In this document: positions 1 to 64,000 of the stretch, piece after piece
Layout: the number at the start of each line of letters is the position of its first letter
Position numbering within the stretch: the first letter of the stretch is position 1
Assembly (NCBI GenBank): GCA_963814195.1
Contig: CAWFBU010000008.1
Span: 19,659 to 83,658 of the forward strand
Source of the DNA: an uncultured Acidobacteriaceae bacterium
GTDB lineage: Bacteria; Acidobacteriota; Terriglobia; Bryobacterales; Bryobacteraceae
Length of the DNA stretch: 64,000 nt
Direction: 5' to 3'
Position numbers and translations under genes: made by a program
The notes under the pieces: generated by a model
What the model was told of the DNA's origin: nothing
The model's database searches: none
What the model saw: the letters and a program-made list of their open reading frames with translations, nothing else

Positions 1-1014
1 CGCTCCGGTACCGCCGTGCCAGGAATCGAAATGCGCTCCGAGCATGACCAATCTCATCTTTATGCGGACCGGTTCCGGGGATTTCGCCAACGACGTTGAA
101 GCAATCCGGGTTATTTGCAGGAAAGCTCGTTCTGGATATTGAATTCGAGTTTTACCGGGATTTTGTGATCCAGCAGCCGTGCAATGCGGTTGTATTGCTC
201 CGGCATAAGCGCAACGCCAGGTACCGCGACCGGTCGTTTGGGATCGTAGGAACCGCCGGACGCCGCAAAGATAGTTCCGCCGGATCCATTCTGACTGGCA
301 GTGATCGTCAGGAGCACGCCCTCGTCCTTCATGAATGCCACGATTTTGTCTTGTAGCGCCTGCCGCGCTTCGCGCGAGAGCGGCGGGGCGGCATCGCCGC
401 GGGTGATCGGGCGTGCGGAGCAGAGAGGAATCGTCGATCGGTCCCGGTTCGGGCGCCTGCGTTTCGGCGGCGAGTTCTGCGTCAGTGTAGCGGTGAGCTT
501 CGGCGTCGGTCGGGAAAGGCAGGTTCTGGGCGGATGCCGTCATCACGATCTTGCCGCGGAGCTTACCTTTGTACTTGTCCATGTCCGCTTGCGGTTCGGA
601 TGACGGCCAGCATCGGCTCGCCGGTCACAGCTCCATTGGTACTTTCGGTCCAGGCAAGCGGGATCGCCATGAGAGAGGAAAACTGCGGCTCCACCATGTG
701 GCCCTCGTAGTACTTGTTCTGCCACTCGCGGCCGAAGGGTCCCCATTTCTCTTCGCGCACGTTAACCAGCCCATACTCGTTCAGCCGGCCGACCGCCCAA
801 TCGCCGGCCGCCCGGTAGTTCGGCGAATTCGCCAGTCGCGGCCCGTAGACATCCGTCAGGTAGAACATCGTGTCCATCACCTTGGAATTCGAAAAAGCTT
901 CGGTGCGAATACGGTTGACGACGTCGAAAGATCCACTTTTTCTTCTGAGAAGCAGAGAACCGGAAAGGCGACCAAAGCTGCGACAGACATCAACTTCAAA
1001 CTAGAGAGACGCAT
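1..1014 (-). pseudogene. M28-family (PA-domain) aminopeptidase; its 3' end runs off the window and the frame is broken several times
   Basis: ATG at 1014-1012 gives the signal peptide MRLSSLKLMSVAALVAFPVLCFS. The downstream segments are all minus-strand but lie in different frames: 'DVVNRIRTEAFSNSKVMDTMFYLTDVYGPRLANSPNYRAAGDW', 'ADMDKYKGKLRGKIVMTASAQN', 'AFMKDEGVLLTITASQNGSGGTIFAASGG', 'NVVGEIPGTGPHKDEI' and 'VMLGAHFDSWHGGTGA'. ORFs 563..880 and 111..341 are fragments of this gene. Confidence 0.7.
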
Positions 1015-1275
1015 GATGTGAGATACCCGAGGTTTAGAGATAAGGCGTCATGCAGCCGAGGATGACGAAAGCTGATTTCGGGAACGACGTGGGTGCCGGA
1101 AAGGTTACCTCTTCATAGTAGATGACGGCAGCTGGGAGGCGAAGGCCGACGCGTTTACGACACAACACCGCACCCTACGCCCATTTAGTGTAGTCATAAT
1201 GATACGTGTGGCCTCGCACAAGTCATTGCGAATCAGGCAATTACAGAGACTCTGGTAAGATGAAGAAGCAAATTG

Positions 1276-2181
1276 ATGGTGTACGAGAAGACGCTCCGTC
1301 GACCGGTGGAAGTCAATGGGATCGGGCTGCATCATGGCGCTCCAGTTCGCCTCAGAATCACACCGGCACCGCCTGACACCGGTATTGTCTTCGTCCGGAC
1401 AGACCTCGACAATACGCAGATCAGGGCAAGTTGGGAGTATGTCAAGCGGGTAAGTTACGCCACCAGCTTGATGCATCCCAAAGGCATCTTCATCTCGACA
1501 ACGGAACACCTGCTCAGCGTCTTCTATGGCATGGGTGTCGACAATGCGTTCGTCGAACTCGACAGTTTGGAATTGCCGATTCTGGACGGCAGCAGCCTTC
1601 CGTTTGTCGAACTCATCCGCACCGTCGGATTGCAAAGTTCGCGGCGGCTACGGCGTTACATGCGAATCGTAAGGCCCATCAGCGTGGACAAGAACGGTAA
1701 GAAGGTGTCCATTCTGCCTTCCGACACATTTCAGCTCCGATGCCATAACTTCTTCGACCATCCGCTCGTGGGCGACCAGACTCTGGAGTTGGAGGTAACG
1801 CCCGAGAGTTACGCAACCAGAATTGCGCCCGCCCGAACCTTCGGTTTTGAGTACGAACTGGACCAGATGCGTGACCAGGGTTTGATTCGTGGTGCGACGC
1901 TCGATAATGCCGTTTGTTTTACGCGAACCGGCGTAGCAAATGTGGGCGGCCTGCGCTTTCCGGACGAGTGCTGCCGTCACAAGGCGTTGGATTTGATCGG
2001 AGACTTAGCCTTGCTGGGGCGTCCGCTCCTGGGGACTGTCGTGGCCGAGAAAGCAGGCCACGCTATGCATGTTGCCCTGGTGAATGAGCTGATGTCAGAT
2101 CCTTCCTATTACGACATCGTGACGTTTCCCCCCAGTTCGAAGAGGCGGCCCGAAATCGCATTTCAGGCTTTCGCGCACTAG
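1276..2181 (+). CDS. lpxC: UDP-3-O-acyl-N-acetylglucosamine deacetylase
   Basis: The ORF has LpxC landmarks: 'TLRRPVEVNGIGLHHGAPVRLRITPAPPDTGIVF', 'STTEHLLSVFYGMGVDNAFVELD', 'ELPILDGSS', 'HKALDLIGDLALLG' and 'AGHAMH'. The ATG at 1276 lies one codon after the TTG at 1273. Confidence 0.9.
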   Translation: MVYEKTLRRPVEVNGIGLHHGAPVRLRITPAPPDTGIVFVRTDLDNTQIRASWEYVKRVSYATSLMHPKGIFISTTEHLLSVFYGMGVDNAFVELDSLELPILDGSSLPFVELIRTVGLQSSRRLRRYMRIVRPISVDKNGKKVSILPSDTFQLRCHNFFDHPLVGDQTLELEVTPESYATRIAPARTFGFEYELDQMRDQGLIRGATLDNAVCFTRTGVANVGGLRFPDECCRHKALDLIGDLALLGRPLLGTVVAEKAGHAMHVALVNELMSDPSYYDIVTFPPSSKRRPEIAFQAFAH

Positions 2182-2225
2182 CATTCCTGCAATTCGCACG
2201 CCTCGTTACTATTGCGTAGAGAGAA

Positions 2226-2804
2226 GTGCCGTTGCTCCGCCACCTTCCCAATCTGATCACATCCTTGCGCTTAGTGGCTTCTCCTATTCTGGCGTGGCTG
2301 CTACTGCAAGGACGATTTCGTGAAGCACTCGGGGTCGTGTTTCTGGCCGGCGTCAGTGATGGCCTGGACGGCTATGCCGCACGCGCGCTCGGTGCCAAAG
2401 GACAGACCGGCATTATTCTGGATCCGCTCGCTGACAAAGCGATGCTCGTAACCTTATTTGTTGTTCTCGCCATCATCGGCAGAATCCCCTTTTGGTTGCT
2501 CCTCCTCGTGATCGTGCGGGACCTGGTCATCGTGGTCGGTGCGATCTTGCTTCGCATCTTGCGCGGCTTTCGTAAATTCCTGCCGACCAAGATGGGCAAG
2601 GTCAGTACCTTTTTCCAGATCATCCTCGTAGGCTTCGTCCTCTTGCAGTCGGCGTATCCCAATCGGGTGGTCTTCTTGCTTGAGCAGATCGCGCTCGGCT
2701 TGACCGCGCTATTCACAAGCTTGAGCGGATTAGACTACGTGAGGAAGGGTTGCCAGATGGCTGGCTGGATTCCGGGCGGAGAGAAGTACTCCCTGGCGAA
2801 GTAG
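2226..2804 (+). CDS. CDP-alcohol phosphatidyltransferase (PgsA-like)
   Basis: GTG start. The family motif 'DGLDGYAARALGAKGQTGIILDPLADK' (D-G-x2-A-R ... D-x3-D) is present and the rest of the protein is multi-TM. Confidence 0.8.
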   Translation: MPLLRHLPNLITSLRLVASPILAWLLLQGRFREALGVVFLAGVSDGLDGYAARALGAKGQTGIILDPLADKAMLVTLFVVLAIIGRIPFWLLLLVIVRDLVIVVGAILLRILRGFRKFLPTKMGKVSTFFQIILVGFVLLQSAYPNRVVFLLEQIALGLTALFTSLSGLDYVRKGCQMAGWIPGGEKYSLAK

Positions 2805-2875
2805 CATCGTAGCCGCTTCTCGCTTGGCTGTAATCTGATAACTTTATGTAAGTTTGGCACCGAGGAGGAAGACGA

Positions 2876-3760
2876 ATGGCTAACTACTCCAGACGCGACA
2901 TATTGAAGACCGGGTTCGCTGCGGCGACGGTCGCGGGAGCCGGCGGCTTTCAGCTGGGAGCGGCTCCGGCTAAAGCGACCGACTGGGTCACGCTTGGGAA
3001 GTCAGACGTGAAGGTCACGCGCCTTGCTTTTGGCACAGGAAGTTTCAGCGGGCGCGTCCAACGGGAGCTGGGACAGGAGCAGTTTACAAGCCTGGTTCGC
3101 TACGCCTACGATCACGGCGTTCGATTCTTTGAAACAGCCGAATCGTACGGTGACATGCACCGGATGCTGGGCGTGGCGCTGAAAGGCATCCCGCGAGACA
3201 GCTACCGGTTGATGTCGAAAGTGACGACGCGCGAAGGCATCGACCCTCAAGCAAAAATCGATGAACTCCGGAAACTCGCCAATACAGAGTACTTCGACAT
3301 TATGCTTCTGCACTGGCAGCACACGGGATCGTGGCCAACCGAAAGCCTGCGCTGGCAGGAGGGCATCCAGGAGGCACAGTCCAAGAAGGTTGTGGTCGGA
3401 CGCGGCGCCTCCGTGCACGGTCTTCCCGCGCTGAGGCAGGTCCCGGACAACAAATGGTTGGAAGTCGCCATGATTCGCGTGAATCACAAAGGCACTGCCA
3501 TGGACGCTGAGGACTACAACACGCGCGGTTTGGGCGATGTTCATGAAGTCGTCACGCATGTGAAGCAGGTCCGCAAAGAGGGCATGGGCGTCATCAGCAT
3601 GAAGCTGGTCGGCGAGGGCACGTTCACCAATCGTGAGGATCGCCAGGCTGCCATGCGCTTTGCCTTCAGGAACGCCGGGGTGAACTCGGTCACTGTGGGC
3701 TACAAGAATACGGCCGAGATCGATGAAGCGATCGAAAATCTGAATCTGGCTCTAGCTTAA
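2876..3760 (+). CDS. aldo/keto reductase with a Tat-type signal
   Basis: The N-terminus 'SRRDILKTGFAAATVAGAGG' is a twin-arginine leader. AKR-like segments include 'AYDHGVRFFETAESYG' and 'MLLHW'. Confidence 0.8.
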   Translation: MANYSRRDILKTGFAAATVAGAGGFQLGAAPAKATDWVTLGKSDVKVTRLAFGTGSFSGRVQRELGQEQFTSLVRYAYDHGVRFFETAESYGDMHRMLGVALKGIPRDSYRLMSKVTTREGIDPQAKIDELRKLANTEYFDIMLLHWQHTGSWPTESLRWQEGIQEAQSKKVVVGRGASVHGLPALRQVPDNKWLEVAMIRVNHKGTAMDAEDYNTRGLGDVHEVVTHVKQVRKEGMGVISMKLVGEGTFTNREDRQAAMRFAFRNAGVNSVTVGYKNTAEIDEAIENLNLALA

Positions 3761-3788
3761 GAACGAATCAACGAGGTTCAGTTCTGCG

Positions 3789-3825
3789 CCCTGGAGAGGA
3801 TGGCTTCTCCAGGGCTTTTCTTTGG
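3789..3825 (+). terminator. rho-independent terminator of the AKR gene
   Basis: A perfect 9-bp stem joins ccctggaga (3789-3797) and tctccaggg (3806-3814) around an 8-nt loop. A T-rich tail, cttttcttt, follows. Confidence 0.75.
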
Positions 3826-3848
3826 TCAAAAACGTCATTACCCTACCG

Positions 3849-3954
3849 CATGCTTCGCATCACAAACCCACGCATCAACGCTGTAACCCTTAGCTGACAA
3901 GAACACGTCAGAGATTGAGGAAGCAATTGACCGCCTGAACTTGGCCTGGCGTAG
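3849..3954 (+). pseudogene. 3'-terminal remnant of a second AKR paralog
   Basis: It translates in two frames as 'MLRITNPRINAVTLS*' and 'ADKNTSEIEEAIDRLNLAWR*'. This parallels the last 35 residues of the intact gene, 'MRFAFRNAGVNSVTVGYKNTAEIDEAIENLNLALA*'. Confidence 0.6.
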
Positions 3955-4124
3955 GTCCAGGTTTACCGCAACGTTTAGTGGCGATTTTCTGATTTCCGTC
4001 TTGGATGATTGAGGCGTTCTTTGGTCACTAGCGACGAAATAAAAGCAATACAGTGCGCCTGCGGTGTGCTCTACACTGCGCCAGTCTTAAACTATCACCG
4101 GCAGCCCAGCACGGGACTGAGCCG

Positions 4125-5201
4125 ATGAAGCTATCTTTCGCGCGTTCGCTCTTCGGCATTCTGAAACGCATGCAGCATCTGCCGACGGCTTCCCGAAACT
4201 GCTGCGCAATCATGGCCCTTGCTGTGCTCATCCCTGCTCATGTAAAGTGCGGGCAGACTGACTCGCCGCCTGCACTAACATCCACCATCAGCGGCTCCGT
4301 AGTTGACGAAACAGGGGCCGCTATCGTCGGAGCAGAAGTAAAGCTCTCGCATCTGGGCGACAAATCAGAATGGGAATCCCTGTCGGGTAACGCGGGGCAG
4401 TTCACTTTTGCGGCGGTAGCGTCGGGGCCCTTTGAAGTAATAGCCTCCGCTCCAGGCTTTGCAGATCAGGTATTGCGCGGCGTTGTAGCAACGGGCGAAT
4501 CATCGAAACTAAGCCCGATCGTCCTCACGCTTTCGCTTGTGACCGCCACGGTGCAAGTCAGGCTGACTCAGGTCGAACTCGCGCAAGAACAGATTAGAGT
4601 TCAGGAACAGCAACGCATCTTCGGATTATTGCCGAACTTCTTTGTCAGCTACCTTCCCGATGCAGAACCGCTTACGACAAAACAGAAATTTGAACTGGCC
4701 TGGAAATCCACACTCGATCCCGCGGCATTCGCGGTGAGTGCAATTATCGCCGGTGTTCAACAATCGAACGATGATTTCAGTGGATATGGCCAAGGGGCGA
4801 GCGGGTACGCCAAACGTTACGCGGCTTCCTATGGCAACTTCCTAACCGGCACCTATGTCAGTGGCGCCATCCTGCCCTTCGTTTTCCGGCAGGACCCGCG
4901 GTACTTCTATAAAGGCACTGGCAGTGCACGATCCAGAGTTCTCTATGCGCTCTCGCGATCCGTGATAGCCAAGGGTGACAATCAAAAGTGGCAGCCAGCT
5001 TATTCGAACATACTCGGAAGTCTTGCCTCCGCTGGCATTTCGAACCTCTACTATCCGGCGAAGGATCGAGACGGCATAAGCCTGACGTTCGAGAACTTAG
5101 TTATCGGGATCGGATCGGATGCCGTGTCTAATCTGTTTCAGGAATTCGTCGTGCGGAGGCTGACCCCTCATTCGAGTCTTAGGGCAGCCGCCAAACCATA
5201 A
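4125..5201 (+). CDS. carboxypeptidase-regulatory-like domain protein of unknown function
   Basis: 'ISGSVVDETGAAIVGAEVKLSHLG...GQFTFAAVASGPFEVIASAPGFADQ' is a CarboxypepD_reg-like beta-sandwich pattern. The C-terminal half has no recognised domain. The start was chosen at MKLSFARS. Confidence 0.55.
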   Translation: MKLSFARSLFGILKRMQHLPTASRNCCAIMALAVLIPAHVKCGQTDSPPALTSTISGSVVDETGAAIVGAEVKLSHLGDKSEWESLSGNAGQFTFAAVASGPFEVIASAPGFADQVLRGVVATGESSKLSPIVLTLSLVTATVQVRLTQVELAQEQIRVQEQQRIFGLLPNFFVSYLPDAEPLTTKQKFELAWKSTLDPAAFAVSAIIAGVQQSNDDFSGYGQGASGYAKRYAASYGNFLTGTYVSGAILPFVFRQDPRYFYKGTGSARSRVLYALSRSVIAKGDNQKWQPAYSNILGSLASAGISNLYYPAKDRDGISLTFENLVIGIGSDAVSNLFQEFVVRRLTPHSSLRAAAKP

Positions 5202-5228
5202 GTCTCCCGCTTGATACAATTCCGTCCG

Positions 5229-6119
5229 ATGCGACCCCTGCTGTTTCTCTTGATCAGTGCTGCGATGATGTTGTCCGGCGCATCCTCCGATGACAAGGAT
5301 CAAAAGGATGTCCAGTATGGAAAGGCCGGTGACACGGCGCTCCTACTGGATCTTCACATTCCCGATGGAGCTGGGCCATTCCCCGCGGCCATTCTGGTGC
5401 ATGGCGGAGGTTTTGATGGCGGAAGCAAGAGTACGAACGTTAAGCCGCTATTTGGTCCCTTGAGCGATGCCGGGTTTGCGTGGTTCAGCATCGATTACAG
5501 ACTGGCGCCGGCAGCCAAGTTTCCGCAGGCCATAGCCGACGTGAACACGGCCGTCCGCTGGGTGAAGGCCAATGCCACTAAGTATCACGTGGACATCTCG
5601 CGTCTCGCACTCATCGGAGAATCGGCGGGCGGACTTCTCGTGAACTATGCCGGCACTCACGATACGCCCGAGACCAAGGTAGCTGCTGTCGTGGACTTTT
5701 ACGGACCATCCGATTACGGCAAGCTGGCACAATTGCGGCGCAGCAACCCGGAGCGCTTTGACATGAACAACATCAACCAGCATGCTGCCCACGGCGGCGG
5801 CATTCACTTTTTCGGAGTGGATAACCTGGATGAAGCTGGACTGACGAAGCTGCATTCGCTTGCTCCCATTGCGGGCGTGCACCGCGGGATGCCTCCGTTC
5901 CTTATCATTCATGGCAACAAGGACGATCAGGTCGTCTTCGAGCAGTCGCCGCCCTTCTGTGAAGCGATTCGCGCTGCAGGTTCGGACTGCGAACTGATCA
6001 CCATTCAAGATGGTGGACACGGCATGTCAAAGTGGCGAACGCCGGAGATGCAGCACTACAAAGCAGAGATGATCGCCTGGCTGCAGAAAGAGCTTCGGGT
6101 CCGTTCGACTCACTCTTAA
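5229..6119 (+). CDS. secreted alpha/beta hydrolase (esterase/lipase, HSL-type fold-3)
   Basis: It has a signal peptide (MRPLLFLLISAAMMLSGA), the oxyanion motif 'VHGGGF' and the nucleophile elbow 'GESAGG'. Confidence 0.75.
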   Translation: MRPLLFLLISAAMMLSGASSDDKDQKDVQYGKAGDTALLLDLHIPDGAGPFPAAILVHGGGFDGGSKSTNVKPLFGPLSDAGFAWFSIDYRLAPAAKFPQAIADVNTAVRWVKANATKYHVDISRLALIGESAGGLLVNYAGTHDTPETKVAAVVDFYGPSDYGKLAQLRRSNPERFDMNNINQHAAHGGGIHFFGVDNLDEAGLTKLHSLAPIAGVHRGMPPFLIIHGNKDDQVVFEQSPPFCEAIRAAGSDCELITIQDGGHGMSKWRTPEMQHYKAEMIAWLQKELRVRSTHS

Positions 6120-6214
6120 ATTGACCTGGGCACCGGCTGGGTTGGTCTAACGTAGCGCGTGGTGTGTTGTAATTTGGGGCCTGGACACAATCACCTTGGA
6201 ATTCGCCGTGTCTC

Positions 6215-6826
6215 TTATTGATTCTGAATTCGAGTCATAGGAGGACTCGTGTACCCGAAGGTAGCTTTCACATAGTCTTCCAGTTCGAAACAGGAAAATG
6301 AAGGGCTTTGTCGCGACTTCTCAGGTGCAACGTGGAATATATTAACCGAAGTACTGCAGTCCCGAAGCTCTCCCGTCTCGAAATTATAAAGGATGCCTAC
6401 AGTGTCCAGAAAGGTTCCTTGGTTATCCATAGCGGAATCGCCGAACGACTTCGACTCGACTTCCAGCAATAGCACTTGCCCCTCTGCCAACCATTGCCTT
6501 GTTCTCATCTTTTGATAGGTCCCAAGTACCTTAAGCTTGAACCTCGCTTCATCGTCCTGAAATCCACCTGTAGTGCGCGCAAAAATTGTAATTGTGTATC
6601 CGGCCTCGGACCACCTGGGCGTCTCGATGAGATAGCCGTAGTTGATGTTGTTGGTCGATTTACGAACGTTTGCGGACATAGTTACTGGCACGTACCATCC
6701 TGGCCAGCGAACGAATCCCCAGTCTCCCAAGAAAAACCAGAGCCCGAATGCTACAAGCACACTCGAAAGCCCAACCAGAATAGCGACGAATGTCCGCCAC
6801 CCTCGACGTCGATCTCGAAACGTCAT
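6215..6826 (-). CDS. hypothetical N-terminally membrane-anchored protein, possibly an immunity-type partner
   Basis: 203-aa ORF with one TM helix ('TFVAILVGLSSVLVAFGLWFFLG'). It starts 20 nt downstream of the toxin-like gene and lies in the A+T-richer region. Confidence 0.45.
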   Translation of the reverse strand: MTFRDRRRGWRTFVAILVGLSSVLVAFGLWFFLGDWGFVRWPGWYVPVTMSANVRKSTNNINYGYLIETPRWSEAGYTITIFARTTGGFQDDEARFKLKVLGTYQKMRTRQWLAEGQVLLLEVESKSFGDSAMDNQGTFLDTVGILYNFETGELRDCSTSVNIFHVAPEKSRQSPSFSCFELEDYVKATFGYTSPPMTRIQNQ

Positions 6827-6846
6827 TGTTGCCCTAACCTGCTTCG

Positions 6847-8523
6847 CTACTTACAAAATTCACTCTGTATTCGTCCTGCTATATCTGAGACTTGTAAGGT
6901 GCTCCGCAATTGGCTTCCCAGGTTTGCGGCGTCCGCTCCCAACTGTATGTCGTTTGTGTTCGTAGGTGTGCCTTCGTACCGCTCCCACAGACTAGCTATC
7001 TGCCAACCAGCTATAGATCGATAGTGGTAGCCTAGCTGAAAAAATGCTGCGAAATGATGGCCTTGGTCTTGATCGGGTCTTATAGAATCTTGATAATTGG
7101 GTTTAAACCCCGAGGGATTCCCGCTGCTTCCACCCGGATTTCCAAGATAGACTGGACTTTGGACGCCCTCTAAGCCAGGAGCGCGGATAGTGAACGTCAT
7201 ACCAGGAGCGACGGTGATTACCTTCCTTACAGGAGGGTGTAGGAGAGAGAAAGCAGATACAAATTTGTCTTCGTTGGTTCCGATGTACGTTGCGGCAGCT
7301 TGAGCAAACGAAGCAAGAGCGTTACAATCGTTTCCGTTCGGCGTACCTACCGAGAAGTTCGCCAAATCTCTCAGTTTGATGTAGAGCTGCTGAAGCGGAG
7401 TTACATTTGGAATACTGTACGGATGAGCGGAACCGAAATCGTAGACATAGCCGCAAAAGCCCTCGGGATCATCAAAATAGCAGCCCTAATCGCTCGAAAC
7501 ACCGTAAGAGTAGAACGGGTTGAAGAATTCACCGGCGACTTCAGTAGCGCCTCTTGAGGCGCTACTAAGAAATGGGGGCATGTTTAAGTTGCCAGTCGGT
7601 TCGCTGGCAGTAATCCTTAAAGGAAGCGATATTAAGTTATATGTGTAATCGGTAGGGTCAGAGTCTTTATCATAGTTCGTGAGGCGGTGCAGGCTAAAAC
7701 TTTGGTAATTGCTACTTCCTGATAGGACATGTAGTTCGACCTTTCCTGATCCGCCACCCCATCCTTAAATCCCCACTACATCGGGTACGCCATCATAGTC
7801 GAAATCACGAACCGTAAAACTTGTGTTCTGATATGCGCCTGTGAATGGAGTAGCGGCATTAAGCAAAAAGCTCTGGAAGTTATTTGATCCATCTAATACG
7901 TGAATCGTGACATCCCCCGCATCGTCGTTTTCTTGAACCGTGGCAAATAGATCCAAAATGCCGTCTCCATTGTAATCAGCCATGCTGTAAGTTACAGTTT
8001 CCTGAAAACTCGGAGCGTAAGGTGTTCCCGCGTGAACAATAAAATCCTGATAATTGCCTGCTCCAGAAAGAACATGAACTTCGACGCTAATCGATGAACC
8101 ATTAGGGCGGTCAGGAATACAGACTAGGTCCGGAATCCCATCTTTGTCAACATCAGCCATGACATAACGTACGCTGTTATCTGAGACTGCAGGCCAAGCG
8201 GTTGAGACGTGTGTCAGCCATTGTTGAAAGTTCGTGTACCCCGAAAGGGCATGGATCTCTACATAGGGAACTCCGTTCGTCTTCACGGCAACGAGGTCAG
8301 GGAGACCATCAGAGTCGTAATCAATCATAGATAAGCTAAAGTGCGTGGGGTCGCCGTAAGCCTCGAGAGGAGTGCCGACTGATAGGGTCACGCCCTGGTA
8401 ATTACTCGCAAAATCGGCGATATGAACCTCTGAGTTCGAGGTATTGTTGTGCTTCAAAGCGGGCCGCGGGAGTAGATCCTGCCAAACATTGGCTGGAATT
8501 CGGATACAAAGAGAATCGGCCAC
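6847..8523 (-). pseudogene. FG-GAP/VCBS-type repeat protein with an unknown C-terminal domain, interrupted by two in-frame stops
   Basis: ORFs 7765..8523 and 6847..7365 and the stretch between them share one frame. In-frame TAA lies at 7767-7765 and TAG at 7488-7486. The repeat 'VE[VIL]H[VA]L[SD]G..N[YF]Q.[FW]' plus 'D.D.DG.PD[LV]V' occurs on both sides of the TAA. Confidence 0.75.
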
Positions 8524-8688
8524 TACGGTAGTTCAGTATTCCTGGTTTTAACAAGGGCTATTACCGCCCAGGGCAAGATCTCGGGGAAAGTACCATTCGT
8601 TCCCCCGACTTTGATTGCAGGATATTAATTCTTCGATCCGAAACCCCGGGTTTTTTACGGGATCTAATCAGTGGAGGAGCTGATACAA

Positions 8689-9003
8689 ATGAGAAAAATA
8701 GCTCTTATTATTTCCTTGAGCGCAGCACTGATGCTTTCCACTAATCTGTTTGCGCAAGACCACGACGATCACCGTGACCGCGATGATCATCATGATCGCG
8801 ACGATCGCCATCATGTTTACGACAGGAATCACAGGGATTACCATGATTTCGACGAACACGAGGACCGGGCCTGGAGAGTTTACTGGCAGCAACAGCACCG
8901 CGACTACGTCGATTGGGGCCGTGCTTCCGACCGACAGCGGCAGGATTACTGGAACTGGCGTCATAATCATTCGGACGCGATTCTCAATATCAACATCCGC
9001 TAA
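8689..9003 (+). CDS. small secreted His/Asp/Arg-rich protein
   Basis: A GGAGG box lies about 10 nt upstream of the ATG. The signal peptide MRKIALIISLSAALMLSTNLFAQ is followed by 'DHDDHRDRDDHHDRDDRHHVYDRNHRDYHDFDEHED...YWNWRHNH'. Confidence 0.6.
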   Translation: MRKIALIISLSAALMLSTNLFAQDHDDHRDRDDHHDRDDRHHVYDRNHRDYHDFDEHEDRAWRVYWQQQHRDYVDWGRASDRQRQDYWNWRHNHSDAILNINIR

Positions 9004-9295
9004 CATCTACTTCGACGAGGGGACCGGCCCGTAGCGAAAGGTCCCGCTTGTCTGGCTACTTTGGGTGTCGAGTCGTCTCATTGAACCACCATTGAAACGG
9101 GGGAACCGCCATTAACGACCGTCGACCGGTTCTACCGTCGGGGCTTATCTCTCTCCACTTACAAGGGAACGCCGAAAGCGCATTGCTCCGTTTGACCACG
9201 GGGAGAGTCCGGCCGGTTTGAAACCAAACGCGCTCTGGTTGAAGAATGCGCTGACACATTGACGCCCAAACGGGCCAGGAGTAGCCTTAGAGTGT

Positions 9296-9919
9296 ATGGA
9301 GCCTAGCGTCGACATCTACGTACCCTCGCGTCTTTACGCGCGTGTCGGCTGGGCAGCGCTCGCTGGCTCTCTCGTATGTGTGCTTTGCGGGTTTCGAGCG
9401 CATTTAGCCTTCATACCCGCGGCGCTTTGTATCGCCACGGCACTCGTTCTCTTCTGGCTTTCAGTTCGCCCGGCGATCCGAATCGGGCATACCCAGTTCA
9501 ACGTCGGTGAGCGAGCCATCGCCTGGCGTGAAATCCGCGAAATCAACACCAGCCGGTTTGTTTCCCCTCTGGTGATCAAACTGAAGCTGACAAACTCCCG
9601 GCATAAACGTCTGGTCTTTCCTGGTGATCCGGAGCGGATTGCCAAGTTGATGTTTCATCTGCGTAAACATTCGACTCAGGCTACTTTCGACGGTGTTGCT
9701 TACCGTGATTATTGGACCTGGAACAACATCAAGGAACAGACTGGCGGCGACGTGACGGAACGCGGCCCCGTTCGCATGCTCAGCCGGGACGACGAAGACG
9801 AGATAGAACGAATGTTCAAGCGGCTGAAAAGTGTAGGGCGGCTGGATTCTTTGAGTAACGGATACAACGAGCAAAGATCCTTCGAAAACGCCTCGCGAGG
9901 ATTAGCGCCTGACTGCTAG
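9296..9919 (+). CDS. hypothetical membrane protein
   Basis: 207-aa ORF with two N-terminal hydrophobic helices and a charged C-terminal half. No family was recognised. Confidence 0.45.
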   Translation: MEPSVDIYVPSRLYARVGWAALAGSLVCVLCGFRAHLAFIPAALCIATALVLFWLSVRPAIRIGHTQFNVGERAIAWREIREINTSRFVSPLVIKLKLTNSRHKRLVFPGDPERIAKLMFHLRKHSTQATFDGVAYRDYWTWNNIKEQTGGDVTERGPVRMLSRDDEDEIERMFKRLKSVGRLDSLSNGYNEQRSFENASRGLAPDC

Positions 9920-9952
9920 ATCTCCGGGTTTCCGGCCCCGCCGTCGTGCGGG

Positions 9953-10540
9953 TTGCCTCTCTTTTTTAGCATTTTGCTGGTTGTTCTGGGCATCGTCTGG
10001 CTGCCCGTACCCCCTTGTTACATTTGCCGGCAGTGTATTGGTCGAAGATGATCCTCCCCAAAAAGCCGATGCCATCCTGGTTCTCGGCGGAGATGAGTTC
10101 GGCACTCGCATCATGAAAGCCGCCCAGTTGCAGAAAGCCGGATACGCCCCTTACGTGCTGGTAAGCGGGCCGCAACATTGCTGGGGCACGAATCGGACAC
10201 ACGATAGAGTATGCCCGCCGCAAGGGTATCCGACCTCCATTTTCCGGCCACTGAACCATGACTCGGACTCCACGCGAAGCGAATCGCTGGTCTGATCGAG
10301 TAAGTATCTGCATGGACAATCGGGATCACAGCTTGCTGCTTGTGACAAGCAACTACCACACCCGGCGCGCCGCCAAATTGCTGCGCAGAATCGATGCCTG
10401 ATATCCACGTCATTGTGGTCGCGGCTCCCGATCCCTTTTTCAAGCCGAGTCCTGGTGGACTACTCGAAGCGGTCAGAAGACGTTTCGTCTATGAATGGAT
10501 GAAGACTCTGGCTGTGCGATGTAGGAATCTAAGATGCTGA
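9953..10540 (+). pseudogene. DUF218/YdcF-family protein, multiply frameshifted
   Basis: The segments lie in all three plus frames: 'ADAILVLGGDEFGTRIMKAAQLQKAGYAPYVLVSGPQ', 'TIEYARRKG', 'YPTSIFRPLNHDSDSTRSE', 'LLVTSNYHTRRAAKLLRRI', 'HVIVVAAPDPFF', 'SWWTTRSGQKTF' and 'VYEWMKTLA'. Confidence 0.65.
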
Positions 10541-12282
10541 AATCCTTAGCTACCCTCTTCCCCTACTTGCGTCCGTACCGTACGGGGATGGCTCTTGGCA
10601 TCGGGTCGCTACTGATGAAGGACCTGTTGGCGGCGTCTCTACCCATCGTCATCAAGTTCGGCATGGATTCGCTCACCAAGGGATTCAGCATCCGCATAGT
10701 GCTTGCAACTGGCAGGACTGCTGATCGGGATTTCTTTGGTAAAAGGCCTGTTTCAGTACTGGATGCGGACCATCATCATCGGGATCTCGCGCGATATCGA
10801 ATACGACCTGCGCAACAATCTGTTCCGGCATCTGGTGGAACTCTCGCAGGAGTTCTTCTCGCGCTACCGCACCGGCGACATCATGGCCCGCAGTACGAAC
10901 GATTTGAATGCTGTGCGGATGATGCTGGGTCCCGGGATCATGTACTGGAGTGAAACGTTCATCATGCTGATCTTGGCAGTGGCGGTGATGGCGCAGGACC
11001 GACCTGTATCTTACGCTCATTTCGCTGAGCCCGGCGCCCCTTGGTCTCGGTAGCTGTGATCTTCTTCGGACGGCGGATTCACGCTCGCTTTGAACACATT
11101 CAAAGCATGTTTTCAGACATCAGCAGCCGGGTACAGGAAAATCTCTCCGGAGTACGCGTGATCCGCGCCTATGCGCAGGAACAGGCCGAAGTGGAGCTGT
11201 TCGAAGTTCTGAATCGGGAATATATCCGGGAGAACATCGGGCTGGCACGCATTCAGGGTATGTTTATGCCACTGCTGCAGGGGCTGATCGGGTTGACGTT
11301 CCTGCTTGTGCTGTGGGCAGGCGGACGGCAGTTGATGGCGGGCAATGAGCCTTGGGCAGCTTTGTCATGTTCAACACGTACATGGGCATGTTGATTTGGC
11401 CCATGATTGCCTTTGGTTGGGTCGTGAACCTGATGCAGCGCGGCACGGCCTCTCTCGAACCGCATTAATGAAATGCTGCACGAGCGTCCGTCCATCGGAG
11501 CGCCCGCGGAAGGCGAGATCGATACTGCGGACGTCGCGGACGAAATTCGCTTTCGCCATGTCGGGATGACCTTTGGATCTCGCCAGGCCTTGAGTCAAAT
11601 CGACCTGACCATTCCGTCGGGGCAGACGGTCGCCGTGGTGGGTCACACCGGCAGTGGCAAGACGACCCTTGTCAATCTGATTGCGCGGTTGTTCGATCCA
11701 AGCTCCGGAACTGTGGAACTGGGCGGGGTGGACTTGCGGCCGCTTTTCTCCGGAAAAGCTGCGGCGCGATATCGGGTTCGTTCCGCAGGAGACGTTCCTA
11801 TTCAGTGCGACGCTGGCAGAAAACATCGCCTGGGGCGTGCCGCAAGCATCGATGGATCGAGGTGCGTTGGGCAGCGGAAGTCGCTGGGCTCGCGACTGAC
11901 ATTGAAAGCTTTCCGCACGGATTCGATACCGTCGATCGGCGAGCGCGGACTGACGCTGTCCGGTGGCCAGAAGCAGCGAACCGCCATCGCGCGCGCAATT
12001 CTCAGAAATCCGCGGATCCTGATTCTGGACGATGCTCTTTCGAGTGTTGATACAGTCACTGAAGAGAAGATTCTTGCTGGCCTGTCTGGGGTGATGAGGA
12101 ACCGCACCACAATCTTGATCTCGCACCGAGTTTCGACTGTGCAGAACGCGGATTGGATCGTCGTATTGAGTCAAGGCCGAGTTGGTGGAGATGGGAACGC
12201 ACGCGCAATTGCAGGCCGCGGCGGCTATTATGCCGAACTGTATCAGAAGCAGTTGCTCGAAGAGGAATTGGAGGCAATATAG
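10534..12282 (+). pseudogene. ABC exporter (fused permease and ATPase, MsbA-like), at least 8 frameshifts
   Basis: Both the TMD and the NBD are recognisable but switch among three frames. Segments include 'LLIGISLVKGLFQYWMRTIIIGISRDIEYDLRNNLFRHL', 'VSVAVIFFGRRIHARFEHIQ', 'GHTGSGKTT', '[28 protein letters not shown]', 'LSGGQKQR', 'ILILDDALS' and 'VEMGTHAQL'. Confidence 0.8.
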
Positions 12283-12285
12283 TCT

Positions 12286-13179
12286 ATGTCCGATCAGAAG
12301 ATTTCCAGCATGGCAATCAGCAGACGCAAGTGGCTGGGCAGCGCTTCGACGGTGCGCGGGGTTCGCGGCGACCATTGGCAGCGAAGGCTTCGAAGGGCGC
12401 AGGAATACAAGCTTGGTGGCGCCGATATCAAGCTGGGAGTCGCCTCTTATTCGTTCCGGAAGTTCGATCGCGACCAAGGCGATTCAGATGTTGAAGGAGC
12501 TTCGTACTCCGTACCTGAATGTGAAGGATTTCCATCTGAAGTTGGATAGCACTCCAGCCGAGATCGACGCTGCGAAGAAGGAGTTTGCGGATGCCGGAGT
12601 GCATCTTGGTGGGCTGTGGCAACGTGAGTTTTGCCAAGGACGACGAGGCTGACATGCGCAGCAAGTTCGAGTACGCCAAGCGCGCCGGCTTTCCGCTGAT
12701 CGTGTGCGCACCAACTCACGTGACCCTTCCGAAGCTGGAAAAGTTCGTGAAGGAGTACGACATCAAGATCGCGGTCCACAATCACGGACCTGAGGATAAG
12801 AACTTCCCCACGCCTCAGAGTGTTCTGGAGGTCGTGAAAAACATGGATCCGCGCTGCGGGTTGTGTATCGATATTGGGCACACCTCGCGGACCGGAAAGA
12901 ATATCGTCGAATCCATTGCTGAGGCGGGACCTCGATTATTAGACATGCATGTGAAAGATCTCGCGGATCCAATGGTCAAGGAGAGCCAGGTGGACGTAGG
13001 CGATGGCAAACTTCCCTTCCCGCAGATTTTCATGCGAACTGGTCAAGATGAACTATCACGGTTCAGTCAACCTGGAATATGAGATCCACGACGAGAATGT
13101 TATGCCCGGCATGCAGAAGAGCTTCTCTTATATGCGAGGCGTTCTGGCTGGCCTGCAAGCAACAACGGTTCGAACGTAG
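12286..13179 (+). pseudogene. sugar-phosphate isomerase/epimerase (xylose-isomerase-like TIM barrel) with a Tat-like leader, at least 3 frameshifts
   Basis: The segments lie in different frames: 'ISRRKWLGSA', 'IKLGVASYSFRKFDRDQ', 'AIQMLKELRTPYLNVKDFHL', 'KIAVHNHGPEDKNFPTPQSV', 'CIDIGH' and 'NYHGSVNLEYEIHDENVMPGMQKSFSYMRG'. The stop is at 13177-13179. Confidence 0.7.
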
Positions 13180-13246
13180 ATCAGACTGACGTAGATCCCA
13201 CCGAAAATAGGCCTCAGGTAGACGAATCCAAAGGTCGCTTGTACGG

Positions 13247-13864
13247 CTAGCGGCGACGCGCTGGATGGCTCCAAGTGCTGGTATGCCCGTTTCGTGCGGT
13301 GTAAGTCTTGCTGACTTCGCCGCGGCTTCGGGTTGTCTGCATGGTCTGCGTCTTGCCCTGTGTTCCTGTGAGTGACTTGGTGTCGTTGTAGGTGCCGTTA
13401 CCCCAGGTGGCATTGTTCGAGTAGGTCCTGGTTTGGCCATTGCGACCGGTTACTGTCGTGTCTCGAGAGTAGTTACCTGGGCTTCGGGTAACAGATGTTT
13501 GCGAAGATTCCGTTTTACCGTTCCTCCCCGTATAGGACCGACTGTCTGTATAGCTTCCGTTTCCCCAAGTTGCGTTGTTCTGGTAAGTTGTCGTCTTCCC
13601 GTTCGGTCCCGTTTTAGAAACGTCCTTCGAATACTGGCCCGGGCTACGATCAGTGGTCGCGTCCCGAGTGTAGGTTTGTCCGTTCGGTGTGGTGACCGTT
13701 CGATCCACGGTTCGGTCTCCCGGTGCGGTGGAGCTCCGAGTCGTCGTAACCTGATCACCCTGACGGTTCGTGTAGGTCGATGTTGTCTGCGCCCGCGCAC
13801 CGACGCCCGCTAGCGATAACAGAAGCAGCGTTCCCATTGGCAAGAGCTGGTTGCTTTTCTTCAT
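13247..13864 (-). CDS. secreted Thr/Gly/Asn-rich repeat protein
   Basis: It has a signal peptide (MKKSNQLLPMGTLLLLSLAGVGARAQ). Two modules of about 52 aa follow, each 'SPG.YS.D...TG.NG.T.TY.NNATWGNG.Y.D..S.TG..GKT'. Confidence 0.6.
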   Translation of the reverse strand: MKKSNQLLPMGTLLLLSLAGVGARAQTTSTYTNRQGDQVTTTRSSTAPGDRTVDRTVTTPNGQTYTRDATTDRSPGQYSKDVSKTGPNGKTTTYQNNATWGNGSYTDSRSYTGRNGKTESSQTSVTRSPGNYSRDTTVTGRNGQTRTYSNNATWGNGTYNDTKSLTGTQGKTQTMQTTRSRGEVSKTYTARNGHTSTWSHPARRR

Positions 13865-13917
13865 ATCTGGATTAGGCCTCTGCCTATCAAGACGAGGAAA
13901 CTGACAGACGGCTTACT

Positions 13918-15294
13918 TCAGCGGTTAGCAAAGATAGCAAGTCCCGCTTCGGCGCCGTAGCTATCTAACTCAGGGATTTCGATTAGAGTCTTCGTACCTT
14001 CTCCCACCGTGCTATCGACAGTCATGCGGTAACCGCTCCCAAAGAGCACCCGCAACCGCTCGTTAACGTTATTCACCCCTACTCCTTGGCCCGGTTCGAA
14101 CAGATTGTCTAAAGTGGACTCTTCGATTCCGACACCGTTGTCTTCTATAAGAATGAACAGGCTCGTGCCCTCCAACCAAGTCCGAAGCCAAACAGTGCCT
14201 CCGTCGATTTTGTTCGAAAGCCCATGCTTAATCGAGTTCTCGATGATGGGTTGGAGGATCATGCTAGGCACAAGCCGATCGAGCGTACAATTCTCGATAT
14301 CTTTCTCGAAACGCAGTTTGTCACCAAAGCGGACGATCTCAATTCCCAGATAGTCATCGATAAAGGAGATCTCTTCCCGAAGCAAAGAGAAGTTCTCGGT
14401 TTTGCGAAGAAGGCGACGTAAGATTTTTGAGAGCCGTAGGATCATACTACGCGCGCGATCCGGGTCCAGCCGAATCAGAGTTGAGATGGAATTCAGTGTG
14501 TTGAAGAGAAAGTGAGGATTGATCTGGTTAGTAAGTGCCGCGAGTCGAGCCTCCGTAAGCCGGGCATGCTGAGCCTCTAGTTGTTTCTCCGTTCGAAAGC
14601 TGCTCCAGATACGAATCGGGAGCGACACGGCAAAGAGTGTTGTAACAGCGCAGATGAGAAAGGTACCCAGGTCTTGATGAAATCCCCTCTCGAAGATAAA
14701 GAACGTACCGTGGACTTTGAAGCTCAGAAAAACGGCCCACCGGAGCGCTTCTGTAATCAGAACGATGGCATTACACCCGAGATTGAAGGAGGCGCGGTCA
14801 ATCACTCGCCTTTGGATAGCATTCGGATTGAGATGCAAAACCTGGCGTAAGAGCCGATATAAATTCAGGTCCACAAAAGGAGAGAAATGCCAGACGTCTT
14901 CCTTCTCAGGGGCAAGATCATGCATCAGCGCGCCCATGATGCCGGCTGCCGCGAACAGCGGCATGGACATCAACTTGCCGTCGAACATGTCGGGGATCGA
15001 GACGAGCAACCCGGTAATCAGCCCGGTTACGTATCCACCAAGCAAACCCGCAATCTGCGCACCTTCCAGCGCGAGGTCGATGGCCTGATATTGGTGATTG
15101 CTGAGGATGCGCACTCCGGCGCTAGCTCCAAAGATGACAGCAAAGGTGAAGGCTAGTTGCAAACGCTCCGCGACCGAACGGTCATCCCTCAGCAAGGTCT
15201 TCTGAATGCGAGCGAAGCGCATGAGGATGCTGGCAATGGAAGCCGCAACCGCAACCTTGACAAGGAGCGCGGCAAGCTGCTGTTGATCGAGCAT
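13918..15294 (-). CDS. LytS/YehU-type sensor histidine kinase
   Basis: The N-terminus is multi-TM. 'LTNQINPHFLFNTLNSISTLI' is the His_kinase (LytS-type) signature, and 'ENSIKHG...IEDNGVGI' indicates a HATPase. The start was chosen at MLDQQQL. Confidence 0.8.
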   Translation of the reverse strand: MLDQQQLAALLVKVAVAASIASILMRFARIQKTLLRDDRSVAERLQLAFTFAVIFGASAGVRILSNHQYQAIDLALEGAQIAGLLGGYVTGLITGLLVSIPDMFDGKLMSMPLFAAAGIMGALMHDLAPEKEDVWHFSPFVDLNLYRLLRQVLHLNPNAIQRRVIDRASFNLGCNAIVLITEALRWAVFLSFKVHGTFFIFERGFHQDLGTFLICAVTTLFAVSLPIRIWSSFRTEKQLEAQHARLTEARLAALTNQINPHFLFNTLNSISTLIRLDPDRARSMILRLSKILRRLLRKTENFSLLREEISFIDDYLGIEIVRFGDKLRFEKDIENCTLDRLVPSMILQPIIENSIKHGLSNKIDGGTVWLRTWLEGTSLFILIEDNGVGIEESTLDNLFEPGQGVGVNNVNERLRVLFGSGYRMTVDSTVGEGTKTLIEIPELDSYGAEAGLAIFANR

Positions 15295-15343
15295 CGGGTT
15301 AGAAAGGAACGCGAAGCGAACCTGGACTCTATAATAGAGGTTC

Positions 15344-15952
15344 TTGCAGCCCACTGATTTCAAGCTGAACAAAGTAGCCGAAGCGGACTTTCCCAGCCGC
15401 TTCGGTCGATTTCGTATTTACGGATTCGAAGGTGTACGACCGACGGTTACCGAAGAGGCAATCGCTCTACGATTGGGAGATGTGTCGGCCAGTGCAGGAC
15501 CATTGCTCGTACGAATTCACTCGCAGTGTCTAACCGGTGACGTCTTCCACAGCCTGCGCTGCGACTGCCGAGCGCAACTGGAGTTGGCGCTCGACCAGAT
15601 TGTTGAAGAACAGCGCGGCTTGCTGATCTATGAGCATCAAGAAGGCCGCGGCATCGGTCTCCTCAATAAACTGCGTGCTTATGAGCTCCAGGACGAGGGG
15701 CGCGACACAGTTCAGGCTAACGAAGACCTGGGCTTTGAGGCAGATCTTCGTGACTATGCCCTTCCTGCCGCTATCCTGCAATATTTCGGCGTGCAGGAAG
15801 TTCGGCTCTTGTCCAATAACCCGGACAAGCGCAAAGCTGTCGAGGATGCCGGCATTCGAGTGGTAGAACTGGCGCCGATCATCGCTCCACCGCTGGATAC
15901 GACAACCGAGTACTTGCGAACCAAGCGCGAGAAAATGGGACATCTGTTCTAG
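15344..15952 (+). CDS. ribA: GTP cyclohydrolase II
   Basis: RibA landmarks are present: 'LVRIHSQCLTGDVFHSLRCDCRAQLE', 'YEHQEGRGIGLLNKLRAYELQDEGRDTV' and 'RLLSNNP'. The exact start is uncertain (TTG at 15344). Confidence 0.85.
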   Translation: MQPTDFKLNKVAEADFPSRFGRFRIYGFEGVRPTVTEEAIALRLGDVSASAGPLLVRIHSQCLTGDVFHSLRCDCRAQLELALDQIVEEQRGLLIYEHQEGRGIGLLNKLRAYELQDEGRDTVQANEDLGFEADLRDYALPAAILQYFGVQEVRLLSNNPDKRKAVEDAGIRVVELAPIIAPPLDTTTEYLRTKREKMGHLF

Positions 15953-16007
15953 CCGAGAGTCGCAAGGTACGTGCTAGCGTAGACGGAGAAGTTGCATCAC
16001 TCAATAC

Positions 16008-16081
<74 letters not shown>

Positions 16082-16588
16082 CTACAAGAATCCTAGACTT
16101 ACAATCGCTCGCCTGGGGTTGAACGCCTGATCACTGAAGCTATTGATCGTCATCCCAGGTAAAAACATCGCGACTTTCCCGTAGTAGTTATTCATCCTCA
16201 TCCTGTTCTGTCCCGGATCGCCGAGCATATAAGCACAACTCGCTTCGATATTGAGCCGCTGCTTAGTCGACAAACCACTTGCGCCGAGTACTGCGCAAAG
16301 TCGCTCCGTGAAGCTACACTACGGACGCTGTGCATCAACCTCAAGTTGGACCTAGTAAGCCGACAGCAAACGTGGCGAGAATCCGTGCCCTTCAGCGTTG
16401 CGTAAGGAAATTTCTTCCAAGATGTGCTGAAGAATCGAAGTATTCTCCGCTTGAAAAGGCAGCTAACAAACTACCGTGCCCGAGAGCGACAACGTTTCCC
16501 TCTCTAACCAGGATCGCTTAATCGTGATGAGCTATTCACTTTACTTTGGATCCGTACGGGCGTAGGTTGTTCGTGAGGTGAATTACTC

Positions 16589-17380
16589 ATGAAGATCAAG
16601 TACTTGGTTGTGCTCGGCTCACTGGCTGGATTACTGCCAATGCAGGGTGCATTAGTGACATCGACCACGTGCAGTGTAGGATCGCAAACGGTGAGTAGCG
16701 CGGTTGCTTGCGCGATTAATCCCAGTAACTCGGCGCCATCGTCTGCGGCGGGTATCACTGCGACTCAGGTGGCTGCAATTCCTACCAGTGGATTGTCAGG
16801 GCTGTTCTCGTTCAACATCGGCGGGTCGGCTACGGCCATTCCGCTGGTAAGCTCGGTTCCAATCTATCCGACTACCACCAATAGCAGCGCACTGGCGCAA
16901 GCCAATTTAACTCAGTCGTTCACGACAGGCGGACTGGCGCGGGCAGGCCTTATTACCTTCTCAGCCAACGTTCTGGATTTCAGTTCAGGGCCGGGGACGG
17001 ATGCAGCGGTGGCGGACCTCTCCATTGGCGCCCTAACCGGGCACTGTCAGGGAAACAGCTCCTGCACGGGGATTCTCTCGCAAGTGGCTCCACGATCCTT
17101 TACTTTCGCTTTGGGGGGGCCGTTCATGTTGAGCCTGGCGGAGACGTTTAGCGCGTCGGGAGGGTATGTGGATGGACCAGGGTTTGCCAGTGGGACAACG
17201 GGATTCGACTTTCAATTGTTTGAGGCGGACGGAACAACGCCGGTGACCCTAGTGGCAACGCCGGAGCCGGGGCAGGCTGGACTTTTTGTGGCAGGTGCGA
17301 TGGCGCTAGGAGCTTGGGCGGGATGGCGGGGGCAACGAGGGCACGCGCTGTTTAGAACAGAAACGAGCGTCTGCAATTAA
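16589..17380 (+). CDS. PEP-CTERM sorting-domain protein (copy 1)
   Basis: It has a signal peptide (MKIKYLVVLGSLAGLLPMQGA). The C-terminal 'VATPEPGQAGLFVAGAMALGAWAGWRGQRG' is a PEP motif followed by a TM helix and a basic tail. Confidence 0.8.
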   Translation: MKIKYLVVLGSLAGLLPMQGALVTSTTCSVGSQTVSSAVACAINPSNSAPSSAAGITATQVAAIPTSGLSGLFSFNIGGSATAIPLVSSVPIYPTTTNSSALAQANLTQSFTTGGLARAGLITFSANVLDFSSGPGTDAAVADLSIGALTGHCQGNSSCTGILSQVAPRSFTFALGGPFMLSLAETFSASGGYVDGPGFASGTTGFDFQLFEADGTTPVTLVATPEPGQAGLFVAGAMALGAWAGWRGQRGHALFRTETSVCN

Positions 17381-17492
17381 GAAGTAATCTGGCAGCAAGG
17401 GTCGTTAAAGACCAAGACGCCGCAATCGTCATGAGTAATTATCTTTACATTGGATCCGTGCGGACGTAGGTTGTTCGTGAGGTGAATTGCTC

Positions 17493-18266
17493 ATGAAGAT
17501 CAAGTATTTGGTTGTGCTCGGCTCACTCGCTGGATTACTGCCAATGCAAGGTGCATTAGTGACATCGACCACGTGCAGTGTAGGATTGCAAACCGTGAGT
17601 AGCGCGGTCGCTTGCGCGATTAATCCCAGTAACTCGGCGCCATCGTCTGCCGCGAGTATCACTGCGACTCAGGTGACTGCAATTCCTACCAGTGGATTGT
17701 CAGGGCCGTTCTCGTTCAACATCGGCGGGTCGGCTACAGCCATTCCGCTGGTAAGCTCGGTTCCGATCTTTCCAACTACCACCGATAGCAGCGCGATGGC
17801 GCAAGCCAATTTGACTCAGGGATTTACGACGGCAGGGCCAGCTCGGACCGGCGTGATCACATTCTCGGCGTCCGTAGCGAACCTCCAGGCAGGGCCGGGG
17901 GAGGATAGAGCATCGATAAATCTCGCAGTTGGCGCGTTACCAGGAGACTGTCTAAATTTTCTCTGCGGGGGCCTATTGGCGGAGGCATCGCCGCGTTCGT
18001 TCAGTTTCGCATTGGGGACGCCGTTTACGCTGAACTTGACGGAGACGTTCAGTGCGGCGGGATCATTCAATGATGGAACCGGCTTTGCCCAGGGGACGGC
18101 AGGATTCAACTTTCAGCTCTTCGAGGCGAACGGGACAACGCCGGTGACTCTGGTCGCAACACCGGAGCCGGGGCAGGCAGGACTGTTTGCCATTGGCGGG
18201 ATCACCATGGCGGCTTTGGTGAGATACCGAGGGCGGCGGCGAATGGCAGGCGCGCGGTCTAGATAG
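17493..18266 (+). CDS. PEP-CTERM sorting-domain protein (copy 2)
   Basis: The signal peptide is the same as in copy 1. The C-terminus is 'VATPEPGQAGLFAIGGITMAALVRYRGRRR'. Confidence 0.8.
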   Translation: MKIKYLVVLGSLAGLLPMQGALVTSTTCSVGLQTVSSAVACAINPSNSAPSSAASITATQVTAIPTSGLSGPFSFNIGGSATAIPLVSSVPIFPTTTDSSAMAQANLTQGFTTAGPARTGVITFSASVANLQAGPGEDRASINLAVGALPGDCLNFLCGGLLAEASPRSFSFALGTPFTLNLTETFSAAGSFNDGTGFAQGTAGFNFQLFEANGTTPVTLVATPEPGQAGLFAIGGITMAALVRYRGRRRMAGARSR

Positions 18267-18423
18267 CGGCGGTCACCTGGCGGAGTAGCTGAACGCGGCA
18301 GCGGGCTCCTCCGCCGGGCGTACCATGCGCGGTCCGACGGGTGCGCTTAAAGCCAGAAAGATCTTCCCTTCGTGAAGCTAGAGGTGGCAGGATCGCGCCG
18401 TGCTTCCTACTGAGCCTATCTTA

Positions 18424-18457
18424 TATACTGTCCATCCATGTATACTGTCCATCCATG
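18424..18457 (+). repeat. perfect 2 x 17-bp tandem duplication spanning a start codon
   Basis: tatactgtccatccatg occurs at 18424-18440 and again at 18441-18457. The second copy ends in the ATG of the downstream CDS. Confidence 0.95.
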
Positions 18458-18979
18458 GCCTCACGATACCGACGCCCTCAGGTTTGCGTTCTTGGGAGTG
18501 CTGACCCCGGGTCATTGGCGTATCAGCGAGCGGGCGAAGCCGGTACACTTCTGGCACGAATCGGGATAACGGTAATCAGCGGGTGCGGGAGCGCGGCGAC
18601 AAGACACGCGGCTGAACGGGCCGTCCAGGCGGGTGGACTAGTCGTCAGCATCATCCCGCCCGATGAGTTTCCTGAGCCGGATTGGCCCGCTACAGTCGTC
18701 ATACCTTGCGGTATGGGAGACGCCCGCAACCTGCTTATGGCACTGGCCGGAGACGCCTGCATCGTCATCGGCGGCCGGGCTGGAACTATCTCCGAAGTAT
18801 GTCTGGCTTATCTTCACAAGCGTCCCCTTCTTCCACTGGTGGGTTGTGGCGGTTGGTCGGATTCTCTTCCGACCAATCCACCCGATGAAAGAAAGAACTC
18901 CTTGATCTTGCCCTGGAGTTCCACGAGTGAGCTTGAGTCACAACTTCACAGTCTTCATCTGCCGGGGTCACCGGCTTGA
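18455..18979 (+). CDS. LOG/SLOG-like Rossmann-fold protein (TIGR00725-like)
   Basis: The pattern is LOG/DprA-like: 'VCVLGSADPGS...AGEAGTLLARIGITVISGCGS...AVQAGGLVVSIIP...ACIVIGGRAGTISEV'. This is a pattern-level call only. Confidence 0.45.
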   Translation: MASRYRRPQVCVLGSADPGSLAYQRAGEAGTLLARIGITVISGCGSAATRHAAERAVQAGGLVVSIIPPDEFPEPDWPATVVIPCGMGDARNLLMALAGDACIVIGGRAGTISEVCLAYLHKRPLLPLVGCGGWSDSLPTNPPDERKNSLILPWSSTSELESQLHSLHLPGSPA

Positions 18980-19412
18980 CTCAAGTTGGGCGCGTTCGAT
19001 TCAGGTCTGTGGAGTGAGTCGATTTCGACTCAAAGCTTGTTGAGGATATGTCACCGATCCTAGTTAGAAGCGCGTTGCCGTTCGATCTAGTTTCTCCGCC
19101 AGCGACGGGTAGAGTTTCCGCATTGCACCAGGAGTCGGCTATCTGGAAACTGAGAGCGGGTATAGATTGCATACAGGCGGACCTTCACCACTCCTATCCG
19201 TAAAAGCAGGCGCAACTCGCCTCGAGAGATGACCCAACCTTCCTGAGTCTGGGGGCGTGCCAGGATCCTCGAAATCCGAGGATGTATCCCGGAACTTTTA
19301 CAGGCGTATGGACATCTGTTGGCACGCGATCTAAAGAGATATGGAGCGACACCAATTACCGGTACGGTGGTTAACGCTCGGCAATTGATCGGCGAAGCTA
19401 GTCAGTCGTTAA

Positions 19413-19785
19413 ATGTCCCTTGAATCTATGAGCAGTCTGCAACCTAATCCAGCGAAAAAAAGCATCTTGAGCGTCGAAGATGATGATGCCACGTTTCACA
19501 CGCTCACCGTGGCGTTGGAGGAAGTGGGCTTGCCGGTGACTCTGTACCGAGCTTTAGATAGCGAAGACGCTCTCGACTTCCTCCACCAGAGGGGCGCATA
19601 CATGGATGCTCGCCGCCGGCCCTGATCCTCACGAACATCAATCTGCCCAAGCGCAGCGATTAAACGAGGAGAAGGCGCGTTGTCTAGCACTGGGCGCGAA
19701 GCGGTATATCGTTAAGCCGATATCCTATGCCGCCGTCCTCACGGCTGCTAAATCGGCGTTATCAGTGGCTGCAATTACATCGTGA
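19413..19785 (+). pseudogene. response-regulator receiver domain remnant (two frameshifts and an internal deletion)
   Basis: 'KSILSVEDDDATFHTLTVALEEVGLPVTLYRALDSEDALDFL' is in frame 1. 'ALILTNINLPKRSD*' is in frame 3. 'EEKARCLALGAKRYIVKPISYAAVL' is in frame 2. The roughly 25-30 residues that normally lie between 'LPK..' and the 'GA..YI.KP' helix are missing. Confidence 0.6.
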
Positions 19786-19803
19786 CGGACGAGGTGAACT
19801 TGA

Positions 19804-20178
19804 GTGCTTAGAGACGTTGAACATCCCGTAAGAAGCGCGCACAGGGTAGAGCTGCGGAGGCTTATCGTGATTGAGCTGGACCTCGGTTTTACGTTCCTGA
19901 CATCGGCGAGACTGTCCGGTGACTCCGGCCATACGGCTCACCAACAGCAGGCTCTGGGAAACGCCAGGGCGGCCTGTAAATCAGCAGCATACTTTTTGTT
20001 GAGGCTGCCAGACGCTGATGCTGGGGAGTTCCAGCACCGACTGAAACAGTTGCGCGAGGCGTTGGCTTTCGCCTTGTCCCAAAAGCGGCTTAGTACGCGC
20101 CTTCTGGAGAAAAGCGTGGGGGGGGACGATAGCGGACTACATCCGCGAGATCATGTGCAAAACACTGCCAGAGACTAA
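19804..20178 (+). CDS. hypothetical protein
   Basis: This is an open frame only, with no recognised family, and the start is unclear. Confidence 0.25.
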   Translation: MLRDVEHPVRSAHRVELRRLIVIELDLGFTFLTSARLSGDSGHTAHQQQALGNARAACKSAAYFLLRLPDADAGEFQHRLKQLREALAFALSQKRLSTRLLEKSVGGDDSGLHPRDHVQNTARD

Positions 20179-20340
20179 CCTCCCAACCTGAGGCCTGCCG
20201 GGTGCCACGGGAGGGGTCGGATCCTGGAGAGTCATTCTCCTCCCCGCAGAATCTTGCAAGCCATCCTGGGATTCATCCGATTGCATGGCGCTTTCTCCAC
20301 AAAACATTAAAGTTTCGATTTCTTCGAGCGAAGTGATGTT

Positions 20341-20694
20341 ATGGGGCACAAGCGTCGCTCACCCAGGAGAATGTGCATAGGAAGAGTCGATCTTCTTGTG
20401 CAGGCTAATGGACGCGAAGTGACCGAGAAGGGCATGATCCAGGACAAGTCTAAGATGGGCCTCGGTATCAAGATTCGCCGGGCCATTGAACCTGGTTCTG
20501 TTATCTCCCTAGTTCAGGGATTTACGACCAGGCTGGTCATCGTTCGGCATTGTACGCCAATCAAGCGCGCCTTCATGTTGGGTATCGAGTGGTACACCCC
20601 CAAGGATCTTGTGCCGGTTCCGGAACAGGCCCCCTGCGTCGAGTCTGTTGAGAATCTTGGTCCCGAAGGAAAGATCAAGAGAGTTTGGAACTGA
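20341..20694 (+). CDS. single-domain PilZ protein (c-di-GMP receptor type)
   Basis: Both PilZ motifs are present: 'RRSPRR' (RxxxR) and 'DKSKMG' (DxSxxG), about 25 residues apart. The protein ends in 'KIKRVWN*'. Confidence 0.7.
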   Translation: MGHKRRSPRRMCIGRVDLLVQANGREVTEKGMIQDKSKMGLGIKIRRAIEPGSVISLVQGFTTRLVIVRHCTPIKRAFMLGIEWYTPKDLVPVPEQAPCVESVENLGPEGKIKRVWN

Positions 20695-20770
20695 TTGAAG
20701 CCGAGCGTACCTGCGAACTCTTCGGACACAAATACGCTCAAGTTTTCCTATTTGCAAGCGAGATGAATTT

Positions 20771-21250
20771 ATGAGGCAAAATCGGCGTTATGCGAGGAGG
20801 CAATCCATCGGCAGGGTCAAAGTATCCTGGAAGGCCGAGGGACGTGGCATAACCGAATGGGGAATGATTCAGGACCGGTCGGAAGGCGGGCTTGGTATGA
20901 AAATTCCGAGGGCCATCAAAACCGATTCGATCATCGCCGTTTCCCAGGGATTCTCGACCATGTTCGGAATCGTCCGGCACTGCACTAAAGTCAATGGTCA
21001 CTTCTTCATCGGAGTCGAATTCTGCGCCGTCGAAGAGACTTCGAAGCAGCCCTCAGCCGGTGCGGGCGGAGTCGCTGTCAGTTCCGACAGCGATGAGGAT
21101 AAGAAGCCGATGGAAGAACCTAGCGCCGACACCGAACCAGATTCTGACGAAGACGATGCCGACGACTATATGGCGGGTGTCTCGTTTACTACGGGTCCTC
21201 GGCCGGGAGCCCGTCGCGTCGAGCTAAAACCCAAGAGGGTCTGGGAATAG
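20771..21250 (+). CDS. PilZ protein paralog with an acidic C-terminal extension
   Basis: It has 'RRYARR' and 'DRSEGG' and an acidic tract 'SSDSDEDKKPMEEPSADTEPDSDEDDADD'. It ends in 'KPKRVWE*'. Confidence 0.7.
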   Translation: MRQNRRYARRQSIGRVKVSWKAEGRGITEWGMIQDRSEGGLGMKIPRAIKTDSIIAVSQGFSTMFGIVRHCTKVNGHFFIGVEFCAVEETSKQPSAGAGGVAVSSDSDEDKKPMEEPSADTEPDSDEDDADDYMAGVSFTTGPRPGARRVELKPKRVWE

Positions 21251-21258
21251 TACCGAGC

Positions 21259-22206
21259 CTACGCGGATGTACCTGGGTTTTGGAAGCGGATCTTGAACAG
21301 CTGAAGTCCATTCAACCAGGTAATTTGCCGAAAGATTTCCGGCTGGGAAAGCCCCTGCAATAATTGCAGCGTTTGCCTCGCGACACACTTACCCGCTAAT
21401 CGATTTGCTTCAGGGTTATTCCCTTGTGAAACCCCGGCACCATGGCCGTCTTCACAGCTGCAGTCGCTTCCGAAGATCAATTTGCTCCGGTGGCGTGTAA
21501 TGAATTGGCGCGAGAAGCCAGTGTCGCGGGACAGCGCATTGTTCCCTGAGTTCGCGGACATATCTGCGTAGAGGTTGGGAAAATCCGATAGAAAGCGGTC
21601 GGTCAAACCGCCGGGCTTAATCGGTCCGGAAGGATAGCCGCGATCGGTGGGGACATCGGCACTGATATGGGCCCAGAATAAGTCTCCGTGTCCTATGAAA
21701 TTCGTCTTCGAATGCGCCCGCAGGACCCGATCGAAGGTCGTATAACCGGTGTTATAGGGAAGTTCACCGGCGAAATGGGGATAGTTCTGGATATGCATCA
21801 TCACTGGCACCTTCATCTCGGCCGCGATGTCAAACACCCGCTTCATCTCGGGAGAGTCCAAGGCCAAATGGTACTTGAGTTCGCCGATGCTGACAGCTCC
21901 GCTTTGGAGAGCTTGGCGAAACACGGACGCTGAATCCGGCGCCGATGGGTCGTAGGAAACGGAGCGCGCAAAGACTTGGGGGCGTTTATTCATCTCATCC
22001 ACAGCCTTCGATTCATCCTTGGCCTGAGTTAGCAAAACAGCGTTCGTAACGCCACAACCTTGTATGTGAGTGAAGCAAGCGTCGGGATCGCGACGCAGAT
22101 GAAGGTGAGTGTCCAGCACCGGTCCGCCCCACTCATTCGCCGGTTGAGACCAAAGTGCAGGAACGGAAGCGGCCACTGCAGCTTTCAGGAAGGCTCGTCT
22201 TTGCAT
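21259..22206 (-). CDS. Tat-signal amidohydrolase-2-type metal-dependent hydrolase
   Basis: The start MQRRAFLKAAVAASVPALWS is at 22206. Family-like segments include 'VLDTHLHL', 'VPVMMH', 'FIGHGDLFW' and 'LIFGSDCS'. The longer ORF upstream overlaps the divergent gene. Confidence 0.7.
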   Translation of the reverse strand: MQRRAFLKAAVAASVPALWSQPANEWGGPVLDTHLHLRRDPDACFTHIQGCGVTNAVLLTQAKDESKAVDEMNKRPQVFARSVSYDPSAPDSASVFRQALQSGAVSIGELKYHLALDSPEMKRVFDIAAEMKVPVMMHIQNYPHFAGELPYNTGYTTFDRVLRAHSKTNFIGHGDLFWAHISADVPTDRGYPSGPIKPGGLTDRFLSDFPNLYADMSANSGNNALSRDTGFSRQFITRHRSKLIFGSDCSCEDGHGAGVSQGNNPEANRLAGKCVARQTLQLLQGLSQPEIFRQITWLNGLQLFKIRFQNPGTSA

Positions 22207-22248
22207 TGAAGTTATAGTACTTCTCCTCCTGCGTACAATACAAAGCGC

Positions 22249-22692
22249 ATGAGAAAGATTGTTCCCGCACTTTTCGCCCTCGCCTCCGTGACGGCCGCCG
22301 CCGATTTTCAAAGCGCAAAGCAGATTAGCGAAACCAGCAACAAGCTGATTGGAAAGGGCGAGCCCTTCGCAAGCGCTGAACTTGGGCGCTACAAGGGCCA
22401 TTACACTTTGTTGGCGGTACGAAACCATACCGGTTCGGCAGAAGTGCACGAGAACGAGGCGGACTATTTCGTCGTGGAAAAGGGCGGCGGGATCTTAATC
22501 ACCGGCGGCAAGGTCATCAATCCCAAAACGCAAAAAGCCGGTGAGATTCGTGGCACCTCCATCCAGGGCGGAGAGCGGCATACGATTGGACTCGGGGACG
22601 TGGTGCACATTCCGGCAGGCGAACCTCATCAACTGCTAATCAAAGACGGCGAGCCCATCTCGTATTTCGTGATCAAGGTTTCCGGACAGTAG
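22249..22692 (+). CDS. secreted cupin-domain protein
   Basis: It has a signal peptide (MRKIVPALFALASVTAAA). 'HENEADYFVVEKGGG...GDVVHIPAGEPHQL' is cupin-like. Confidence 0.6.
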   Translation: MRKIVPALFALASVTAAADFQSAKQISETSNKLIGKGEPFASAELGRYKGHYTLLAVRNHTGSAEVHENEADYFVVEKGGGILITGGKVINPKTQKAGEIRGTSIQGGERHTIGLGDVVHIPAGEPHQLLIKDGEPISYFVIKVSGQ

Positions 22693-22710
22693 GAGAGTTA
22701 TTCTGCTTGC

Positions 22711-24147
22711 ATGCTGGCTGCGATTGTACTGCTCGTTTCGCAAGCCGCCTTATCCGATCGCATTGAGGCAGCCACGAGCGCTCTGCGTGAGCGCCGGTTT
22801 TCCGAAGCGCTGGCCATCACCAAAGAACTGACTACAACCGACGGTAAGGATGCGAGACTGTGGACGCTGCAAGGCTTTGCACATGCAGGTTTGCAGGAGC
22901 AGCAGGCCGCGCTTGGAGATTTCCGCCGGGCTGTTGCTCTTTCCCCGGACTATCTGCCCGCCCTGAAGGCCGAGGCGCAGATCGAGTATGCGACGCACGA
23001 TGAGCGTTGCAGTCGAACTCTCGGCCACATCATAGAGTTGCAGCCGAATGAGCCGGTGAGCCATGCGATGCGGGCTGCGCTTGCGTATCAGCGGCGGGAC
23101 TGCAAGACGGTTGTGGCGGACTATGCAGCGAGTGAGACATACATCTCGTCACAACCGCCGGCGCTAAGCGAATTCGGGCAGTGCCTGTTTCAGACCGGCC
23201 AGAAGGACAAAGGAGTCGAGCAATTACGGAAGGCTGTCGCGCTTGAGCCTTCCTCTCGGGAGCAGCGATATAACTTGGCCGTAGCGGAGCTTTCTTCAGG
23301 CCACGCAGCCGACGCGCTCGCGGCCTTGGAACCACTGCTCGCCTCGGGCGACGTCGAGGCGCTGGATCTCGCTTCAGGTTCGTATGAACAGATAGGCAAC
23401 ACACCAAAGGCGGTGGAAACTCTGCGGCAGGCCATTATCCGAGAGCCTTCCAAGCCGAGTTTGTATCTCCATTTTGCCGACCTCTGTTTTGCTCACAACT
23501 CTTTTCAAGTCGGCATCGACATGGTGAATGCGGGATTGCAGAAAGTGCCTGGTTCGGCGCAGTTGTACCTGGCTCGCGGCATCCTGTTTGTGCAATTGGG
23601 GAAGTATGAGGAAGCAGAGAAAGACTTCGACAAAGCTGCCGAGCTGGATCCATCGCAAAGCTATAGCTCGGTCGCGCGGGGCCTGACTCAACTGCAGCAG
23701 AGCAACCTTGATCAGGCCTTGGCGATCGCGCGGGCCCAGCTGAAGCAGAATCCTAAAGACGGATATCTCTGGTACGTAAAGGCCGAGACGTTGCGGCAGC
23801 GAGGTGTTGAACCGGGGACGGCGGATTTCCAGGAGGCGTTCGCCGCGGCACAGAAAGCTTTGGAATTGAAGGCTCGCTTTCCACTGGCGGAAGATCTTCT
23901 TGGATCTTTGTACCTACAGAAAGGGCAGTTCGAGCCCGCTTTGAAGTGCTTCAAAGAAGTAATCGAGGCCGAGCCCAACAACGAGTCGGCCATTTATCAT
24001 ATGATCGTTGCCTCGCGGAGAAGCCGCCATGCGGAGGCGGTTCCTGACCTGATGAAGCGACTGGCGAGAGCAAAGGTTATCAACAGAAAGCGGGATGAAG
24101 AGATGAACCGCTATACCTTTGTCGAACCAGCCGAGCGTTCTAAGTAG
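22711..24147 (+). CDS. TPR-repeat protein
   Basis: 478 aa of tandem 34-residue A/L/Y/P-patterned repeats, for example 'AEKDFDKAAELDPSQ' and 'ALKCFKEVIEAEPNN'. Confidence 0.7.
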   Translation: MLAAIVLLVSQAALSDRIEAATSALRERRFSEALAITKELTTTDGKDARLWTLQGFAHAGLQEQQAALGDFRRAVALSPDYLPALKAEAQIEYATHDERCSRTLGHIIELQPNEPVSHAMRAALAYQRRDCKTVVADYAASETYISSQPPALSEFGQCLFQTGQKDKGVEQLRKAVALEPSSREQRYNLAVAELSSGHAADALAALEPLLASGDVEALDLASGSYEQIGNTPKAVETLRQAIIREPSKPSLYLHFADLCFAHNSFQVGIDMVNAGLQKVPGSAQLYLARGILFVQLGKYEEAEKDFDKAAELDPSQSYSSVARGLTQLQQSNLDQALAIARAQLKQNPKDGYLWYVKAETLRQRGVEPGTADFQEAFAAAQKALELKARFPLAEDLLGSLYLQKGQFEPALKCFKEVIEAEPNNESAIYHMIVASRRSRHAEAVPDLMKRLARAKVINRKRDEEMNRYTFVEPAERSK

Positions 24148-24211
24148 CTGGTGTCCGGAGGGTAGAGCGCCGGCAGACCACAGAAACCGATGGTCCGCCC
24201 CACCTTGCGCG

Positions 24212-26665
24212 TTAATGAACCTGCCATTCTTCAATACCCGCAGAGGCCTTTGTCTGCGGCTGTAAGACCAGGCGGAGAGCAGAGGTGGTGACCGGTGTGA
24301 ACGTGACCTGGTTGTATCGATCGGGCGCGACTCCGTATGAGCCTTTCGAATCCACGGGCTTCCATTGATCCCCGTCGCGGTACAGCAACTTCCAGCTGGC
24401 GGGTAGCTTCACGCGCGATTCGCCAGGTCCAGTGAACCAGTAGACTTCACTGCTCGATACGCGGGTAGGCGCCGGGAAGTCGTACTGGATCCACTCTTCC
24501 GCACCGGTCTTGGGAAGCCAGTCGTAGTAAGAACTGGTGTCGGTGGAGGATGCCGGCGGCTCCTGGTCGGCAACCATGCGAGGATCACGATTGCCGTTTT
24601 CGGCCATAGTCGGTCCGGAAGAAGTGACCTTGCTTTTCGAAGCGAGACTGGGGAACGGTGTGGGACGAGCAGAGGCCGGGGAGGTGGCGATCCAGACTTC
24701 CATTTGACCGGGACCACGGTTGGCCCAGGCATAGTAGGGGATCGCTTCGAACGGCTCTTCCGCATGCTGCATCTGATTGTTCGCATTCAGATGGTAAGCG
24801 ACGGCCGTGCCCTTCAGTACTTCTACGCCGTGAAGAAGAGCTGGTTCGAAATCGGCCTTCAGTTTGGCGGTTTCCGGTAAGACCAGATTGCGGACATGCT
24901 TATCGGGACTGTCGGCCCACTCCGCGCAGTAAACGATCGGCCCACGCTGCAGGGCGACTTTGCCGCGATCGGCTTCCACTTTCTCGTTGGCGGCAACGCG
25001 GTGAATCGGCATGGGGAGATCCAGATCAACCACGTCACCTTGTTTCCAGGCACGGGAGATGGTTGCGTAGCCATGATCAAGAGCCAGAGCCTGCTCATGC
25101 CCATTCACTTTCAGATGAATGGGGAGCGAGCGGGCATCAGCGTCGGTGAAGCGATACAAATCGCCAGGAACCGCCTCACCGCGAGCCCAGCCGGGCACAC
25201 GAAGCTTGAGAGTGAAAGTGCCAGGCTCCTGCGGATCGAGGGTTACTTTGATGTTGCCGTCCCAGGGATACCGGGTTTGTTGAGCGACCGTCAGTTTGCG
25301 GCCCGAATCCAGTTTCACATCGGCCTTGTTGCTCATGAAGAGGTTGACATACAGGGTGTCGCCCTTCTGGGCATATACGTAGCCAGGGATGGAGGGCGTA
25401 AAGCGCGTGATGTTGCCGGGGCAACAGGCAACTCCAAACCATGGGCTGCGCTGATGCTGACCGTTCGATTCGAGAGGGTTGGGATAGAAGTATGTCTGAC
25501 CGTCCAGAGAGACGCCGGAGATGAGACCGTTGTAGAGGGTGCGTTCCAGCACGTCGACATACTTGGCGTCACCATGCAGGAGGAAGAGACGCTGACTCCA
25601 GAAATCATTGGCGACGGCGGCGCAGGTCTCGTTGTAAGCAGTCATGTTGGGGAGCTGGTAATTCGCTCCGAAGGCCTCGCCTTCTCCCAACGCGCCGATA
25701 CCGCCGGTGATGTAGTACTTCTTCTCGACCATGTTGTCCCAGATCTGGTCGATGGCTTTTAAGTAGGCGGGGTCGCCCGTGAGCGCGGCAACATCGGCCA
25801 TGCCTGAGTACATGTAGGCGGCACGCACAGCATGACCTTCGGGCTCCGCCTGATCAATGACACGCTGGTCGGCCTGATTATAGGCACGACCGCCAGGACC
25901 GCGGCTATCCAGCATGAACTTGGCCAAGTCGAGGTAGTCCTGCTTGCCAGTGACCCGGTAGAGCTTTACCAAGCCCATTTCAACAATCTGGTGTCCGGGA
26001 TAAATCTTCCGCTTGCCAGGACCGAAGGTCTTCACAAGAAGATCGGCACTTTTCAGCGCGACATTCAGCAACGTGCGATCGCCGGTAGCCTGATAGTTCG
26101 CAACGGCAGCTTCGTACAGATGGCCGAGATTGTAGAGTTCGTGACTGAGAATCTCTTCGTTGACCCAACGTTCTTTTCCAGCCCAGGGATGAGGGTTCTG
26201 CGGATCGATGGATCGAGTGGTGTAGAGGTAGCCGTCGGGCTCCTGAGCCGCGACTATCTTCTGGATCAGACCGTTGACATAGGCCTGCAGTTTGGGATCG
26301 GGGTGAACGCTAAGCGTGTAGGATGCGCCTTCGATCACCTTGTAGATATCGGTGTCATCGAATGGAAAGCCGGGCGCGTGTTTATCGGTCAGAGTCTGCC
26401 CATGAATGGCCTCCGCAGCTCGCACGAAGTTTTCGACGCGGCCGGTTCGTTCACATTGATCGAAGGCGGTCGGGATACTGACCTTGCGATTGATCTCAAT
26501 GCGTGGCGCCCAGAACTGGTCGTTGATATGGACGTCGGTAAACGGGACGGGCTTGATGGGGTAATCGTGTGCCGCGGCGCCGGTCTGGGCAAAGAGGGGC
26601 GACAAGCACACAGGCGATAGGCAAACGAGCAGCGCCGCCCCGGGTAACAGGAGTTTAGTAGACAC
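24212..26665 (-). CDS. glycoside hydrolase family 127 (DUF1680, beta-L-arabinofuranosidase-like) with a C-terminal discoidin-like domain
   Basis: It has a signal peptide. GH127-type segments include 'SHELYNLGHLYEAAVANYQATGDRTLLN', 'YPGHQIVEMGLVKLYRVTG' and 'EGHAVRAAYMYSGMADVA'. The tail 'WIQYDF...EVYWF' is F5/8-type-C-like. Confidence 0.8.
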   Translation of the reverse strand: MSTKLLLPGAALLVCLSPVCLSPLFAQTGAAAHDYPIKPVPFTDVHINDQFWAPRIEINRKVSIPTAFDQCERTGRVENFVRAAEAIHGQTLTDKHAPGFPFDDTDIYKVIEGASYTLSVHPDPKLQAYVNGLIQKIVAAQEPDGYLYTTRSIDPQNPHPWAGKERWVNEEILSHELYNLGHLYEAAVANYQATGDRTLLNVALKSADLLVKTFGPGKRKIYPGHQIVEMGLVKLYRVTGKQDYLDLAKFMLDSRGPGGRAYNQADQRVIDQAEPEGHAVRAAYMYSGMADVAALTGDPAYLKAIDQIWDNMVEKKYYITGGIGALGEGEAFGANYQLPNMTAYNETCAAVANDFWSQRLFLLHGDAKYVDVLERTLYNGLISGVSLDGQTYFYPNPLESNGQHQRSPWFGVACCPGNITRFTPSIPGYVYAQKGDTLYVNLFMSNKADVKLDSGRKLTVAQQTRYPWDGNIKVTLDPQEPGTFTLKLRVPGWARGEAVPGDLYRFTDADARSLPIHLKVNGHEQALALDHGYATISRAWKQGDVVDLDLPMPIHRVAANEKVEADRGKVALQRGPIVYCAEWADSPDKHVRNLVLPETAKLKADFEPALLHGVEVLKGTAVAYHLNANNQMQHAEEPFEAIPYYAWANRGPGQMEVWIATSPASARPTPFPSLASKSKVTSSGPTMAENGNRDPRMVADQEPPASSTDTSSYYDWLPKTGAEEWIQYDFPAPTRVSSSEVYWFTGPGESRVKLPASWKLLYRDGDQWKPVDSKGSYGVAPDRYNQVTFTPVTTSALRLVLQPQTKASAGIEEWQVH

Positions 26666-26693
26666 GAACGAGATGAGCCTTTACGGACGGACG

Positions 26694-29600
26694 CTAGAAG
26701 TATATCTTTGCACCGAGTTGGAGCCAACGCGGCTGGGCTTGCGAAGTAGACCGGCCGAAGTTGCCGCTCGAGAGATCGGAGTTCACCCCATTCAAATTGG
26801 GGTGGTTAAAGATGTTGTAGTACTCGAAACGCAGTTGAAGGCGAACACGCTCAGTGAAGTTCGTCGACTTGATGAGACTAGCATCGGTTTCGGCAAAACC
26901 GGGATTGCGATACTGATTCGGCTTCTCATTGCCTTCATTGCCAAAGCCTGGTTGAGTGACGATCCCATTGGCAAAGATGCCATTCAGATAAGCAGTGCGA
27001 CTCGTCGGCAAGGTGTAAGTGGAGACGTTCGGAAAATCGCGGTTAAAACCATCGGCGTTGTAATCGCCGCTACCTGGGGCGAAACCAGTGAATTTCCCGG
27101 TCGCATCCTTCAGAGGTTGGAATGAAGCACTCGTGAAGACGGTGAATGGATTGCCATTCTGAGCAGTCGACGTTCCGCTCAGCGACCATCCACTCAAAAT
27201 GCGCCCCAGCACTCCGGTTCCGTTATGGAAGGTGGGGAAATCGAAGTTCCAGATGAGGGCGAAACGGTCAGGTGCATCCCAGTCGGATGGGGCATAGTAT
27301 TGGGCCAAGTTCCCGTAGACCGGATAGATCTGCGAGTTATCCATGGAGCGCGAATGCGTGTAGGAGGCGTCGAAGTAGAACCGCTGCTTAAAGAGCCGAC
27401 CGCGAACGGCCGTAATGAGCGCATTGTAATTCGCTCTGGCTCCGTTCGCTTCATAGTTGATGGAGCCGAAGCTAGAGAGCAGGCGAGTCGGGGTTGTGCT
27501 GTTGTGCTGAATGAGGTCGCCGGCGAAGCGGTTGACGTCCTGACCGTATTGGGTATTCCCGGTCTGTCCGTAACCCGTGATGATGTTGTAGGAGTGAGAC
27601 CCCGAGTAACCGATGTTGGCGATCAAGTTCCCGAACATCTTGTGTTCCAGGGTGCCGGAATAATTGAAAGTTGTGGGCGACGTGAGGTCGTTCTGCACGG
27701 CACCGAAGGGGATCTGGGCTCCCGGTATGCCGCCTTTCGAATCGAGCGGTCGTCCCTGGAAGGCGGGATAGGGAAAGGTCGGTGTTGTTGTGCTGCTGCC
27801 TAAAGCAAAGATTGGCGCGGCGGTGGAACCGTCAGAGAAGAAGGTTGGAACGATGAAGTTCGGCGGGTTGCCGTTGATGATATCGACCAGGTTACCCAGG
27901 GTCGGCATGTCGTGATACATGCCAAAGCCGCCTCGGACGACCCAGCTACCGGTTTTGGATGGGTCCCACGCGACACCGAAACGAGGGGCGAAGGCCTTCC
28001 ACAAGGAGCTATTCAGGACGTGCTGTTGTTGTTGAGCAAAACCGTTCGCTACCTGTTGGCTGAAGGTGCTGCCCGAACCTAGGTGGAAATTGGCAACGAC
28101 CGTGCCGGGCAAGGTGGCGTACGGGTTGCCGAAGTCGTCCCAACGGAGTCCCATGGTGACCGTGAGATTTGGTTTGGCTTTCCAGATGTCTTCGGCGAAA
28201 GCGCCGCCAATCGTGTTAGAGAATCCGTAGCTTCCGGCTTGTGGCTTGCCGGTGACGGGGTTATAGGCAAGTTGGTTTTCAAATTGAACGTTTCCGGCAA
28301 CGAGATCAAGCAGGTTGTTGAATTGAAAATTCGGCTGAGTATGGACGGGAGCAAAGAGAGCAGTATCGTCACCGTGCCAGCCGTCGTAGCCAAAGCGTAA
28401 AGTGTGGTTGCCGGCAATGTGGGACAGGACGTCGCGCCAGTGATAACTGTGTTGGATGAAGTTACCTTGAGCAAAGCCGACACCGAAGCCGTTAATGCCG
28501 TTTACGTTGACGCTGGGGACGGAGAAATCGCCTGTCTTACTGTTCGTACCCTCTACCTTCAGGTAAGCGAAAGCCGCTTCGTTGAGCGTCGTCGGCGTGA
28601 AGGTGTGCGTTTCATTGACCTGGATGGAATTCGTGGTGTAACCGTTGGTCGTATTGAAGGCTGTGCGGATATTCGGGCCTCCCGTGTCGAGAGTGGTGCG
28701 GAAGTAGTTTCCGTAGAGTCGATCGCTCTTGAAATATTTATCGATACGAACAGCGTATTGCAAGCCGTTGCGATAATTGGCGGCGGTCTGAACGCCGTTG
28801 TCGATGAGAGGTGTGCTGCAAGGGAGAAACCGTGTTGCCGCCGTGCCACACGTAGTGGGAAAGGCCTGGGCTGCAGTCTGGTTGACCCCCGTGGCGTTTG
28901 CCTGTGCCGGCGTGTACTTCGTGAGCAGTTGGGTACCGACTGTGCCAGGGTATGCGCGTTGCGCGAAAGCAGTAAACGCGGGATCTTCGAAGGTGACCGA
29001 GTTGATGACGGCCTGTGAGGAGCGCAGAGGTTCTATTGCGAAGAAGAAAAAGAACTGATGGTGCGGAATAACCGGGCCACCGATGGCAGCCGATACGTTA
29101 TTGCTGTGGAAGGGCAGGTAGTTGTGGTTGAATTCCGTTCCGGCCCAGAGATATTGATTGGTGAAGTAGTCACTGGCTAACCCGTGGAAGGAATCGGTGC
29201 CGGACTTAGTGGTTTCCGTAAACACGATAGAACTTCCGCGGCCGTACTCGGAGGAGTAAGTGTTCACAGCGGCGGTTGACTCCTGAATGGCGTCGGGATT
29301 GGGCGTGAGGTTTAATACGCCCGGTCGAATGTTACTGGTGACATCAAGTCCGTCGACGACATACATGTTGGCGTTACTGCTGCGACCATTTGCGCTCGCA
29401 TCGACCTGCTGTTCCGTCGCAAAATTGTCAGCCGCTGAACCTGGACTACCGGCTGCCGAGAGACCTCGTCCAGTAACACCAGGCGCCAGGGTGACCAGGT
29501 TGATCATGTTGCGGCCAGCCAAGGGGACAGCTTCGAGTTCCTTCGGAGAAACAGTCTGCTGGTTGCGGGTTTCAGCCGTATCGATGATGGGGGTTGCGGC

Positions 29601-29963
29601 CGTAACTTCGATGGAGGTGGCGTTTCCGGCTACCGAGAGCGCGATAGGAACACTCAGGTCCTGACCCGTGGAGATGACGACCGAGACTTCGGTTTTGCCG
29701 AAGCCGGAGGCCGTGGCGGCGATGTGGTATTCGCCGGGAGCCAGACTGACGAATCGATAATTTCCTGAACTGTCGGACTTTGCGTCCTGAGAGACGTTCC
29801 TCGCGGTACTGGTCAGTTTCAGATCGGCGTTAGGAACGGTTGCTCCACTCTGATCGGTGATAGTTCCATCAATGCTGCCGCTGAATTGCGCCCAGCATGG
29901 GAGAGAAATGAAAGCAAGCAGAACACCGCCCCAGAAGGTAGGGCTGTGAGAATGTCTGAACAT
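26694..29963 (-). CDS. TonB-dependent receptor with an N-terminal carboxypeptidase-regulatory-like domain
   Basis: 1089 aa with a signal peptide. 'GTITDQSGATVPNADLKLTSTA...GNYRFVSLAPGEYHIAATASGF' marks the N-terminal domain. A plug and barrel follow, and the C-terminus 'QPRWLQLGAKIYF*' is aromatic. Confidence 0.85.
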   Translation of the reverse strand: MFRHSHSPTFWGGVLLAFISLPCWAQFSGSIDGTITDQSGATVPNADLKLTSTARNVSQDAKSDSSGNYRFVSLAPGEYHIAATASGFGKTEVSVVISTGQDLSVPIALSVAGNATSIEVTAATPIIDTAETRNQQTVSPKELEAVPLAGRNMINLVTLAPGVTGRGLSAAGSPGSAADNFATEQQVDASANGRSSNANMYVVDGLDVTSNIRPGVLNLTPNPDAIQESTAAVNTYSSEYGRGSSIVFTETTKSGTDSFHGLASDYFTNQYLWAGTEFNHNYLPFHSNNVSAAIGGPVIPHHQFFFFFAIEPLRSSQAVINSVTFEDPAFTAFAQRAYPGTVGTQLLTKYTPAQANATGVNQTAAQAFPTTCGTAATRFLPCSTPLIDNGVQTAANYRNGLQYAVRIDKYFKSDRLYGNYFRTTLDTGGPNIRTAFNTTNGYTTNSIQVNETHTFTPTTLNEAAFAYLKVEGTNSKTGDFSVPSVNVNGINGFGVGFAQGNFIQHSYHWRDVLSHIAGNHTLRFGYDGWHGDDTALFAPVHTQPNFQFNNLLDLVAGNVQFENQLAYNPVTGKPQAGSYGFSNTIGGAFAEDIWKAKPNLTVTMGLRWDDFGNPYATLPGTVVANFHLGSGSTFSQQVANGFAQQQQHVLNSSLWKAFAPRFGVAWDPSKTGSWVVRGGFGMYHDMPTLGNLVDIINGNPPNFIVPTFFSDGSTAAPIFALGSSTTTPTFPYPAFQGRPLDSKGGIPGAQIPFGAVQNDLTSPTTFNYSGTLEHKMFGNLIANIGYSGSHSYNIITGYGQTGNTQYGQDVNRFAGDLIQHNSTTPTRLLSSFGSINYEANGARANYNALITAVRGRLFKQRFYFDASYTHSRSMDNSQIYPVYGNLAQYYAPSDWDAPDRFALIWNFDFPTFHNGTGVLGRILSGWSLSGTSTAQNGNPFTVFTSASFQPLKDATGKFTGFAPGSGDYNADGFNRDFPNVSTYTLPTSRTAYLNGIFANGIVTQPGFGNEGNEKPNQYRNPGFAETDASLIKSTNFTERVRLQLRFEYYNIFNHPNLNGVNSDLSSGNFGRSTSQAQPRWLQLGAKIYF

Positions 29964-30065
29964 GGACCCCTCGTAGAAACAGATTAGGTTTTAGGTATTA
30001 TACATATCCGCAAGACATCTGTTGTTACTGAATTGAGACCTCTTCCGATACGCGGCGGAATGGAC

Positions 30066-30788
30066 TTATTCGGCTTGCTGCTGCTGCATGAGCTCGTAGC
30101 AGTAGTGGGTCTTGATGGTGGGCCAGGCCACGTGATCGCGGTCGCGGGCAACCATGTGGTGGGCTACGCGGCGTTGGATTTGCTCCATCGGAAATTCGAA
30201 GCCAAACATCGCTAAGTCGTCCAGATCAAAGGGCAAATCTTTGTCTTTGCAGTGGGTGTAGAAGCGGGCTACTTCTTCTAGCTTTGAAGCTTCGAGCTTG
30301 CGGCGGGCGGTTTGGAGAGTGTTCAAGCTGACGAGCTCGCGTTCGCGCTGACGATTGAGGCGCGATTCCTGGACAGCGAGGTTCGCGAGCGCTTTCTGGA
30401 GTTCGAGTTGCACTTCGGCTTCGATGAGCAGGGCGCGGATGTCTTCCGGTTCTTCGGTGTGGGTGTTGGCGAAGCGTTTGCGGCCGAGGGCTAGGAAAGC
30501 AGTTTCCAAGGTCGGGATGCGGAGGATTCGCCATTCGATGTGGGCGATGTTCTGGGCGTGGAAGCGTTCCTCGTCCGTGGCGGGCTGGTAGCGGTCTTCG
30601 ATGCTGGCCAGGTGGGCTTGGTATTCCCCCACGTTATCCGTCGGTAGCAGGACGGTTCGACCGGTGAGGCCGGTTTTCAGGGCGTTGTGGGACGAGATCT
30701 TCTTTCCTTCTTCGGTGTTTGGGCCGGTGGATTTCGCGGCGTTGGCCCGGTTGGCAGACTGGCGTGCTGCGCTGATGCTTTTCTTCAT
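30066..30788 (-). CDS. conserved hypothetical protein (basic N-terminus and coiled coil)
   Basis: The start was chosen at MKKSISAARQSANRANAAKSTGPNTEEGKKISSHNALKTGLTG. The central part is rich in heptad repeats. No known domain was recognised. Confidence 0.5.
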   Translation of the reverse strand: MKKSISAARQSANRANAAKSTGPNTEEGKKISSHNALKTGLTGRTVLLPTDNVGEYQAHLASIEDRYQPATDEERFHAQNIAHIEWRILRIPTLETAFLALGRKRFANTHTEEPEDIRALLIEAEVQLELQKALANLAVQESRLNRQRERELVSLNTLQTARRKLEASKLEEVARFYTHCKDKDLPFDLDDLAMFGFEFPMEQIQRRVAHHMVARDRDHVAWPTIKTHYCYELMQQQQAE

Positions 30789-30997
30789 GCAAGAGACTCC
30801 TTGAGAATCGTTTCGATTGCACAGGTAGCATGCGGCGGGTTCGTTCCGGTGTTGATTTAGGAGGAGGTGGCCGGAAGTTGTTGGGGATGGAGGAGTTCTA
30901 GGCGCGATTTTCTTGAGTTGGTTTGTGATTAAGGATCGGGGTGGAAACAGGGTAAGAGTTGCGGTTCTAGTGTCTCTGTTTTGCAGGACGGAGATTG

Positions 30998-31010
30998 TTA
31001 ATTGCATTAA
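30998..31010. promoter_or_regulatory. palindrome TTAAT-TGC-ATTAA upstream of the MarR-type gene (putative operator)
   Basis: The inverted repeat is read directly from the sequence. It lies 19-31 nt upstream of the ATG at 31029, in an A+T-rich divergent promoter region. Confidence 0.35.
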
Positions 31011-31028
31011 TGATGTACAGTATTAACG

Positions 31029-31994
31029 ATGGCACCCGTCAACTCCGGCACATCGATGATGCCGCCAAGCGTCGGCGTGGCATTCCTTGTCTCGCAAGTC
31101 GGTGCCCACGCGGCCATGGCTTTTGCCGAGCAACTCAGTGTTTTGACTCTCAAGCCCTATGACGCTGGAATCCTTCGCATTCTGGGAAGCAATCCGGGCA
31201 TTACTCAGCAGGCCTTGAGTCGTGGATTGGGGATGTTCCCGAGTCGCCTCGTTGCGCTATTGGACGACCTAGAACGTCAAAAGCTGATCGCCCGAAGAGA
31301 GAGTCCCTCCGACCGGCGAATCTATCAACTGCACCTAACTGAAGCGGGCACCGCGGCATTGATCGAAATTGGCCGACTGACGGTCGAGTTAGAAGACAAG
31401 CTCTTTGCCGCCTTGACCGCTGAAGAGAAGGAATTCCTGGGTTCGTTGCTGGCCCGAATCGTTGCACAACAGCAGATCACTCCAAGCGTCCATCCGGCTT
31501 ATCGCCAGATCAGCACAGGAGAAGTCACCGTATCGGCAAGAGAAAGGACCATGCAACAAACCTTTACAACAAGGCTGCGCAAAGACTCGAACAAGAACGT
31601 CACCGGAATTGTTGTGCCGCCTGAGGTTATGTCGGCGCTCAGCACCAGCAAGAAGCCGGCGGTGAAAGTTACGGTGAACGGCTATACGTACCGCTCAACG
31701 GTAGCGGTTATGGGAGGGGAATTTATGATCAGCCTCAGCTCAGAGAACCGGAAAGCGGCGGGTTTGAAAGGAGACGAGGAACTAGAGGTAAAGCTTGAGT
31801 TGGACACGGAACCCCGTACGGTCGAAATCCCTTCTGATCTGAGAGCCGCTCTGAGCAAAGGTAACCTGCTGGATGCGTTTGAGAAGGTTGCCCCGTCCGG
31901 CCGTAAGGAATTTGTGCGACAGGTGGCAGAGGCCAAGACAGCGGAGACCCGCAAACGTAGAATCGAGAAGATTGTGGAAGCCCTGCAGCCCTAG
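31029..31994 (+). CDS. MarR-family regulator fused in one ORF to a DUF1905/YdeI-like domain
   Basis: Residues about 15-145 are MarR-like ('LKPYDAGILRILGSNPGITQQALSRGLGMFPSRLVALLDDLERQKLIARRESPSDRRIYQLHLTEAG'). Residues about 175-321 are DUF1905/YdeI-like ('VTGIVVPPEVMSAL...KVTVNGYTYRSTVAVMGGEFMISL' and 'GRKEFVRQVAEAKTAETRKRRIEKIVEAL'). Confidence 0.65.
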   Translation: MAPVNSGTSMMPPSVGVAFLVSQVGAHAAMAFAEQLSVLTLKPYDAGILRILGSNPGITQQALSRGLGMFPSRLVALLDDLERQKLIARRESPSDRRIYQLHLTEAGTAALIEIGRLTVELEDKLFAALTAEEKEFLGSLLARIVAQQQITPSVHPAYRQISTGEVTVSARERTMQQTFTTRLRKDSNKNVTGIVVPPEVMSALSTSKKPAVKVTVNGYTYRSTVAVMGGEFMISLSSENRKAAGLKGDEELEVKLELDTEPRTVEIPSDLRAALSKGNLLDAFEKVAPSGRKEFVRQVAEAKTAETRKRRIEKIVEALQP

Positions 31995-32015
31995 AGCGAA
32001 CGAAAAGTAGGTATC

Positions 32016-32462
32016 GTGTCTACGATTTCAACTGGCATTTCGCAGCGGCCCGGCAGCATTCCAGTCCGACTTGCCGCCCGGCTGATTGACGCGTTGGTTC
32101 TTGTGTTGGCCGGAACCACGCTTGGAAAATTCATTGGATTTGGTTTTGATTGGCTGATAGCCACCGCGGGCCTCGCGATCCTGTACTGGGTGCTGATGGA
32201 CGTATGTTGCGGCGCAACGCTGGGAAAGTTCGTCATGCGTCTGCGCGTGATCGGCCCTACTGGTCTTCGACCGACACTGCGCCAAGCGTTCATTCGTGAG
32301 GCTTTCACATTGGTTGGTGCCGTTCCTTATATTGGACCTTTCCTCGCTCTCGGTGTTTGGGGATGGATCATAGTGACCATGCGGTCAAGCGCGTTACGGC
32401 AGGGGAAGCATGACCTCCTCGCAGGAGGCACACGGGTGGTCCAACGCGTGATGGTGTCGTAA
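32016..32462 (+). CDS. RDD-family membrane protein
   Basis: RDD-family segments are present: 'RLAARLIDALVLVLAG', 'GATLGKFVMRLRVIG' and 'GKHDLLAGGTRVV'. Confidence 0.7.
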   Translation: MSTISTGISQRPGSIPVRLAARLIDALVLVLAGTTLGKFIGFGFDWLIATAGLAILYWVLMDVCCGATLGKFVMRLRVIGPTGLRPTLRQAFIREAFTLVGAVPYIGPFLALGVWGWIIVTMRSSALRQGKHDLLAGGTRVVQRVMVS

Positions 32463-32508
32463 CCGCAAGGGCTATTGAGTTGCCCATTGAGTCCACATGG
32501 ACTCGCGA

Positions 32509-33207
32509 TCAGCAACTGGCGGCGGGGATGGCTCCGTAGCGGCGGTCGCGTGTGCGGAACTCCGAAACGGCGTCGCGCAGTTCGCTTGAGGTGAATTCGG
32601 GCCACATGCATTTCGTGAAGACTAGCTCGGCGTAGGCGCATTCCCACAGCAGAAAGTCACTCAGGCGCTGCTCGCCTCCGGTTCGGATCAGCAGGTCAAC
32701 GGGTTTGCCGCATCCCAGCAGTTCTTCAAAGCCCTTGGATGTCAGGGCCGAACCGTTTGCACGTTGAGTTGCGCTCAGGATGGCTTCGCGGGCCGAGTAA
32801 TCGATGGCGAGTTGAAGATGCAGGCGATCGCCCCGGTCTGTCCTGCGTTCGGCGTCGGCGATGGCCTGCAGTAATCGCGGAGGCAGCCGATCGCGGCGGC
32901 CGATGACGGATAGCCGGACGCGGTTTTTGATGAGGCGCGGTGTCTCACTTTCCAGATAGCGTGCCAGCAGGTTCATGAGACCCGCGACCTCTTCGGGCGG
33001 GCGCTTCCAGTTGTCGGACGAGAAGGCATAGGCCGTGAGAGTTGTGATGTGAAAGCCGGGTGCGGCCTCGACGACGGCGCGGAGAACCTCTGCACCAGCG
33101 TGGTGTCCGGCTAGACGAGGCAGTCCGCAACGGGTGGCCCAGCGTCCGTTTCCGTCCATGATGAGGGCGACATGCAAAGTACTTTGTGTCATAGAGTAAA
33201 GGGGCAA
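32509..33207 (-). CDS. uppS: isoprenyl transferase (undecaprenyl-diphosphate synthase)
   Basis: UppS landmarks are present: 'HVALIMDGNGRWA', 'LTAYAFSSDNWKRP', 'RTGGEQRLSDFLLWE' and 'DRRYG'. Confidence 0.9.
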   Translation of the reverse strand: MPLYSMTQSTLHVALIMDGNGRWATRCGLPRLAGHHAGAEVLRAVVEAAPGFHITTLTAYAFSSDNWKRPPEEVAGLMNLLARYLESETPRLIKNRVRLSVIGRRDRLPPRLLQAIADAERRTDRGDRLHLQLAIDYSAREAILSATQRANGSALTSKGFEELLGCGKPVDLLIRTGGEQRLSDFLLWECAYAELVFTKCMWPEFTSSELRDAVSEFRTRDRRYGAIPAASC

Positions 33208-33213
33208 TTTTTT

Positions 33214-33597
33214 TTAGTGACGGCGAGTGGCTTTGATCAGCGATTCCATTTGATCGAGATAGGCTTCGAGGGCTGCGCGGCCTTTCTTTGTGAGGCGAAA
33301 GTTGCTGCGAGGCACCCTCCCTTCAAACGTCTTGTCGCAAGCGACGTATCCAGCCTCTTCGAGCTTTCGGGAGTGGACGCTGAGGTTTCCATCCGTGGTG
33401 GAGAGAATGGCCTTGAGTTCACCGAACGTGAGTGTCTGGTTGACGGAAAGCGCACTGATAATGCCGAGCCGGAGACGTTCATGAATGATGCGGTCGAGCG
33501 TGCACGCGCCGGAACCAGCAGCAACGGTTTCGGCACTCTTGCGGTCGTTCTTGGCGGCGGCGTTTGCTTTAGCCACCGTAGTTCCTTGCGATGACAA
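33214..33597 (-). CDS. winged-helix transcriptional regulator (HTH_34-like)
   Basis: The wHTH pattern is 'LDRIIHERLRLGIISALSVNQTLTFGELKAILSTTDGNLSVHSRKLEEAGYV...FRLTKKGRAALEAYL'. An alternative GTG start lies at 33576. Confidence 0.7.
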   Translation of the reverse strand: MSSQGTTVAKANAAAKNDRKSAETVAAGSGACTLDRIIHERLRLGIISALSVNQTLTFGELKAILSTTDGNLSVHSRKLEEAGYVACDKTFEGRVPRSNFRLTKKGRAALEAYLDQMESLIKATRRH

Positions 33598-34225
33598 ACC
33601 CGAACCCTAGATGGAGGCCACCGAAACCCAGGGCCATGAGCGGGTCGGCCCAAGCGGAGGGAGCAAAGGCGGCCACAGCGCCGAGCAGCAGAAAGCAGAG
33701 CCCCATGAGGGGGACGATGCGAACGGAGAAAGCGCCTCCTGAGGAGACCCCCGCGCCATACAGCAGCAACCAAACCGCCGGCAAGAGGTGGCTTGCGCCA
33801 GAGCGGTAGAGCACCAAGGTCAGGATGAGGCCAACGAAGACGGAGGGCAACATGGCGAGGACAAAACGGCGGAACGGCTTGGAAAGAAAAGCGGTCTGGC
33901 CCTGAAGGGCCTTGCGGTAAGAAAACGCAACTGCTATGCAGAGTGCGAGAAGGGCTTCGACACTCCAGATCAAGAGCCAGGCGAGCGGACTTCTGCTTAA
34001 GTGAGCGGAGAAACCGGCCAGGAGGGCAGTGGCGCCCATGACCATACCGCCGACGCCTGGGACGGCAGTGAAAGAGCTTGCGTTCTCCATGGTGGCGCGG
34101 ATGAAGTTCAGGTTTTCCATGGCCTGAATGTGGAGGGGAGCAGGTGCAGCGGGAACCCTGCGGATGGGCAGCACAGTTGCCATGTGGCCGATTATAAGCG
34201 CACCGCAAAGAACTTTGCAATGCAA
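33569..34225 (-). CDS. polytopic membrane protein co-transcribed with the wHTH regulator
   Basis: It has five or six hydrophobic helices, and its stop overlaps the regulator start. The exact start is uncertain. Confidence 0.5.
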   Translation of the reverse strand: MHCKVLCGALIIGHMATVLPIRRVPAAPAPLHIQAMENLNFIRATMENASSFTAVPGVGGMVMGATALLAGFSAHLSRSPLAWLLIWSVEALLALCIAVAFSYRKALQGQTAFLSKPFRRFVLAMLPSVFVGLILTLVLYRSGASHLLPAVWLLLYGAGVSSGGAFSVRIVPLMGLCFLLLGAVAAFAPSAWADPLMALGFGGLHLGFGFVIARNYGG

Positions 34226-34279
34226 AGTATCTGGAGCCGGTACTGAGTACTTTCAAATTTGGAATTTAGGGACGGAGCT

Positions 34280-35707
34280 TTATGCGTGAGGGGGCAGATC
34301 CGCTTCCGGTGGGTGCTGTTTGTGGAAGTCGGTTACCCGCTGGAATTCGCGAGCGAAGGCCAGGAGGCGATTTTCTGTGAAAGGGGGCCCGACGATTTGC
34401 AACCCAATGGGAAGCCCGTTGACGAGACCACAGGGAACTGTAATGGCGGGCAGGCCGCATAGATTTGTGGCTTGTACGAGACCGGCAACGACGCCTTTCT
34501 GGTCGGGATATTTGGGAGGCGTGTCATCGAAGGGCTGGTCGGCACGGTCGGGAAGGTTGAGACGCGTGGGAGCGATGAGGAGGTCGTAGTCGCCAAACAA
34601 TTTCCGGAAGGCGGACTGAATTTGAGTCCGTACGCGCATGGCTTTCAAGTAGTCGAGCGCGGAGTATTGCATGGAGGCTTTCAGTCCATCTACCTGGCTT
34701 TGGTCGGCGAGGGTGTCGAGTTGGCCGCTGCGAACAAGCACTTCAAAGATAGAAGCGGCTTCGGAATCGATTACGGTTCCGATGATCGGTCCGTAGGGGA
34801 AATCGGGCAGGCGTGCCTCAGCCATTTGCGGCCGTAAGGCCTTGACTGCCGCAAGCGCATTGGCGAAAGCCGGGCGCAGTGGCTCATCGACCCACTCGGC
34901 GAAATCGATTTCGGCGTATCCGATTTTCATTTCGCTGATGGCCTGGTAGTAGGCGGGCGTGTAGTAGAAGCTTTTGCCTGCCGAGCCCGGATCGTTGCTG
35001 TCGCTGCCCGCAATGGCGTGCAGGACGAGTCCGCAATCGTCAGCGGTGTGGGCAAGAACGCCGAGCTTATCGAGCGTCCAGGAGAGGGCCATCGCGCCGG
35101 TGCGGCTGACCAGACCATAGGTGGGCCGGAGCCCGGTGATGCCACAGAAACAGGCAGGAGTCAGGATCGATCCGGAGGTTTCAGAGCCAATGGCAAAGGG
35201 AACGAGGCCTGCGGCAACGGCAGCTGCCGAACCACTGGAAGAACCGCCCGACCAATACTTTCGATTCCATGGATTGAGCCCGGGTCCCTGCAAGGAAGCG
35301 GACGCGGAACTATAGCCGCCGCCTCCGGCGAGTTCCACCATGGAGAGTTTACCGATGAGGATCGCCTTCGCGGAATCGAGATTCTGGACTACTTGGGCGT
35401 CGTCTTCGAAGACCTGATGTTCGAAAGGCTTGGCGCCCCAGGTAGTGGGCGCTCCGGCAACGGCGAGCAGGTCCTTGACACCATAAGGTATGCCCTGCAG
35501 TGGACTGCGGAAACGCTCGCGTTTGAGTTCGTCATCGACATCTTTAGCAGATTCGTGGCCACGCTTAGCGAGCGAGCAGGCCAGCGCGTTGTAGACCGGC
35601 CCGATGGATTCGAGACGGCCGGTAAAGAATTTTGTGAGTTCGCGGCAAGAGAACTGACGTTTGCGCAGAGCGCTGCTGAGATCAGGAATGGTTGCGAATG
35701 GGTCCAT
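34280..35707 (-). CDS. amidase-signature (GatA-like) amidase without its own signal peptide
   Basis: The amidase signature appears as 'GGSSSGSAAAVAAGLVPFAIGSETSGSI' and 'GIPYGVKDLL'. The N-terminus MDPFATIPDLSSALRKRQF is not signal-like. Confidence 0.85.
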   Translation of the reverse strand: MDPFATIPDLSSALRKRQFSCRELTKFFTGRLESIGPVYNALACSLAKRGHESAKDVDDELKRERFRSPLQGIPYGVKDLLAVAGAPTTWGAKPFEHQVFEDDAQVVQNLDSAKAILIGKLSMVELAGGGGYSSASASLQGPGLNPWNRKYWSGGSSSGSAAAVAAGLVPFAIGSETSGSILTPACFCGITGLRPTYGLVSRTGAMALSWTLDKLGVLAHTADDCGLVLHAIAGSDSNDPGSAGKSFYYTPAYYQAISEMKIGYAEIDFAEWVDEPLRPAFANALAAVKALRPQMAEARLPDFPYGPIIGTVIDSEAASIFEVLVRSGQLDTLADQSQVDGLKASMQYSALDYLKAMRVRTQIQSAFRKLFGDYDLLIAPTRLNLPDRADQPFDDTPPKYPDQKGVVAGLVQATNLCGLPAITVPCGLVNGLPIGLQIVGPPFTENRLLAFAREFQRVTDFHKQHPPEADLPPHA

Positions 35708-35724
35708 GCGTCAAGTCGTGGAAC

Positions 35725-35961
35725 TCAGACCTTGAAGGAGAAGGCCGGCTCGACGTTCATGGGGACCTCCAACTTTGCAAGACGGGCGCTGACCTGGCGG
35801 ACGCCGTCAAGAGCTTTCTCTAGATTGGGGGCTGCGGGTGAGGGCGTGGGGGGCGCCTGGACGGTTTGGGCCGCCAAGGGAGCAGCACTGAGCAGGGCCG
35901 TCCATTGACGCCGGGTCAACTGGGGTTGGTCAGAAGTGCGGCGAGGTCGCATTGCCGCCAT
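35725..35961 (-). CDS. small GatC/AtzG-like protein with a Tat-type leader
   Basis: '[22 protein letters not shown]' combines a twin-arginine, an h-region and AxA. The tail '[30 protein letters not shown]' resembles the GatC-type C-terminus. It ends 17 nt upstream of the amidase start. Confidence 0.45.
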
Positions 35962-36021
35962 TATAGGCGGTCGAATATAAAGGTAGAAGGAAACACAGAA
36001 ACCCAAGCAAGGAGACTAAGC

Positions 36022-36627
36022 GTGTCACGAATCCTGGATGAAGTACTTCAGGCGAACGAATCGTATGCAGAAACCTTCGGGCAGTTGGCGAAGCTGGAGA
36101 TGCCTCCGTCGCGGCGCTTCGCGATTTTGACGTGTATGGATGCGCGGCTTGATCCGGCAAAGTTTGCGGGCCTGGTGGAAGGCGATGCCCACGTGATTCG
36201 AAATGCTGGCGGCCGGGCCAGTGATGATGCGATCCGCTCGCTGGTGATTTCCTACAAGCTGTTAGGCACGAAGGAATGGTTTGTGATTCACCATACGGAC
36301 TGCGGGATGTTGACGTTCACGAATGACATCATGCGTGAGTTGCTGGCGTCGAGTCTGGAGGCTGCGAGCATTGAAGGCGGGAAGTGGGTGGACACGGCGG
36401 AAGGTCCTGGATCCACGGCTGCCGAGCACGTGGACTGGCTGACAATTCAGGATCTGGAGAAGAGCGTAGTGGCCGATGTTACGCGGATTCGCACGCACCC
36501 TTTGGTTCCGAAGACGATTCCGGTCTATGGGTATATCTATGATGTGAGCAATGGACGGCTGATGGAGGTCCCTGCGGCCACTCTGGCCGGCGCTCCGGAT
36601 GCACAGAAGCGGGCGGCTAAGAATTAG
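36022..36627 (+). CDS. beta-class carbonic anhydrase-like protein
   Basis: An AAGGAG box lies 8 nt upstream of the GTG at 36022. The zinc ligand pattern is 'LTCMDARL' and 'HHTDCGM'. Confidence 0.75.
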
Positions 36628-36770
36628 AGGTTTTGTCAGGGTTGGTTGGGATGTGGGCATTTGGGAGCGCAGACGGCGAGACCGTCTACGCCACCCAGGC
36701 CACCATCCCCTTGAATCTGCGGCTTCGGTGGCCAGAGATCATCGATTGATGTGCTTAGTCGGCGAAGTGC

Positions 36771-38360
36771 TTAGGTAACGGGTTTCTCTAGGGCGAAGGA
36801 GAAAAGCGTGTCGCCGGCGGCTACCAGGATGAACTGCTTGCCGTCGATCATGTAGGTGATCGGTCCGGCACTCGGGCTGGCGGTTAGTCCGGCGTGCCAG
36901 AGTATCTTACCAGTCACGGGATGGAAGGCGATCAGCGTGTTCCCGTTGCTGGTGAATAGAAGCTTGCCTCCAGTGGAGAGCATGGAGACGACGCCGGTGC
37001 CGCTGGGCCAATCGTGACGCCAGACGATGTTGCCGGTTTTGTAATCCATCGCCAGAAGCGCTCCGCCATCGCCGCCGACGACGCTGTCGAGACCGCCCCA
37101 ACCTTCGGGGCGCTCATCGGTGTCGGTGAGATAGAACATGCTGAAGGTGCGGCTGGAGCCTACATACAAGAGACCCGTCTGAGGGTTGAAACTGGGGGCC
37201 GGCCAGTTAGTAGCACCGCCCGAGGCTGGAGACACGAGGACGCCGTCGACGGTGGGATATTTTTCGGGCTTCGGCACGGGCTGGCCTTTCGCATTCAGGC
37301 CCTGCGCCCAGTTCACCGTGTCGATAAAAGGCTTGGTGACGAGATGCTCGCCGTTGGTGCGGTCGAGCAGAAAGTAGTAGCCGTTGCGACTTGCCTGGGC
37401 GAGTAGCTTGCGAGGCTTTCCGTCGAATACTCCATCGATGAGGACGGGCGTTTCGACCGCATCCCAATCGTGAACATCGTGGGGAGAGACCTGGTAATAC
37501 CAGGCGAGTTTGCCGGTGTCCGGGTTCAAGGCCACGATGGAGCAGGTATAAAGGTTGTCACCCTTGCGGCTTTTCTCGGCCATGACGGGATTCGGATTGC
37601 CGGTCCCGACGTAATAAAGATTCAGCTCAGGATCGTAAGTGCCGGGCATCCAGGTCTGACCGGTGCCGTGTGCGGAGGCGTATTCGTCGGGCCAGCTTTC
37701 GATACCGGGCTCGCCTTTGCGCGGAGTGGTCCACCATTTCCATTGCAAGGCACCGGTTTCCGGATCACGCGATTCCAGAAAGCCGGGATTGTCCAGGTGG
37801 TCGCCACCGATGCCGACGAGAATGTGGTTGCCGACGATGACGGGCGCGACGGTCGAGGTGTAATCGAGTTTTGGATCGGCGATTTCGACTTTCCAGCGTT
37901 CCTTACCTGTTGTGGCATCGAGACTCACAAGGTGACTATCAGGAGTTTCAAAGAACAGCCAGTTTTCGTACATGCCGACGCCGCGGTTACCGATGGTGCT
38001 GCCGGTGTTGGGCGGATATTGGTAATGCCAAAGTTCACGGCCGGTACGCACATCCGCAGCCCAAACGTTGTTGGGTGAGGAAAGATAGAGGACGTTGTTG
38101 ACCAGAAGCGGCGTGGATTTAATGGTGACGCCGGTAGCGGCGTTGGTGGTGAAGCGGGCGGCCCAAGCCAAGGACAAGGCGTTGACGTTGCCTGCGTTGA
38201 TCTGATCAAGAGGACTAAAGCGACGCCCGGAGTAATCACCGTTGTAGGTGGGCCACATACCAGGCGGCTGTTTCAGGAGCGCTTTCGGATCGAGCCCTTG
38301 CGCTGCCAACATGAAAGGAAGCAGCGCTAACAAGCAAGGAACAGTTGCTCGCAATTTCAT
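36771..38360 (-). CDS. PQQ-dependent (quinoprotein) dehydrogenase beta-propeller
   Basis: It has a signal peptide. 'WPTYNGDYSGRRFSPLDQINAGNVNALSLAW' is followed by repeated W-docking propeller blades. Confidence 0.7.
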   Translation of the reverse strand: MKLRATVPCLLALLPFMLAAQGLDPKALLKQPPGMWPTYNGDYSGRRFSPLDQINAGNVNALSLAWAARFTTNAATGVTIKSTPLLVNNVLYLSSPNNVWAADVRTGRELWHYQYPPNTGSTIGNRGVGMYENWLFFETPDSHLVSLDATTGKERWKVEIADPKLDYTSTVAPVIVGNHILVGIGGDHLDNPGFLESRDPETGALQWKWWTTPRKGEPGIESWPDEYASAHGTGQTWMPGTYDPELNLYYVGTGNPNPVMAEKSRKGDNLYTCSIVALNPDTGKLAWYYQVSPHDVHDWDAVETPVLIDGVFDGKPRKLLAQASRNGYYFLLDRTNGEHLVTKPFIDTVNWAQGLNAKGQPVPKPEKYPTVDGVLVSPASGGATNWPAPSFNPQTGLLYVGSSRTFSMFYLTDTDERPEGWGGLDSVVGGDGGALLAMDYKTGNIVWRHDWPSGTGVVSMLSTGGKLLFTSNGNTLIAFHPVTGKILWHAGLTASPSAGPITYMIDGKQFILVAAGDTLFSFALEKPVT

Positions 38361-39415
38361 TTGAGAGTCACCAGATAAGCAGTCATGTTGTGGATGTCGG
38401 CGTCGCTATATTTGCGAAGCATGTCGGTGTGCGCTCGCAGAGGATCATGCACCACTACTTTCGGAGTGTCACCGTCCCGTGAGAAGGAGTAATACTGGCC
38501 CTTGTCGTCACGCAGCGAGACCGTGAAGTCGTCGATGCGATCAAGCACTCCGGTCACCGCTTCACCGGAAACCGGTGTGACGGTCACGGTGATGGCACCG
38601 ACGACTTTCTTGGGAGCGCCGATTGACCCCTGACTGCGCCGAGTGTCGCGGGGCTGGAGCCACCGTGACTGGAGTGAGAAGGGATCGTATTTCTTGGCGA
38701 TGCCGGCCAGGTCGCCGGTGGGCGAGTGGCAGGTATTGCATTTGCCAGTGGTGTTGAAATAGATTTCGCCCTGCTTGGCATTGCCAGTTACGACGTCACC
38801 ATAGGCGTAGGTAGTGCGATGGCCGGCCGCATAGGTGCGGACGTGAAGCCAGGCGACAACGTCAGCAATTTGGGCTTCGCTCAAGCCGAGTTTGGGCATA
38901 CCTTTATCGGGCCTGCCTTCGCGAATGACGGGTCCAATGAGAATACCCTTTTCATCGTCAAGAACAAGAACGGAACGGACCAGATCGGGAGCGCCGGGAC
39001 CACCCTTGGCGGCCACGCCGTGGCAACCGGCACAATAGGTTCCGAAGACCTTGCCCCCACGCTCGACGGCGGCGGGATCTTGTTTCGAACCGGTCAGCGC
39101 GGCGGGGGTGATGGAATCCTTGCCGGCAGGAGCAGCGCGTCGGGTATCGGCAGGGGGTTCCTGAGCCCACGTTAGCGCGGGGCCGACCAGGGTACAAACG
39201 GAGTACAGAACGGCGCAGACAAGCAGGGTCCGCGGGTTCGTAATGACGGGCGCACAACAGACTCGCCCCGGCTGGCGCAATGCAGACCCAGTTTGCTGGT
39301 TCGTGCGAGCCGCCGGAGCGGGTTGTGCGCTCCTGAATATTGAGATGCTCATCGTGTTCTTGTGTCTTGTGATGCGGGAAAGGCCTAAAAGCGCTTTCCA
39401 ATGGAATTTTCGCAC
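38357..39415 (-). CDS. dihaem c-type cytochrome
   Basis: Two CxxCH motifs are present ('CAGCHG' and 'CNTCHS'). Its stop overlaps the start of the PQQ gene (ATGA at 38360-38357). The true start may be MSISIF at 39352. Confidence 0.75.
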   Translation of the reverse strand: MRKFHWKALLGLSRITRHKNTMSISIFRSAQPAPAARTNQQTGSALRQPGRVCCAPVITNPRTLLVCAVLYSVCTLVGPALTWAQEPPADTRRAAPAGKDSITPAALTGSKQDPAAVERGGKVFGTYCAGCHGVAAKGGPGAPDLVRSVLVLDDEKGILIGPVIREGRPDKGMPKLGLSEAQIADVVAWLHVRTYAAGHRTTYAYGDVVTGNAKQGEIYFNTTGKCNTCHSPTGDLAGIAKKYDPFSLQSRWLQPRDTRRSQGSIGAPKKVVGAITVTVTPVSGEAVTGVLDRIDDFTVSLRDDKGQYYSFSRDGDTPKVVVHDPLRAHTDMLRKYSDADIHNMTAYLVTLK

Positions 39416-39431
39416 TCTCTCATTTAGAGAT

Positions 39432-40925
39432 TCACATTAAAGAATTCTGCATGACGGAGAGCGGAGCGGCTTCGCCGGTCCAAATCTCAAACTGACGGGC
39501 TGCCTGTTCCAGCAGCATATCAATCCCATGAATGACGGTGCAGCCTTGGGCTTTGGCGTTTTTCAGCAGCTCGGTTTCATGGGGGTTGTACACCATATCG
39601 AGGACAATGCCGGCGGGGATCTTGTCGGGGAAGAGGGAACTGGTGAGGTCAGGAGCCATGCCGACTGGCGTGGCATGAACGAGAACGTCGTAGTGCTGGG
39701 CGACCGCATCGGCGAGCGACACGGCATCGGATCGAACCGAGCGTGCGAGCAGTTGAGCACGGCGCAGGTCGCGGCCGGTGATGGTGACGCGTGCACCGGC
39801 ATCGCAAAGAGCGAAGGCCGCAGCCCGGGCGGCGCCCCCATAACCGGCGATGAGGACGGAGGCATGTGGCAGGCGGAGATGACGCTGCAAGGGCTTCAAG
39901 ACTCCTTCGGTATCGGTGTTGGTACCGCGCCACTTACCGGCCTTTCGCCAGACGGTGTTGACTGCGCCGATTCGCTTGGCCAGCGGTTCGACCGCATCGA
40001 GATAGCGGAGAATGCGCTGCTTGTGGGGAATGGTCACGCTGAAGCCACAGACGGGCAGCGCCCCTGCCAGCTTCATCCATTCTCCAAGGTAGGAGGGCGG
40101 CACCAGGAACGGCAGATACACCGCATCTAGGCGGCGGGAATGGAAGCTGCGGTTGTGGATGAGAGGGCTCTTGGTATGGGAGACGGGGTCGGCGATGATG
40201 CCGTAAAGACGCGTCTGCGAAGTCAGCTTGTCACAGCGATAGAGGCTGCGCATGACCTTGCTGGAGAGCTGGCCGGGAGCGGTGCCAGCGAGATCCGCGG
40301 GCGCGGCATAGGTGTAGCGACAACCCATGCTGGGTCCGAGAATGCGGGTGGCGGTGCCGCCTTCGGACATACCTAATGCAATGAGCGGAAGAGTGAGTGA
40401 ACTCTCACGAATGAATTGGATGATGCGCAGGGTATCGCCGGGCTTGCGAACGGTGGTGACAACTTTGTAGCCGTCTGCCGGTATCTTCTGCAGACGGCGG
40501 CTGATGGATTGTAAAGCAGGTGTACCTACAAAATCGTGGAAAGAGAGGATGAGGGCGCAGCGTTCACGGAGAACAGCGGCTTCGGCGGCAGCAGGTTCCG
40601 CCGATTCGATCTCAAGATCCGCAGCGAAAGCGCCTGCCTCGGCCGCTGCTTTTAGGAGAATGACCTGTTGCGAGATAGGGCCTTTGAACCCACCGTGATT
40701 ATCACGATGCCGGCACGTCGCTAAGATGTGTGCGTCGGGATGCTTGTTGATGAAACTTCGGATCAGCTTTAAGCCGGACGCAGGGACATCGAGATGGTCG
40801 AGCCGGAACTCGAGGAATAGATTGCCGTCCTTGTATTCGCTTTCGGCAGACTTCGCTAATTGGTCGGTCGTCGGGAAGCCTAGCGCCACACAGATGCGAG
40901 GCAATGAGCGAGGTAGCAGCGCCAT
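39432..40925 (-). CDS. bifunctional type I 3-dehydroquinate dehydratase / shikimate dehydrogenase (AroD-AroE fusion)
   Basis: The N-terminal half 'ICVALG...LFLEFRLDHL' is DHQase-I-like. The C-terminal half is AroE-like, with 'YGIIADPVSHTKSPLIHNRSF', 'GFSVTIPHK' and 'GYGGAARAAAFAL'. Confidence 0.8.
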   Translation of the reverse strand: MALLPRSLPRICVALGFPTTDQLAKSAESEYKDGNLFLEFRLDHLDVPASGLKLIRSFINKHPDAHILATCRHRDNHGGFKGPISQQVILLKAAAEAGAFAADLEIESAEPAAAEAAVLRERCALILSFHDFVGTPALQSISRRLQKIPADGYKVVTTVRKPGDTLRIIQFIRESSLTLPLIALGMSEGGTATRILGPSMGCRYTYAAPADLAGTAPGQLSSKVMRSLYRCDKLTSQTRLYGIIADPVSHTKSPLIHNRSFHSRRLDAVYLPFLVPPSYLGEWMKLAGALPVCGFSVTIPHKQRILRYLDAVEPLAKRIGAVNTVWRKAGKWRGTNTDTEGVLKPLQRHLRLPHASVLIAGYGGAARAAAFALCDAGARVTITGRDLRRAQLLARSVRSDAVSLADAVAQHYDVLVHATPVGMAPDLTSSLFPDKIPAGIVLDMVYNPHETELLKNAKAQGCTVIHGIDMLLEQAARQFEIWTGEAAPLSVMQNSLM

Positions 40926-41005
40926 GAATCAAAGACCCGATCAGCATAGCAAGCGTAGGTTCGAGCGCTTGCTATGGCTGCGGGCTTGGCCGTCAACTGC
41001 CGAGA

Positions 41006-41758
41006 TTACTGGATGCCGCCGGCGAGGACCAGTGTCTGTCCGGTAACCCATCCAGCATCGTTCGAAGCAAAAAAGACGGCAGCGCGAGCAATCTCTTCGG
41101 GACGCCCGATGCGGTTACCGAGTGGGGTGCGTGACTCGATAGAACGACGGAAATCACTCTCTGCAAAGCCGGCCGTGTGGATACCTTCGGTTTCGATCAT
41201 GCCGGGGTTGAGCGAATTCACACGAATCTTCTTCGGTCCAAGTTCCTGGGAGAGCGATACTGTGATGGCGTCAACGGCTGCTTTAGTGGCGCTGTAGACC
41301 GAGCCTGTTGCGGTGGGGCGGACGCCTACGATGGAACTGATGTTGATGATGGAGCCGCCTTCGGGTCCCATAAATTTGACCGCTTCCTGGGTGGTGAGCA
41401 GCAGACCGAGGACGTTCAGATCAAATTGCTTGTGAAAGTGATCCGGGGTGATGTGTTCGAGCGGTGCGAACTCATAGATACCAGCGTTGTTCACAAGGAT
41501 GTCCAACTTTCCCTAGGCGGAAATCGTATCGGCAAAGAGGCGGCGGATGTCTTCAGGTTTGGAGACGTCGCTTTGTATCGCGGTTGCCTTTCCGCCGGCC
41601 TTGGTGATGCGGGCAACTACGGCGTCCGCGCCTGTTTTGCTGCTGGCGTAGTTGACAACCACCGATGCTCCCTCGGCGGCCAGATGTTCAGCGATAGAGG
41701 CACCGATTCCTTTGGAGGCACCCGTTACAACAGCCACTTTTCCCTGTAATTTGCTCAT
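41006..41758 (-). pseudogene. SDR-family oxidoreductase (FabG-like) with one in-frame TAG
   Basis: '[14 protein letters not shown]' ... 'FADTISA*GKLDILVNNAG' ... 'YSATKAAV'. The TAG at 41515-41513 sits where SDRs have [FY] before 'GKLD'. Both halves are in the same frame. Confidence 0.8.
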
Positions 41759-41830
41759 GATCTTTCCTTTCGATAGTTCGACAACTGTCTAAAGGATGTG
41801 GCGGGCTTATGGCGGGATTCAAGCTGTGAT

Positions 41831-42133
41831 TCAAATGGAGTGTAGTTCGGCCAGGTAGGCGCTCCAGATGGCTCGATTCACAGTGGCATTCAGGAATTTG
41901 CCGTTGCGGGTGATTTCGATTAAGTGAGCTGACTCGAGTTCCTTTAAGTGATGGGAGAGGGTGGGGGCTGTAATGCTACAGCCTTCGCGGAGATGTTGGC
42001 AGGACACATCAGCGTTACCGGCGATCTGGCGGAAGATTTGAAAGCGCCGGGGATCGGCGAGCACTTTGGAGATAGCTTGAATTTCACGACTGGATAAGGA
42101 ACCTACCTCAGCAACTTTCGCGTGCTCGGCCAA
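41831..42133 (-). CDS. ArsR/SmtB-family transcriptional regulator
   Basis: The ArsR-type HTH pattern is 'LADPRRFQIFRQIAGNADVSCQHLREGCSITAPTLSHHLKELESAHLI'. Confidence 0.8.
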   Translation of the reverse strand: MAEHAKVAEVGSLSSREIQAISKVLADPRRFQIFRQIAGNADVSCQHLREGCSITAPTLSHHLKELESAHLIEITRNGKFLNATVNRAIWSAYLAELHSI

Positions 42134-42214
42134 GACCTATTGTCGTATACAGGAAGAGAAAGGCTTGGCTCCAATACCTTGGTCGCTCGGAGGTAGGCCT
42201 TTCTCAAGTTTGGA

Positions 42215-45200
42215 TTAGAAAGTAAAATGAGCTGTCAGCTGCATTCTACGAGAGTTACTACTGTAGAACTGAGAGAAGTTACCGAAGAGAGGGTCGCTGG
42301 CGACCAGGTCGTTGCGAGCGGTTGTATAACTATTTGTTCCGACATCACTCGTGTAGCCACCTGTGAATTGTGAATGATTCAGAACGTTATAGGCTTGAGC
42401 GCCGATGCTGAATTGAACTCTTTCATTGAAGTTGAACTTCTTGCTGAGCGCCAAATCGATGTTGTTGGTCGGGGCTAAGGGGAAGTTATTCCGTCCGCTG
42501 TTGGCGAGCGCGCCCTGACCGGCTACGACGAATCGAGCATTCGGATTATTCGCCACGTAGGCCACGATGGAACTACTACCTGCGGCGACAGCCCGGCCGG
42601 CCGCGTTGTAACCAGTTACCCCACTCCCAACGCTGAATTGCCCGCTGGGGTTGACAATTGTTCGATCACCGGCGCTGTCGCCGTTCAAATTCGAGTCAAT
42701 ACCGCTCTGAACGGTTGCGTATTCAGGTGTCTCATATGTATACGTGCCGGAGATATTCCAGTTTCCAACCAGGTTCCTCAAAAACCAGTTGCCGTTTTTG
42801 AATGGTTGGAAGTCGTAAATAGGAGTAAATGTGAATCGATGCCGATGATCGAGAGCTGAAGAGGCCCATTCTGATTTCAGATTTTGGAAATCCTGCGCTC
42901 GGCGGGGACTCAGGTAAGTCGAAAAGTTTGTTGCGGTCGCATCGTCCAGCACATGACTCCAGGTATAAGCCGCGATAAACGAAAGGTTATTACTGAATCG
43001 TTTCGTGAGCGTATTCTGCCATCCGTTATACGTCGACGTTCCCTGGGGAGCATAGCCCACGATGTTAGATTGTGACCCGTAAACAGCCAAATCATTCGTT
43101 GGATAGGCGGCCGTACCTCCCGGCACGATATAAGTTTTGACCTGTTGCAGAGTTTTTGTTAGGGAAGCGAGAGTAGCGGCCGAAGGTAGCGTGAAGTATG
43201 TGGGAATGTAGTTTGCCGGATTAACTTTAGGGTAGATGTTCAGGCGGGTCTGATTCCACAAGTGCACGCCCCGGGTTCCGACGTATCGGGTTTCGAAAGT
43301 ATAGTCCTTGTGGAACACATGTTGAACACCGAGGTTCCAATCAAGGCCATAAGGACGCTTGTTGCTAAAAGTGTAAGAACTTACCGGACCTAAGGCAGCA
43401 GCCTGGGTCGTGGGAAGCGGGCTTGGAGTTCCAGACAGGCCACCGCGGGCCAAGAAATTAGGTGCGTTCGACGTAAGGTCTGCATCAGCGGTCTGTTGAA
43501 AATAGGGCGGAGCAGCATTCGCAGATAGATTGCCGTATACCAAATCGAAAGAGCGAGCGAACCCGCCGCGAATTGACCAAGCGCCCGAAGTTCCTGGCGA
43601 ATACGCGAAGCCCAGGCGAGGGGACCAGTCGTTCGGACTGAAGGAGGGTTTACCAATCTGAAAGACCCCCGGGACACTTGCCACCGCACTTGCTGCTTGA
43701 TAACGGGACACCACAGGCTCAGAGACATATTCGTAGCGGACACCCAGGTTAACCGTGAAGTGCGGCGTTAGCCGAATGTCGTCGTTGAAGAAGGCCTCAT
43801 TCTGCAGAAAGCCAACTGGATAACTTCCAGTGGGGGAAACGCTTCGCTCTCCAAGCACATCGGGAGTCAAGTCCTGGAGGTATTGTTGAAGTGAATTGTA
43901 CTCGTAATTACCTGTGAGTCTTTGAATGAAGTAGTTGGTGATGATCACATCGGTGAAGTGATAACCAAACTTCAAAGTATGTTTGCCCAAGACAGCGACC
44001 ATGTTGTCCTGAAACTGGGCCAAGTTCTGGATCGAGCCAGTCGGGCCGGGCGGTCCAATGGTCAGACTGTTGAGCTCATCGATCGTGATCACCGGGAAGA
44101 CTCCGCCCAAGCCTGGGAAGCTCTGTGTCGCACCAGGTGCGGAGTTCACGTTGCGGCTAAAGGACGCACGGAATTCATTCTGTAAAAGAGGGCTGAAGTT
44201 ATGAAATTCCGACACGGAGCCAAACTGATTCGTGTTTGGATAAGGCACGGAAAACACCGGGTCTTGAGCAGCTAAGGTTTTATCCTGTTTGTTGTAGATG
44301 TACCTGCCGCGGATTTGGTCCTTTTGACTCAAGTTGTAATCAATGGCGATGACGGCGTCGTAGCTTGTTTGATGAAGTGTATTCGGGAAAGACACGCTAC
44401 CGAGCGGAATACCAACACCGCTTACCGTTGCTGACGTCCCGTTCGAGGTAGCAGCTGCGGGAAGATAAGTCTGTAACTGGCTCAGGTTAGTCTTGCTCAA
44501 GCCGGGGATGCTATTAAGCAAGGAGTAGCCAGCAGCGGTCGGAGCGACCAGCGGGGTGCCACTCAAATTCGTGTACGAATACGGATCATACTCGAAGTTG
44601 CCAAAGTAGAACAGCTTGTCTTTGATGATTGGTCCACCAATGGTGGCCCCGAGGCGATTGTTGTCAAACCGTGGGTTTGATCGATAACCAGAAACGACAG
44701 CGTTCGCGTCCACTGCATTCAAGTTGCGATTCTGGAAGTACTCGTAGATTGAGCCGTGAACAGCGTTCCCGCCACTTTTGACAACCGCATTGAAAATACC
44801 GCCGGATCCGCCTCCAAACTCCGGGCTAAATTGATTCTGAAGGAGAGAGATCTCCGCAACAGACTCATTGGAGGTGTACACGAGCGGACCGGTGTTGAAG
44901 GTATCGTTATTGTTGACGCCGTCCAGGGTGAAGGAGTTATTCTCCGGACGCTGACCGGAAATGGAAGGTCCAGTACCCTGGCCCACGCCGCCCTGCGAAG
45001 TCACACCTGCGCCGATCAGACTCAGGTTCCAGATGCCCGCTCCTCCGCTGAGAGCGGCGCTGGGAAGGGTCTGTATCTGTTGTGCCTCGAACGTGGTCTG
45101 CAGTTGCGCGGTGGTGGTATCGATGACAGCTCCCGCAGAGCTGACCTCCACAGTCGTTGCAGTGGAGCCAAGTTCCAATGTGAGATTTGCCGTAACTACA

Positions 45201-45511
45201 CTGCTCAAAGAGACGCTCACACCGCGCAGGGTCGCATTGGAGAAGCCCTTAGCTACGGCTGCGATCGTGTAGCTGCCAACTGGCAGGTTCGGCAAACGAT
45301 ACGAGCCTTCTGAATTAACAGTAGCGGTGGTTTTCACGCCCGTGGCTTCGTTCGTACCTGTGACGGAGGCTGCAGGCACGGCCGCGCCGGTCTGGTCAGT
45401 AACAATGCCCGTGATATCGCCGCTGACGGCTTGGCCGTAAGCGATTGTTGAGCTTAGTGAAAAAGCTACAGATAGGATGAAAATTATAAATCGTCTTGTA
45501 GAACGAGACAT
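42215..45511 (-). CDS. TonB-dependent receptor with an N-terminal carboxypeptidase-regulatory-like domain
   Basis: An AGGAG box precedes the ATG at 45511. It has the signal peptide MSRSTRRFIIFILSVAFSLSSTIAYGQ and the N-terminal segment 'GIVTDQTGAAVPAASVTGTNEATG...GSYRLPNLPVGSYTIAAVAKGF'. The C-terminus is 'RRMQLTAHFTF*'. Confidence 0.85.
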   Translation of the reverse strand: MSRSTRRFIIFILSVAFSLSSTIAYGQAVSGDITGIVTDQTGAAVPAASVTGTNEATGVKTTATVNSEGSYRLPNLPVGSYTIAAVAKGFSNATLRGVSVSLSSVVTANLTLELGSTATTVEVSSAGAVIDTTTAQLQTTFEAQQIQTLPSAALSGGAGIWNLSLIGAGVTSQGGVGQGTGPSISGQRPENNSFTLDGVNNNDTFNTGPLVYTSNESVAEISLLQNQFSPEFGGGSGGIFNAVVKSGGNAVHGSIYEYFQNRNLNAVDANAVVSGYRSNPRFDNNRLGATIGGPIIKDKLFYFGNFEYDPYSYTNLSGTPLVAPTAAGYSLLNSIPGLSKTNLSQLQTYLPAAATSNGTSATVSGVGIPLGSVSFPNTLHQTSYDAVIAIDYNLSQKDQIRGRYIYNKQDKTLAAQDPVFSVPYPNTNQFGSVSEFHNFSPLLQNEFRASFSRNVNSAPGATQSFPGLGGVFPVITIDELNSLTIGPPGPTGSIQNLAQFQDNMVAVLGKHTLKFGYHFTDVIITNYFIQRLTGNYEYNSLQQYLQDLTPDVLGERSVSPTGSYPVGFLQNEAFFNDDIRLTPHFTVNLGVRYEYVSEPVVSRYQAASAVASVPGVFQIGKPSFSPNDWSPRLGFAYSPGTSGAWSIRGGFARSFDLVYGNLSANAAPPYFQQTADADLTSNAPNFLARGGLSGTPSPLPTTQAAALGPVSSYTFSNKRPYGLDWNLGVQHVFHKDYTFETRYVGTRGVHLWNQTRLNIYPKVNPANYIPTYFTLPSAATLASLTKTLQQVKTYIVPGGTAAYPTNDLAVYGSQSNIVGYAPQGTSTYNGWQNTLTKRFSNNLSFIAAYTWSHVLDDATATNFSTYLSPRRAQDFQNLKSEWASSALDHRHRFTFTPIYDFQPFKNGNWFLRNLVGNWNISGTYTYETPEYATVQSGIDSNLNGDSAGDRTIVNPSGQFSVGSGVTGYNAAGRAVAAGSSSIVAYVANNPNARFVVAGQGALANSGRNNFPLAPTNNIDLALSKKFNFNERVQFSIGAQAYNVLNHSQFTGGYTSDVGTNSYTTARNDLVASDPLFGNFSQFYSSNSRRMQLTAHFTF

Positions 45512-45700
45512 GGCTCTCCTGAGGCAAAAAAGGTTCTCTTTGTCCGTAGGTGGTTCATCCGGTCCAAAGACACGGATCAACAAAGGGACGGATCAACGGA
45601 GATCAATACTGCGGTTACGGTTTAAGCTTGCAACGCTCGTCGAGGAGAAATACTAGCGCTACATGCACAAGACAGACCAGGGTTTGTTTAGCAGCGATGA

Positions 45701-45720
45701 CTAACCAGTTAACTTGTTAG
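45701..45720. promoter_or_regulatory. 18/20 palindrome CTAACcAGTTAACTtGTTAG in the divergent receptor/GH32 promoter region
   Basis: Read directly from the sequence. The half-site-like 'ACTT..GTTAG' recurs at about 45774-45783 and 45804-45814. Confidence 0.35.
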
Positions 45721-45745
45721 TCCGAACTATAACATCGTTCCATTA

Positions 45746-45774
45746 TCGCGACAATCCCAATTTCGCGACAATCC
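45746..45774. repeat. direct repeat TCGCGACAATCC x2 (period 17)
   Basis: Exact 12-mers lie at 45746-45757 and 45763-45774, between the divergent receptor and GH32 genes. Confidence 0.8.
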
Positions 45775-45886
45775 TTAAGTTAGTACCAGAAGGTATCGTG
45801 CGGAACTTAGTTAGACTTTCGGCGCGGCAGGACCCGAGACCCACGGAACCTGGGCGGCGAAGGATCCCGCATACAATCAAGTTGCT

Positions 45887-47434
45887 ATGAAACGGGATTT
45901 CAGCTTCGGACGCTGTGCAGCCTTCTGCTTTGGCCTCAGCATGCTCATGGCAGGATCCGCGCTGCCGGTCTCAGCACAGAATGAGCAATACCGGCCGCAG
46001 TATCATTTTTCGCCGAAAGAACATTGGACGAACGATCCGAATGGCCTGGTTTTCTTCGAGGGTGAGTACCACTTATTTTTTCAGTACAACCCGTTCGGCG
46101 ATAAGTGGGGCCATATGAGCTGGGGCCATGCTGTTACGCAGGACCTGGTGCATTGGACTCAACTACCGGTGGCGTTACCAGAAGAGAATGGCGTGATGAT
46201 CTTCACGGGGAGCACCGTAGTGGACCTGCACAACACGACCGGTTTCTGCCAGAACTCGAAGCCTTGCTTAGTGGCGATTTATACGGGTTATACGCCTGAG
46301 CATGACGGCAAGAAGTCGCTTCAGAACCAGAACATCGCGTATAGTAACGACCGCGGGAGAACCTGGACTAAGTTCAGCGGCAATCCGGTGCTCGACTTGC
46401 ACATGACGGATTTTCGTGATCCGAAGGTGCTTTGGTCTGAAGCGAGCAAGCAGTGGATTATGGCGGTAGCGCTGCCGGACGACCACAAAGTACGGATTTA
46501 TGGCTCAGCGGATCTGAAGAATTGGAAGGAATTGAGCGACTTCGGTCCGGCAGGTGCGACCAGCGGCCAGTGGGAGTGTCCGGAGCTGTTCGAATTGCCC
46601 ATTCAGGATGGTGTCGGGAAGCGATGGGTATTGAAAGTCGGCTTAAACCCGGGTGCCTTACAAGGCGGATCGGGTGAGCAGTACTTTATCGGACAATTCG
46701 ACGGTAAGAAGTTCCTGAATGAAAACCCAGCGTCGCAAACCATGTGGACGGACTACGGAAAAGATTGTTACTGCGGGTTGACCTTCAACAATCTTCCACA
46801 GAGCAAGCCGATGGTGATGATCGGCTGGATGAGTAACTGGCAGTATGCTGCAGACCTGCCGACAGCGCCGTTTCGTGGCCAGATGACTGTACCGCGGAAG
46901 CTGGCGCTGCGGAAGACGGCGGATGGGCTGCGTTTATTGCAGGCGCCAGTCGATGCCGTGGATGCTTTGCGTACGGGCGAGCGAATTACGACCGGTCAGG
47001 ATTTGGCAGCGGTGAACGAGACCTTGGCAAAGACGCCGCTCTCGGCCCAACATTCTTTTGATGTGGAGGCTCAGATTGAGCTTGGTGCTGCTACGGCCGC
47101 CGGTTTGCGCCTAGTCTCCTCCAACGGCGCAGCAGTGGTGATCGGCTATGATGCGCACCAGCAGAGCTTCTCCGTAGATCGCACGAACTCGGGGGTTGTC
47201 AACTTTAACAAGGACTTCCCTGCTCGTGTCGCAGCGCCACTGAAGGTTTCGGGCTCTACTCTGCAGCTGAGAATGCTGGGTGACCGGGATTCTCTGGAAG
47301 TTTTTGCGGATGGAGGGCGAGTAACGATGACCGATCTAGTGTTCGCTCCCCCGGGCAAGCAACACCTCGAGGTATTCGCAACCGGCGGTGCTCTGAAGCA
47401 CATCAGCGTCAAGAGCTGGGACCTGAAGAAGTAA
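45887..47434 (+). CDS. secreted glycoside hydrolase family 32 (beta-fructofuranosidase/levanase-like)
   Basis: It has a signal peptide. The GH32 catalytic blocks are 'HWTNDPNGLVFFEGEYHLFFQYNP', 'FRDPKV' and 'WECPELF'. Confidence 0.9.
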   Translation: MKRDFSFGRCAAFCFGLSMLMAGSALPVSAQNEQYRPQYHFSPKEHWTNDPNGLVFFEGEYHLFFQYNPFGDKWGHMSWGHAVTQDLVHWTQLPVALPEENGVMIFTGSTVVDLHNTTGFCQNSKPCLVAIYTGYTPEHDGKKSLQNQNIAYSNDRGRTWTKFSGNPVLDLHMTDFRDPKVLWSEASKQWIMAVALPDDHKVRIYGSADLKNWKELSDFGPAGATSGQWECPELFELPIQDGVGKRWVLKVGLNPGALQGGSGEQYFIGQFDGKKFLNENPASQTMWTDYGKDCYCGLTFNNLPQSKPMVMIGWMSNWQYAADLPTAPFRGQMTVPRKLALRKTADGLRLLQAPVDAVDALRTGERITTGQDLAAVNETLAKTPLSAQHSFDVEAQIELGAATAAGLRLVSSNGAAVVIGYDAHQQSFSVDRTNSGVVNFNKDFPARVAAPLKVSGSTLQLRMLGDRDSLEVFADGGRVTMTDLVFAPPGKQHLEVFATGGALKHISVKSWDLKK

Positions 47435-47504
47435 GTGAAAAGGTCAACATAGTTCGCGTTCCAGGTTAGGGGTCCGGTTGATAAGAAAGTGCTAATCTCG
47501 TCGG

Positions 47505-49061
47505 GTGTCAGGGCAAATTGATCCGTGGCCTGAGTATTGCCGCCGATTAAACAAGCATTACCGGCAGGGCGACTTACGAGTGCTTGCCGGGGCTGGACTT
47601 TCTGTCGATGCCGGATTTCCGAGTTGGGGCGAGCTTAACCAAGCTCTGCTGCGACGGTACATCGAGGATGACCTGGGGCGCGATCCGAAATCGCAGCCAA
47701 TCATTCAACAACATCTGGATGAGCTAGTAGATGAGCTGTACCAGACGATCGGCCGGGAGGCCGCTGCCGACTTCGTTTGGAATTCCAGCACGCGCGAGAA
47801 CTTCTTCGAAGACCTGCGCCAACTTCTTTACGGCGATCGTAGCCTGAAAGATCTTTTTCTCACTCAAGTCCATTGGCAGTTGGCAGCTATGGACAAGGCT
47901 ACGCTGTTTACGACGAACTTCGACCCGCTGCTGGAACTGGCCCGCTACCGGGTACGGGGCGGCACCTCCGATGACCCGGACCTTCATATGTTCCGTTCGG
48001 CAAATCCACCAGCGGATCGATCGGAACCGGATACGAATCGCGTTTACCACGTGCATGGCTGGATCGATCCGGATGGGATCTGCGGCGGTTCTTTTGTCCT
48101 GACCGAATCACAGTATTTCGAGTTGTTCAGCCGGCAGGGCCAACGACCGAACCAGATGCTGGAGTATGCGCTGACATCGGGCGGCGCAGTTTTGATTCTG
48201 GGCATGAGCCTGGCGGACGTTAATCTGAGGCGGCACCTCTACCTACGTTCGCTTAGCCGCATCTCGGACTCGACAGAAATCTATGCTGTGCTGCGCGTGC
48301 ATGACCGCCGACTGCTGGACACATACCAGACCTTACATTGGGCTAATCGCGGCGTGCGCCTGATCTATGTAGAGGATTATGATGGCATTCCGAAGATGCT
48401 GCGGGAGATTAAATTCGGTCTGCCGACAAAGCCCGGCGCACCGCTCCCATGGATGACGGAAACGTATAAGTGGACGCAAAGCCACTTGCCGCAAAGCCTC
48501 ATCTTTACTGATGCATGGCAAGATCGGGCCTGCAAGATTCTTCGCCGGGTGGCCGCAGGTTTCCGTGAAAGCTTCGCGGTTCCCCAACAAGAGACGATCA
48601 ACCTGACCTTGATGGGCCAGATTGCAGAAGATCGCATTGCCTCGTTTGCGGAGAGCCGGAAACAATATACGGGCGCGGCAGCAGAAGAGTATGCGGCGAG
48701 ATTCCAACTGTTAGTAGGTCAAAGCGCGCAAGGGATTACAGGCAATGCCTTCTCAAAAGGACGCGCCATTGAGGTGCTGGACGACCCGGACCTAGCTGAT
48801 GAAAATTTCACACCGGAGATGAAGCAGCAATATATTCAAAGACGCCGAACTTGGCGCTCATTGCTGGCTGTTCCCTATCTGGAGACCAGCGATCGTCTGC
48901 CTGTGTTGGTGATCTCGGTCACATCTAACCTGAACGAACCATTCTGGATACGGTTCGGGGCCAAGAAGCAGGCCTATCGAGACGAATTAAATCAGGCATT
49001 AGAACTGACGGTACGAGAAATTCTAAGTATTTCTATACATCGAGCTGTTGGTTCGCCCTAG
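47505..49061 (+). CDS. SIR2_2-type (ThsA/DSR-like) domain fused to a GAF-like C-terminal domain
   Basis: GTG start. The SIR2_2 landmarks are 'LRVLAGAGLSVDAGFPSWGELNQAL', 'TLFTTNFDPLLE', 'RVYHVHGW' and 'AVLILGMSLADVNL'. The C-terminal segment is 'GITGNAFSKGRAIEVLDDPDLADENF...WRSLLAVPYLETSDRLPVLVISVTSNLNEPF'. Confidence 0.7.
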   Translation: MSGQIDPWPEYCRRLNKHYRQGDLRVLAGAGLSVDAGFPSWGELNQALLRRYIEDDLGRDPKSQPIIQQHLDELVDELYQTIGREAAADFVWNSSTRENFFEDLRQLLYGDRSLKDLFLTQVHWQLAAMDKATLFTTNFDPLLELARYRVRGGTSDDPDLHMFRSANPPADRSEPDTNRVYHVHGWIDPDGICGGSFVLTESQYFELFSRQGQRPNQMLEYALTSGGAVLILGMSLADVNLRRHLYLRSLSRISDSTEIYAVLRVHDRRLLDTYQTLHWANRGVRLIYVEDYDGIPKMLREIKFGLPTKPGAPLPWMTETYKWTQSHLPQSLIFTDAWQDRACKILRRVAAGFRESFAVPQQETINLTLMGQIAEDRIASFAESRKQYTGAAAEEYAARFQLLVGQSAQGITGNAFSKGRAIEVLDDPDLADENFTPEMKQQYIQRRRTWRSLLAVPYLETSDRLPVLVISVTSNLNEPFWIRFGAKKQAYRDELNQALELTVREILSISIHRAVGSP

Positions 49062-49079
49062 AATAGTTCAAGAGAATTC

Positions 49080-49271
49080 ATGGGCAAGTTGACCTGGGAA
49101 GAAGCTGAAGCACTTGTAGAACGGGCACACAATCCGTTTCCGGACTTACATCCTTCCATGCGGATCATACCTGGGACAACACACGTGAGTAACCCGAATT
49201 CGGAATTTGCGCGGGAATTCCTACGGAAAATTAGGCAAAGAGTGCCGGATTCCGAGCCTCAGGAGCGTTAG
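49080..49271 (+). CDS. 63-aa hypothetical protein downstream of the SIR2-like gene
   Basis: ATG-initiated ORF 18 nt after the SIR2-like stop. No recognisable domain. Coding status is unproven. Confidence 0.35.
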   Translation: MGKLTWEEAEALVERAHNPFPDLHPSMRIIPGTTHVSNPNSEFAREFLRKIRQRVPDSEPQER

Positions 49272-49306
49272 ACTTCTAAGTTGCCAGGTGCCGGGTAAGA
49301 GCAGGC

Positions 49307-50371
49307 ATGGCAAACCCAATAGTTTTCGACCTACTTTCTCCTTTTCTTCTCCTTCTTCTGTTAGTAACTCCTTCTTACGACGCTGTGCCGAACTTGACTG
49401 AGCGGATTGTTCGCTTACTTACAGCAGCTAGGGAACGAGGGCACATCACTCCTGTCCTTTCGCCGATGGATGGCATGCTACAGGGACCCAATGCTCTCGA
49501 CACGGCGGCCGTACAGCGGGCAGGCTTCCCGGTTGTGGTCTGGACGGTGAACGATCCACAGCGCATGCGGGCATTGCTGAAGATCGGTGTGGACGGAATC
49601 ATCTCAGACCGGCCGGATTTACTGCGAAAAGAAGCAGGCAGCGCCAGTAAGAGGATCGATGTCGAAGGGCACCGCGGAGGCCGCGACTTGCGACCGGAAA
49701 ACACGTTGCCGGCATTTGAATCGGGCCTGGACAATCTCATTACGACCATCGAAACGGATACGGGCGTGACGAGGGATCATTTTTCCCTGATCAGCCATGA
49801 ACAGTTTCTGAATCCACAGACCTGCCGGGCGGCGGACGGGAGCCCGTATGCAGAGGCCAACAAGATCTGGATTCGAGACATCGAGATGGCGGAGGCGGCG
49901 AAACGATTTATCTGCGATAAGACCTTCCGGGGACCGCAGCAAAAGAATGATCTGGCGTTGTCGCCTGTCGCGGTGGCGTACGCCCGGGAGCACGGCATGA
50001 TAAGTCCCTATGCGCCAACGAGTGCCGGGCAGCTTTTCGATTTTGTGGCGTTCTATGTGACGTATTACCGGCACGGATCAGGACGATCGAACCCCGCCGC
50101 CGAGGTTCGGGCAGCAAATGCGGAGAAGGTTCGATTCAATCTGGAGACCAAAATCACTCCGCAAGCCGAGCGCGAAGGTCATACGTTCAGTGCTGAGGTG
50201 TTTACCGAGACACTGGCCAGTACGATTCGAGCGCATCATATGGAAGCACGCGCCGATATCCAAAGCTTCAACTTCCGAACTCTGGAATTAGTGGAGAGAC
50301 GTTTTCCTCAGATTCGAACCGTATACCTGATGGAGAATGCGCAGGCTTTGCAGCAAGTGCCTGAGCCCTAG
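49307..50371 (+). CDS. glycerophosphodiester-phosphodiesterase-family ORF with permuted segment order
   Basis: 'GFPVVVWTVNDPQRMRALLKIGVDGIISDRPDLL' is normally the C-terminal end of the GDPD barrel. Here it precedes 'IDVEGHRGGRDLRPENTLPAFESGLD..IETD', the N-terminal catalytic block, and 'FNLETK...IQSFNFRTLE'. Confidence 0.6.
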   Translation: MANPIVFDLLSPFLLLLLLVTPSYDAVPNLTERIVRLLTAARERGHITPVLSPMDGMLQGPNALDTAAVQRAGFPVVVWTVNDPQRMRALLKIGVDGIISDRPDLLRKEAGSASKRIDVEGHRGGRDLRPENTLPAFESGLDNLITTIETDTGVTRDHFSLISHEQFLNPQTCRAADGSPYAEANKIWIRDIEMAEAAKRFICDKTFRGPQQKNDLALSPVAVAYAREHGMISPYAPTSAGQLFDFVAFYVTYYRHGSGRSNPAAEVRAANAEKVRFNLETKITPQAEREGHTFSAEVFTETLASTIRAHHMEARADIQSFNFRTLELVERRFPQIRTVYLMENAQALQQVPEP

Positions 50372-51315
50372 GGAAGCTTTGAGACAGGCTCAGGCGAGAC
50401 TACGGCTAGGGGTCGCGTGCGCCGTGATTCGGACCATCGGACTACCGCGATTCCCACAAAGATGATGAGCATGGCCGTCAGCTCTCTGCTTCCGAACGGT
50501 TCTTTATATAGCAATCCGCCAAGAAACATGGCTACTACCGGATTGATAAAGGTGTAGAGCGAAGCAACGGCTACGGGTAGCTTTGCCATGGAGTAGATGA
50601 AAGCCGTAAATCCGACGAGAGATCCAAACACCACCAAGTAGGAGATGGCGAGCAGCGAGGGCGTGCTGATGGCGTGGGGAACTTTCTCGAAAATCCCGGC
50701 CGGAACGAATACGGCCAGCCCAGCAGCGAGTTGCTGTACGGCTCCGCTGACGAATGGCTGAGCCTTCGTGTTGACTCGCTTTTGCAGTAAGGATCCGATG
50801 ACCCAACCGGCTGTACTGATCTGGATCAAAAGAAACCCGAGTAGTTGCTTACCTTGGAAGCCCTCCCGAACAGCGGCGGGGTAGACCAGGAAAGCGACGC
50901 CGGCCAAGCCAATCGCCAGGCCTCCCAGCGTTACGGGCAAGGGACGTTTGCCCCCAGGCAGCAGTGCATCGATCCCGATCATCCAGAACGGCGCCACGGT
51001 ATAGAACAAAGCGGCCAACCCACTGGGGATGTATAACTCGGCGATGGCGAGGAAGCCATTCCCGACACCAATGCAGATGGCTCCGCAAACAGCCGTTTGC
51101 CACAACTCGCGTCCACGTGGGATGACAGCACCACCCACCGCGGCGGCAGCGAGTAAGACGCCACCGGAGATGACGTAGCGGATAGCGATGAGATACAGCG
51201 GAGGGAAGCTCTCCAGGGCAACGCGGATGCCGAGGTAAGTGGTGCCCCAGAATAAGCAAACAGCCGCCAGTGCCAGATAGGCGAGGCGGCTGGATGGAGC
51301 GGAATCGTTACGCAA
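50368..51315 (-). CDS. EamA/DMT-family transporter
   Basis: About 10 TM helices in two EamA-like halves, for example 'LAAVCLFWGTTYLGIRVALE'. Confidence 0.75.
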   Translation of the reverse strand: MRNDSAPSSRLAYLALAAVCLFWGTTYLGIRVALESFPPLYLIAIRYVISGGVLLAAAAVGGAVIPRGRELWQTAVCGAICIGVGNGFLAIAELYIPSGLAALFYTVAPFWMIGIDALLPGGKRPLPVTLGGLAIGLAGVAFLVYPAAVREGFQGKQLLGFLLIQISTAGWVIGSLLQKRVNTKAQPFVSGAVQQLAAGLAVFVPAGIFEKVPHAISTPSLLAISYLVVFGSLVGFTAFIYSMAKLPVAVASLYTFINPVVAMFLGGLLYKEPFGSRELTAMLIIFVGIAVVRWSESRRTRPLAVVSPEPVSKLP

Positions 51316-51329
51316 GAAGGACGCCAGGC

Positions 51330-52229
51330 CTAACGGGCGGCGCGGCGTGTGGAGGTGGCGGCGGAGGGGAATAAACGAGGATCGCGCAAGGCCTGCGTTG
51401 CTTTGCGAGCCTGTTCACTCGTCGGATTGATCTGAATCAAGGCGCGCAGTTCCTGAATTGCCTTGGTTCGCTGGCCATCCTTCGCGAGCGCCATGCCCTT
51501 CATATAACGAGCGTCGGCAGTTTTGGGATTACTAGGATAACGCTCAAGGACGGCATCAAAAGCCTGGACCGCACCTTTGTAATCGTTTCGGTTATAGCTA
51601 ATTTCACCCAGATAATACTGTGCATTTGCCGCGAGCTCGGTGTTAGGGAAATACGTGAGGTATTGCTGGTATTCCTGAGCAGCCAAGTCTAGATTACCGG
51701 TTTGCTGGTCACGGCGCGCATCGGAGTAAGACTTCTCGGCCGTCATGCCGGAAGGTGGCGTCATAGTTGCACCCGGTGCAGCGTTAGGAGTGGCACCCGG
51801 CACTGTTCCGGAAGCGCCGGGAGCGGGAGGCGGACTCTGCATGATCTGCATCTGGTTCTTCAGGTCCGTGATTTTGGCATCCATGCGTTCCAGGCGGGCG
51901 CTCAGATCAGCAATGGAGTCTTTCAATGCCCGGGTATCTTCCCCCATGGAATCGATTCGGGTATTCAGATTATTGACAGGAGTGAGCGACTTGGCGAGAG
52001 CACTGCCTAACGACTCCTGCAGGCTAGCCACCTGCTCCGCGGTGCGTCGAGAGTCACTCTGAATGGCTTGCAGAGTTCCTGTCATGGTATCGATTTTAGT
52101 GCTGAGCGTCTGTTGCATAGCATCGATCTTGGCTTCCAGCTGACGCTGCAGTTCCAGGATGTCCTTGTTAACAGCGAAGGAAAAGCTGGAAAAGGTGAGG
52201 GAGAGAGCGAGTAGACGCAGAACTTTCAT
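51330..52229 (-). CDS. cpoB: Tol-Pal system protein CpoB/YbgF (coiled coil plus TPR)
   Basis: It has the signal peptide MKVLRLLALSLTFSSFSFA and an N-terminal coiled coil. The C-terminal TPR is 'YQQYLTYFPNTELAANAQYYLGEISYNRNDYKGAVQAFDAVLERYPSNPKTADARYMKG'. It is the last gene of the tol cluster. Confidence 0.8.
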   Translation of the reverse strand: MKVLRLLALSLTFSSFSFAVNKDILELQRQLEAKIDAMQQTLSTKIDTMTGTLQAIQSDSRRTAEQVASLQESLGSALAKSLTPVNNLNTRIDSMGEDTRALKDSIADLSARLERMDAKITDLKNQMQIMQSPPPAPGASGTVPGATPNAAPGATMTPPSGMTAEKSYSDARRDQQTGNLDLAAQEYQQYLTYFPNTELAANAQYYLGEISYNRNDYKGAVQAFDAVLERYPSNPKTADARYMKGMALAKDGQRTKAIQELRALIQINPTSEQARKATQALRDPRLFPSAATSTRRAAR

Positions 52230-52327
52230 GGATGGCACTCCGTTACATCGATTGGAAGCGGCCATTTCGGCCACCTCCAACCAGTAGACATTCTTAGTGT
52301 AAGAGACAGGGCGGGGTAATTAACGAA

Positions 52328-53093
52328 CTATTGTCCGGCAGAGAAATGGGCTCGCCGGTTTCGGGCGTAACAGTCTTCGCGAAGCGTCGGTGCAGACCGG
52401 CCGCTCTTTGCCGTAGCTGACGGTCTTCATCTTGTCGGTGGCGAGGCCCATGGTGACCAAGGCATCACGGACTGCAGCGGCACGGCGGTCGCCCAGGCCG
52501 ATGTTGTATTCGGCCGAACCGCGCTCATCGGCATGACCTTCGATGGTCACGACGAAGCTGGCGTCCATGGAGAAGATGGTCTTCAGCGCGGTCGCATCGG
52601 CCTGCAGAATGGATTGATCTTCAGGGCGGATGTCGCTCTTGTCGTAATCGAAGTGAATATCCTGGACCTGCTTGGCGAGAATTTCAGCAGCGGTCATGCT
52701 GGGGGCTGCAGGCGCGGGTGCCGGAGCGGGCGGAGTGCTGACGGTAACGGTAGCATCGCCTTCGGCGGTGCCGCCGGCACCAGTGGCGGTTAAGTGATAG
52801 GTGGTGGTGGCGGTAGGATACACAGCTCGGCGGCCATTGGGACTTACAGATCCGATACTTTCGATCTGCACACTGGTTGCATCATTCACCGACCAACGCA
52901 GAGAGGATGGCTGGCCACTGCTGACAGTGGAGGGCTCAGCCGTGAAGTAGTTGATCACCGGTTTGCTGGCGGGGGGTGGCGCGGGCGCCGGAGCAGGCGG
53001 GGGCGGCGGTGGCGGCGCCTTGTGCTTACAGCCCGCGGCCAAAACCAGCATGAGCGCTGACACGGAGGTCAGTAATGCTCTGCGATATGTCAT
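52328..53093 (-). pseudogene. pal: peptidoglycan-associated lipoprotein Pal (OmpA-like) with an extra N-terminal domain; 1-nt frameshift near the 3' end
   Basis: The lipobox is 'LVLAAGC' and the OmpA-like block is 'IEGHADERGSAEYNIGLGDRRAAAVRDAL'. At about 52375-52385 the frame slips. The corrected tail reads 'CTDASEDCYARNRRAHFSAGQ*', whereas the ORF as given reads '..ASRRLLRPKPASPFLCRTIVR*'. Confidence 0.75.
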
Positions 53094-53139
53094 GAACTAA
53101 TTTGTTCCTCCCTGGAAACTTAATGCTACTAGAACGTTA

Positions 53140-54517
53140 CTATTGTTCGGCATTTACCCAAACGGGTTTTTCATTATTTCCTGTTTGAGTTAATTGACGT
53201 TTACCAGTGCCATCCGCATTCATGGTCCAAATTTGCGACTGCCGGCCGCGCTTTGAAGCATAAACAATGTGAGCGCCGTCTGGGGCCCAGCCGGGATTTT
53301 CGTTGCGTCCTTCGTTAGCAGTAAGTTGCGCAGTCTGCTGCGATGAAACGTCCATGACAAAAATGTTGTAGTTGCCGGGTTCGAATCCTTTAGTCCAGGC
53401 GAAGGCAATGTGGGCGCCATCGGGGCTCCAGGCAGGATTGGTTGCTTCTCCGGTCCCGGCGCTCAAGCGACGCACGTCGGCGCCTTCCAGGCTCATCTGA
53501 TAGATCTGCGGCAGGCCGGATGCGTCCGGAAACATCGACCATGTCGGCGCCCGTTTTGGGATTGATTTTGGCTTCCACCTCGATCGCACCGGAGGCGGTA
53601 ATGCGACGGAAGCCGCTGCCATCGACGTTGCTCATGTAGAGCTGAGCGGGTCCACCGCCGGCCGTGGACGAGAAGATCACTCGTTTGGAATCAGGCGTAA
53701 AGGTGACGAACGAGTTCATCGACGCGCGCTGGTTGTAGAACGGAAGCTTTCGGCCGGTATCAAGCGAGAACATTTGAATGGCCGGAGAACCGCTGGCGTA
53801 GGTGGTAAAGGCGACCATGCGTCCATCCGGCGAAGCCGAAGGGAAGGTGGTAATGGAGCCGTAGCGAGTCAACTGTTGCTGCTCACGTGCCATCCCAATT
53901 CATCACCCAGATTTCTTTCGAGCCGGAACGATCGGACACAAAAACGATGCGGGTGCCGACGAGACTTTTGCCGCCGAACTGGGCCAGAATATCAGCCGCG
54001 TATCGGTGACCGGCATCGATCGCGCCCGCTTCGTCGAGCGTTGCAGTATAAACCTTGCCGAAAACCTGCGCCTGCTGCAGGGAAGGAAGCGTCGGAGAGG
54101 CGCTATAGAGCCAGCCGAACACCACGAACATGCCGCGATCTTCGGCGCCATAGCCAATGCCCAGGTAGTTCGTAGTGATGGGCGGCAGACTCCAATCGGT
54201 GAGGCGGTTGCCTTGCGGAGGAGCAGGACGATCGCTGGGCGGCGCAACGCCGGCGACAAGATCGGAGGGCTGTTGCGGAATCTGCAGCGGATAGACGGTC
54301 TTGGGAACAAAATTCACGACGGGCGAGTCTGCAGGTCGTTGGCCACGGTCGTATTGAAGGCGGCCATGAGACGGCGGCGGCACCGTTGGCACGGAAGTCA
54401 GGAACAGCAACGTGGGGCTTGCCCGGATTCTTCTCGATGTGCCCACTAATCTGTTGAGCACGAGTTGAAAGGCGGAGCCGCATAAGCAGCAGGAGAGCGG
54501 AAAGTAGAGAGTCGCAT
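53140..54517 (-). pseudogene. tolB: TolB beta-propeller protein, at least 4 frameshifts
   Basis: The fragments lie in three frames: 'MRLST/LLSALLLL..', 'ISGHIEKNPGKPHVAVPDF', 'RIVFVSDRSGSKEIWVMNWDG', 'QQQLTRYGSITTFPSASPDGRMVAFTTY', 'PDASGLPQIYQMSLEGADVRRLS' and 'NPAWSPDGAHIAFAW...NPGWAPDGAHIVYASKRGRQSQIWTMNADGTG'. The ATG at 54517 overlaps the upstream stop (TGATG). Confidence 0.8.
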
Positions 54518-55303
54518 CAGCGTAAGTTGAAAGTGAATTGAGCGGAGATGTAGGATTCGGTGATTTGCGGCGGCAGCGGTGGCATGGGGCTGGCCTGAAA
54601 GACGGCCCGCAGAGCAGTGTTGTCGATGGTCGGATTGCCACTCGATTGCTGGATGGCAGGAGTTCGAACGCTGCCGTCGCGCATGATGTAGAAGCTCACA
54701 ATGGCTGGCGAGTTCTGACTGATCGGGCATCCAGACCGTTCGTGTTCCAAGCCTGCGCAATGTTCTGGCGGATGAGTTCGGCGTACCAGCCCAGCCGATT
54801 GTTGCCGAGCGGCGTATTGGGGCCGACGCCTACCTGTCCGGCGCCGGACTGCGCACTGTACATGGGATTGGAAAGCGCCTGGCGCGACCGGCTATAGACC
54901 TGATTGGGCGGCGCGGGTTGCTGATACTGCTGTTTGTGAGCGGCTTCTCAGCCTGCTTCTTGACTTGTCCGGAATTGAATGCGTCCTTGTCGCGGACAGG
55001 CTGCTTCTTCTCGTTTCCTGTTTGGCGGGCGCGGTGGGAACCGTCGATTGGGTATCGTTGGCCACCGGATTCGGCGGAGCCTGGCGCTGCGGAATGGGAA
55101 TGTTGTGAACCGGCGAGACCGCGTAGGCGGGACCGCCAGCCGGATTCAGATCGCCTAGCGTTCTCGCGAGTGCGATTCATCCAGACCCAGCCGAAGACAA
55201 CGAGCGGCGACAACTCCACCGTGCACCAGCAATGACCCAAGAACGGAACGGCTGAGCGGATCGCGCTGGTCCAGGATGTCGAGCGGTTCCGCCACAGGTT
55301 CAC
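54517..55303 (-). pseudogene. TolA/TonB-family protein (N-terminal TM, Pro-rich linker, TonB_C), multiply frameshifted
   Basis: The C-terminal 'VSFYIMRDGSVRTPAIQQSSGNPTIDNTALRAVFQASPMPPLPP' is TonB_C-like (ORF 54517..54750). The TM and linker pieces lie upstream in other frames. A GTG at 55303 overlaps the tolR stop. Confidence 0.6.
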
Positions 55304-55752
55304 CGGCGTTGGCGGGCGGCGGAATCGATGGGCGCGGTTACCATCTTCACTTCGAATTTGGCTTCGCCCAGTTCGGCGACGATCTGCGCGATGGGGTCCC
55401 AAGGCGTTTCCTTATCGGCCCGCACATAAACGGCGGTGGCATTCGAAAGCGCTGATGAATGCCTGTGGCGAGCAGGTTGATATTGATGGGCTTTTCGTTC
55501 AGGAACGACTCGCCGCTCTTGGTGATGCTGACGACGGGCAGATCTTGCGCAGTGTTTTGCACGCGGCGAACCTTGGGCACTTGAATATCAAGACCGAACT
55601 CCATGACATTCGCGGTGATCATGAAAATGATCAGCAGCACGAGAACGACGTCCACGAGCGGAACGATGTTGATTTCGGCCATGGCCGTGGGAGCGCCAAA
55701 GCGACTGTCCCCGCCGCCCGCTACCGCCGTTTGAACCGAAGGAAAAAGCCAT
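55300..55752 (-). pseudogene. tolR: TolR/ExbD, at least 2 frameshifts
   Basis: 'MAFSFGSNGGSG' is in one frame, 'DSRFGAPTAMAEINIVPLVDVVLVLLIIFMI' in a second, and 'NATAVYVRADKETPWDPIAQIVAELGEAKFEVKMVT' in a third. Confidence 0.75.
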
Positions 55753-55774
55753 CTACGTGCTCTCGCTGCCTTCT

Positions 55775-56453
55775 TTAGCCGCCAAAATCGCGTTCGGCTA
55801 AATTCTGAAACTCGATGGCGAAATCTTCCATGCGCGTGCCGATTTCCTTGATGCGCGTTCCGAAAACGTTGTAGAAGATAGCGGCGGGAATGGCGGCCGC
55901 CAGTCCGATGGCCGTCGTGATCAGCGCTTCCGAAATACCAGGAGCCACCGCACGAAGACTAGCACTGCCAGCGTTGCCAAGGCCTTGAAAAGCATCGATA
56001 ATGCCCCACACCGTTCCAAAGAGTCCGATAAAAGGCGAGACGGACGCCACCGTGGCCAGCCAATTCATATTCTGTTCCAGCTTGGTCACTTCTTCACTGA
56101 TGCCCAGCTGCAGGCTGCGTTCGATGGAAGCCTTGTTCACGACCGTGCCACGCTGCTTGACCTGGCGCTCCATCTCGCCGTACCCGAAATCAAATACGGC
56201 CACCAGCGGCGCAGACGCAAACTGCTCACTAGCCATGGCGACCGCCTGCAAGACTGTTAGCTTTTCGGAAAGCGCGCAGAAAACTGCGGTTATCCCGGCG
56301 CGCTTTACTGAAAACGCTGCTTTTGGAGAAGACGATTGTCCAGGAAAAAAGCGAAAAGAGAACCAGAATTACGATGATGGCCAGAGGAACCGGGCGAAGG
56401 TTCTGGAACAAGTCCCACAGACTGAGGTCAGCGGGAAAAAACGAAAGCTGCAA
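55775..56453 (-). pseudogene. tolQ: TolQ/ExbB proton-channel protein, 1 frameshift near 56230-56250
   Basis: The N-terminal ORF 56229..56453 reads 'LAIIVILVLFSLFSWTIVF'. The C-terminal ORF 55775..56251 reads 'LATVASVSPFIGLFGTVWGIIDAF...APGISEALITTAIGLAAAIPA'. Confidence 0.8.
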
Positions 56454-56527
56454 TATAGACGGATCCTCTCTTTGGCTTCGCTTTCATTATAGGAAGACCG
56501 GGCGATGGAGCTTTATAATTCGGTCAC

Positions 56528-58264
56528 ATGCTCCTGGAGCTGATAGTCGAAAATTATGCGGTTGTGGAGCAGGCCCGCATCCGATTCGGTCCGGGCTTAA
56601 CGGTTCTAACGGGAGAGACGGGCAGTGGCAAATCGATTGTTGTTGACTCGTTGAATTTACTTCTGGGGGCCCGCGCATCGGCGGAGATGATCCGAAGCGG
56701 AGAAACGAGGGCGCGGGTATCGGGCATCTTCTCGATCGCTAACACCCCGGAACTGCAGTCGCTTCTTGAAGAGGCGGGGATCAGCCGGGAAGACGAGGAA
56801 GAACTGATTGTGGAGCGGGAGGTGGCGGCGAACGGGAAATCGCGCGCCTTCGTCGTGAATCGGCCGGTTACAACGGCATTTCTCCGGCAACTAGCCCCTG
56901 CCCTTGGTGATATCCACGGACAGAACGAGCAGCAATCCCTGTTCGCCTCGCGATCGCAGCGCATTGTACTGGACGATTATGCTCATGCGGAGCGGTTACG
57001 GGCAGAGGTGACGCGCGTCTATTTAGACTGGCGGGCAGCCGGCGAAAAACTGCAGGATCTGAGCAGGAACGAACAGGAAAAGATTCGCCTGTTGGATCTC
57101 TGGACCTTCCAGAGCAAAGAGATTGCGGCCGTGAATCCGAAGCCCGGTGAAGACGCGGCTTTGGAAGCAGAGCGAAAGATTTTGCAGAATGTTACACGGC
57201 TGCAGGAAAGTTCGAACGCCGCCTACTCCCTGCTCTATGATGCGCCGGAGAGCGCGAGCACGCAGTTGCGTCAAGCGGCAAAACGATTGGATGAACTGCT
57301 GCGCATCGACGAAAGTCTGGCTAGCGTTGCGGACCAGATGAAGCAAGCGTCCGTACTGCTGGAAGAAGCGACGTACGGTTTGCGCGACTATGTCGGGAAA
57401 CTGGAAGGCGATCCGGACCGCCTGGAGGATGTGGAGAGCAGGCTGGAAGCTCTCGACAAGTTGAAGCGGAAGTATGGCGGAACGCTGGAAGAGGTCGTGG
57501 CCTTCGGGATGGAGGCGGCGCGCAAAGCGGATGAAGTGGAGAATGTGGCGCAACATCGTGCCTCAATCGAGAAGCAGCAAGCTGCGCTGGCGGCAGAATA
57601 TGAGCGCCTTGCCGGCGATCTTCATTCGGTAAGAGTCGCTGCAGCAGAAAAGCTGAGCAAGCAAGTTGAAACCGAATTGAAATCACTGGCCATGGGTGGG
57701 ACAGCTTTTCGGGTGTCAGTCGAGCGAGGCGAGTGGGGACCGAACGGCTTCGATGAAGTGGGATTCCTTGTTTCGCCGAATCGAGGAGAAGAGCTGAAGC
57801 CGCTGGAGAAGATTGCTTCGGGCGGCGAACTTTCGCGGATTTCACTGGCCCTGAAGACAGCGACCGGAGACACGGACCAGAATACGGGCGTGATGACGAT
57901 GGTGTTCGACGAAGTGGATGCGGGAGTGGGCGGGGCGGCCGCAGCTGCGGTAGGGCGACGCTTGAAGGCGCTGTCGCGAAAAAACCAAGTGATCTGCGTG
58001 ACACACACAGCGCAGATAGCCGGCTTTGCCGATCATCACCTCGCAGTGGCAAAGCGAGAGCGCAAAGGCCGGGTAACGACGGAGATTTCAGAGCTGCCAC
58101 GCGAGGAGCGAGCACGCGAAATAGGCCGTATGCTTTCCGGCGAGGAAATTACGCCCGAAGCACTGCGCCAAGCCGAACAGCTGATGCAAGCCGGGTCTAC
58201 TGAGCTAATTCTCGCTGATCGAAATCAAAAAGTCCGCAAATTCGGGCAGAACGCGCGACCATAG
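56528..58264 (+). CDS. recN: DNA repair protein RecN
   Basis: 578 aa with an uninterrupted frame. It has the Walker A motif 'LTGETGSGKS', long coiled coils, and the C-terminal segments 'GGELSRISLAL' and 'VFDEVDAGVGG'. Confidence 0.9.
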   Translation: MLLELIVENYAVVEQARIRFGPGLTVLTGETGSGKSIVVDSLNLLLGARASAEMIRSGETRARVSGIFSIANTPELQSLLEEAGISREDEEELIVEREVAANGKSRAFVVNRPVTTAFLRQLAPALGDIHGQNEQQSLFASRSQRIVLDDYAHAERLRAEVTRVYLDWRAAGEKLQDLSRNEQEKIRLLDLWTFQSKEIAAVNPKPGEDAALEAERKILQNVTRLQESSNAAYSLLYDAPESASTQLRQAAKRLDELLRIDESLASVADQMKQASVLLEEATYGLRDYVGKLEGDPDRLEDVESRLEALDKLKRKYGGTLEEVVAFGMEAARKADEVENVAQHRASIEKQQAALAAEYERLAGDLHSVRVAAAEKLSKQVETELKSLAMGGTAFRVSVERGEWGPNGFDEVGFLVSPNRGEELKPLEKIASGGELSRISLALKTATGDTDQNTGVMTMVFDEVDAGVGGAAAAAVGRRLKALSRKNQVICVTHTAQIAGFADHHLAVAKRERKGRVTTEISELPREERAREIGRMLSGEEITPEALRQAEQLMQAGSTELILADRNQKVRKFGQNARP

Positions 58265-58286
58265 TGGGGACCGCAAGGAGAACGAG

Positions 58287-60654
58287 ATGGCGGACCGGAT
58301 CAGCAGCGAAGAAGCGAAGCTACTGCAGGAATATTGGTTTGCCGCGAACTACCTGACCGTCGGGCAGATCTACCTGAAAGACAACGCGCTGTATGGAACG
58401 CCCGCTGCGCCAAGAGGACATCAAGCCTCGGCTTGCTGGGCCATTGGGGGACAACAGCCGGCCTGAACTTTATCTACACCCACCTGAACCGACTGATCAG
58501 CAGCATGACCTGAACATGATGTACATCATCGGGCCGGGCCACGGTGGTCCCGGCATCATCGCGCACACATATCTGGAAGGCTCGTACACGGAGCGGTATC
58601 CGGCGATGGAGCGCAACAAGGACGGAATCAAGCGCTTGTTCCGGCAGTTCTCGTGGCCATACGGAGTTCCGAGCCACGTCGCTCCGGAAGTTCCCGGCTC
58701 GATTCACGAAGGCGGCGAACTGGGCTATTCGCTGCTGCACGCCTATGGCGCAGCGTTCGACAATCCGGACCTGATTGTGGCTTGCGTTGTCGGCGATGGC
58801 GAAGCGGAAACCGGTGCGCTGGCCACCAGCTGGCATTCGAACAAGTTTCTCAATCCGGCAACGGACGGCGCCGTGCTGCCCATTCTGCATTTGAACGGAT
58901 ACAAGATCTGCCAATCCGACGGTGCTGGCGCGCATCCCGGAAGAAGAGCTGACTGTGCTTTGTTCAAGGGATACGGATATGCTCCGCGAATTCTTGCGGG
59001 CGACGATCCGCTCGAGATGCAGATCAGGATGGCGACCGTGCTGGACGAGATGCTGGCAGAGATCCAGGCCATCCAGAGCGCGCAAGAGAGAGGGCGAAAA
59101 CGAACCGCCCCGCATGGCCGCTGCTGATCTTGCGAACGCCGAAGGGTTGGACTGGGCCAAAGGAGGTGGACGGAAAGCCGGTGGAAGGAACTTGGCGCGC
59201 TCACCAGGTTCCGCTGACGGCGGTTGACGAAAAACCCGGACATCTGGAAGTGCTGGAAGTCTGGATGCGAGGCTACGAACCCGAGAACTTGTTCGACAAA
59301 GAATGGACACTTCCGTCCGGATCTGGCGGCGCTGGCTCCCACAGGGCGACCGCCGCATGGGAATGAACCCGCACGCGAATGGCGGAACGCTTCTGGTGCC
59401 GCTCGTGATGCCGGAATTCTGGAAGCATGCAGTGAAGATCGAAGCGCCGGGACGGACGCAAGCGGAAGCGACGCAAGATTCTGGGCGAGTTTCTGCGCGA
59501 CATCGATCGAAGCTCAACCTAGGATGCGCGCAACTTCCGGGTGTTCGGTCCTGACGAGACGGCCTCGAATCGCCTGGATGCGATTTACGAGGTCACGGGA
59601 AAAGAGTGGATGGCCGAAATGAGGCCCGTAGACGAGAACCTGACGCAGGATGGCCGCGTGATGGAAGTGCTGAGCGAACACATGTGCGAGGGCTGGCTGG
59701 AGGGCTACCTGCTTACCGGGCGGCATGGTTTCTTCTCCTGCTATGAGGCCTTCATTCACATCATCGATTCCATGTTCAACCAGCACGCGAAATGGTTGAA
59801 GACGACGCAGAAGCATTCCTTGGCGCAAGCCCATCGCATCACTGAATTACCTGCTTTCGTCGCACGTGTGGCGACAGGATCACAACGGCTTTTCCCACCA
59901 GGACCCCGGCTTCATTGACCACGTGGCAAACAAGAAGGCCGACGTCGTTCGCATCTATCTGCCTCCGGATGCCAACACGCTATTGTCGGTGGCGGACCAT
60001 TGCCTGCGAAGCGAAAATTACGTGAACCTGATTATTGCGGGCAAGCAGCCCGCGCCGGTCTGGCTTGATATGGAAGCCGCCGTGCGCCACTGCACACGGG
60101 GGCGGGGATTTTTGAATGGGCCAGCAACGAGGATGGAGATCCGGACGTGGTGATGGCGTGCGCGGGCGACGTGCCGACGCTGGAGACGCTGGCGGCCGTA
60201 ACAGAAATGCGTAAGCTAGTTCCGGATATCAGGATCCGCGTCGTAAACGTTGTAGACCTGATGAGCCTGCAGCCCCCAGCCAACACCCGCATGGCATTGC
60301 CGGACGAAGAATTCGACGCAATGTTCACCGAGGATCAGCCGGTGATTTTCGCCTTTCATGGCTACCCCTGGCTGATCCATCGCTTCTATATCGTCGTCAC
60401 AACCACGACAATATTCACGTTCGTGGCTATAAAGAGGAAGGCACCACAACCACGCCTTTCGACATGACCGTGCTGAACCAGATGGATCGGTTTCAGTTGG
60501 CGTTCGATGCCATTCAGCGGATTCCCCGATTGCAGGGCGAAGTGCCGCCGCGTCAGCGATTGGCTTAGCGCTAAGCCTACAGCGCACAAAGAATACGTGA
60601 TGGAACATGGAGAGGACATGCCGGAAGTCGCCGGATTGGAAGTGGCAGAGCTGA
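58287..60654 (+). pseudogene. xfp: xylulose-5-P/fructose-6-P phosphoketolase, at least 10 frameshifts
   Basis: An AAGGAG box precedes the ATG at 58287. The segments are spread over all three frames: '[19 protein letters not shown]', 'GPGHGGPG', 'EGGELGYSL', 'GDGEAETG', 'HLNGYKI', '[11 protein letters not shown]', '[22 protein letters not shown]', '[15 protein letters not shown]', '[14 protein letters not shown]', '[10 protein letters not shown]' and '[14 protein letters not shown]'. The inferred tail is 'DWKWQS*'. Confidence 0.8.
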
Positions 60655-61790
60655 TGCAGCTCCGTATCCTGGCCCTCAACTGTGGATCTTCTTCTCTAAA
60701 GTTTGGCGTTTACGCGGCCGAGGGAGACAAAGCCAACTCTGTGGCCGAGGGTGAAGGTTGAAGAGCTGGATCATCGGAGTCAACTTCTGGTTCCGACGGC
60801 TGCAGGCGAGGAAAAAAAGACGATACGACCGATCGTGGCCGATCACCAATCTGCGACCAAGTGGGCGCTAAGAACGATTGAGAGCAGCGGTGTGCCAGTT
60901 CCGGATGCGGTGGGTCATCGCATTGTTCACGGTGGCCCTAAGGTACGAAGCATGCAGTTCTGAGCCCTGCACCTGAAGAAGACTTAAAGCCGCTGTTGAT
61001 TTGCCCCCTTCATGTGCCTCCAGCATTGAAACCATCGAGAGCGATGACTGCTGAACTACCGAATAGGGTCCCGCAGGTGGCATGCCTGGATACGGCCTTT
61101 CACACAACAATGCCGGACGTGAGCAGATAGTTTCGCACTACCCGACAAGGTCAGAGAGTCTGGGGATTGAGCGTTACGGTTTTCATGGACTATCGCTTGA
61201 ATCGATTCTGATTCGTTTGAATCCTGTTCCTCCGTCGACTGGTGATAGCGCATCTCGGCGGCGGCTGCAGCGTAACTGCGATCCGCATGGCCAGTCGGTC
61301 GATACCACATGGGCTTGACTCCGACGGGTGGAATCATGATGGGCACGCGTTGCGGTGACCTGGACCCCGGCGTCGTTCTCTACCTGCTGCGCAATGGCTT
61401 TGACGTCGCCGAGGAACTGGAGAAGCTTTTCGATCAGCGAATCCGGGCTGCTGGGAGTATCGGGCGTCAGTAGCGACTTGCGGAAGCTTGAGGAGTGCAC
61501 GCGACTACAAACCAGCAAGCCGGATCTGGCGCGACGGATGTTCGCTATCAGCTGGCAAAGCGATCGGTGCCATGGCGGCGACTTTGGCGGCCTGGACAAG
61601 CTGGTGTTTACCGGCGGCATCGGCGAGCACAATGCGACTGCTAAGGAAAGAAGTTTACGACAAGGCTGTCGTTCCTCGGCGCTTTCGAGAGCGAAAATCA
61701 TTGCCTTCGTAGGAAGACCTGCAGATCGCGAGAATCACAGCTGGTTTCACCTGCGGCTGAGTTGGAAGTGGCAAGCGCCTTTAGACGCGC
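60654..61790 (+). pseudogene. ackA: acetate kinase, many frameshifts; the 3' end is approximate
   Basis: The ATG overlaps the xfp stop (cTGATGc). The segments lie in different frames: 'MQLRILALNCGSSSLKFGVY', 'HRIVHGG', 'VACLDTAFHTTMPD', 'ERYGFHGLS', 'VIAHLGGGCSVTAIR', 'GTRCGDLDPGVVLYL' and 'LVFTGGIGEH'. Confidence 0.7.
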
Positions 61791-63458
61791 GGACAGGAAG
61801 TTGTGGGCTTCGGGAACGCTTAGTAGCGTGGACGCCACGAAGTATGCGATGCCGAATAGCGGAAGGACCAATACCGCTGCAGCTACCGGATGTTTGGCGC
61901 TGCTGATGATGTCCTTGCACGGGTAGGCGAGGGCTGCGGCACCGAACGCGGACAGCCATAGGCGCACAACAAACATACGGGGAAGCGAGACATTCCCTAT
62001 GCGTGCTTGCAAAGCGCTTCGTAAAAGAGAGAACTCAACCCAACCGGCCAGTCCCGCCGAGACGGTGAGACCAGCCACGCCCCAACGTAATTCGATCCCG
62101 AGCCAGCGGGGCATAAATAGGGCAAATAATATTCCGAGGAGGATAGTGAGCGTGATGCGAACGACCGCGAATCGGAGAGGTGTCTTTGTATCGAGTAAAG
62201 CGTAAAAGGCCGACGAGTAGAGGCGGGCCAAGGACGAGGCGAGCAAACCAACCGCCGAACCGGCGAGAACTGCCCAAGTATAAACAGAGTTTCCGTAGGT
62301 GAACTCGCCACCTTGATAGAGGGCGGCGGCCACGATGTCACCAAGGGCGAGAAAGACGACAGCACAGGGAACAATCAGAAAGGCGACACGGCGCAGGGCC
62401 GGGCGGAGGCGTTTGCGAAGTACTGTGGCCACTTCTTCGTCAGTTCCGACAGCGCTGGACAAGGCGGGCAGTTCGGCCGCAGAGATCGACATGCTGAAGA
62501 GACTGACAGGCAGAACAGCGATGGTTTGTCCATTGCTGAGCGCTGAGATAGCGCCCGTAGGCAAGCTGCTCGCGATGATGGAGTCGACGTAGGAACTGAT
62601 TTGGACGACGCCACGACTGAGGAATATGGATCCGAAGTTCCTGATGACCGTCTGTACGTGTTGAGAGTAAATTTCGAGACTAGGCCGGAAGTTGGGCAGA
62701 AGCTGAAGCACGCGAGGCAACTGGACCAGGAACATCAGAATACTGCCCAGCACAGAGGCCCAGGCAAGATCGATAGCCAGACGTTCCTGCGTTTCGCCCT
62801 TGCCGAACGAGAGCATTGCGGCAATCATGGTAGCGTTCATTGCCACGGGAGCCATATAGGACAGCAGGAACTGACGATGACTGTTCAGAACGCCAAGGCA
62901 CCAGGCGCTCATCACAAGCATGCCTGTACTCGGAAAGAGTATGCGTACCAGACGAATGGTGAGCAGCCGTTTTTCACCGTGAAATCCCGGTGCGATGAGA
63001 TCGATTAATAGAGGTGTAGCAAGTACTCCGATGAGCACGAGCGTGAACGATATGACAGCCAGAAGCCCGAATACAACTTGTGCAAGTTCTTCTGCTTCTT
63101 TCGATTCTGCGGAAGCCCGAAGTTTGGAGTAAACGGTAATGAACGAGGCCGAGAGCACGCCCTCCCCGAAGAGATTATTCAGAAGATTTGGGATTCGGAC
63201 GGCCTGCCGAAACGCATCGGCGACTAAGGACTGGCCAAAGTAATGTGCGATCACCCGCTCTCGTACCAGACCGGTAATCCGGCTGGCCAGAATACCCAAC
63301 GCCACCAGCGATGACGCCCCGAGTGCGGACCGGCGCGGAGAAGCACCTGGATTTGCGGAAGGTGTTTCGGAAGGGGCAGGTGACGGAGCCTTCGGGGTAG
63401 CAGGCAGCCGCGAAGCGCGAGGCCATCGGCCATGTTTAATGCGGATGCGGACTTGCAA
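61698..63458 (-). CDS. murJ: lipid II flippase MurJ (MviN)
   Basis: The N-terminal MurJ signature is 'ILASRITGLVRERVIAHYFG...ADAFRQAVRIPNLLNNLFGEGVLSASFITVY', followed by about 14 TM helices. The true start may lie downstream of 63458. Confidence 0.85.
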   Translation of the reverse strand: MQVRIRIKHGRWPRASRLPATPKAPSPAPSETPSANPGASPRRSALGASSLVALGILASRITGLVRERVIAHYFGQSLVADAFRQAVRIPNLLNNLFGEGVLSASFITVYSKLRASAESKEAEELAQVVFGLLAVISFTLVLIGVLATPLLIDLIAPGFHGEKRLLTIRLVRILFPSTGMLVMSAWCLGVLNSHRQFLLSYMAPVAMNATMIAAMLSFGKGETQERLAIDLAWASVLGSILMFLVQLPRVLQLLPNFRPSLEIYSQHVQTVIRNFGSIFLSRGVVQISSYVDSIIASSLPTGAISALSNGQTIAVLPVSLFSMSISAAELPALSSAVGTDEEVATVLRKRLRPALRRVAFLIVPCAVVFLALGDIVAAALYQGGEFTYGNSVYTWAVLAGSAVGLLASSLARLYSSAFYALLDTKTPLRFAVVRITLTILLGILFALFMPRWLGIELRWGVAGLTVSAGLAGWVEFSLLRSALQARIGNVSLPRMFVVRLWLSAFGAAALAYPCKDIISSAKHPVAAAVLVLPLFGIAYFVASTLLSVPEAHNFLSARLKALATSNSAAGETSCDSRDLQVFLRRQ

Positions 63459-63724
63459 ATCGTCGATCTACTGCGAACGTTTCGCCCAATGGGCCGGTGT
63501 CAGTCGCGCCAAAAGTCAGCGGGTTCCTTTCAGGATTGAAGGCGCATCATCTTGTGCAATACGGCTTCTGACAAAGCTTAACAATTGTGGAGAATTGTGC
63601 GGTAGTTCCTGCATCTATCTAAGAAAGGCGCGAAACGGATCTTTTGCGAGGCGACCCGCCAAGGTTCCTCTGTGTGATTTTGTTCCGATAGTAGCGGCCT
63701 TGGCTACAAAATACTCGAAATGTA

Positions 63725-64000
63725 ATGGCGTCTCTATCAAAGTTTGGCCTAAGCAAGTGGTTGGTATCAGGATTCATTTCGGTCGTGCTCGCGGCAGGAC
63801 AGGAGCCCGTCACTCAAGGGGATAAAACGGAAGACCAGAAGAAAGAGGCTAAGCCGAACCCTGCTCGTATGGATGCCTTACGGGAGTTGAGTGCCTCCTT
63901 TGAAGAGATCTCAGCTCGTACCGGGCGAGCGGTGGTGCAGATCTTCGTGCGCAGCTACGTGGCTGCGGAAGGCGCGAGTACAAGCGGAGATGTCTTGACG
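63725..64000 (+). CDS. partial (N-terminal) HtrA/DegP-like serine protease, running off the window
   Basis: The ATG at 63725 gives 'MASLSKFGLSKWLVSGFISVVLAAGQ', a signal or anchor. '...LSASFEEISARTGRAVVQIFVRSY' is typical of HtrA N-termini. The catalytic domain is not in the window. Confidence 0.4.
   Translation, partial: MASLSKFGLSKWLVSGFISVVLAAGQEPVTQGDKTEDQKKEAKPNPARMDALRELSASFEEISARTGRAVVQIFVRSYVAAEGASTSGDVLT

Follow-up and report, generated by a model that had tools for sequence, protein, structure and literature searches.

The 64,000-nucleotide stretch of DNA analysed here (the window) carries on its minus strand a series of short reading frames that raise one question: are a set of FG-GAP-like repeats, a C-terminal domain resembling those of polymorphic toxins and a small membrane protein separate genes, or the remains of a single toxin gene followed by its immunity gene? 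Translation of the minus strand of positions 6100–8700 yielded, as the original prediction had described, a single 559-codon frame (8523..6847) that opens with GTG at 8523, closes with a terminator TAG at 6849–6847 and is broken only by an in-frame TAA at codon 253 (7767–7765), on a repeat boundary, and an in-frame TAG at codon 346 (7488–7486), in the linker that follows the repeats. Read base by base on the minus strand, the contexts of the two nonsense codons are ATT TAA GGA (7770–7762) and GAT TAG GGC (7491–7483). Two internal stops in 558 codons compare with a mean of 26.4 and a minimum of 9 among 2000 shuffles, and each of the other five frames of 8523..6847 contains 25–41 stops. The FG-GAP-like repeat can moreover be read directly in frame past the TAA (‘PDVVGI*GWGGGSGKVELHVLSGSSNYQSF’), again as predicted. 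Since Lys occupies the equivalent position at 35 of 58 repeat boundaries of relatives (with Ser in the intact homolog P0028, described below), a change of AAA to TAA is probably the simplest origin of the stop at codon 253.

Whether these two codons truly interrupt the gene depends on whether they are real and whether they are read as stops. It is very improbable that they are sequencing or assembly errors in a gene that is in fact intact. The window apparently derives from a metagenome assembly and the word depth in public runs is low (2–3), which leaves some room for such errors, but an independent 5.7-kb Logan contig (L001, from ERR11523670) is 100% identical to the window over positions 3586–9307, both stops included. 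Contigs from three further runs and two studies are likewise identical over one stop each, with no variant letters: that of run X1 spans the TAA, and those of runs X4 and X5 (moss metagenomes of the second study) span the TAG. The two stops are thus unchanged in independent public assemblies and are not assembly errors; a pattern spanning the TAA with the stop codon left free matched no intact allele in JGI metagenomes. Equally remote is a full-length protein made by programmed readthrough, a suppressor tRNA or an altered code. The frame is otherwise perfectly preserved and its motifs are intact, as recoding would demand; however, TAA and TAG are ordinary terminators that end 24 of the 30 long ORFs in the window (12 each), two different stop codons would have to be suppressed, and the signal peptide that the product would need for export is missing. 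Recoding signals are not known for such genes.

An uninterrupted homolog links the three pieces. Residues 15–558 of the read-through translation align collinearly, and without a frameshift, with residues 27–565 of P0028, an intact protein of 566 aa (E 4e-86), so that the pieces, as first proposed, go back to one ancestral gene broken by substitutions. P0028 starts with a 26-aa signal peptide, which is followed by five FG-GAP-like repeats, a linker and a C-terminal domain as in the window gene; it is the only other fusion of FG-GAP-like repeats to this domain that is known, and its contig of 1959 bp from SRR31724262 ends 50 nt past the gene, with no downstream gene visible. Fragment 1 of the window gene (7768..8523, minus strand), a 252-aa ORF to gene callers, holds a vestigial N-terminus and repeats 1–4 and aligns with P0028 residues 27–266. 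Fragment 2 (7489..7764, minus strand), which lies between the stops, holds the fifth repeat and the beginning of the linker and is collinear with P0028 residues 267 to ~355, including the matched stretches ‘GKVELHVLSG/GKVEFHVTTG’ and ‘DPTDYTYNLISL/DPLDYVYLIIDL’. The remainder of the linker, a pre-toxin region (7354..7485, minus strand), precedes the C-terminal domain in a 212-aa piece, of which residues 1–30 are modelled with a pLDDT of 52–70 and in which HMMER matches to other members of the domain family mostly begin at residue ~45–52. The three pieces share a GC3 of 0.47, compared with 0.59–0.65 in the neighbouring genes, a uniformly low value that fits one foreign gene.

The 5′-end of the gene is damaged as well. 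The signal peptide of P0028 precedes the residue that aligns with window residue 15, whereas the start of the window ORF (‘MADSLCIRIPANVW’) has neither a hydrophobic core nor a signal peptide, and the N-terminal trafficking determinant (signal peptide or secretion-system domain) by which Zhang et al. 2012 recognise polymorphic toxins is absent from it. In the upstream region that would be expected to encode the signal peptide (8524..8670, minus strand), in-frame stops lie ~12 and 27 nt (4 and 9 codons) 5′ of the GTG at 8523, and no remnant of a signal peptide is recognisable in any frame. Because the intact homolog carries one, we take the signal peptide to have been lost from the window copy. 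The original prediction of a 5′-truncated gene therefore stands as regards the absent signal peptide and the stops upstream, but by this alignment the loss is small, about 26 aa, and no large truncation is involved. With a read-through collinear with intact P0028, no signal peptide, and premature stops that are present in the DNA and use standard stop codons, the window gene is, as judged from sequence, a nonsense-inactivated pseudogene with three lesions (the TAA, the TAG and the loss of the signal peptide).

The N-terminal part of the gene encodes a β-propeller of FG-GAP/VCBS type. The 252-aa piece matched FG-GAP_3 (PF13517; E 3.4e-22, 79 bits against a cut-off of 26.9) and FG-GAP (PF01839; E 9e-11, 41.8 bits against a cut-off of 22.1), the only part of the four pieces submitted to Pfam and NCBIfam to be matched by either. 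Five repeats can be read directly from the translation, each combining ‘DxDxDG.PD[LV]V’ with ‘VE[VI]H[VA]LSG..N[YF]Q.F’, and calcium-binding DxDxDG loops appear as ‘DYDSDGLPD’, ‘DVDKDGIPD’, ‘DYNGDGILD’ and ‘DFDYDGVPD’. These repeats occupy the place of the central repeat or carrier region of polymorphic toxins (Zhang et al. 2012). Propellers of the VCBS/FG-GAP type usually serve in carbohydrate recognition (PMC9218822), and the one encoded here may well be a carbohydrate- or surface-binding carrier. The same module, with the pattern ‘TGTNSTEVHVLSGASNFQ.F...DWNGDGRPDLVAIKK’ in common with the window repeats, is found in secreted hydrolases (astacin, peptidase M43, papain C1, GH25 lysozyme, CHAP, CAP) and in fungal HET-domain proteins; the repeat units of these proteins are 31–39% identical to the window repeats (29% in the two weakest matches), and fragment 1 is 33–39% identical to the repeat modules of secreted hydrolases. 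In those proteins, however, the N-terminal part is the catalytic domain and the repeats follow it, the reverse of the window gene, where the repeats are partnered by a domain of toxin type with a linked downstream gene. No paralog of either the FG-GAP-like or the C-terminal part was found elsewhere in the window.

The C-terminal (CT) domain itself (6847..7353, minus strand; ~165 aa plus the stop) belongs to an uncharacterised family. It matched nothing in NCBIfam or in Pfam, including the Ntox and Tox families of the latter, and PDB sequence searches with the single protein and with a 67-sequence profile returned nothing below E 0.25. The C-terminal 212 aa yielded 0 homologs in a word-indexed search, a false negative: exhaustive HMMER searching recovered 158 clusters (50% identity) at E ≤1e-3, 43 of them at ≤1e-10, almost all from Acidobacteriota, as were 25 of the 26 genome loci with the domain. 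The family is defined by the motifs DC[QNE]AL, SGF...YQD, DQxHHFAAFFQLGY, NxGDxxLG and [IL]Cx(1-2)-COOH, and every conserved residue is kept in the window copy. Its context is that of a polymorphic-toxin tip, in agreement with the module type originally assigned to it: 127 of 130 occurrences of the domain are at the very C-terminus of the protein, the Rhs core-end motif is immediately upstream in 47 of 150 members examined, and it follows Rhs_assc_core (TIGR03696) in P0026, P0032, P0050, P0066 and P0106. In carriers with RHS repeats (these five together with P0059 and P0088) it begins ~45 aa past the Rhs core. The domain also occurs fused to a ricin-B lectin, and many database members stand alone as short ORFs or form cassettes within arrays; the domain thus moves as a cassette among RHS, ricin-B and FG-GAP proteins and stand-alone forms. 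On these searches, the CT domain family is previously undescribed.

The nature of the domain was approached through structure prediction. An AlphaFold (AF2) model of the C-terminal piece from the single sequence reached a pLDDT of 36 and was replaced by an alignment-based model (pLDDT 84.7), a confident and mostly helical prediction with eight helices and one hairpin. Foldseek matched this model to no solved fold in PDB (best E 1.7, TM 0.16) and to none in BFVD. Papain and NlpC/P60 toxins likewise have a conserved Cys before a conserved His in the primary sequence, which had suggested such an identity, and the Cys and His singled out in the original prediction did prove near-invariant across the family. 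The identity itself was not supported. No Pfam, NCBIfam or PDB match pointed to it. In the α+β papain fold a helix begins with the nucleophilic Cys and a β-strand carries the His, whereas in the CT model the His pair starts a helix; in the alignment, the Cys co-varies with a Cys near the C-terminus. With no Foldseek match for the model in PDB or BFVD, we dropped papain, NlpC/P60 and, as a further candidate, bacterial phospholipase A2. A link to the middle domain of P0002 (‘YQLGY’) was also rejected (BLASTP E 0.11). Among 67 sequences, C54 and C211 (the latter two residues from the C-terminus) co-occur in 64, Q141 and D179 are invariant, and H143 and H144 are present in 66; all are retained in the window copy. 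The joint conservation of C54 and C211 suggests a disulfide more than it does a nucleophilic Cys.

Directly downstream, ORF203 (6215..6826, minus strand) is intact and starts 20 nt past the TAG terminator of the toxin gene. Its 203 aa comprise an Arg-rich N-terminus, one hydrophobic transmembrane segment (residues ~10–39) and a predicted periplasmic domain of ~165 aa, which bears out the position and single-pass topology first ascribed to it. A small exported or membrane protein right after the toxin domain is also the usual arrangement elsewhere, with an ORF for a signal-peptide, lipoprotein or membrane protein directly downstream of the CT domain in 21 of 26 related loci. These ORFs are 118–206 aa long (one has 82 aa), start at offsets of −43 to +57 nt and group into a lipobox family (A) and a family with three to four transmembrane segments (B), for neither of which did Pfam give anything credible. 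Arrays of orphan cassettes, immunity paralogs in tandem and a neighbouring IS66, all typical of polymorphic toxin loci, are also seen at related loci. ORF203 shares position, size and topology with the related downstream genes, yet no detectable homology: BLASTP against 24 of these ORFs gave no match, the family A HMM gave none even at E 100, and hhalign assigned a probability of 0.2%, its sole aligned stretch (‘PRWSEAGYTITIF’, against the family motif ‘WSxDSxxVAV’) being not significant. There was no match in PDB, a search of a 5.8-billion word index returned ORF203 only, and tblastn against all fetched loci plus a metagenome pattern scan found no homolog. The database searches for ORF203 homologs were confined to words and patterns, and a search of like kind missed the whole CT family (0 against 158 with HMMER), so ‘orphan’ calls from indexed searches, that for ORF203 included, need caution. 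Judged by position and topology, the most probable role for ORF203 is that of the cognate immunity protein.

Two further readings take the pieces as they stand. The fragments could be functional, with the 252-aa FG-GAP ORF acting alone and a 172-aa ORF (TTG at 7365, 7365..6847) forming with ORF203 an orphan toxin–immunity cassette, kept as a recombination reservoir or for protective immunity as at Rhs/CDI loci. Many CT-family members are indeed stand-alone ORFs or array cassettes, the conserved CT residues and ORF203 are all intact, and in the independent assembly a gene caller recognises the 252-aa ORF. Gene calling on contig L001, however, gave no gene for window positions 6847–7365; the 252-aa piece stops mid-propeller and has no signal peptide; the window offers no full-length Rhs or FG-GAP toxin gene nearby as a recombination partner; and because both the repeat and the P0028 alignment run through the two stops, the split into pieces is secondary. 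We regard functional fragments as unlikely. Still less probable is an ancestor that was a secreted lectin-enzyme, acting for example in polysaccharide or cell-wall turnover, with an unrelated membrane protein downstream, although relatives do join the FG-GAP-like module to astacin, M43, papain C1, GH25, CHAP and CAP domains, the CT domain is also known fused to a ricin-B lectin, and the toxin role of that domain is itself inferred. Against an enzyme of this kind stand the Rhs core-end motif directly upstream of about a third of CT members (the 47 of 150 above), the extreme C-terminal position of the domain, the linked small gene in 21 of 26 loci, the tandem paralogs and the orphan cassettes, a combination of features diagnostic of toxin/immunity modules (PMC3482391).

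We therefore favour, as the probable explanation, a decayed two-gene module of interbacterial competition acquired by an Acidobacteriota-type chromosome; we infer the toxicity, site of action, immunity and lectin roles of this module. The chromosome is assigned to this type by the gene content of the window (CarboxypepD_reg/OMP_b-brl_4 proteins and LpxC) and by the distribution of the CT family. The ancestral product would have been a Sec-exported protein of ~565 aa with a signal peptide, a five-repeat FG-GAP/VCBS propeller, a linker and a putative C-terminal toxin of ~165 aa; in most other acidobacterial genomes the toxin domain would instead sit at the C-terminal tip of an Rhs protein, to be released past the Rhs core. 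Two nonsense substitutions (one probably AAA to TAA, the other giving the TAG in the linker) and the loss of the signal peptide would have silenced the gene, and, because all conserved residues of the toxin domain are intact, its inactivation appears to be recent. The expected site of action is the envelope, whether periplasm, membrane or wall, rather than the cytoplasm. The invariant D-Q-x-H-H / N-x-G-D / E would be the probable active cluster of the toxin, with a putative C54–C211 disulfide stapling the ends of the domain together. ORF203, anchored by its N-terminus with its bulk predicted to be periplasmic, would block the toxin in the periplasm, which a Sec-exported toxin crosses in the producer, and may have been kept either as useful immunity or for lack of time to decay.

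Several known systems resemble this arrangement in part. Colicin M with Cmi and pesticin with Pim are envelope-acting modular bacteriocins whose immunity proteins are tethered to the inner membrane and face the periplasm; the putative ancestor would resemble them by analogy in its receptor-binding module and extracytoplasmic toxic domain, and the predicted topology of ORF203 fits. The window CT domain, on the other hand, shows no sequence or fold similarity to any solved structure, and no TonB-box or translocation domain was identified. With Rhs polymorphic toxins (a YD-repeat shell, a TIGR03696 core, a variable CT and a downstream immunity gene), the window gene has the CT family in common, and Rhs loci with this family again have a small gene directly downstream, orphan cassettes and immunity arrays. 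It differs in its FG-GAP-like carrier: no piece matches RHS_repeat or TIGR03696, of the proteins considered here only homologs of the CT domain have the YD/RHS repeats and the core (PxxxxDPxGL), and the domain belongs to none of the described Rhs-CT families. Further counterparts are Sec-dependent polymorphic toxins, which include architectures with a signal peptide and a β-propeller (Zhang et al. 2012, PMC3482391, Table 1); propeller-bearing toxins have also been predicted in archaea (Makarova et al. 2019, cited in PMC8023676). Their order of signal peptide, propeller, C-terminal toxin and adjacent immunity gene is close to that of P0028 and the window ancestor; P0028, unlike Rhs proteins, has a plain Sec signal and an FG-GAP-like propeller as carrier. 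The window system departs from them in a CT domain outside the Pfam Ntox and Tox families, in its lipoprotein or membrane immunity candidates and in having decayed to a pseudogene. In the survey of Zhang et al. 2012 (PMC3482391), lipoprotein and membrane immunity proteins are exceptional; secreted or transmembrane ones are noted there to accompany surface-acting toxins.

The pseudogene itself is ordinary, toxin genes being prone to decay while immunity genes linger, and polymorphic toxins as a kind are already known; the new element is the CT domain family. In its genomic behaviour the family resembles, in every respect, a toxin used between bacteria, here by Acidobacteriota associated with soil and moss. 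More tentatively, and with slightly more doubt than confidence, we suggest that it is a new and structurally novel family of envelope-acting antibacterial toxins, near-confined to Acidobacteriota, which would use at least three carriers (Rhs cage, FG-GAP propeller and ricin-B lectin) and at least three unrelated immunity types (periplasmic lipoprotein, protein with three to four transmembrane segments and single-pass ORF203), and in which D-Q-x-H-H / N-x-G-D would mark a new catalytic or membrane-disrupting mechanism. A single broken gene has thereby exposed a sizeable family that has no counterpart in Pfam, NCBIfam or PDB and no recognisable fold, in a phylum that is dominant in soil, has received little study and has competition systems of which almost none are characterised. 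Its candidate immunity partners are of contrasting architecture, which makes site of action and activity testable in E. coli, and annotators gain a model by which many Rhs tips labelled ‘hypothetical’ can be named.

Finally, the locus stands out from its surroundings in base composition. Positions 6100..8900 form an island with a GC content of 0.45–0.52, compared with 0.55–0.59 in the flanks, that takes in ORF203, the pseudogene and the start of a neighbouring gene for a His-rich protein, and that was likely acquired horizontally. No flanking direct repeats, tRNA or integrase were seen, promoter and terminator scans stayed at chance level, and no secretion-system or Rhs genes lie near the locus within the window.

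Read on the minus strand of window positions 6100-8700, a single frame runs from a GTG at 8523 to a terminator TAG at 6849-6847, uninterrupted save for two breaks whose predicted positions proved exact on base reading: a TAA at 7767-7765 (ATT-TAA-GGA) and a TAG at 7488-7486 (GAT-TAG-GGC). This pseudogene frame thus holds 2 internal stops in 558 codons, where 2000 shuffles of its bases average 26.4 and never fall below 9, and the region's other five frames hold 25-41. As had been proposed, the repeat unit continues uninterrupted across the TAA ('...DYDGVPDVVGI*GWGGGSGKVELHVLSGSSNYQSF'); the 252-aa upstream piece matches Pfam FG-GAP_3 (E 3.4e-22), and GC3 of the three pieces is nearly uniform (0.468, 0.467 and 0.467; flanking genes, 0.59-0.65) within a low-GC island that occupies the entire 6.1-8.9 kb stretch. 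No target-site duplication, tRNA or integrase in or around the island marks the arrival of this segment, and direct or inverted repeats there (7082-7099 and 8039-8056, 8531-8544) are short and at chance level only. In the window TAA and TAG serve as ordinary stop codons, ending 24 of its 30 long ORFs. An independently assembled Logan contig (L001, 5722 bp, run ERR11523670) is 100% identical to window 3586-9307, both stops included, and further public-run contigs match without difference over the TAA (X1) or the TAG (X4 and X5, from a different study, of moss metagenomes); no intact allele came to light, and JGI metagenomes scanned with a pattern that allowed any codon at the stop position yielded no match. 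Therefore, both nonsense lesions are real and fixed within the sampled population.

The intact 566-aa homolog P0028, which also has FG-GAP repeats, is collinear over residues 27-565 with residues 15-558 of the read-through protein (E 4e-86, 35% identity), the alignment spanning all five repeats, the linker ('DPTDYTYNLISL' versus 'DPLDYVYLIIDL' in P0028) and the C-terminal (CT) domain, by which P0028 had been matched using HMMER. Because this collinearity passes through both stops, the three pieces are fragments of one ancestral gene, disabled by two nonsense substitutions and the loss of its export-signal codons; there is no frameshift, in agreement with the original prediction that the breaks are substitutions. 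A typical signal peptide (MDFNNTKKINLIVTVIIYLLGRCTNAQ) opens P0028; the pseudogene has in its place 14 non-hydrophobic residues with stops ahead of them, and no signal-peptide remnant lies 5′ of it in any frame. The predicted absence of a signal peptide is accordingly borne out, and the predicted 5′ truncation stands for the export signal, its extent being about 26 codons. In relatives of the repeat module, the TAA-equivalent position is a Lys at 35 of the 58 repeat boundaries ('DLVAIKK'), and thus AAA>TAA would be the simplest origin of the TAA.

The nearest relatives of this module are secreted proteins of 450-600 aa (31-39% identity; 29% in the two weakest of 22 matches), in which it is coupled to astacin, peptidase M43, papain C1, matrixin, GH25 lysozyme, CHAP, CAP or SH3 partners; its fungal partners are HET domains. 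The enzyme is N-terminal in the secreted relatives, whereas the order is reversed in the pseudogene and P0028. Recognition of carbohydrates or surfaces is the general role of VCBS/FG-GAP propellers (PMC9218822, PMC8023676), and beta-propellers are listed as carriers for polymorphic toxins of the Sec-dependent type (PMC3482391). Two fungal HET (heterokaryon incompatibility) proteins, P0007 and P0011, have FG-GAP-like repeats with 33-35% identity to those of the window, so that fungal incompatibility proteins share a self/non-self recognition module of this type with secreted enzymes or toxins of bacteria.

For the C-terminal 212 aa, a word-indexed search across 5.8 billion proteins recovered no relative, compared to 158 matches at E<=1e-3 (43 at E<=1e-10) by exhaustive HMMER against 1.84 billion representatives (50% identity); a lack of homologs by the word-indexed tool, including that for ORF203 below, is therefore a weak negative. 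The CT family is marked by the motifs DC[QE]AL, SGF..YQD, DQxHHFAAFFQLGY and NxGDxxLG, together with a Cys that lies two or three residues short of the C-terminus. Among 67 aligned sequences Q141, D179 and A186 never vary, H143, H144, F145, G152 and G190 are each present in 66/67, and C54 occurs in all 66 sequences aligned at that position, which upholds the predicted conservation of the Cys...His contexts. C54 and C211 occur together in 64/67 sequences, and this paired conservation, one cysteine per domain end, fits a disulfide better than a nucleophile. The window copy retains all these residues, C211 included, so its inactivation is recent. A papain or NlpC/P60-type toxin or amidase, as initially suggested, is not supported: no CT-family member, nor the family profile, matched Pfam, NCBIfam or PDB sequences, and the confident AlphaFold model built with the alignment (eight helices and one hairpin; pLDDT 84.7, pTM 0.82) resembled nothing in Foldseek comparisons with PDB (best E 1.7, TM 0.16) or viral models.

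Consistent with the proposed polymorphic-toxin-like nature, the CT domain behaves as a polymorphic-toxin cassette: in 127/130 cases no more than 10 residues separate its end from the protein C-terminus, an Rhs core-end motif is present in 47 of the best 150 matches, and RHS_repeat and Rhs_assc_core (TIGR03696) models match directly upstream of it (in the 836-residue P0066, Rhs core at 541-620 and CT domain at 666-819). One protein carries it on a ricin-B lectin instead of Rhs. In this protein, P0047, family similarity stops right after HHFAAYFQLGY and the ending differs; it may be a further copy in decay after a frameshift.

A synteny scan using one genome per species yielded 26 CT-domain loci, 25 of them in Acidobacteriota (Bryobacteraceae, Solibacteraceae, Terriglobia, Pyrinomonadaceae and Blastocatellia). 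At 21 of the 26 an ORF starts -43 to +57 nt from the toxin-gene stop (20 of 118-206 aa, one of 82 aa). These ORFs form two unrelated groups, both lacking Pfam matches: family A (Bryobacterales, Solibacterales), with a signal peptide, mostly a recognisable lipobox and a 'WSxDS..VAV' motif, and family B (Pyrinomonadaceae, Blastocatellia), membrane proteins of ~150 aa with 3-4 TM segments. Family A adjoins the two closest homologs of the window CT domain (44-46% identity; L003/L030 and L029). At L008 (5425-7260) four tandem family-A paralogs, 63-74% identical over their N-terminal halves and two of them truncated, directly follow an Rhs gene with the CT domain and look like a poly-immunity array. 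Orphan toxin/immunity cassettes occur at L003, L006, L020 and L029; at L029 (4400-8800) the closest homolog, P0025 (46% identity), lies in an orphan-cassette array adjoining an Rhs fragment and is followed by a family-A lipoprotein gene and IS66-family transposase genes. Tandem arrays, orphan cassettes and the IS66 neighbour complete the polymorphic-toxin picture. Downstream of the toxin/lipoprotein pair of L003/L030 (1865-3200) is a second Rhs-tip cassette with its own small downstream ORF and a faint Ntox37 match in its product, several different toxin tips being stacked at this one locus.

In the window, ORF203 (6826..6215, minus strand) starts 20 nt past the pseudogene terminator and encodes an Arg-rich start followed by a single N-terminal hydrophobic segment, confirming the predicted single-TM protein and its spacing; by the positive-inside rule, ~165 aa are predicted to be exposed to the periplasm. 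In position and topology it is thus analogous to the immunity candidates, and its size is similar to theirs. The predicted immunity-gene position thus stands on adjacency, size and topology and not on homology: none emerged to family A, family B, other downstream ORFs, any fetched locus or PDB, and word and pattern searches of large protein and metagenome collections, a kind that missed the whole CT family, found no homolog. On balance we favour ORF203 being an immunity protein.

What has been inactivated here is a gene encoding an exported fusion of propeller and toxin; its toxin-type domain is a mobile C-terminal cassette, and the partners of that domain are exported or membrane proteins. 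The envelope (membrane, wall or lipid-linked precursor) is the most likely target of the toxin, because the immunity candidates are all periplasmic or membrane-embedded, a disulfide is apparently needed and the non-Rhs carriers are lectin-type. Its activity centre would probably be the D140-Q141-x-H143-H144, E168, N176-x-G-D179 cluster. A toxin of the Sec-dependent FG-GAP version would pass through the producer's own periplasm, which would explain why an immunity protein such as ORF203 would be tethered to the inner membrane and face the periplasm; the immunity gene may outlast the silenced toxin gene either by remaining useful against kin or through decay yet to come. The nearest functional analogues would be colicin M/Cmi and pesticin/Pim.

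That the fragments work as an orphan cassette, a type present at related loci, is unlikely, and we give somewhat less credence still to a non-toxin secreted enzyme as the ancestral protein, for all the enzyme partners of the repeat module. Programmed readthrough would accommodate the continuous frame, and an assembly error the two stops; with stops that are normal terminators here and identical in independent contigs, we regard each as highly improbable. All four explain the combination of P0028 collinearity, Rhs-tip placement and downstream-gene linkage more poorly than does a pseudogenised toxin gene beside its putative immunity gene.

The kind of system is already known, a polymorphic toxin/immunity module pseudogenised in the window; the CT family, families A and B and the FG-GAP-toxin combination (two known examples) are undescribed in the libraries searched. 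The surrounding genes are those of an ordinary chromosome (LpxC, CDP-alcohol transferase, aldo-keto reductase, CarboxypepD_reg/OMP barrels, GH127, GH32, MurJ and RecN); the window contains neither a secretion system nor an Rhs gene, and the locus has no paralog in it. Divergent from the pseudogene and partly inside the low-GC island, a 110-aa ORF (8671-9003, plus strand) without a Pfam match encodes a clear signal peptide and then an extremely His/Asp/Arg-rich sequence (DHDDHRDRDDHHDRDDRHH...); its product may be a periplasmic metal-binding protein. Between the GH32 glycosidase gene and other metabolic genes lies a gene (47505-49061, plus strand) for a 518-aa protein with a SIR2_2 domain (E 1e-16), of a type often found in anti-phage defence.

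Follow-up and report, generated by a model that had tools for sequence, protein, structure and literature searches.

A SIR2_2 domain fused to a divergent GAF domain and paired with a small gene, a candidate NAD+-depleting module in Acidobacteriota

The window analyzed here, a stretch of 64,000 nucleotides from an uncultured member of the Acidobacteriaceae, contains a pair of adjacent genes on its forward strand. The first (47505..49061, +) begins with GTG and encodes a protein of 518 aa, here called SIR2-GAF. An 18-nt spacer (49062..49079, +), in which an AAGAG element resembling a Shine-Dalgarno sequence can be read, separates it from a second gene encoding 63 aa (49080..49271, +). Both genes and their spacing are as reported in a preliminary description of this DNA. 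No terminator-like site was found between them, and scans for promoters and terminators gave counts no different from shuffles. The full length of SIR2-GAF is kept in 24 aligned homologues, and the AF2 model of the 518-aa protein has a pLDDT of 89.4 and a pTM of 0.88. The public entry for this protein (P0001, 493 aa) is without the first 25 residues, which are conserved among homologues and contain a helix at residues 8-20 in the model.

Residues ~8-305 (47526..48419, +) make up a predicted SIR2_2-type Rossmann domain with a helical insertion, identified by both Pfam and Foldseek. The SIR2_2 profile (PF13289) matches residues 133-285 with an E of 1.3e-16 and scores 61.4 bits where the cutoff is 24.5, and every landmark motif of this fold that had been claimed is in place. 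The GAGLS NAD-binding loop lies at residues 29-33 (47589..47603, +), the predicted catalytic Asn138 in a TTNFD motif (codon 47916..47918, +), and the predicted catalytic His184 in an HVHGW motif (codon 48054..48056, +). Across 25 homologues (alignment A1), G29/A30/G31/S33, T136/N138/D140, H182/H184/G185, and G233-N240 are invariant. The earlier expectation that the catalytic Asn and His would be conserved holds for the wider family as well: among the 64 members having the SIR2 region, 61 retain N138 and 60 retain H184. GAGS is present in 54 of the 60 rows of alignment A3 that cover it, and the window protein along with about 94% of the family retains all catalytic and NAD-binding residues.

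A sequence search of the PDB matched KomC (8zsf, 3e-7), whose TTNYD motif aligns with the TTNFD of Asn138 and whose His146, the residue mutated in PDB entry 9xvc "KomC(H146N)", aligns with His184. The top Foldseek matches of the SIR2 part are DSR2, ThsA, and KomC (E ~1e-10, probability 1.00). The classical sirtuin deacylase profile (Pfam SIR2, PF02146) did not match SIR2-GAF at E<=1, and the protein has only three cysteines, scattered at 12, 193, and 343, and hence no zinc ribbon. The lack of both this match and a Cys4 ribbon suggests that SIR2-GAF is not a classical sirtuin deacylase. From its domain and its intact predicted catalytic residues, we infer that the window protein is an NAD+ hydrolase of the SIR2_2 family.

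Residues ~306-360 (48420..48584, +) form a helical linker in the AF2 model, with helices 316-327, 330-333, and 336-356 at pLDDT >90 and with W316 invariant in homologues. The domain that follows (residues ~361-515, 48585..49049, +) had been described as GAF-like, an assignment that stands by fold and by reverse profile search and fails as a Pfam match. Pfam GAF, GAF_2, and GAF_3 did not match the C-terminal domains of four family members even at E<=10, and one relative, P0127, matches GAF_2 at E 0.0068. A profile of the C-terminal domain run library-wide reached a tandem-GAF protein (P0139, 4e-4) and one with 12 GAF domains (P0137, 1e-4), both marginal values from repeat proteins, which inflate scores; in the PDB its one match was 3o5y ("Sensor protein"), at E 0.68. 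Since sequence profiles alone cannot call a GAF domain here, a fold search was needed. The AlphaFold model of the C-terminal domain (pLDDT 90.6) gave 41 Foldseek matches in the PDB at E<=1e-3, nearly all of them GAF domains, whose fold is a six-stranded antiparallel sheet packed against helices. These include 1ykd (1.5e-5), fRMsr, PtsP, NreA, and PDE2/5/6, with complexes of PDE6 and P-gamma among them. By its modeled fold, the C-terminal domain is a divergent GAF domain, and it is essentially dedicated to SIR2_2, which is carried by 62 of the 67 long family members. Its conserved motifs are QGxxG, NF, RxWRS, and TSN...PFW. The QGxxG helix cap and the arginines of RxWRS would suit an anionic, nucleotide-like ligand, and the conserved polar motifs may point to small-molecule binding in a candidate pocket. 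The architecture is a stand-alone SIR2_2 domain with its catalytic Asn and His kept, fused to a domain of divergent GAF fold and accompanied by a small partner gene.

This small gene lies directly 3' of the SIR2-GAF gene in each of the 15 close-clade loci whose sequence continues beyond the SIR2-GAF stop codon, so the pair is conserved as a unit, and its products (type A small proteins) share 42-84% identity. Its dN/dS is 0.02-0.17 within subclades, which indicates that the 63-aa ORF is a real gene and not a chance reading frame. It evolves faster than the enzyme, yet both genes of the pair are under purifying selection. The preliminary description had found no recognizable domain in the 63-aa protein, and Pfam, PADLOC, and NCBIfam likewise gave no match. 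Across clades, every catalytically intact member sampled is followed, after 10-60 nt, by a small ORF on the same strand. These partners are mostly basic (pI 8-11), are of at least three sequence types, and as a set match neither Pepco nor any Pfam family. The type C partner accompanies two SIR2-GAF lineages that are distantly related to each other (hhalign 92% between type C and the partner at L051), and types B and D resemble each other at a BLAST E of 3e-4 in a tiny database. Homology among types A, B, and C was considered on account of motifs that look alike by eye (PWGL/EWGL, STRD-S) and was rejected: hhalign probabilities for A versus B, B versus C, and A versus C were <=1% and stayed there after type C was enriched. 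Sequence comparison did not demonstrate homology between small partners from different clades.

The pair is flanked by a GH32 gene (E 1e-92) and a GDPD gene whose GDPD_2 segment is placed N-terminally, and Pfam bears out the fructosidase and rearranged GDPD gene described earlier. In the clade of the window the pair is strictly syntenic, in the order AroDE...pair-GDPD-CpoB-Pal, and the genes around it (AroDE, Tol-Pal, RecN) are housekeeping genes. It diverges at the rate of its AroDE and GDPD/CpoB/Pal neighbors (64-80% versus 58-86%), and its G+C content is not atypical. In this clade the pair is a vertically inherited, stable chromosomal locus. GDPD was considered as a third component and dismissed, since L009 has the pair without GDPD and distant clades also do without it.

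TIR/ThsB, HerA, pAgo, and SLOG, said earlier to be missing nearby, are absent from the 45 window ORFs of at least ~150 aa and from the 63-aa ORF. No defence genes were found anywhere in the 64 kb of the window, nor in the upstream interval that varies within the clade, and no signal-producing enzyme (TIR, cyclase, or other synthase) was found linked to the pair. A cyclic nucleotide, put forward in the preliminary description as an example of a gating ligand, would have no synthase linked to the pair. Outside the SIR2 gene, the sole strong PADLOC match in the window is mad3 (1.4e-28, at 56528-58264). The PADLOC matches to mad3, LmuB, and GajA all come from this one gene, a syntenic RecN-like SMC ATPase, and were discarded as defence neighbors. 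An enrichment in defence islands, raised in the preliminary description, was contradicted in the window clade, where the opposite was seen. The functional reading is borne out in part: in this clade the pair has no defence neighbors, and a conflict role draws its support from distant family members only.

The family as a whole is rare. It comprises ~100 clusters at 50% identity among 1.84 billion proteins (28 clusters at 90%), its distribution is patchy across phyla, and the contexts of its distant members are unrelated to one another. Plasmid and phage collections contained no full-length relatives. The preliminary description knew of no named system with this architecture; no paper in the searchable literature and no PADLOC, Pfam, or NCBIfam model describes SIR2-GAF with a small ORF, and the pair is a rare, real, and so far undescribed two-gene module.

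Full-length homologues that have lost the catalytic Asn and/or His add a further type of context. Directly downstream of two of these, P0057 and P0033, a CHAT protease is encoded together with Pepco or a small ORF. In antiviral modules, Pepco acts as a death effector that forms pores once activated by a protease (PMC12642450). The position of a catalytically dead SIR2-GAF upstream of CHAT-Pepco is evidence of an effector swap, and a noncatalytic sensor or adaptor role appears to apply in these CHAT-linked relatives. The generalization that dead SIR2 is always CHAT-linked was tried and given up: it holds for P0033 and P0057 and fails for P0086 and P0087, while P0040 ends at a contig end. P0086 and P0087, the two dead variants without CHAT, are also without the small ORF (n=2). 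A divergent member at L044 lies in a defence-like island among ThsA-like SIR2, DarG-like, HD, NACHT, and PIN genes. Defence neighbors are present at L044 and at the CHAT-Pepco variants and absent at L046, L051, L053, and L054, in a sample too small to support statistics. The L044 operon of a split SIR2, a 139-aa protein, and a GAF-403 protein was rejected as an unfused version of SIR2-GAF, as its GAF protein shows no specific relationship to the C-terminal domain studied here (probability 0.3%).

We consider it an evenly balanced proposition that the pair is a two-gene conflict-type module, in which a SIR2_2 NAD+ hydrolase would be held inactive by its fused divergent GAF domain and would be cotranscribed with a small, fast-evolving, usually basic partner. 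By analogy to ThsA, DSR2, and KomBC, a signal arriving via either the GAF domain or the small protein, or through the two together, would relieve this inhibition, probably by a change in oligomeric state, and the freed SIR2 domain would then hydrolyze NAD+ and arrest the cell. For the small protein, the likeliest role is that of an inhibitory subunit or an adaptor. A possible analogue is P-gamma, which attaches to the PDE6 GAF domain as a small polycationic inhibitory subunit. We infer this function from the nearest structures (DSR2, ThsA, and KomC), which are all ligand- or partner-activated antiphage NADases, and from the intact GAGxS, Asn138, and His184 together with a GAF fold essentially dedicated to SIR2_2. 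The small ORF after every sampled intact member, the recurrence of type C in two lineages, the CHAT-Pepco-linked dead variants, and the defence-like context of L044 also support a conflict role. It is weakened by the strict synteny, a stability that is unusual for defence genes, and by the neighbor-like divergence, ordinary G+C, and lack of defence genes in the window. The absence of full-length relatives from plasmids and phages, the lack of a linked signal-producing enzyme, the partner types that are not demonstrably homologous, and a "dead without partner" pattern of n=2 weaken it further.

Several of these same observations would be expected of a housekeeping signaling enzyme. Endogenous metabolites and second messengers are the classical ligands of GAF domains, and the matches of the C-terminal domain include NreA, fRMsr, PtsP, and PDEs. 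A metabolite-sensing GAF domain might regulate an NAD+-consuming SIR2_2 domain (NADase or ADP-ribosyltransferase) in normal physiology rather than in response to invaders, for example to control dormancy or the response to nutrient stress in slow-growing Acidobacteriota of soil. The clade-wide synteny, the divergence shared with neighbors, the AroDE, Tol-Pal, and RecN flanks, the unremarkable G+C without defence genes in the window, and the lack of copies on plasmids or phages all fit. We nevertheless regard this as doubtful, since every characterized SIR2_2 relative recovered is an antiphage NADase, the family is rare and patchy with mutually unrelated contexts in its distant members, and dead variants occur together with CHAT-Pepco death modules. 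In addition, 3 of the 16 copies in the close clade are spread over more than one reading frame; if real, these splits would mean that the gene is dispensable.

The partner gene invites a toxin-antitoxin comparison, in which SIR2-GAF would be a constitutively active NADase toxin, the small protein a labile antitoxin, and the GAF domain a docking or oligomerization domain and not a small-molecule receptor. As in type II toxin-antitoxin systems, a small adjacent co-directional gene is conserved with the putative toxin. The short spacer, the faster evolution of the partner under purifying selection, its mostly basic character, and its absence from the two dead non-CHAT variants are in line with this. 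The conserved polar motifs of the GAF domain (QGxxG, RxWRS, and TSN...PFW), however, exceed what a docking surface would need given such variable partners, no DNA-binding antitoxin fold or Pfam match was found in the partners, an order with the toxin gene first is less usual, and the pattern of partner absence has an n of 2; we find this reading improbable. Finally, the retention of dead full-length homologues indicates that the scaffold has functions beyond catalysis, and the SIR2-like domain could be a noncatalytic NAD- or nucleotide-binding scaffold in a protein that is purely a sensor or adaptor. For the window protein this is very hard to credit, since the catalytic and NAD-binding residues are all intact in it and in most of the family and no alternative effector gene is linked to it in the window.

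A bolder reading, which we offer as distinctly improbable speculation, would make SIR2-GAF and its microprotein a self-contained "orphan receptor" switch for immunity or dormancy. The divergent GAF pocket would sense a nucleotide-like metabolite, either general or derived from an invader, without a dedicated encoded synthase, and the small basic protein would be a P-gamma-like inhibitor reaching across both the GAF domain and the active site. One acidobacterial lineage would have domesticated the module into a core, vertically inherited circuit for NAD+-controlled growth arrest, and the same scaffold, catalytically dead, would have been rewired to fire CHAT-Pepco pore-forming effectors.

Bacterial immunity relies on SIR2-type NAD+ depletion as one of its main effector strategies, and the known systems differ from one another in the switch that activates the NADase: SLOG with gcADPR, phage tail tube, dITP through KomB, pAgo, HerA, or STAND. 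A GAF-gated SIR2 NADase with an obligate microprotein would add a new switching logic. To our knowledge, the defence repertoires of Acidobacteriota and Myxococcota, the phyla of this family, are almost unexplored experimentally. The dead paralogues feeding CHAT-Pepco are a natural experiment on modular effector exchange, and the core-like syntenic copy in the window raises the question of whether an effector of the abortive-infection type has been domesticated for physiology. As the family is small and well defined and its invariant residues can be mutated, these ideas are directly testable.

SIR2-GAF resembles known antiphage NAD-depletion systems, but the window copy lies outside a defence island. 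Protease-Pepco modules are linked to the family by the dead members P0057 and P0033, which lie directly upstream of CHAT and suggest that the family supplies the sensor to a recognized defence effector module. Such a module is absent from the window, where the protein retains its own SIR2 effector and the 63-aa partner has no Pepco match. Like SIR2-GAF, the CyaB2 cyclase and PDE2/5/6 join a catalytic domain to a GAF domain with long helices on either side; in contrast to these cNMP-regulated enzymes, the SIR2-GAF domain is too divergent for Pfam GAF, and its catalytic half is a predicted SIR2 NADase.

KomC of the Kongming system is the closest solved structure by sequence. It is a SIR2 NADase that dITP activates by way of a partner, with nucleotide sensing delegated to another module (PMC13454610). 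It is a 264-aa SIR2-only protein working with KomB (a HAM1-type pyrophosphatase) and KomA, whereas SIR2-GAF has its sensor fused, in the form of a GAF domain, and no KomA or KomB (HAM1) genes are among its window neighbors. DSR2, the top Foldseek match of the SIR2 half (6.9e-11), and DSR1 are single-protein NADases switched by trigger binding. The DSR2 alignment covers ~340-360 columns of a 920-1000-residue target with a target-normalized TM of ~0.24, which indicates that only the SIR2 part is matched, and the PADLOC match to Dsr1 is weak (6e-4). In place of the ~700-aa C-terminal region by which DSR2 binds phage tail tube, the 518-aa SIR2-GAF has a helical linker and a GAF domain of ~150 residues. 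ThsA of Thoeris is the best PADLOC match (3e-12, SIR2 part only; Foldseek E ~1e-10) and is likewise a single polypeptide of ~480-520 aa that begins with a SIR2_2 NADase domain and ends with a domain of the small-molecule-sensor type. The sensor of ThsA is SLOG (or Macro), while that of SIR2-GAF has a GAF fold, and where Thoeris has an adjacent ThsB (TIR), of which there is none in the window, SIR2-GAF instead has its obligate small downstream partner.

The SIR2-GAF gene encodes a 518-aa protein (47505-49061, + strand, GTG start) and is followed 18 nt 3' by the ORF of its 63-aa small partner (49080-49271, +), exactly where the preliminary description of this DNA had placed them. The G+C content of the locus, 0.54-0.56, is the same as that of the remaining window. 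The public call for this protein, P0001 (493 aa; 100% identity across 95% of the query), apparently starts ~25 residues later and lacks the residues encoded by window 47505-47579; these 25 N-terminal residues are kept in homologues, and the model folds them confidently into a helix. The GTG at 47505 is preferred as the start.

The N-terminal half carries a CATALYTICALLY intact SIR2_2 domain. Its Pfam SIR2_2 match spans residues 133-285 and scores 61.4 bits against a cutoff of 24.5, and N138 and H184 are retained in 61 and 60, respectively, of the 64 family members with a SIR2 region, so that the SIR2_2 reading made earlier from the sequence holds, with a significant profile match and an Asn/His pair conserved in most of the family. 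Residues G29/A30/G31/S33, T136/N138/D140, and H182/H184/G185 are invariant across 25 homologues. The best solved structure by sequence is KomC of Kongming (3e-7), in which TTNYD lies opposite TTNFD and F-H146-G opposite HVHGW; H146 is the residue mutated in PDB entry 9xvc, "KomC(H146N), a SIR2-domain NADase". An AlphaFold2 model built with 25 homologues is confident (pLDDT 89.4, pTM 0.88), and at E ~1e-10 the top PDB fold matches of the full model are DSR2, KomC, and ThsA from three species. PADLOC gave moderate matches only, to ThsA (3e-12), LmuA, and Dsr1, covering the SIR2 part only, and no NCBIfam model matched the 518-aa protein. Since PF02146 has no match in this protein and its three cysteines are scattered, it is not a zinc-ribbon sirtuin deacylase.

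We accept the C-terminal half as a divergent GAF domain at the level of its modelled fold, with a weak sequence bridge, because fold matches and marginal sequence links point that way while Pfam is silent. The domain modelled alone (residues 310-518, 21 sequences) reached a pLDDT of 90.6, and its fold matches, 41 at E<=1e-3, are almost all GAF, including the CyaB2 tandem GAF (1.5e-5), free Met-R-sulfoxide reductase, the PtsP GAF, NreA, PDE2/5/6, and phytochromes. An exhaustive domain-profile search of 1.84 billion representatives returned 116 proteins, with marginal matches (E 1e-4 to 4e-4) to one canonical tandem-GAF protein and one 12xGAF protein, and one true family member matches GAF_2 at E 0.007. 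The sole match in a PDB profile search was 3o5y ("Sensor protein", E 0.68). The GAF-like C-terminus proposed in the preliminary description thus stands by fold and marginal profile link but not by Pfam, where neither the window protein nor three distant relatives matched GAF, GAF_2, or GAF_3 even at E<=10. In the AlphaFold2 model the domain sits between a helical linker formed by residues 316-356 and a long C-terminal helix at residues 485-514. Q409-G410-x-x-G413, which caps a helix N-terminus, N434-F435, R448-x-W450-R451-S452, P466, S474-N475, and P479-F480-W481 are all conserved and would line a putative pocket for an anionic ligand.

The small partner lies directly 3' of the SIR2-GAF gene in all 15 close-clade loci whose sequence extends beyond the SIR2-GAF stop, with 42-84% identity. 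Within subclades it is under strong purifying selection (dN/dS 0.02-0.17, with dS near saturation), and it evolves faster than the enzyme, at 42-55% identity where the enzyme has 64-69%. Every other catalytically intact member sampled has a small ORF 10-60 nt downstream on the same strand: 87-118 aa in the Angelobacter/Terriglobia clade, 73 aa at locus L018, about 69 aa in Nannocystales, and 89, 100, 80, and 65 aa after the homologues P0028, P0025, P0091, and P0065. Conservation of the pair as a unit, a matter raised in the preliminary description, is therefore borne out. The sampled loci without a partner are two, L053 (6001-7581) and L054 (6001-7563), where a convergent gene begins 2-16 nt past the stop and leaves no small ORF; their members are catalytically dead (N138A, and N138Q with H184Q). 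The partners are mostly basic (pI 8-11), fall into at least three sequence types, and have zero matches to Pfam, PADLOC, and NCBIfam models. Motif resemblances seen by eye had suggested homology among types A (the window's), B, and C; these were withdrawn since the profile-profile probability is <=1%. Type C recurs beside a distantly related SIR2-GAF gene at L051 (hhalign 92%, E 6e-7).

The genomic context in the window's clade is core-like and not that of an island. Twelve of 16 close relatives share the order AroDE(-) ... SIR2-GAF(+) small(+) GDPD(+) CpoB(-) Pal(-), and Tol-Pal and RecN lie further out; L009 has no GDPD, and L011-L013 are too short for flanks. SIR2-GAF is 64-80% identical to the window copy, in step with AroDE (64-70%), CpoB (64-80%), Pal (72-86%), and GDPD (58-67%), which indicates vertical descent. 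GDPD was rejected as a system component and is taken as a neighbour, since L009 keeps the pair without it. Both flanks named previously, GH32 upstream (E 1e-92) and a rearranged GDPD downstream (49307-50371, +; Pfam), were recovered. In the latter a GDPD_2 segment (profile 1-30, residues 75-104) precedes the main match (profile 1-172/244, residues 122-347), which suggests a circularly permuted or rearranged barrel; its N-terminus is hydrophobic and signal-peptide-like, and the L002 orthologue has the same GDPD_2-first arrangement.

The AroDE-to-pair interval varies in length between about 50 bp and about 6.5 kb. AroDE directly abuts the SIR2-GAF gene in L002, L006, L007, and L008, and other relatives carry efflux, MacB, hydrolase, or methyltransferase genes and once, at L014 (6885-7676), a partial C-5 cytosine DNA methylase (profile 2-113/324) that may be a restriction-modification remnant. 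In the window, AroDE (39432-40925, -) is followed by about 6.5 kb (41006-47434) holding a short-chain dehydrogenase ORF (profile positions 72-235 only, possibly 5'-truncated), a 1122-aa TonB-dependent receptor, and GH32. This stretch has the appearance of a cassette for fructan utilisation, inserted where the locus varies. A PADLOC screen of 45 window ORFs found no TIR, HerA, pAgo, or SLOG, in agreement with the earlier view that no known partner lies nearby; with the locus syntenic, the anticipated association of the pair with defence genes is absent in this clade. A RecN-like SMC ATPase (56528-58264, +) matched PADLOC mad3 (1.4e-28), LmuB, GajA, and AriA; since it is syntenic in relatives it is likely a false positive for automated defence finders, and the mad3, LmuB, and GajA matches were rejected as defence neighbours. 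The SIR2-GAF frame is split in two in three close-clade MAGs, L014 (10001-11645, break near residue 342), L016 (10001-11525, near residue 240), and L017 (10001-11534, near residues 231-282), through either assembly error or real pseudogenisation; two of the three come from MAG series of possibly long-read assembly.

The contexts of distant members hint at a conflict system. P0028 (31% identical, locus L044) neighbours a second, ThsA-like SIR2 (1e-30), DarG-like and HD/dGTPase-like proteins, a NACHT NTPase, and a PIN toxin-antitoxin pair. A tight operon at L044 (612-3200) encodes the stand-alone ThsA-like SIR2 (314 aa) together with proteins of 139 and 403 aa, the latter with a weak GAF_2 match and no specific kinship to the GAF domain of the fusion (hhalign 0.3%). 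The motifs have decayed in the full-length homologue P0057 (663 aa; hhalign 100%, E 1.4e-52), with GGELS versus GAGxS, TVAHD versus TTNFD, and HIFGW versus HVHGW. Downstream of it, with stop and start codons overlapping, come a CHAT protease and then Pepco (PF24393, 8e-17); in P0033, where Asn stands in place of H184, CHAT and a 68-aa ORF come next. In antiviral defence, Pepco was recently shown to act as a pore-forming death effector that proteases activate and that is coupled with diverse sensors (PMC12642450). These loci look like effector exchange on a kept sensor scaffold, a hallmark of conflict systems. Dead homologues of 644-663 aa at L049 (275-4176) and the P0033 locus are longer by a C-terminal extension of ~150 aa and share operons with a CHAT protease and Pepco (117 aa) or a small ORF; they are possibly a new sensor class for protease-Pepco death modules. 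The CHAT link of dead variants is not universal, since the dead P0086 and P0087 lack both CHAT and a downstream small ORF. Defence-gene neighbours occur, in this small sample of the family, at P0028 and the CHAT-Pepco variants but not at P0025, P0065, P0086, and P0087, which ordinary genes surround.

The family is rare: clustering at 90% identity gives 28 clusters in 5.8 billion proteins, and at 50% identity about 100 in 1.84 billion. SIR2_2 is carried by 62 of 67 long matches to the GAF-like domain, so this domain is essentially dedicated to SIR2 fusion. Members with a named source come from Acidobacteriota MAGs (Bryobacteraceae/Bryobacterales, "Acidobacteriaceae", Terriglobia, Candidatus Angelobacter) and, in Myxococcota, from Nannocystales; remaining members are mostly metagenome proteins, and the plasmid and phage collections searched held no full-length relatives. 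A literature search found no SIR2 and GAF combination in a defence or NADase context. Neither the fusion with its obligate micro-protein nor the dead branch linked to CHAT-Pepco is described in the literature and databases searched, which likewise returned no named system with such an architecture, as first surmised.

The analysis establishes the domain architecture, the presence of the catalytic residues, the conservation of the pair, and the selection. By analogy with its relatives ThsA, DSR2, and KomBC, the SIR2 domain would hydrolyse NAD+ on a signal that arrives via the small protein, the fused GAF, or the two together. A cyclic nucleotide is a possible ligand but lacks support, as no synthase is linked. 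We regard a sensor-gated NAD+-depleting conflict module as the most likely reading, at roughly even chances. A domesticated or physiological NAD+-linked signalling enzyme ranks second and is appreciably less probable, though synteny favours it specifically for the window's lineage. A toxin-antitoxin-like pair, considered for a gene so regularly accompanied by a small ORF, is unlikely and comes third, and a non-catalytic scaffold, set beside the widespread retention of Asn and His, is very improbable and ranks last.

By its sequence the 518-aa protein is assigned to the SIR2_2 domain family, and by its predicted fold to the GAF superfamily. Membership of the known systems failed: it lacks the long C-terminal region of DSR2, and it has neither the KomA nor the KomB of Kongming. 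With ThsA it shares the same outline, a SIR2 effector with a fused sensor, but it differs in having neither SLOG nor ThsB.
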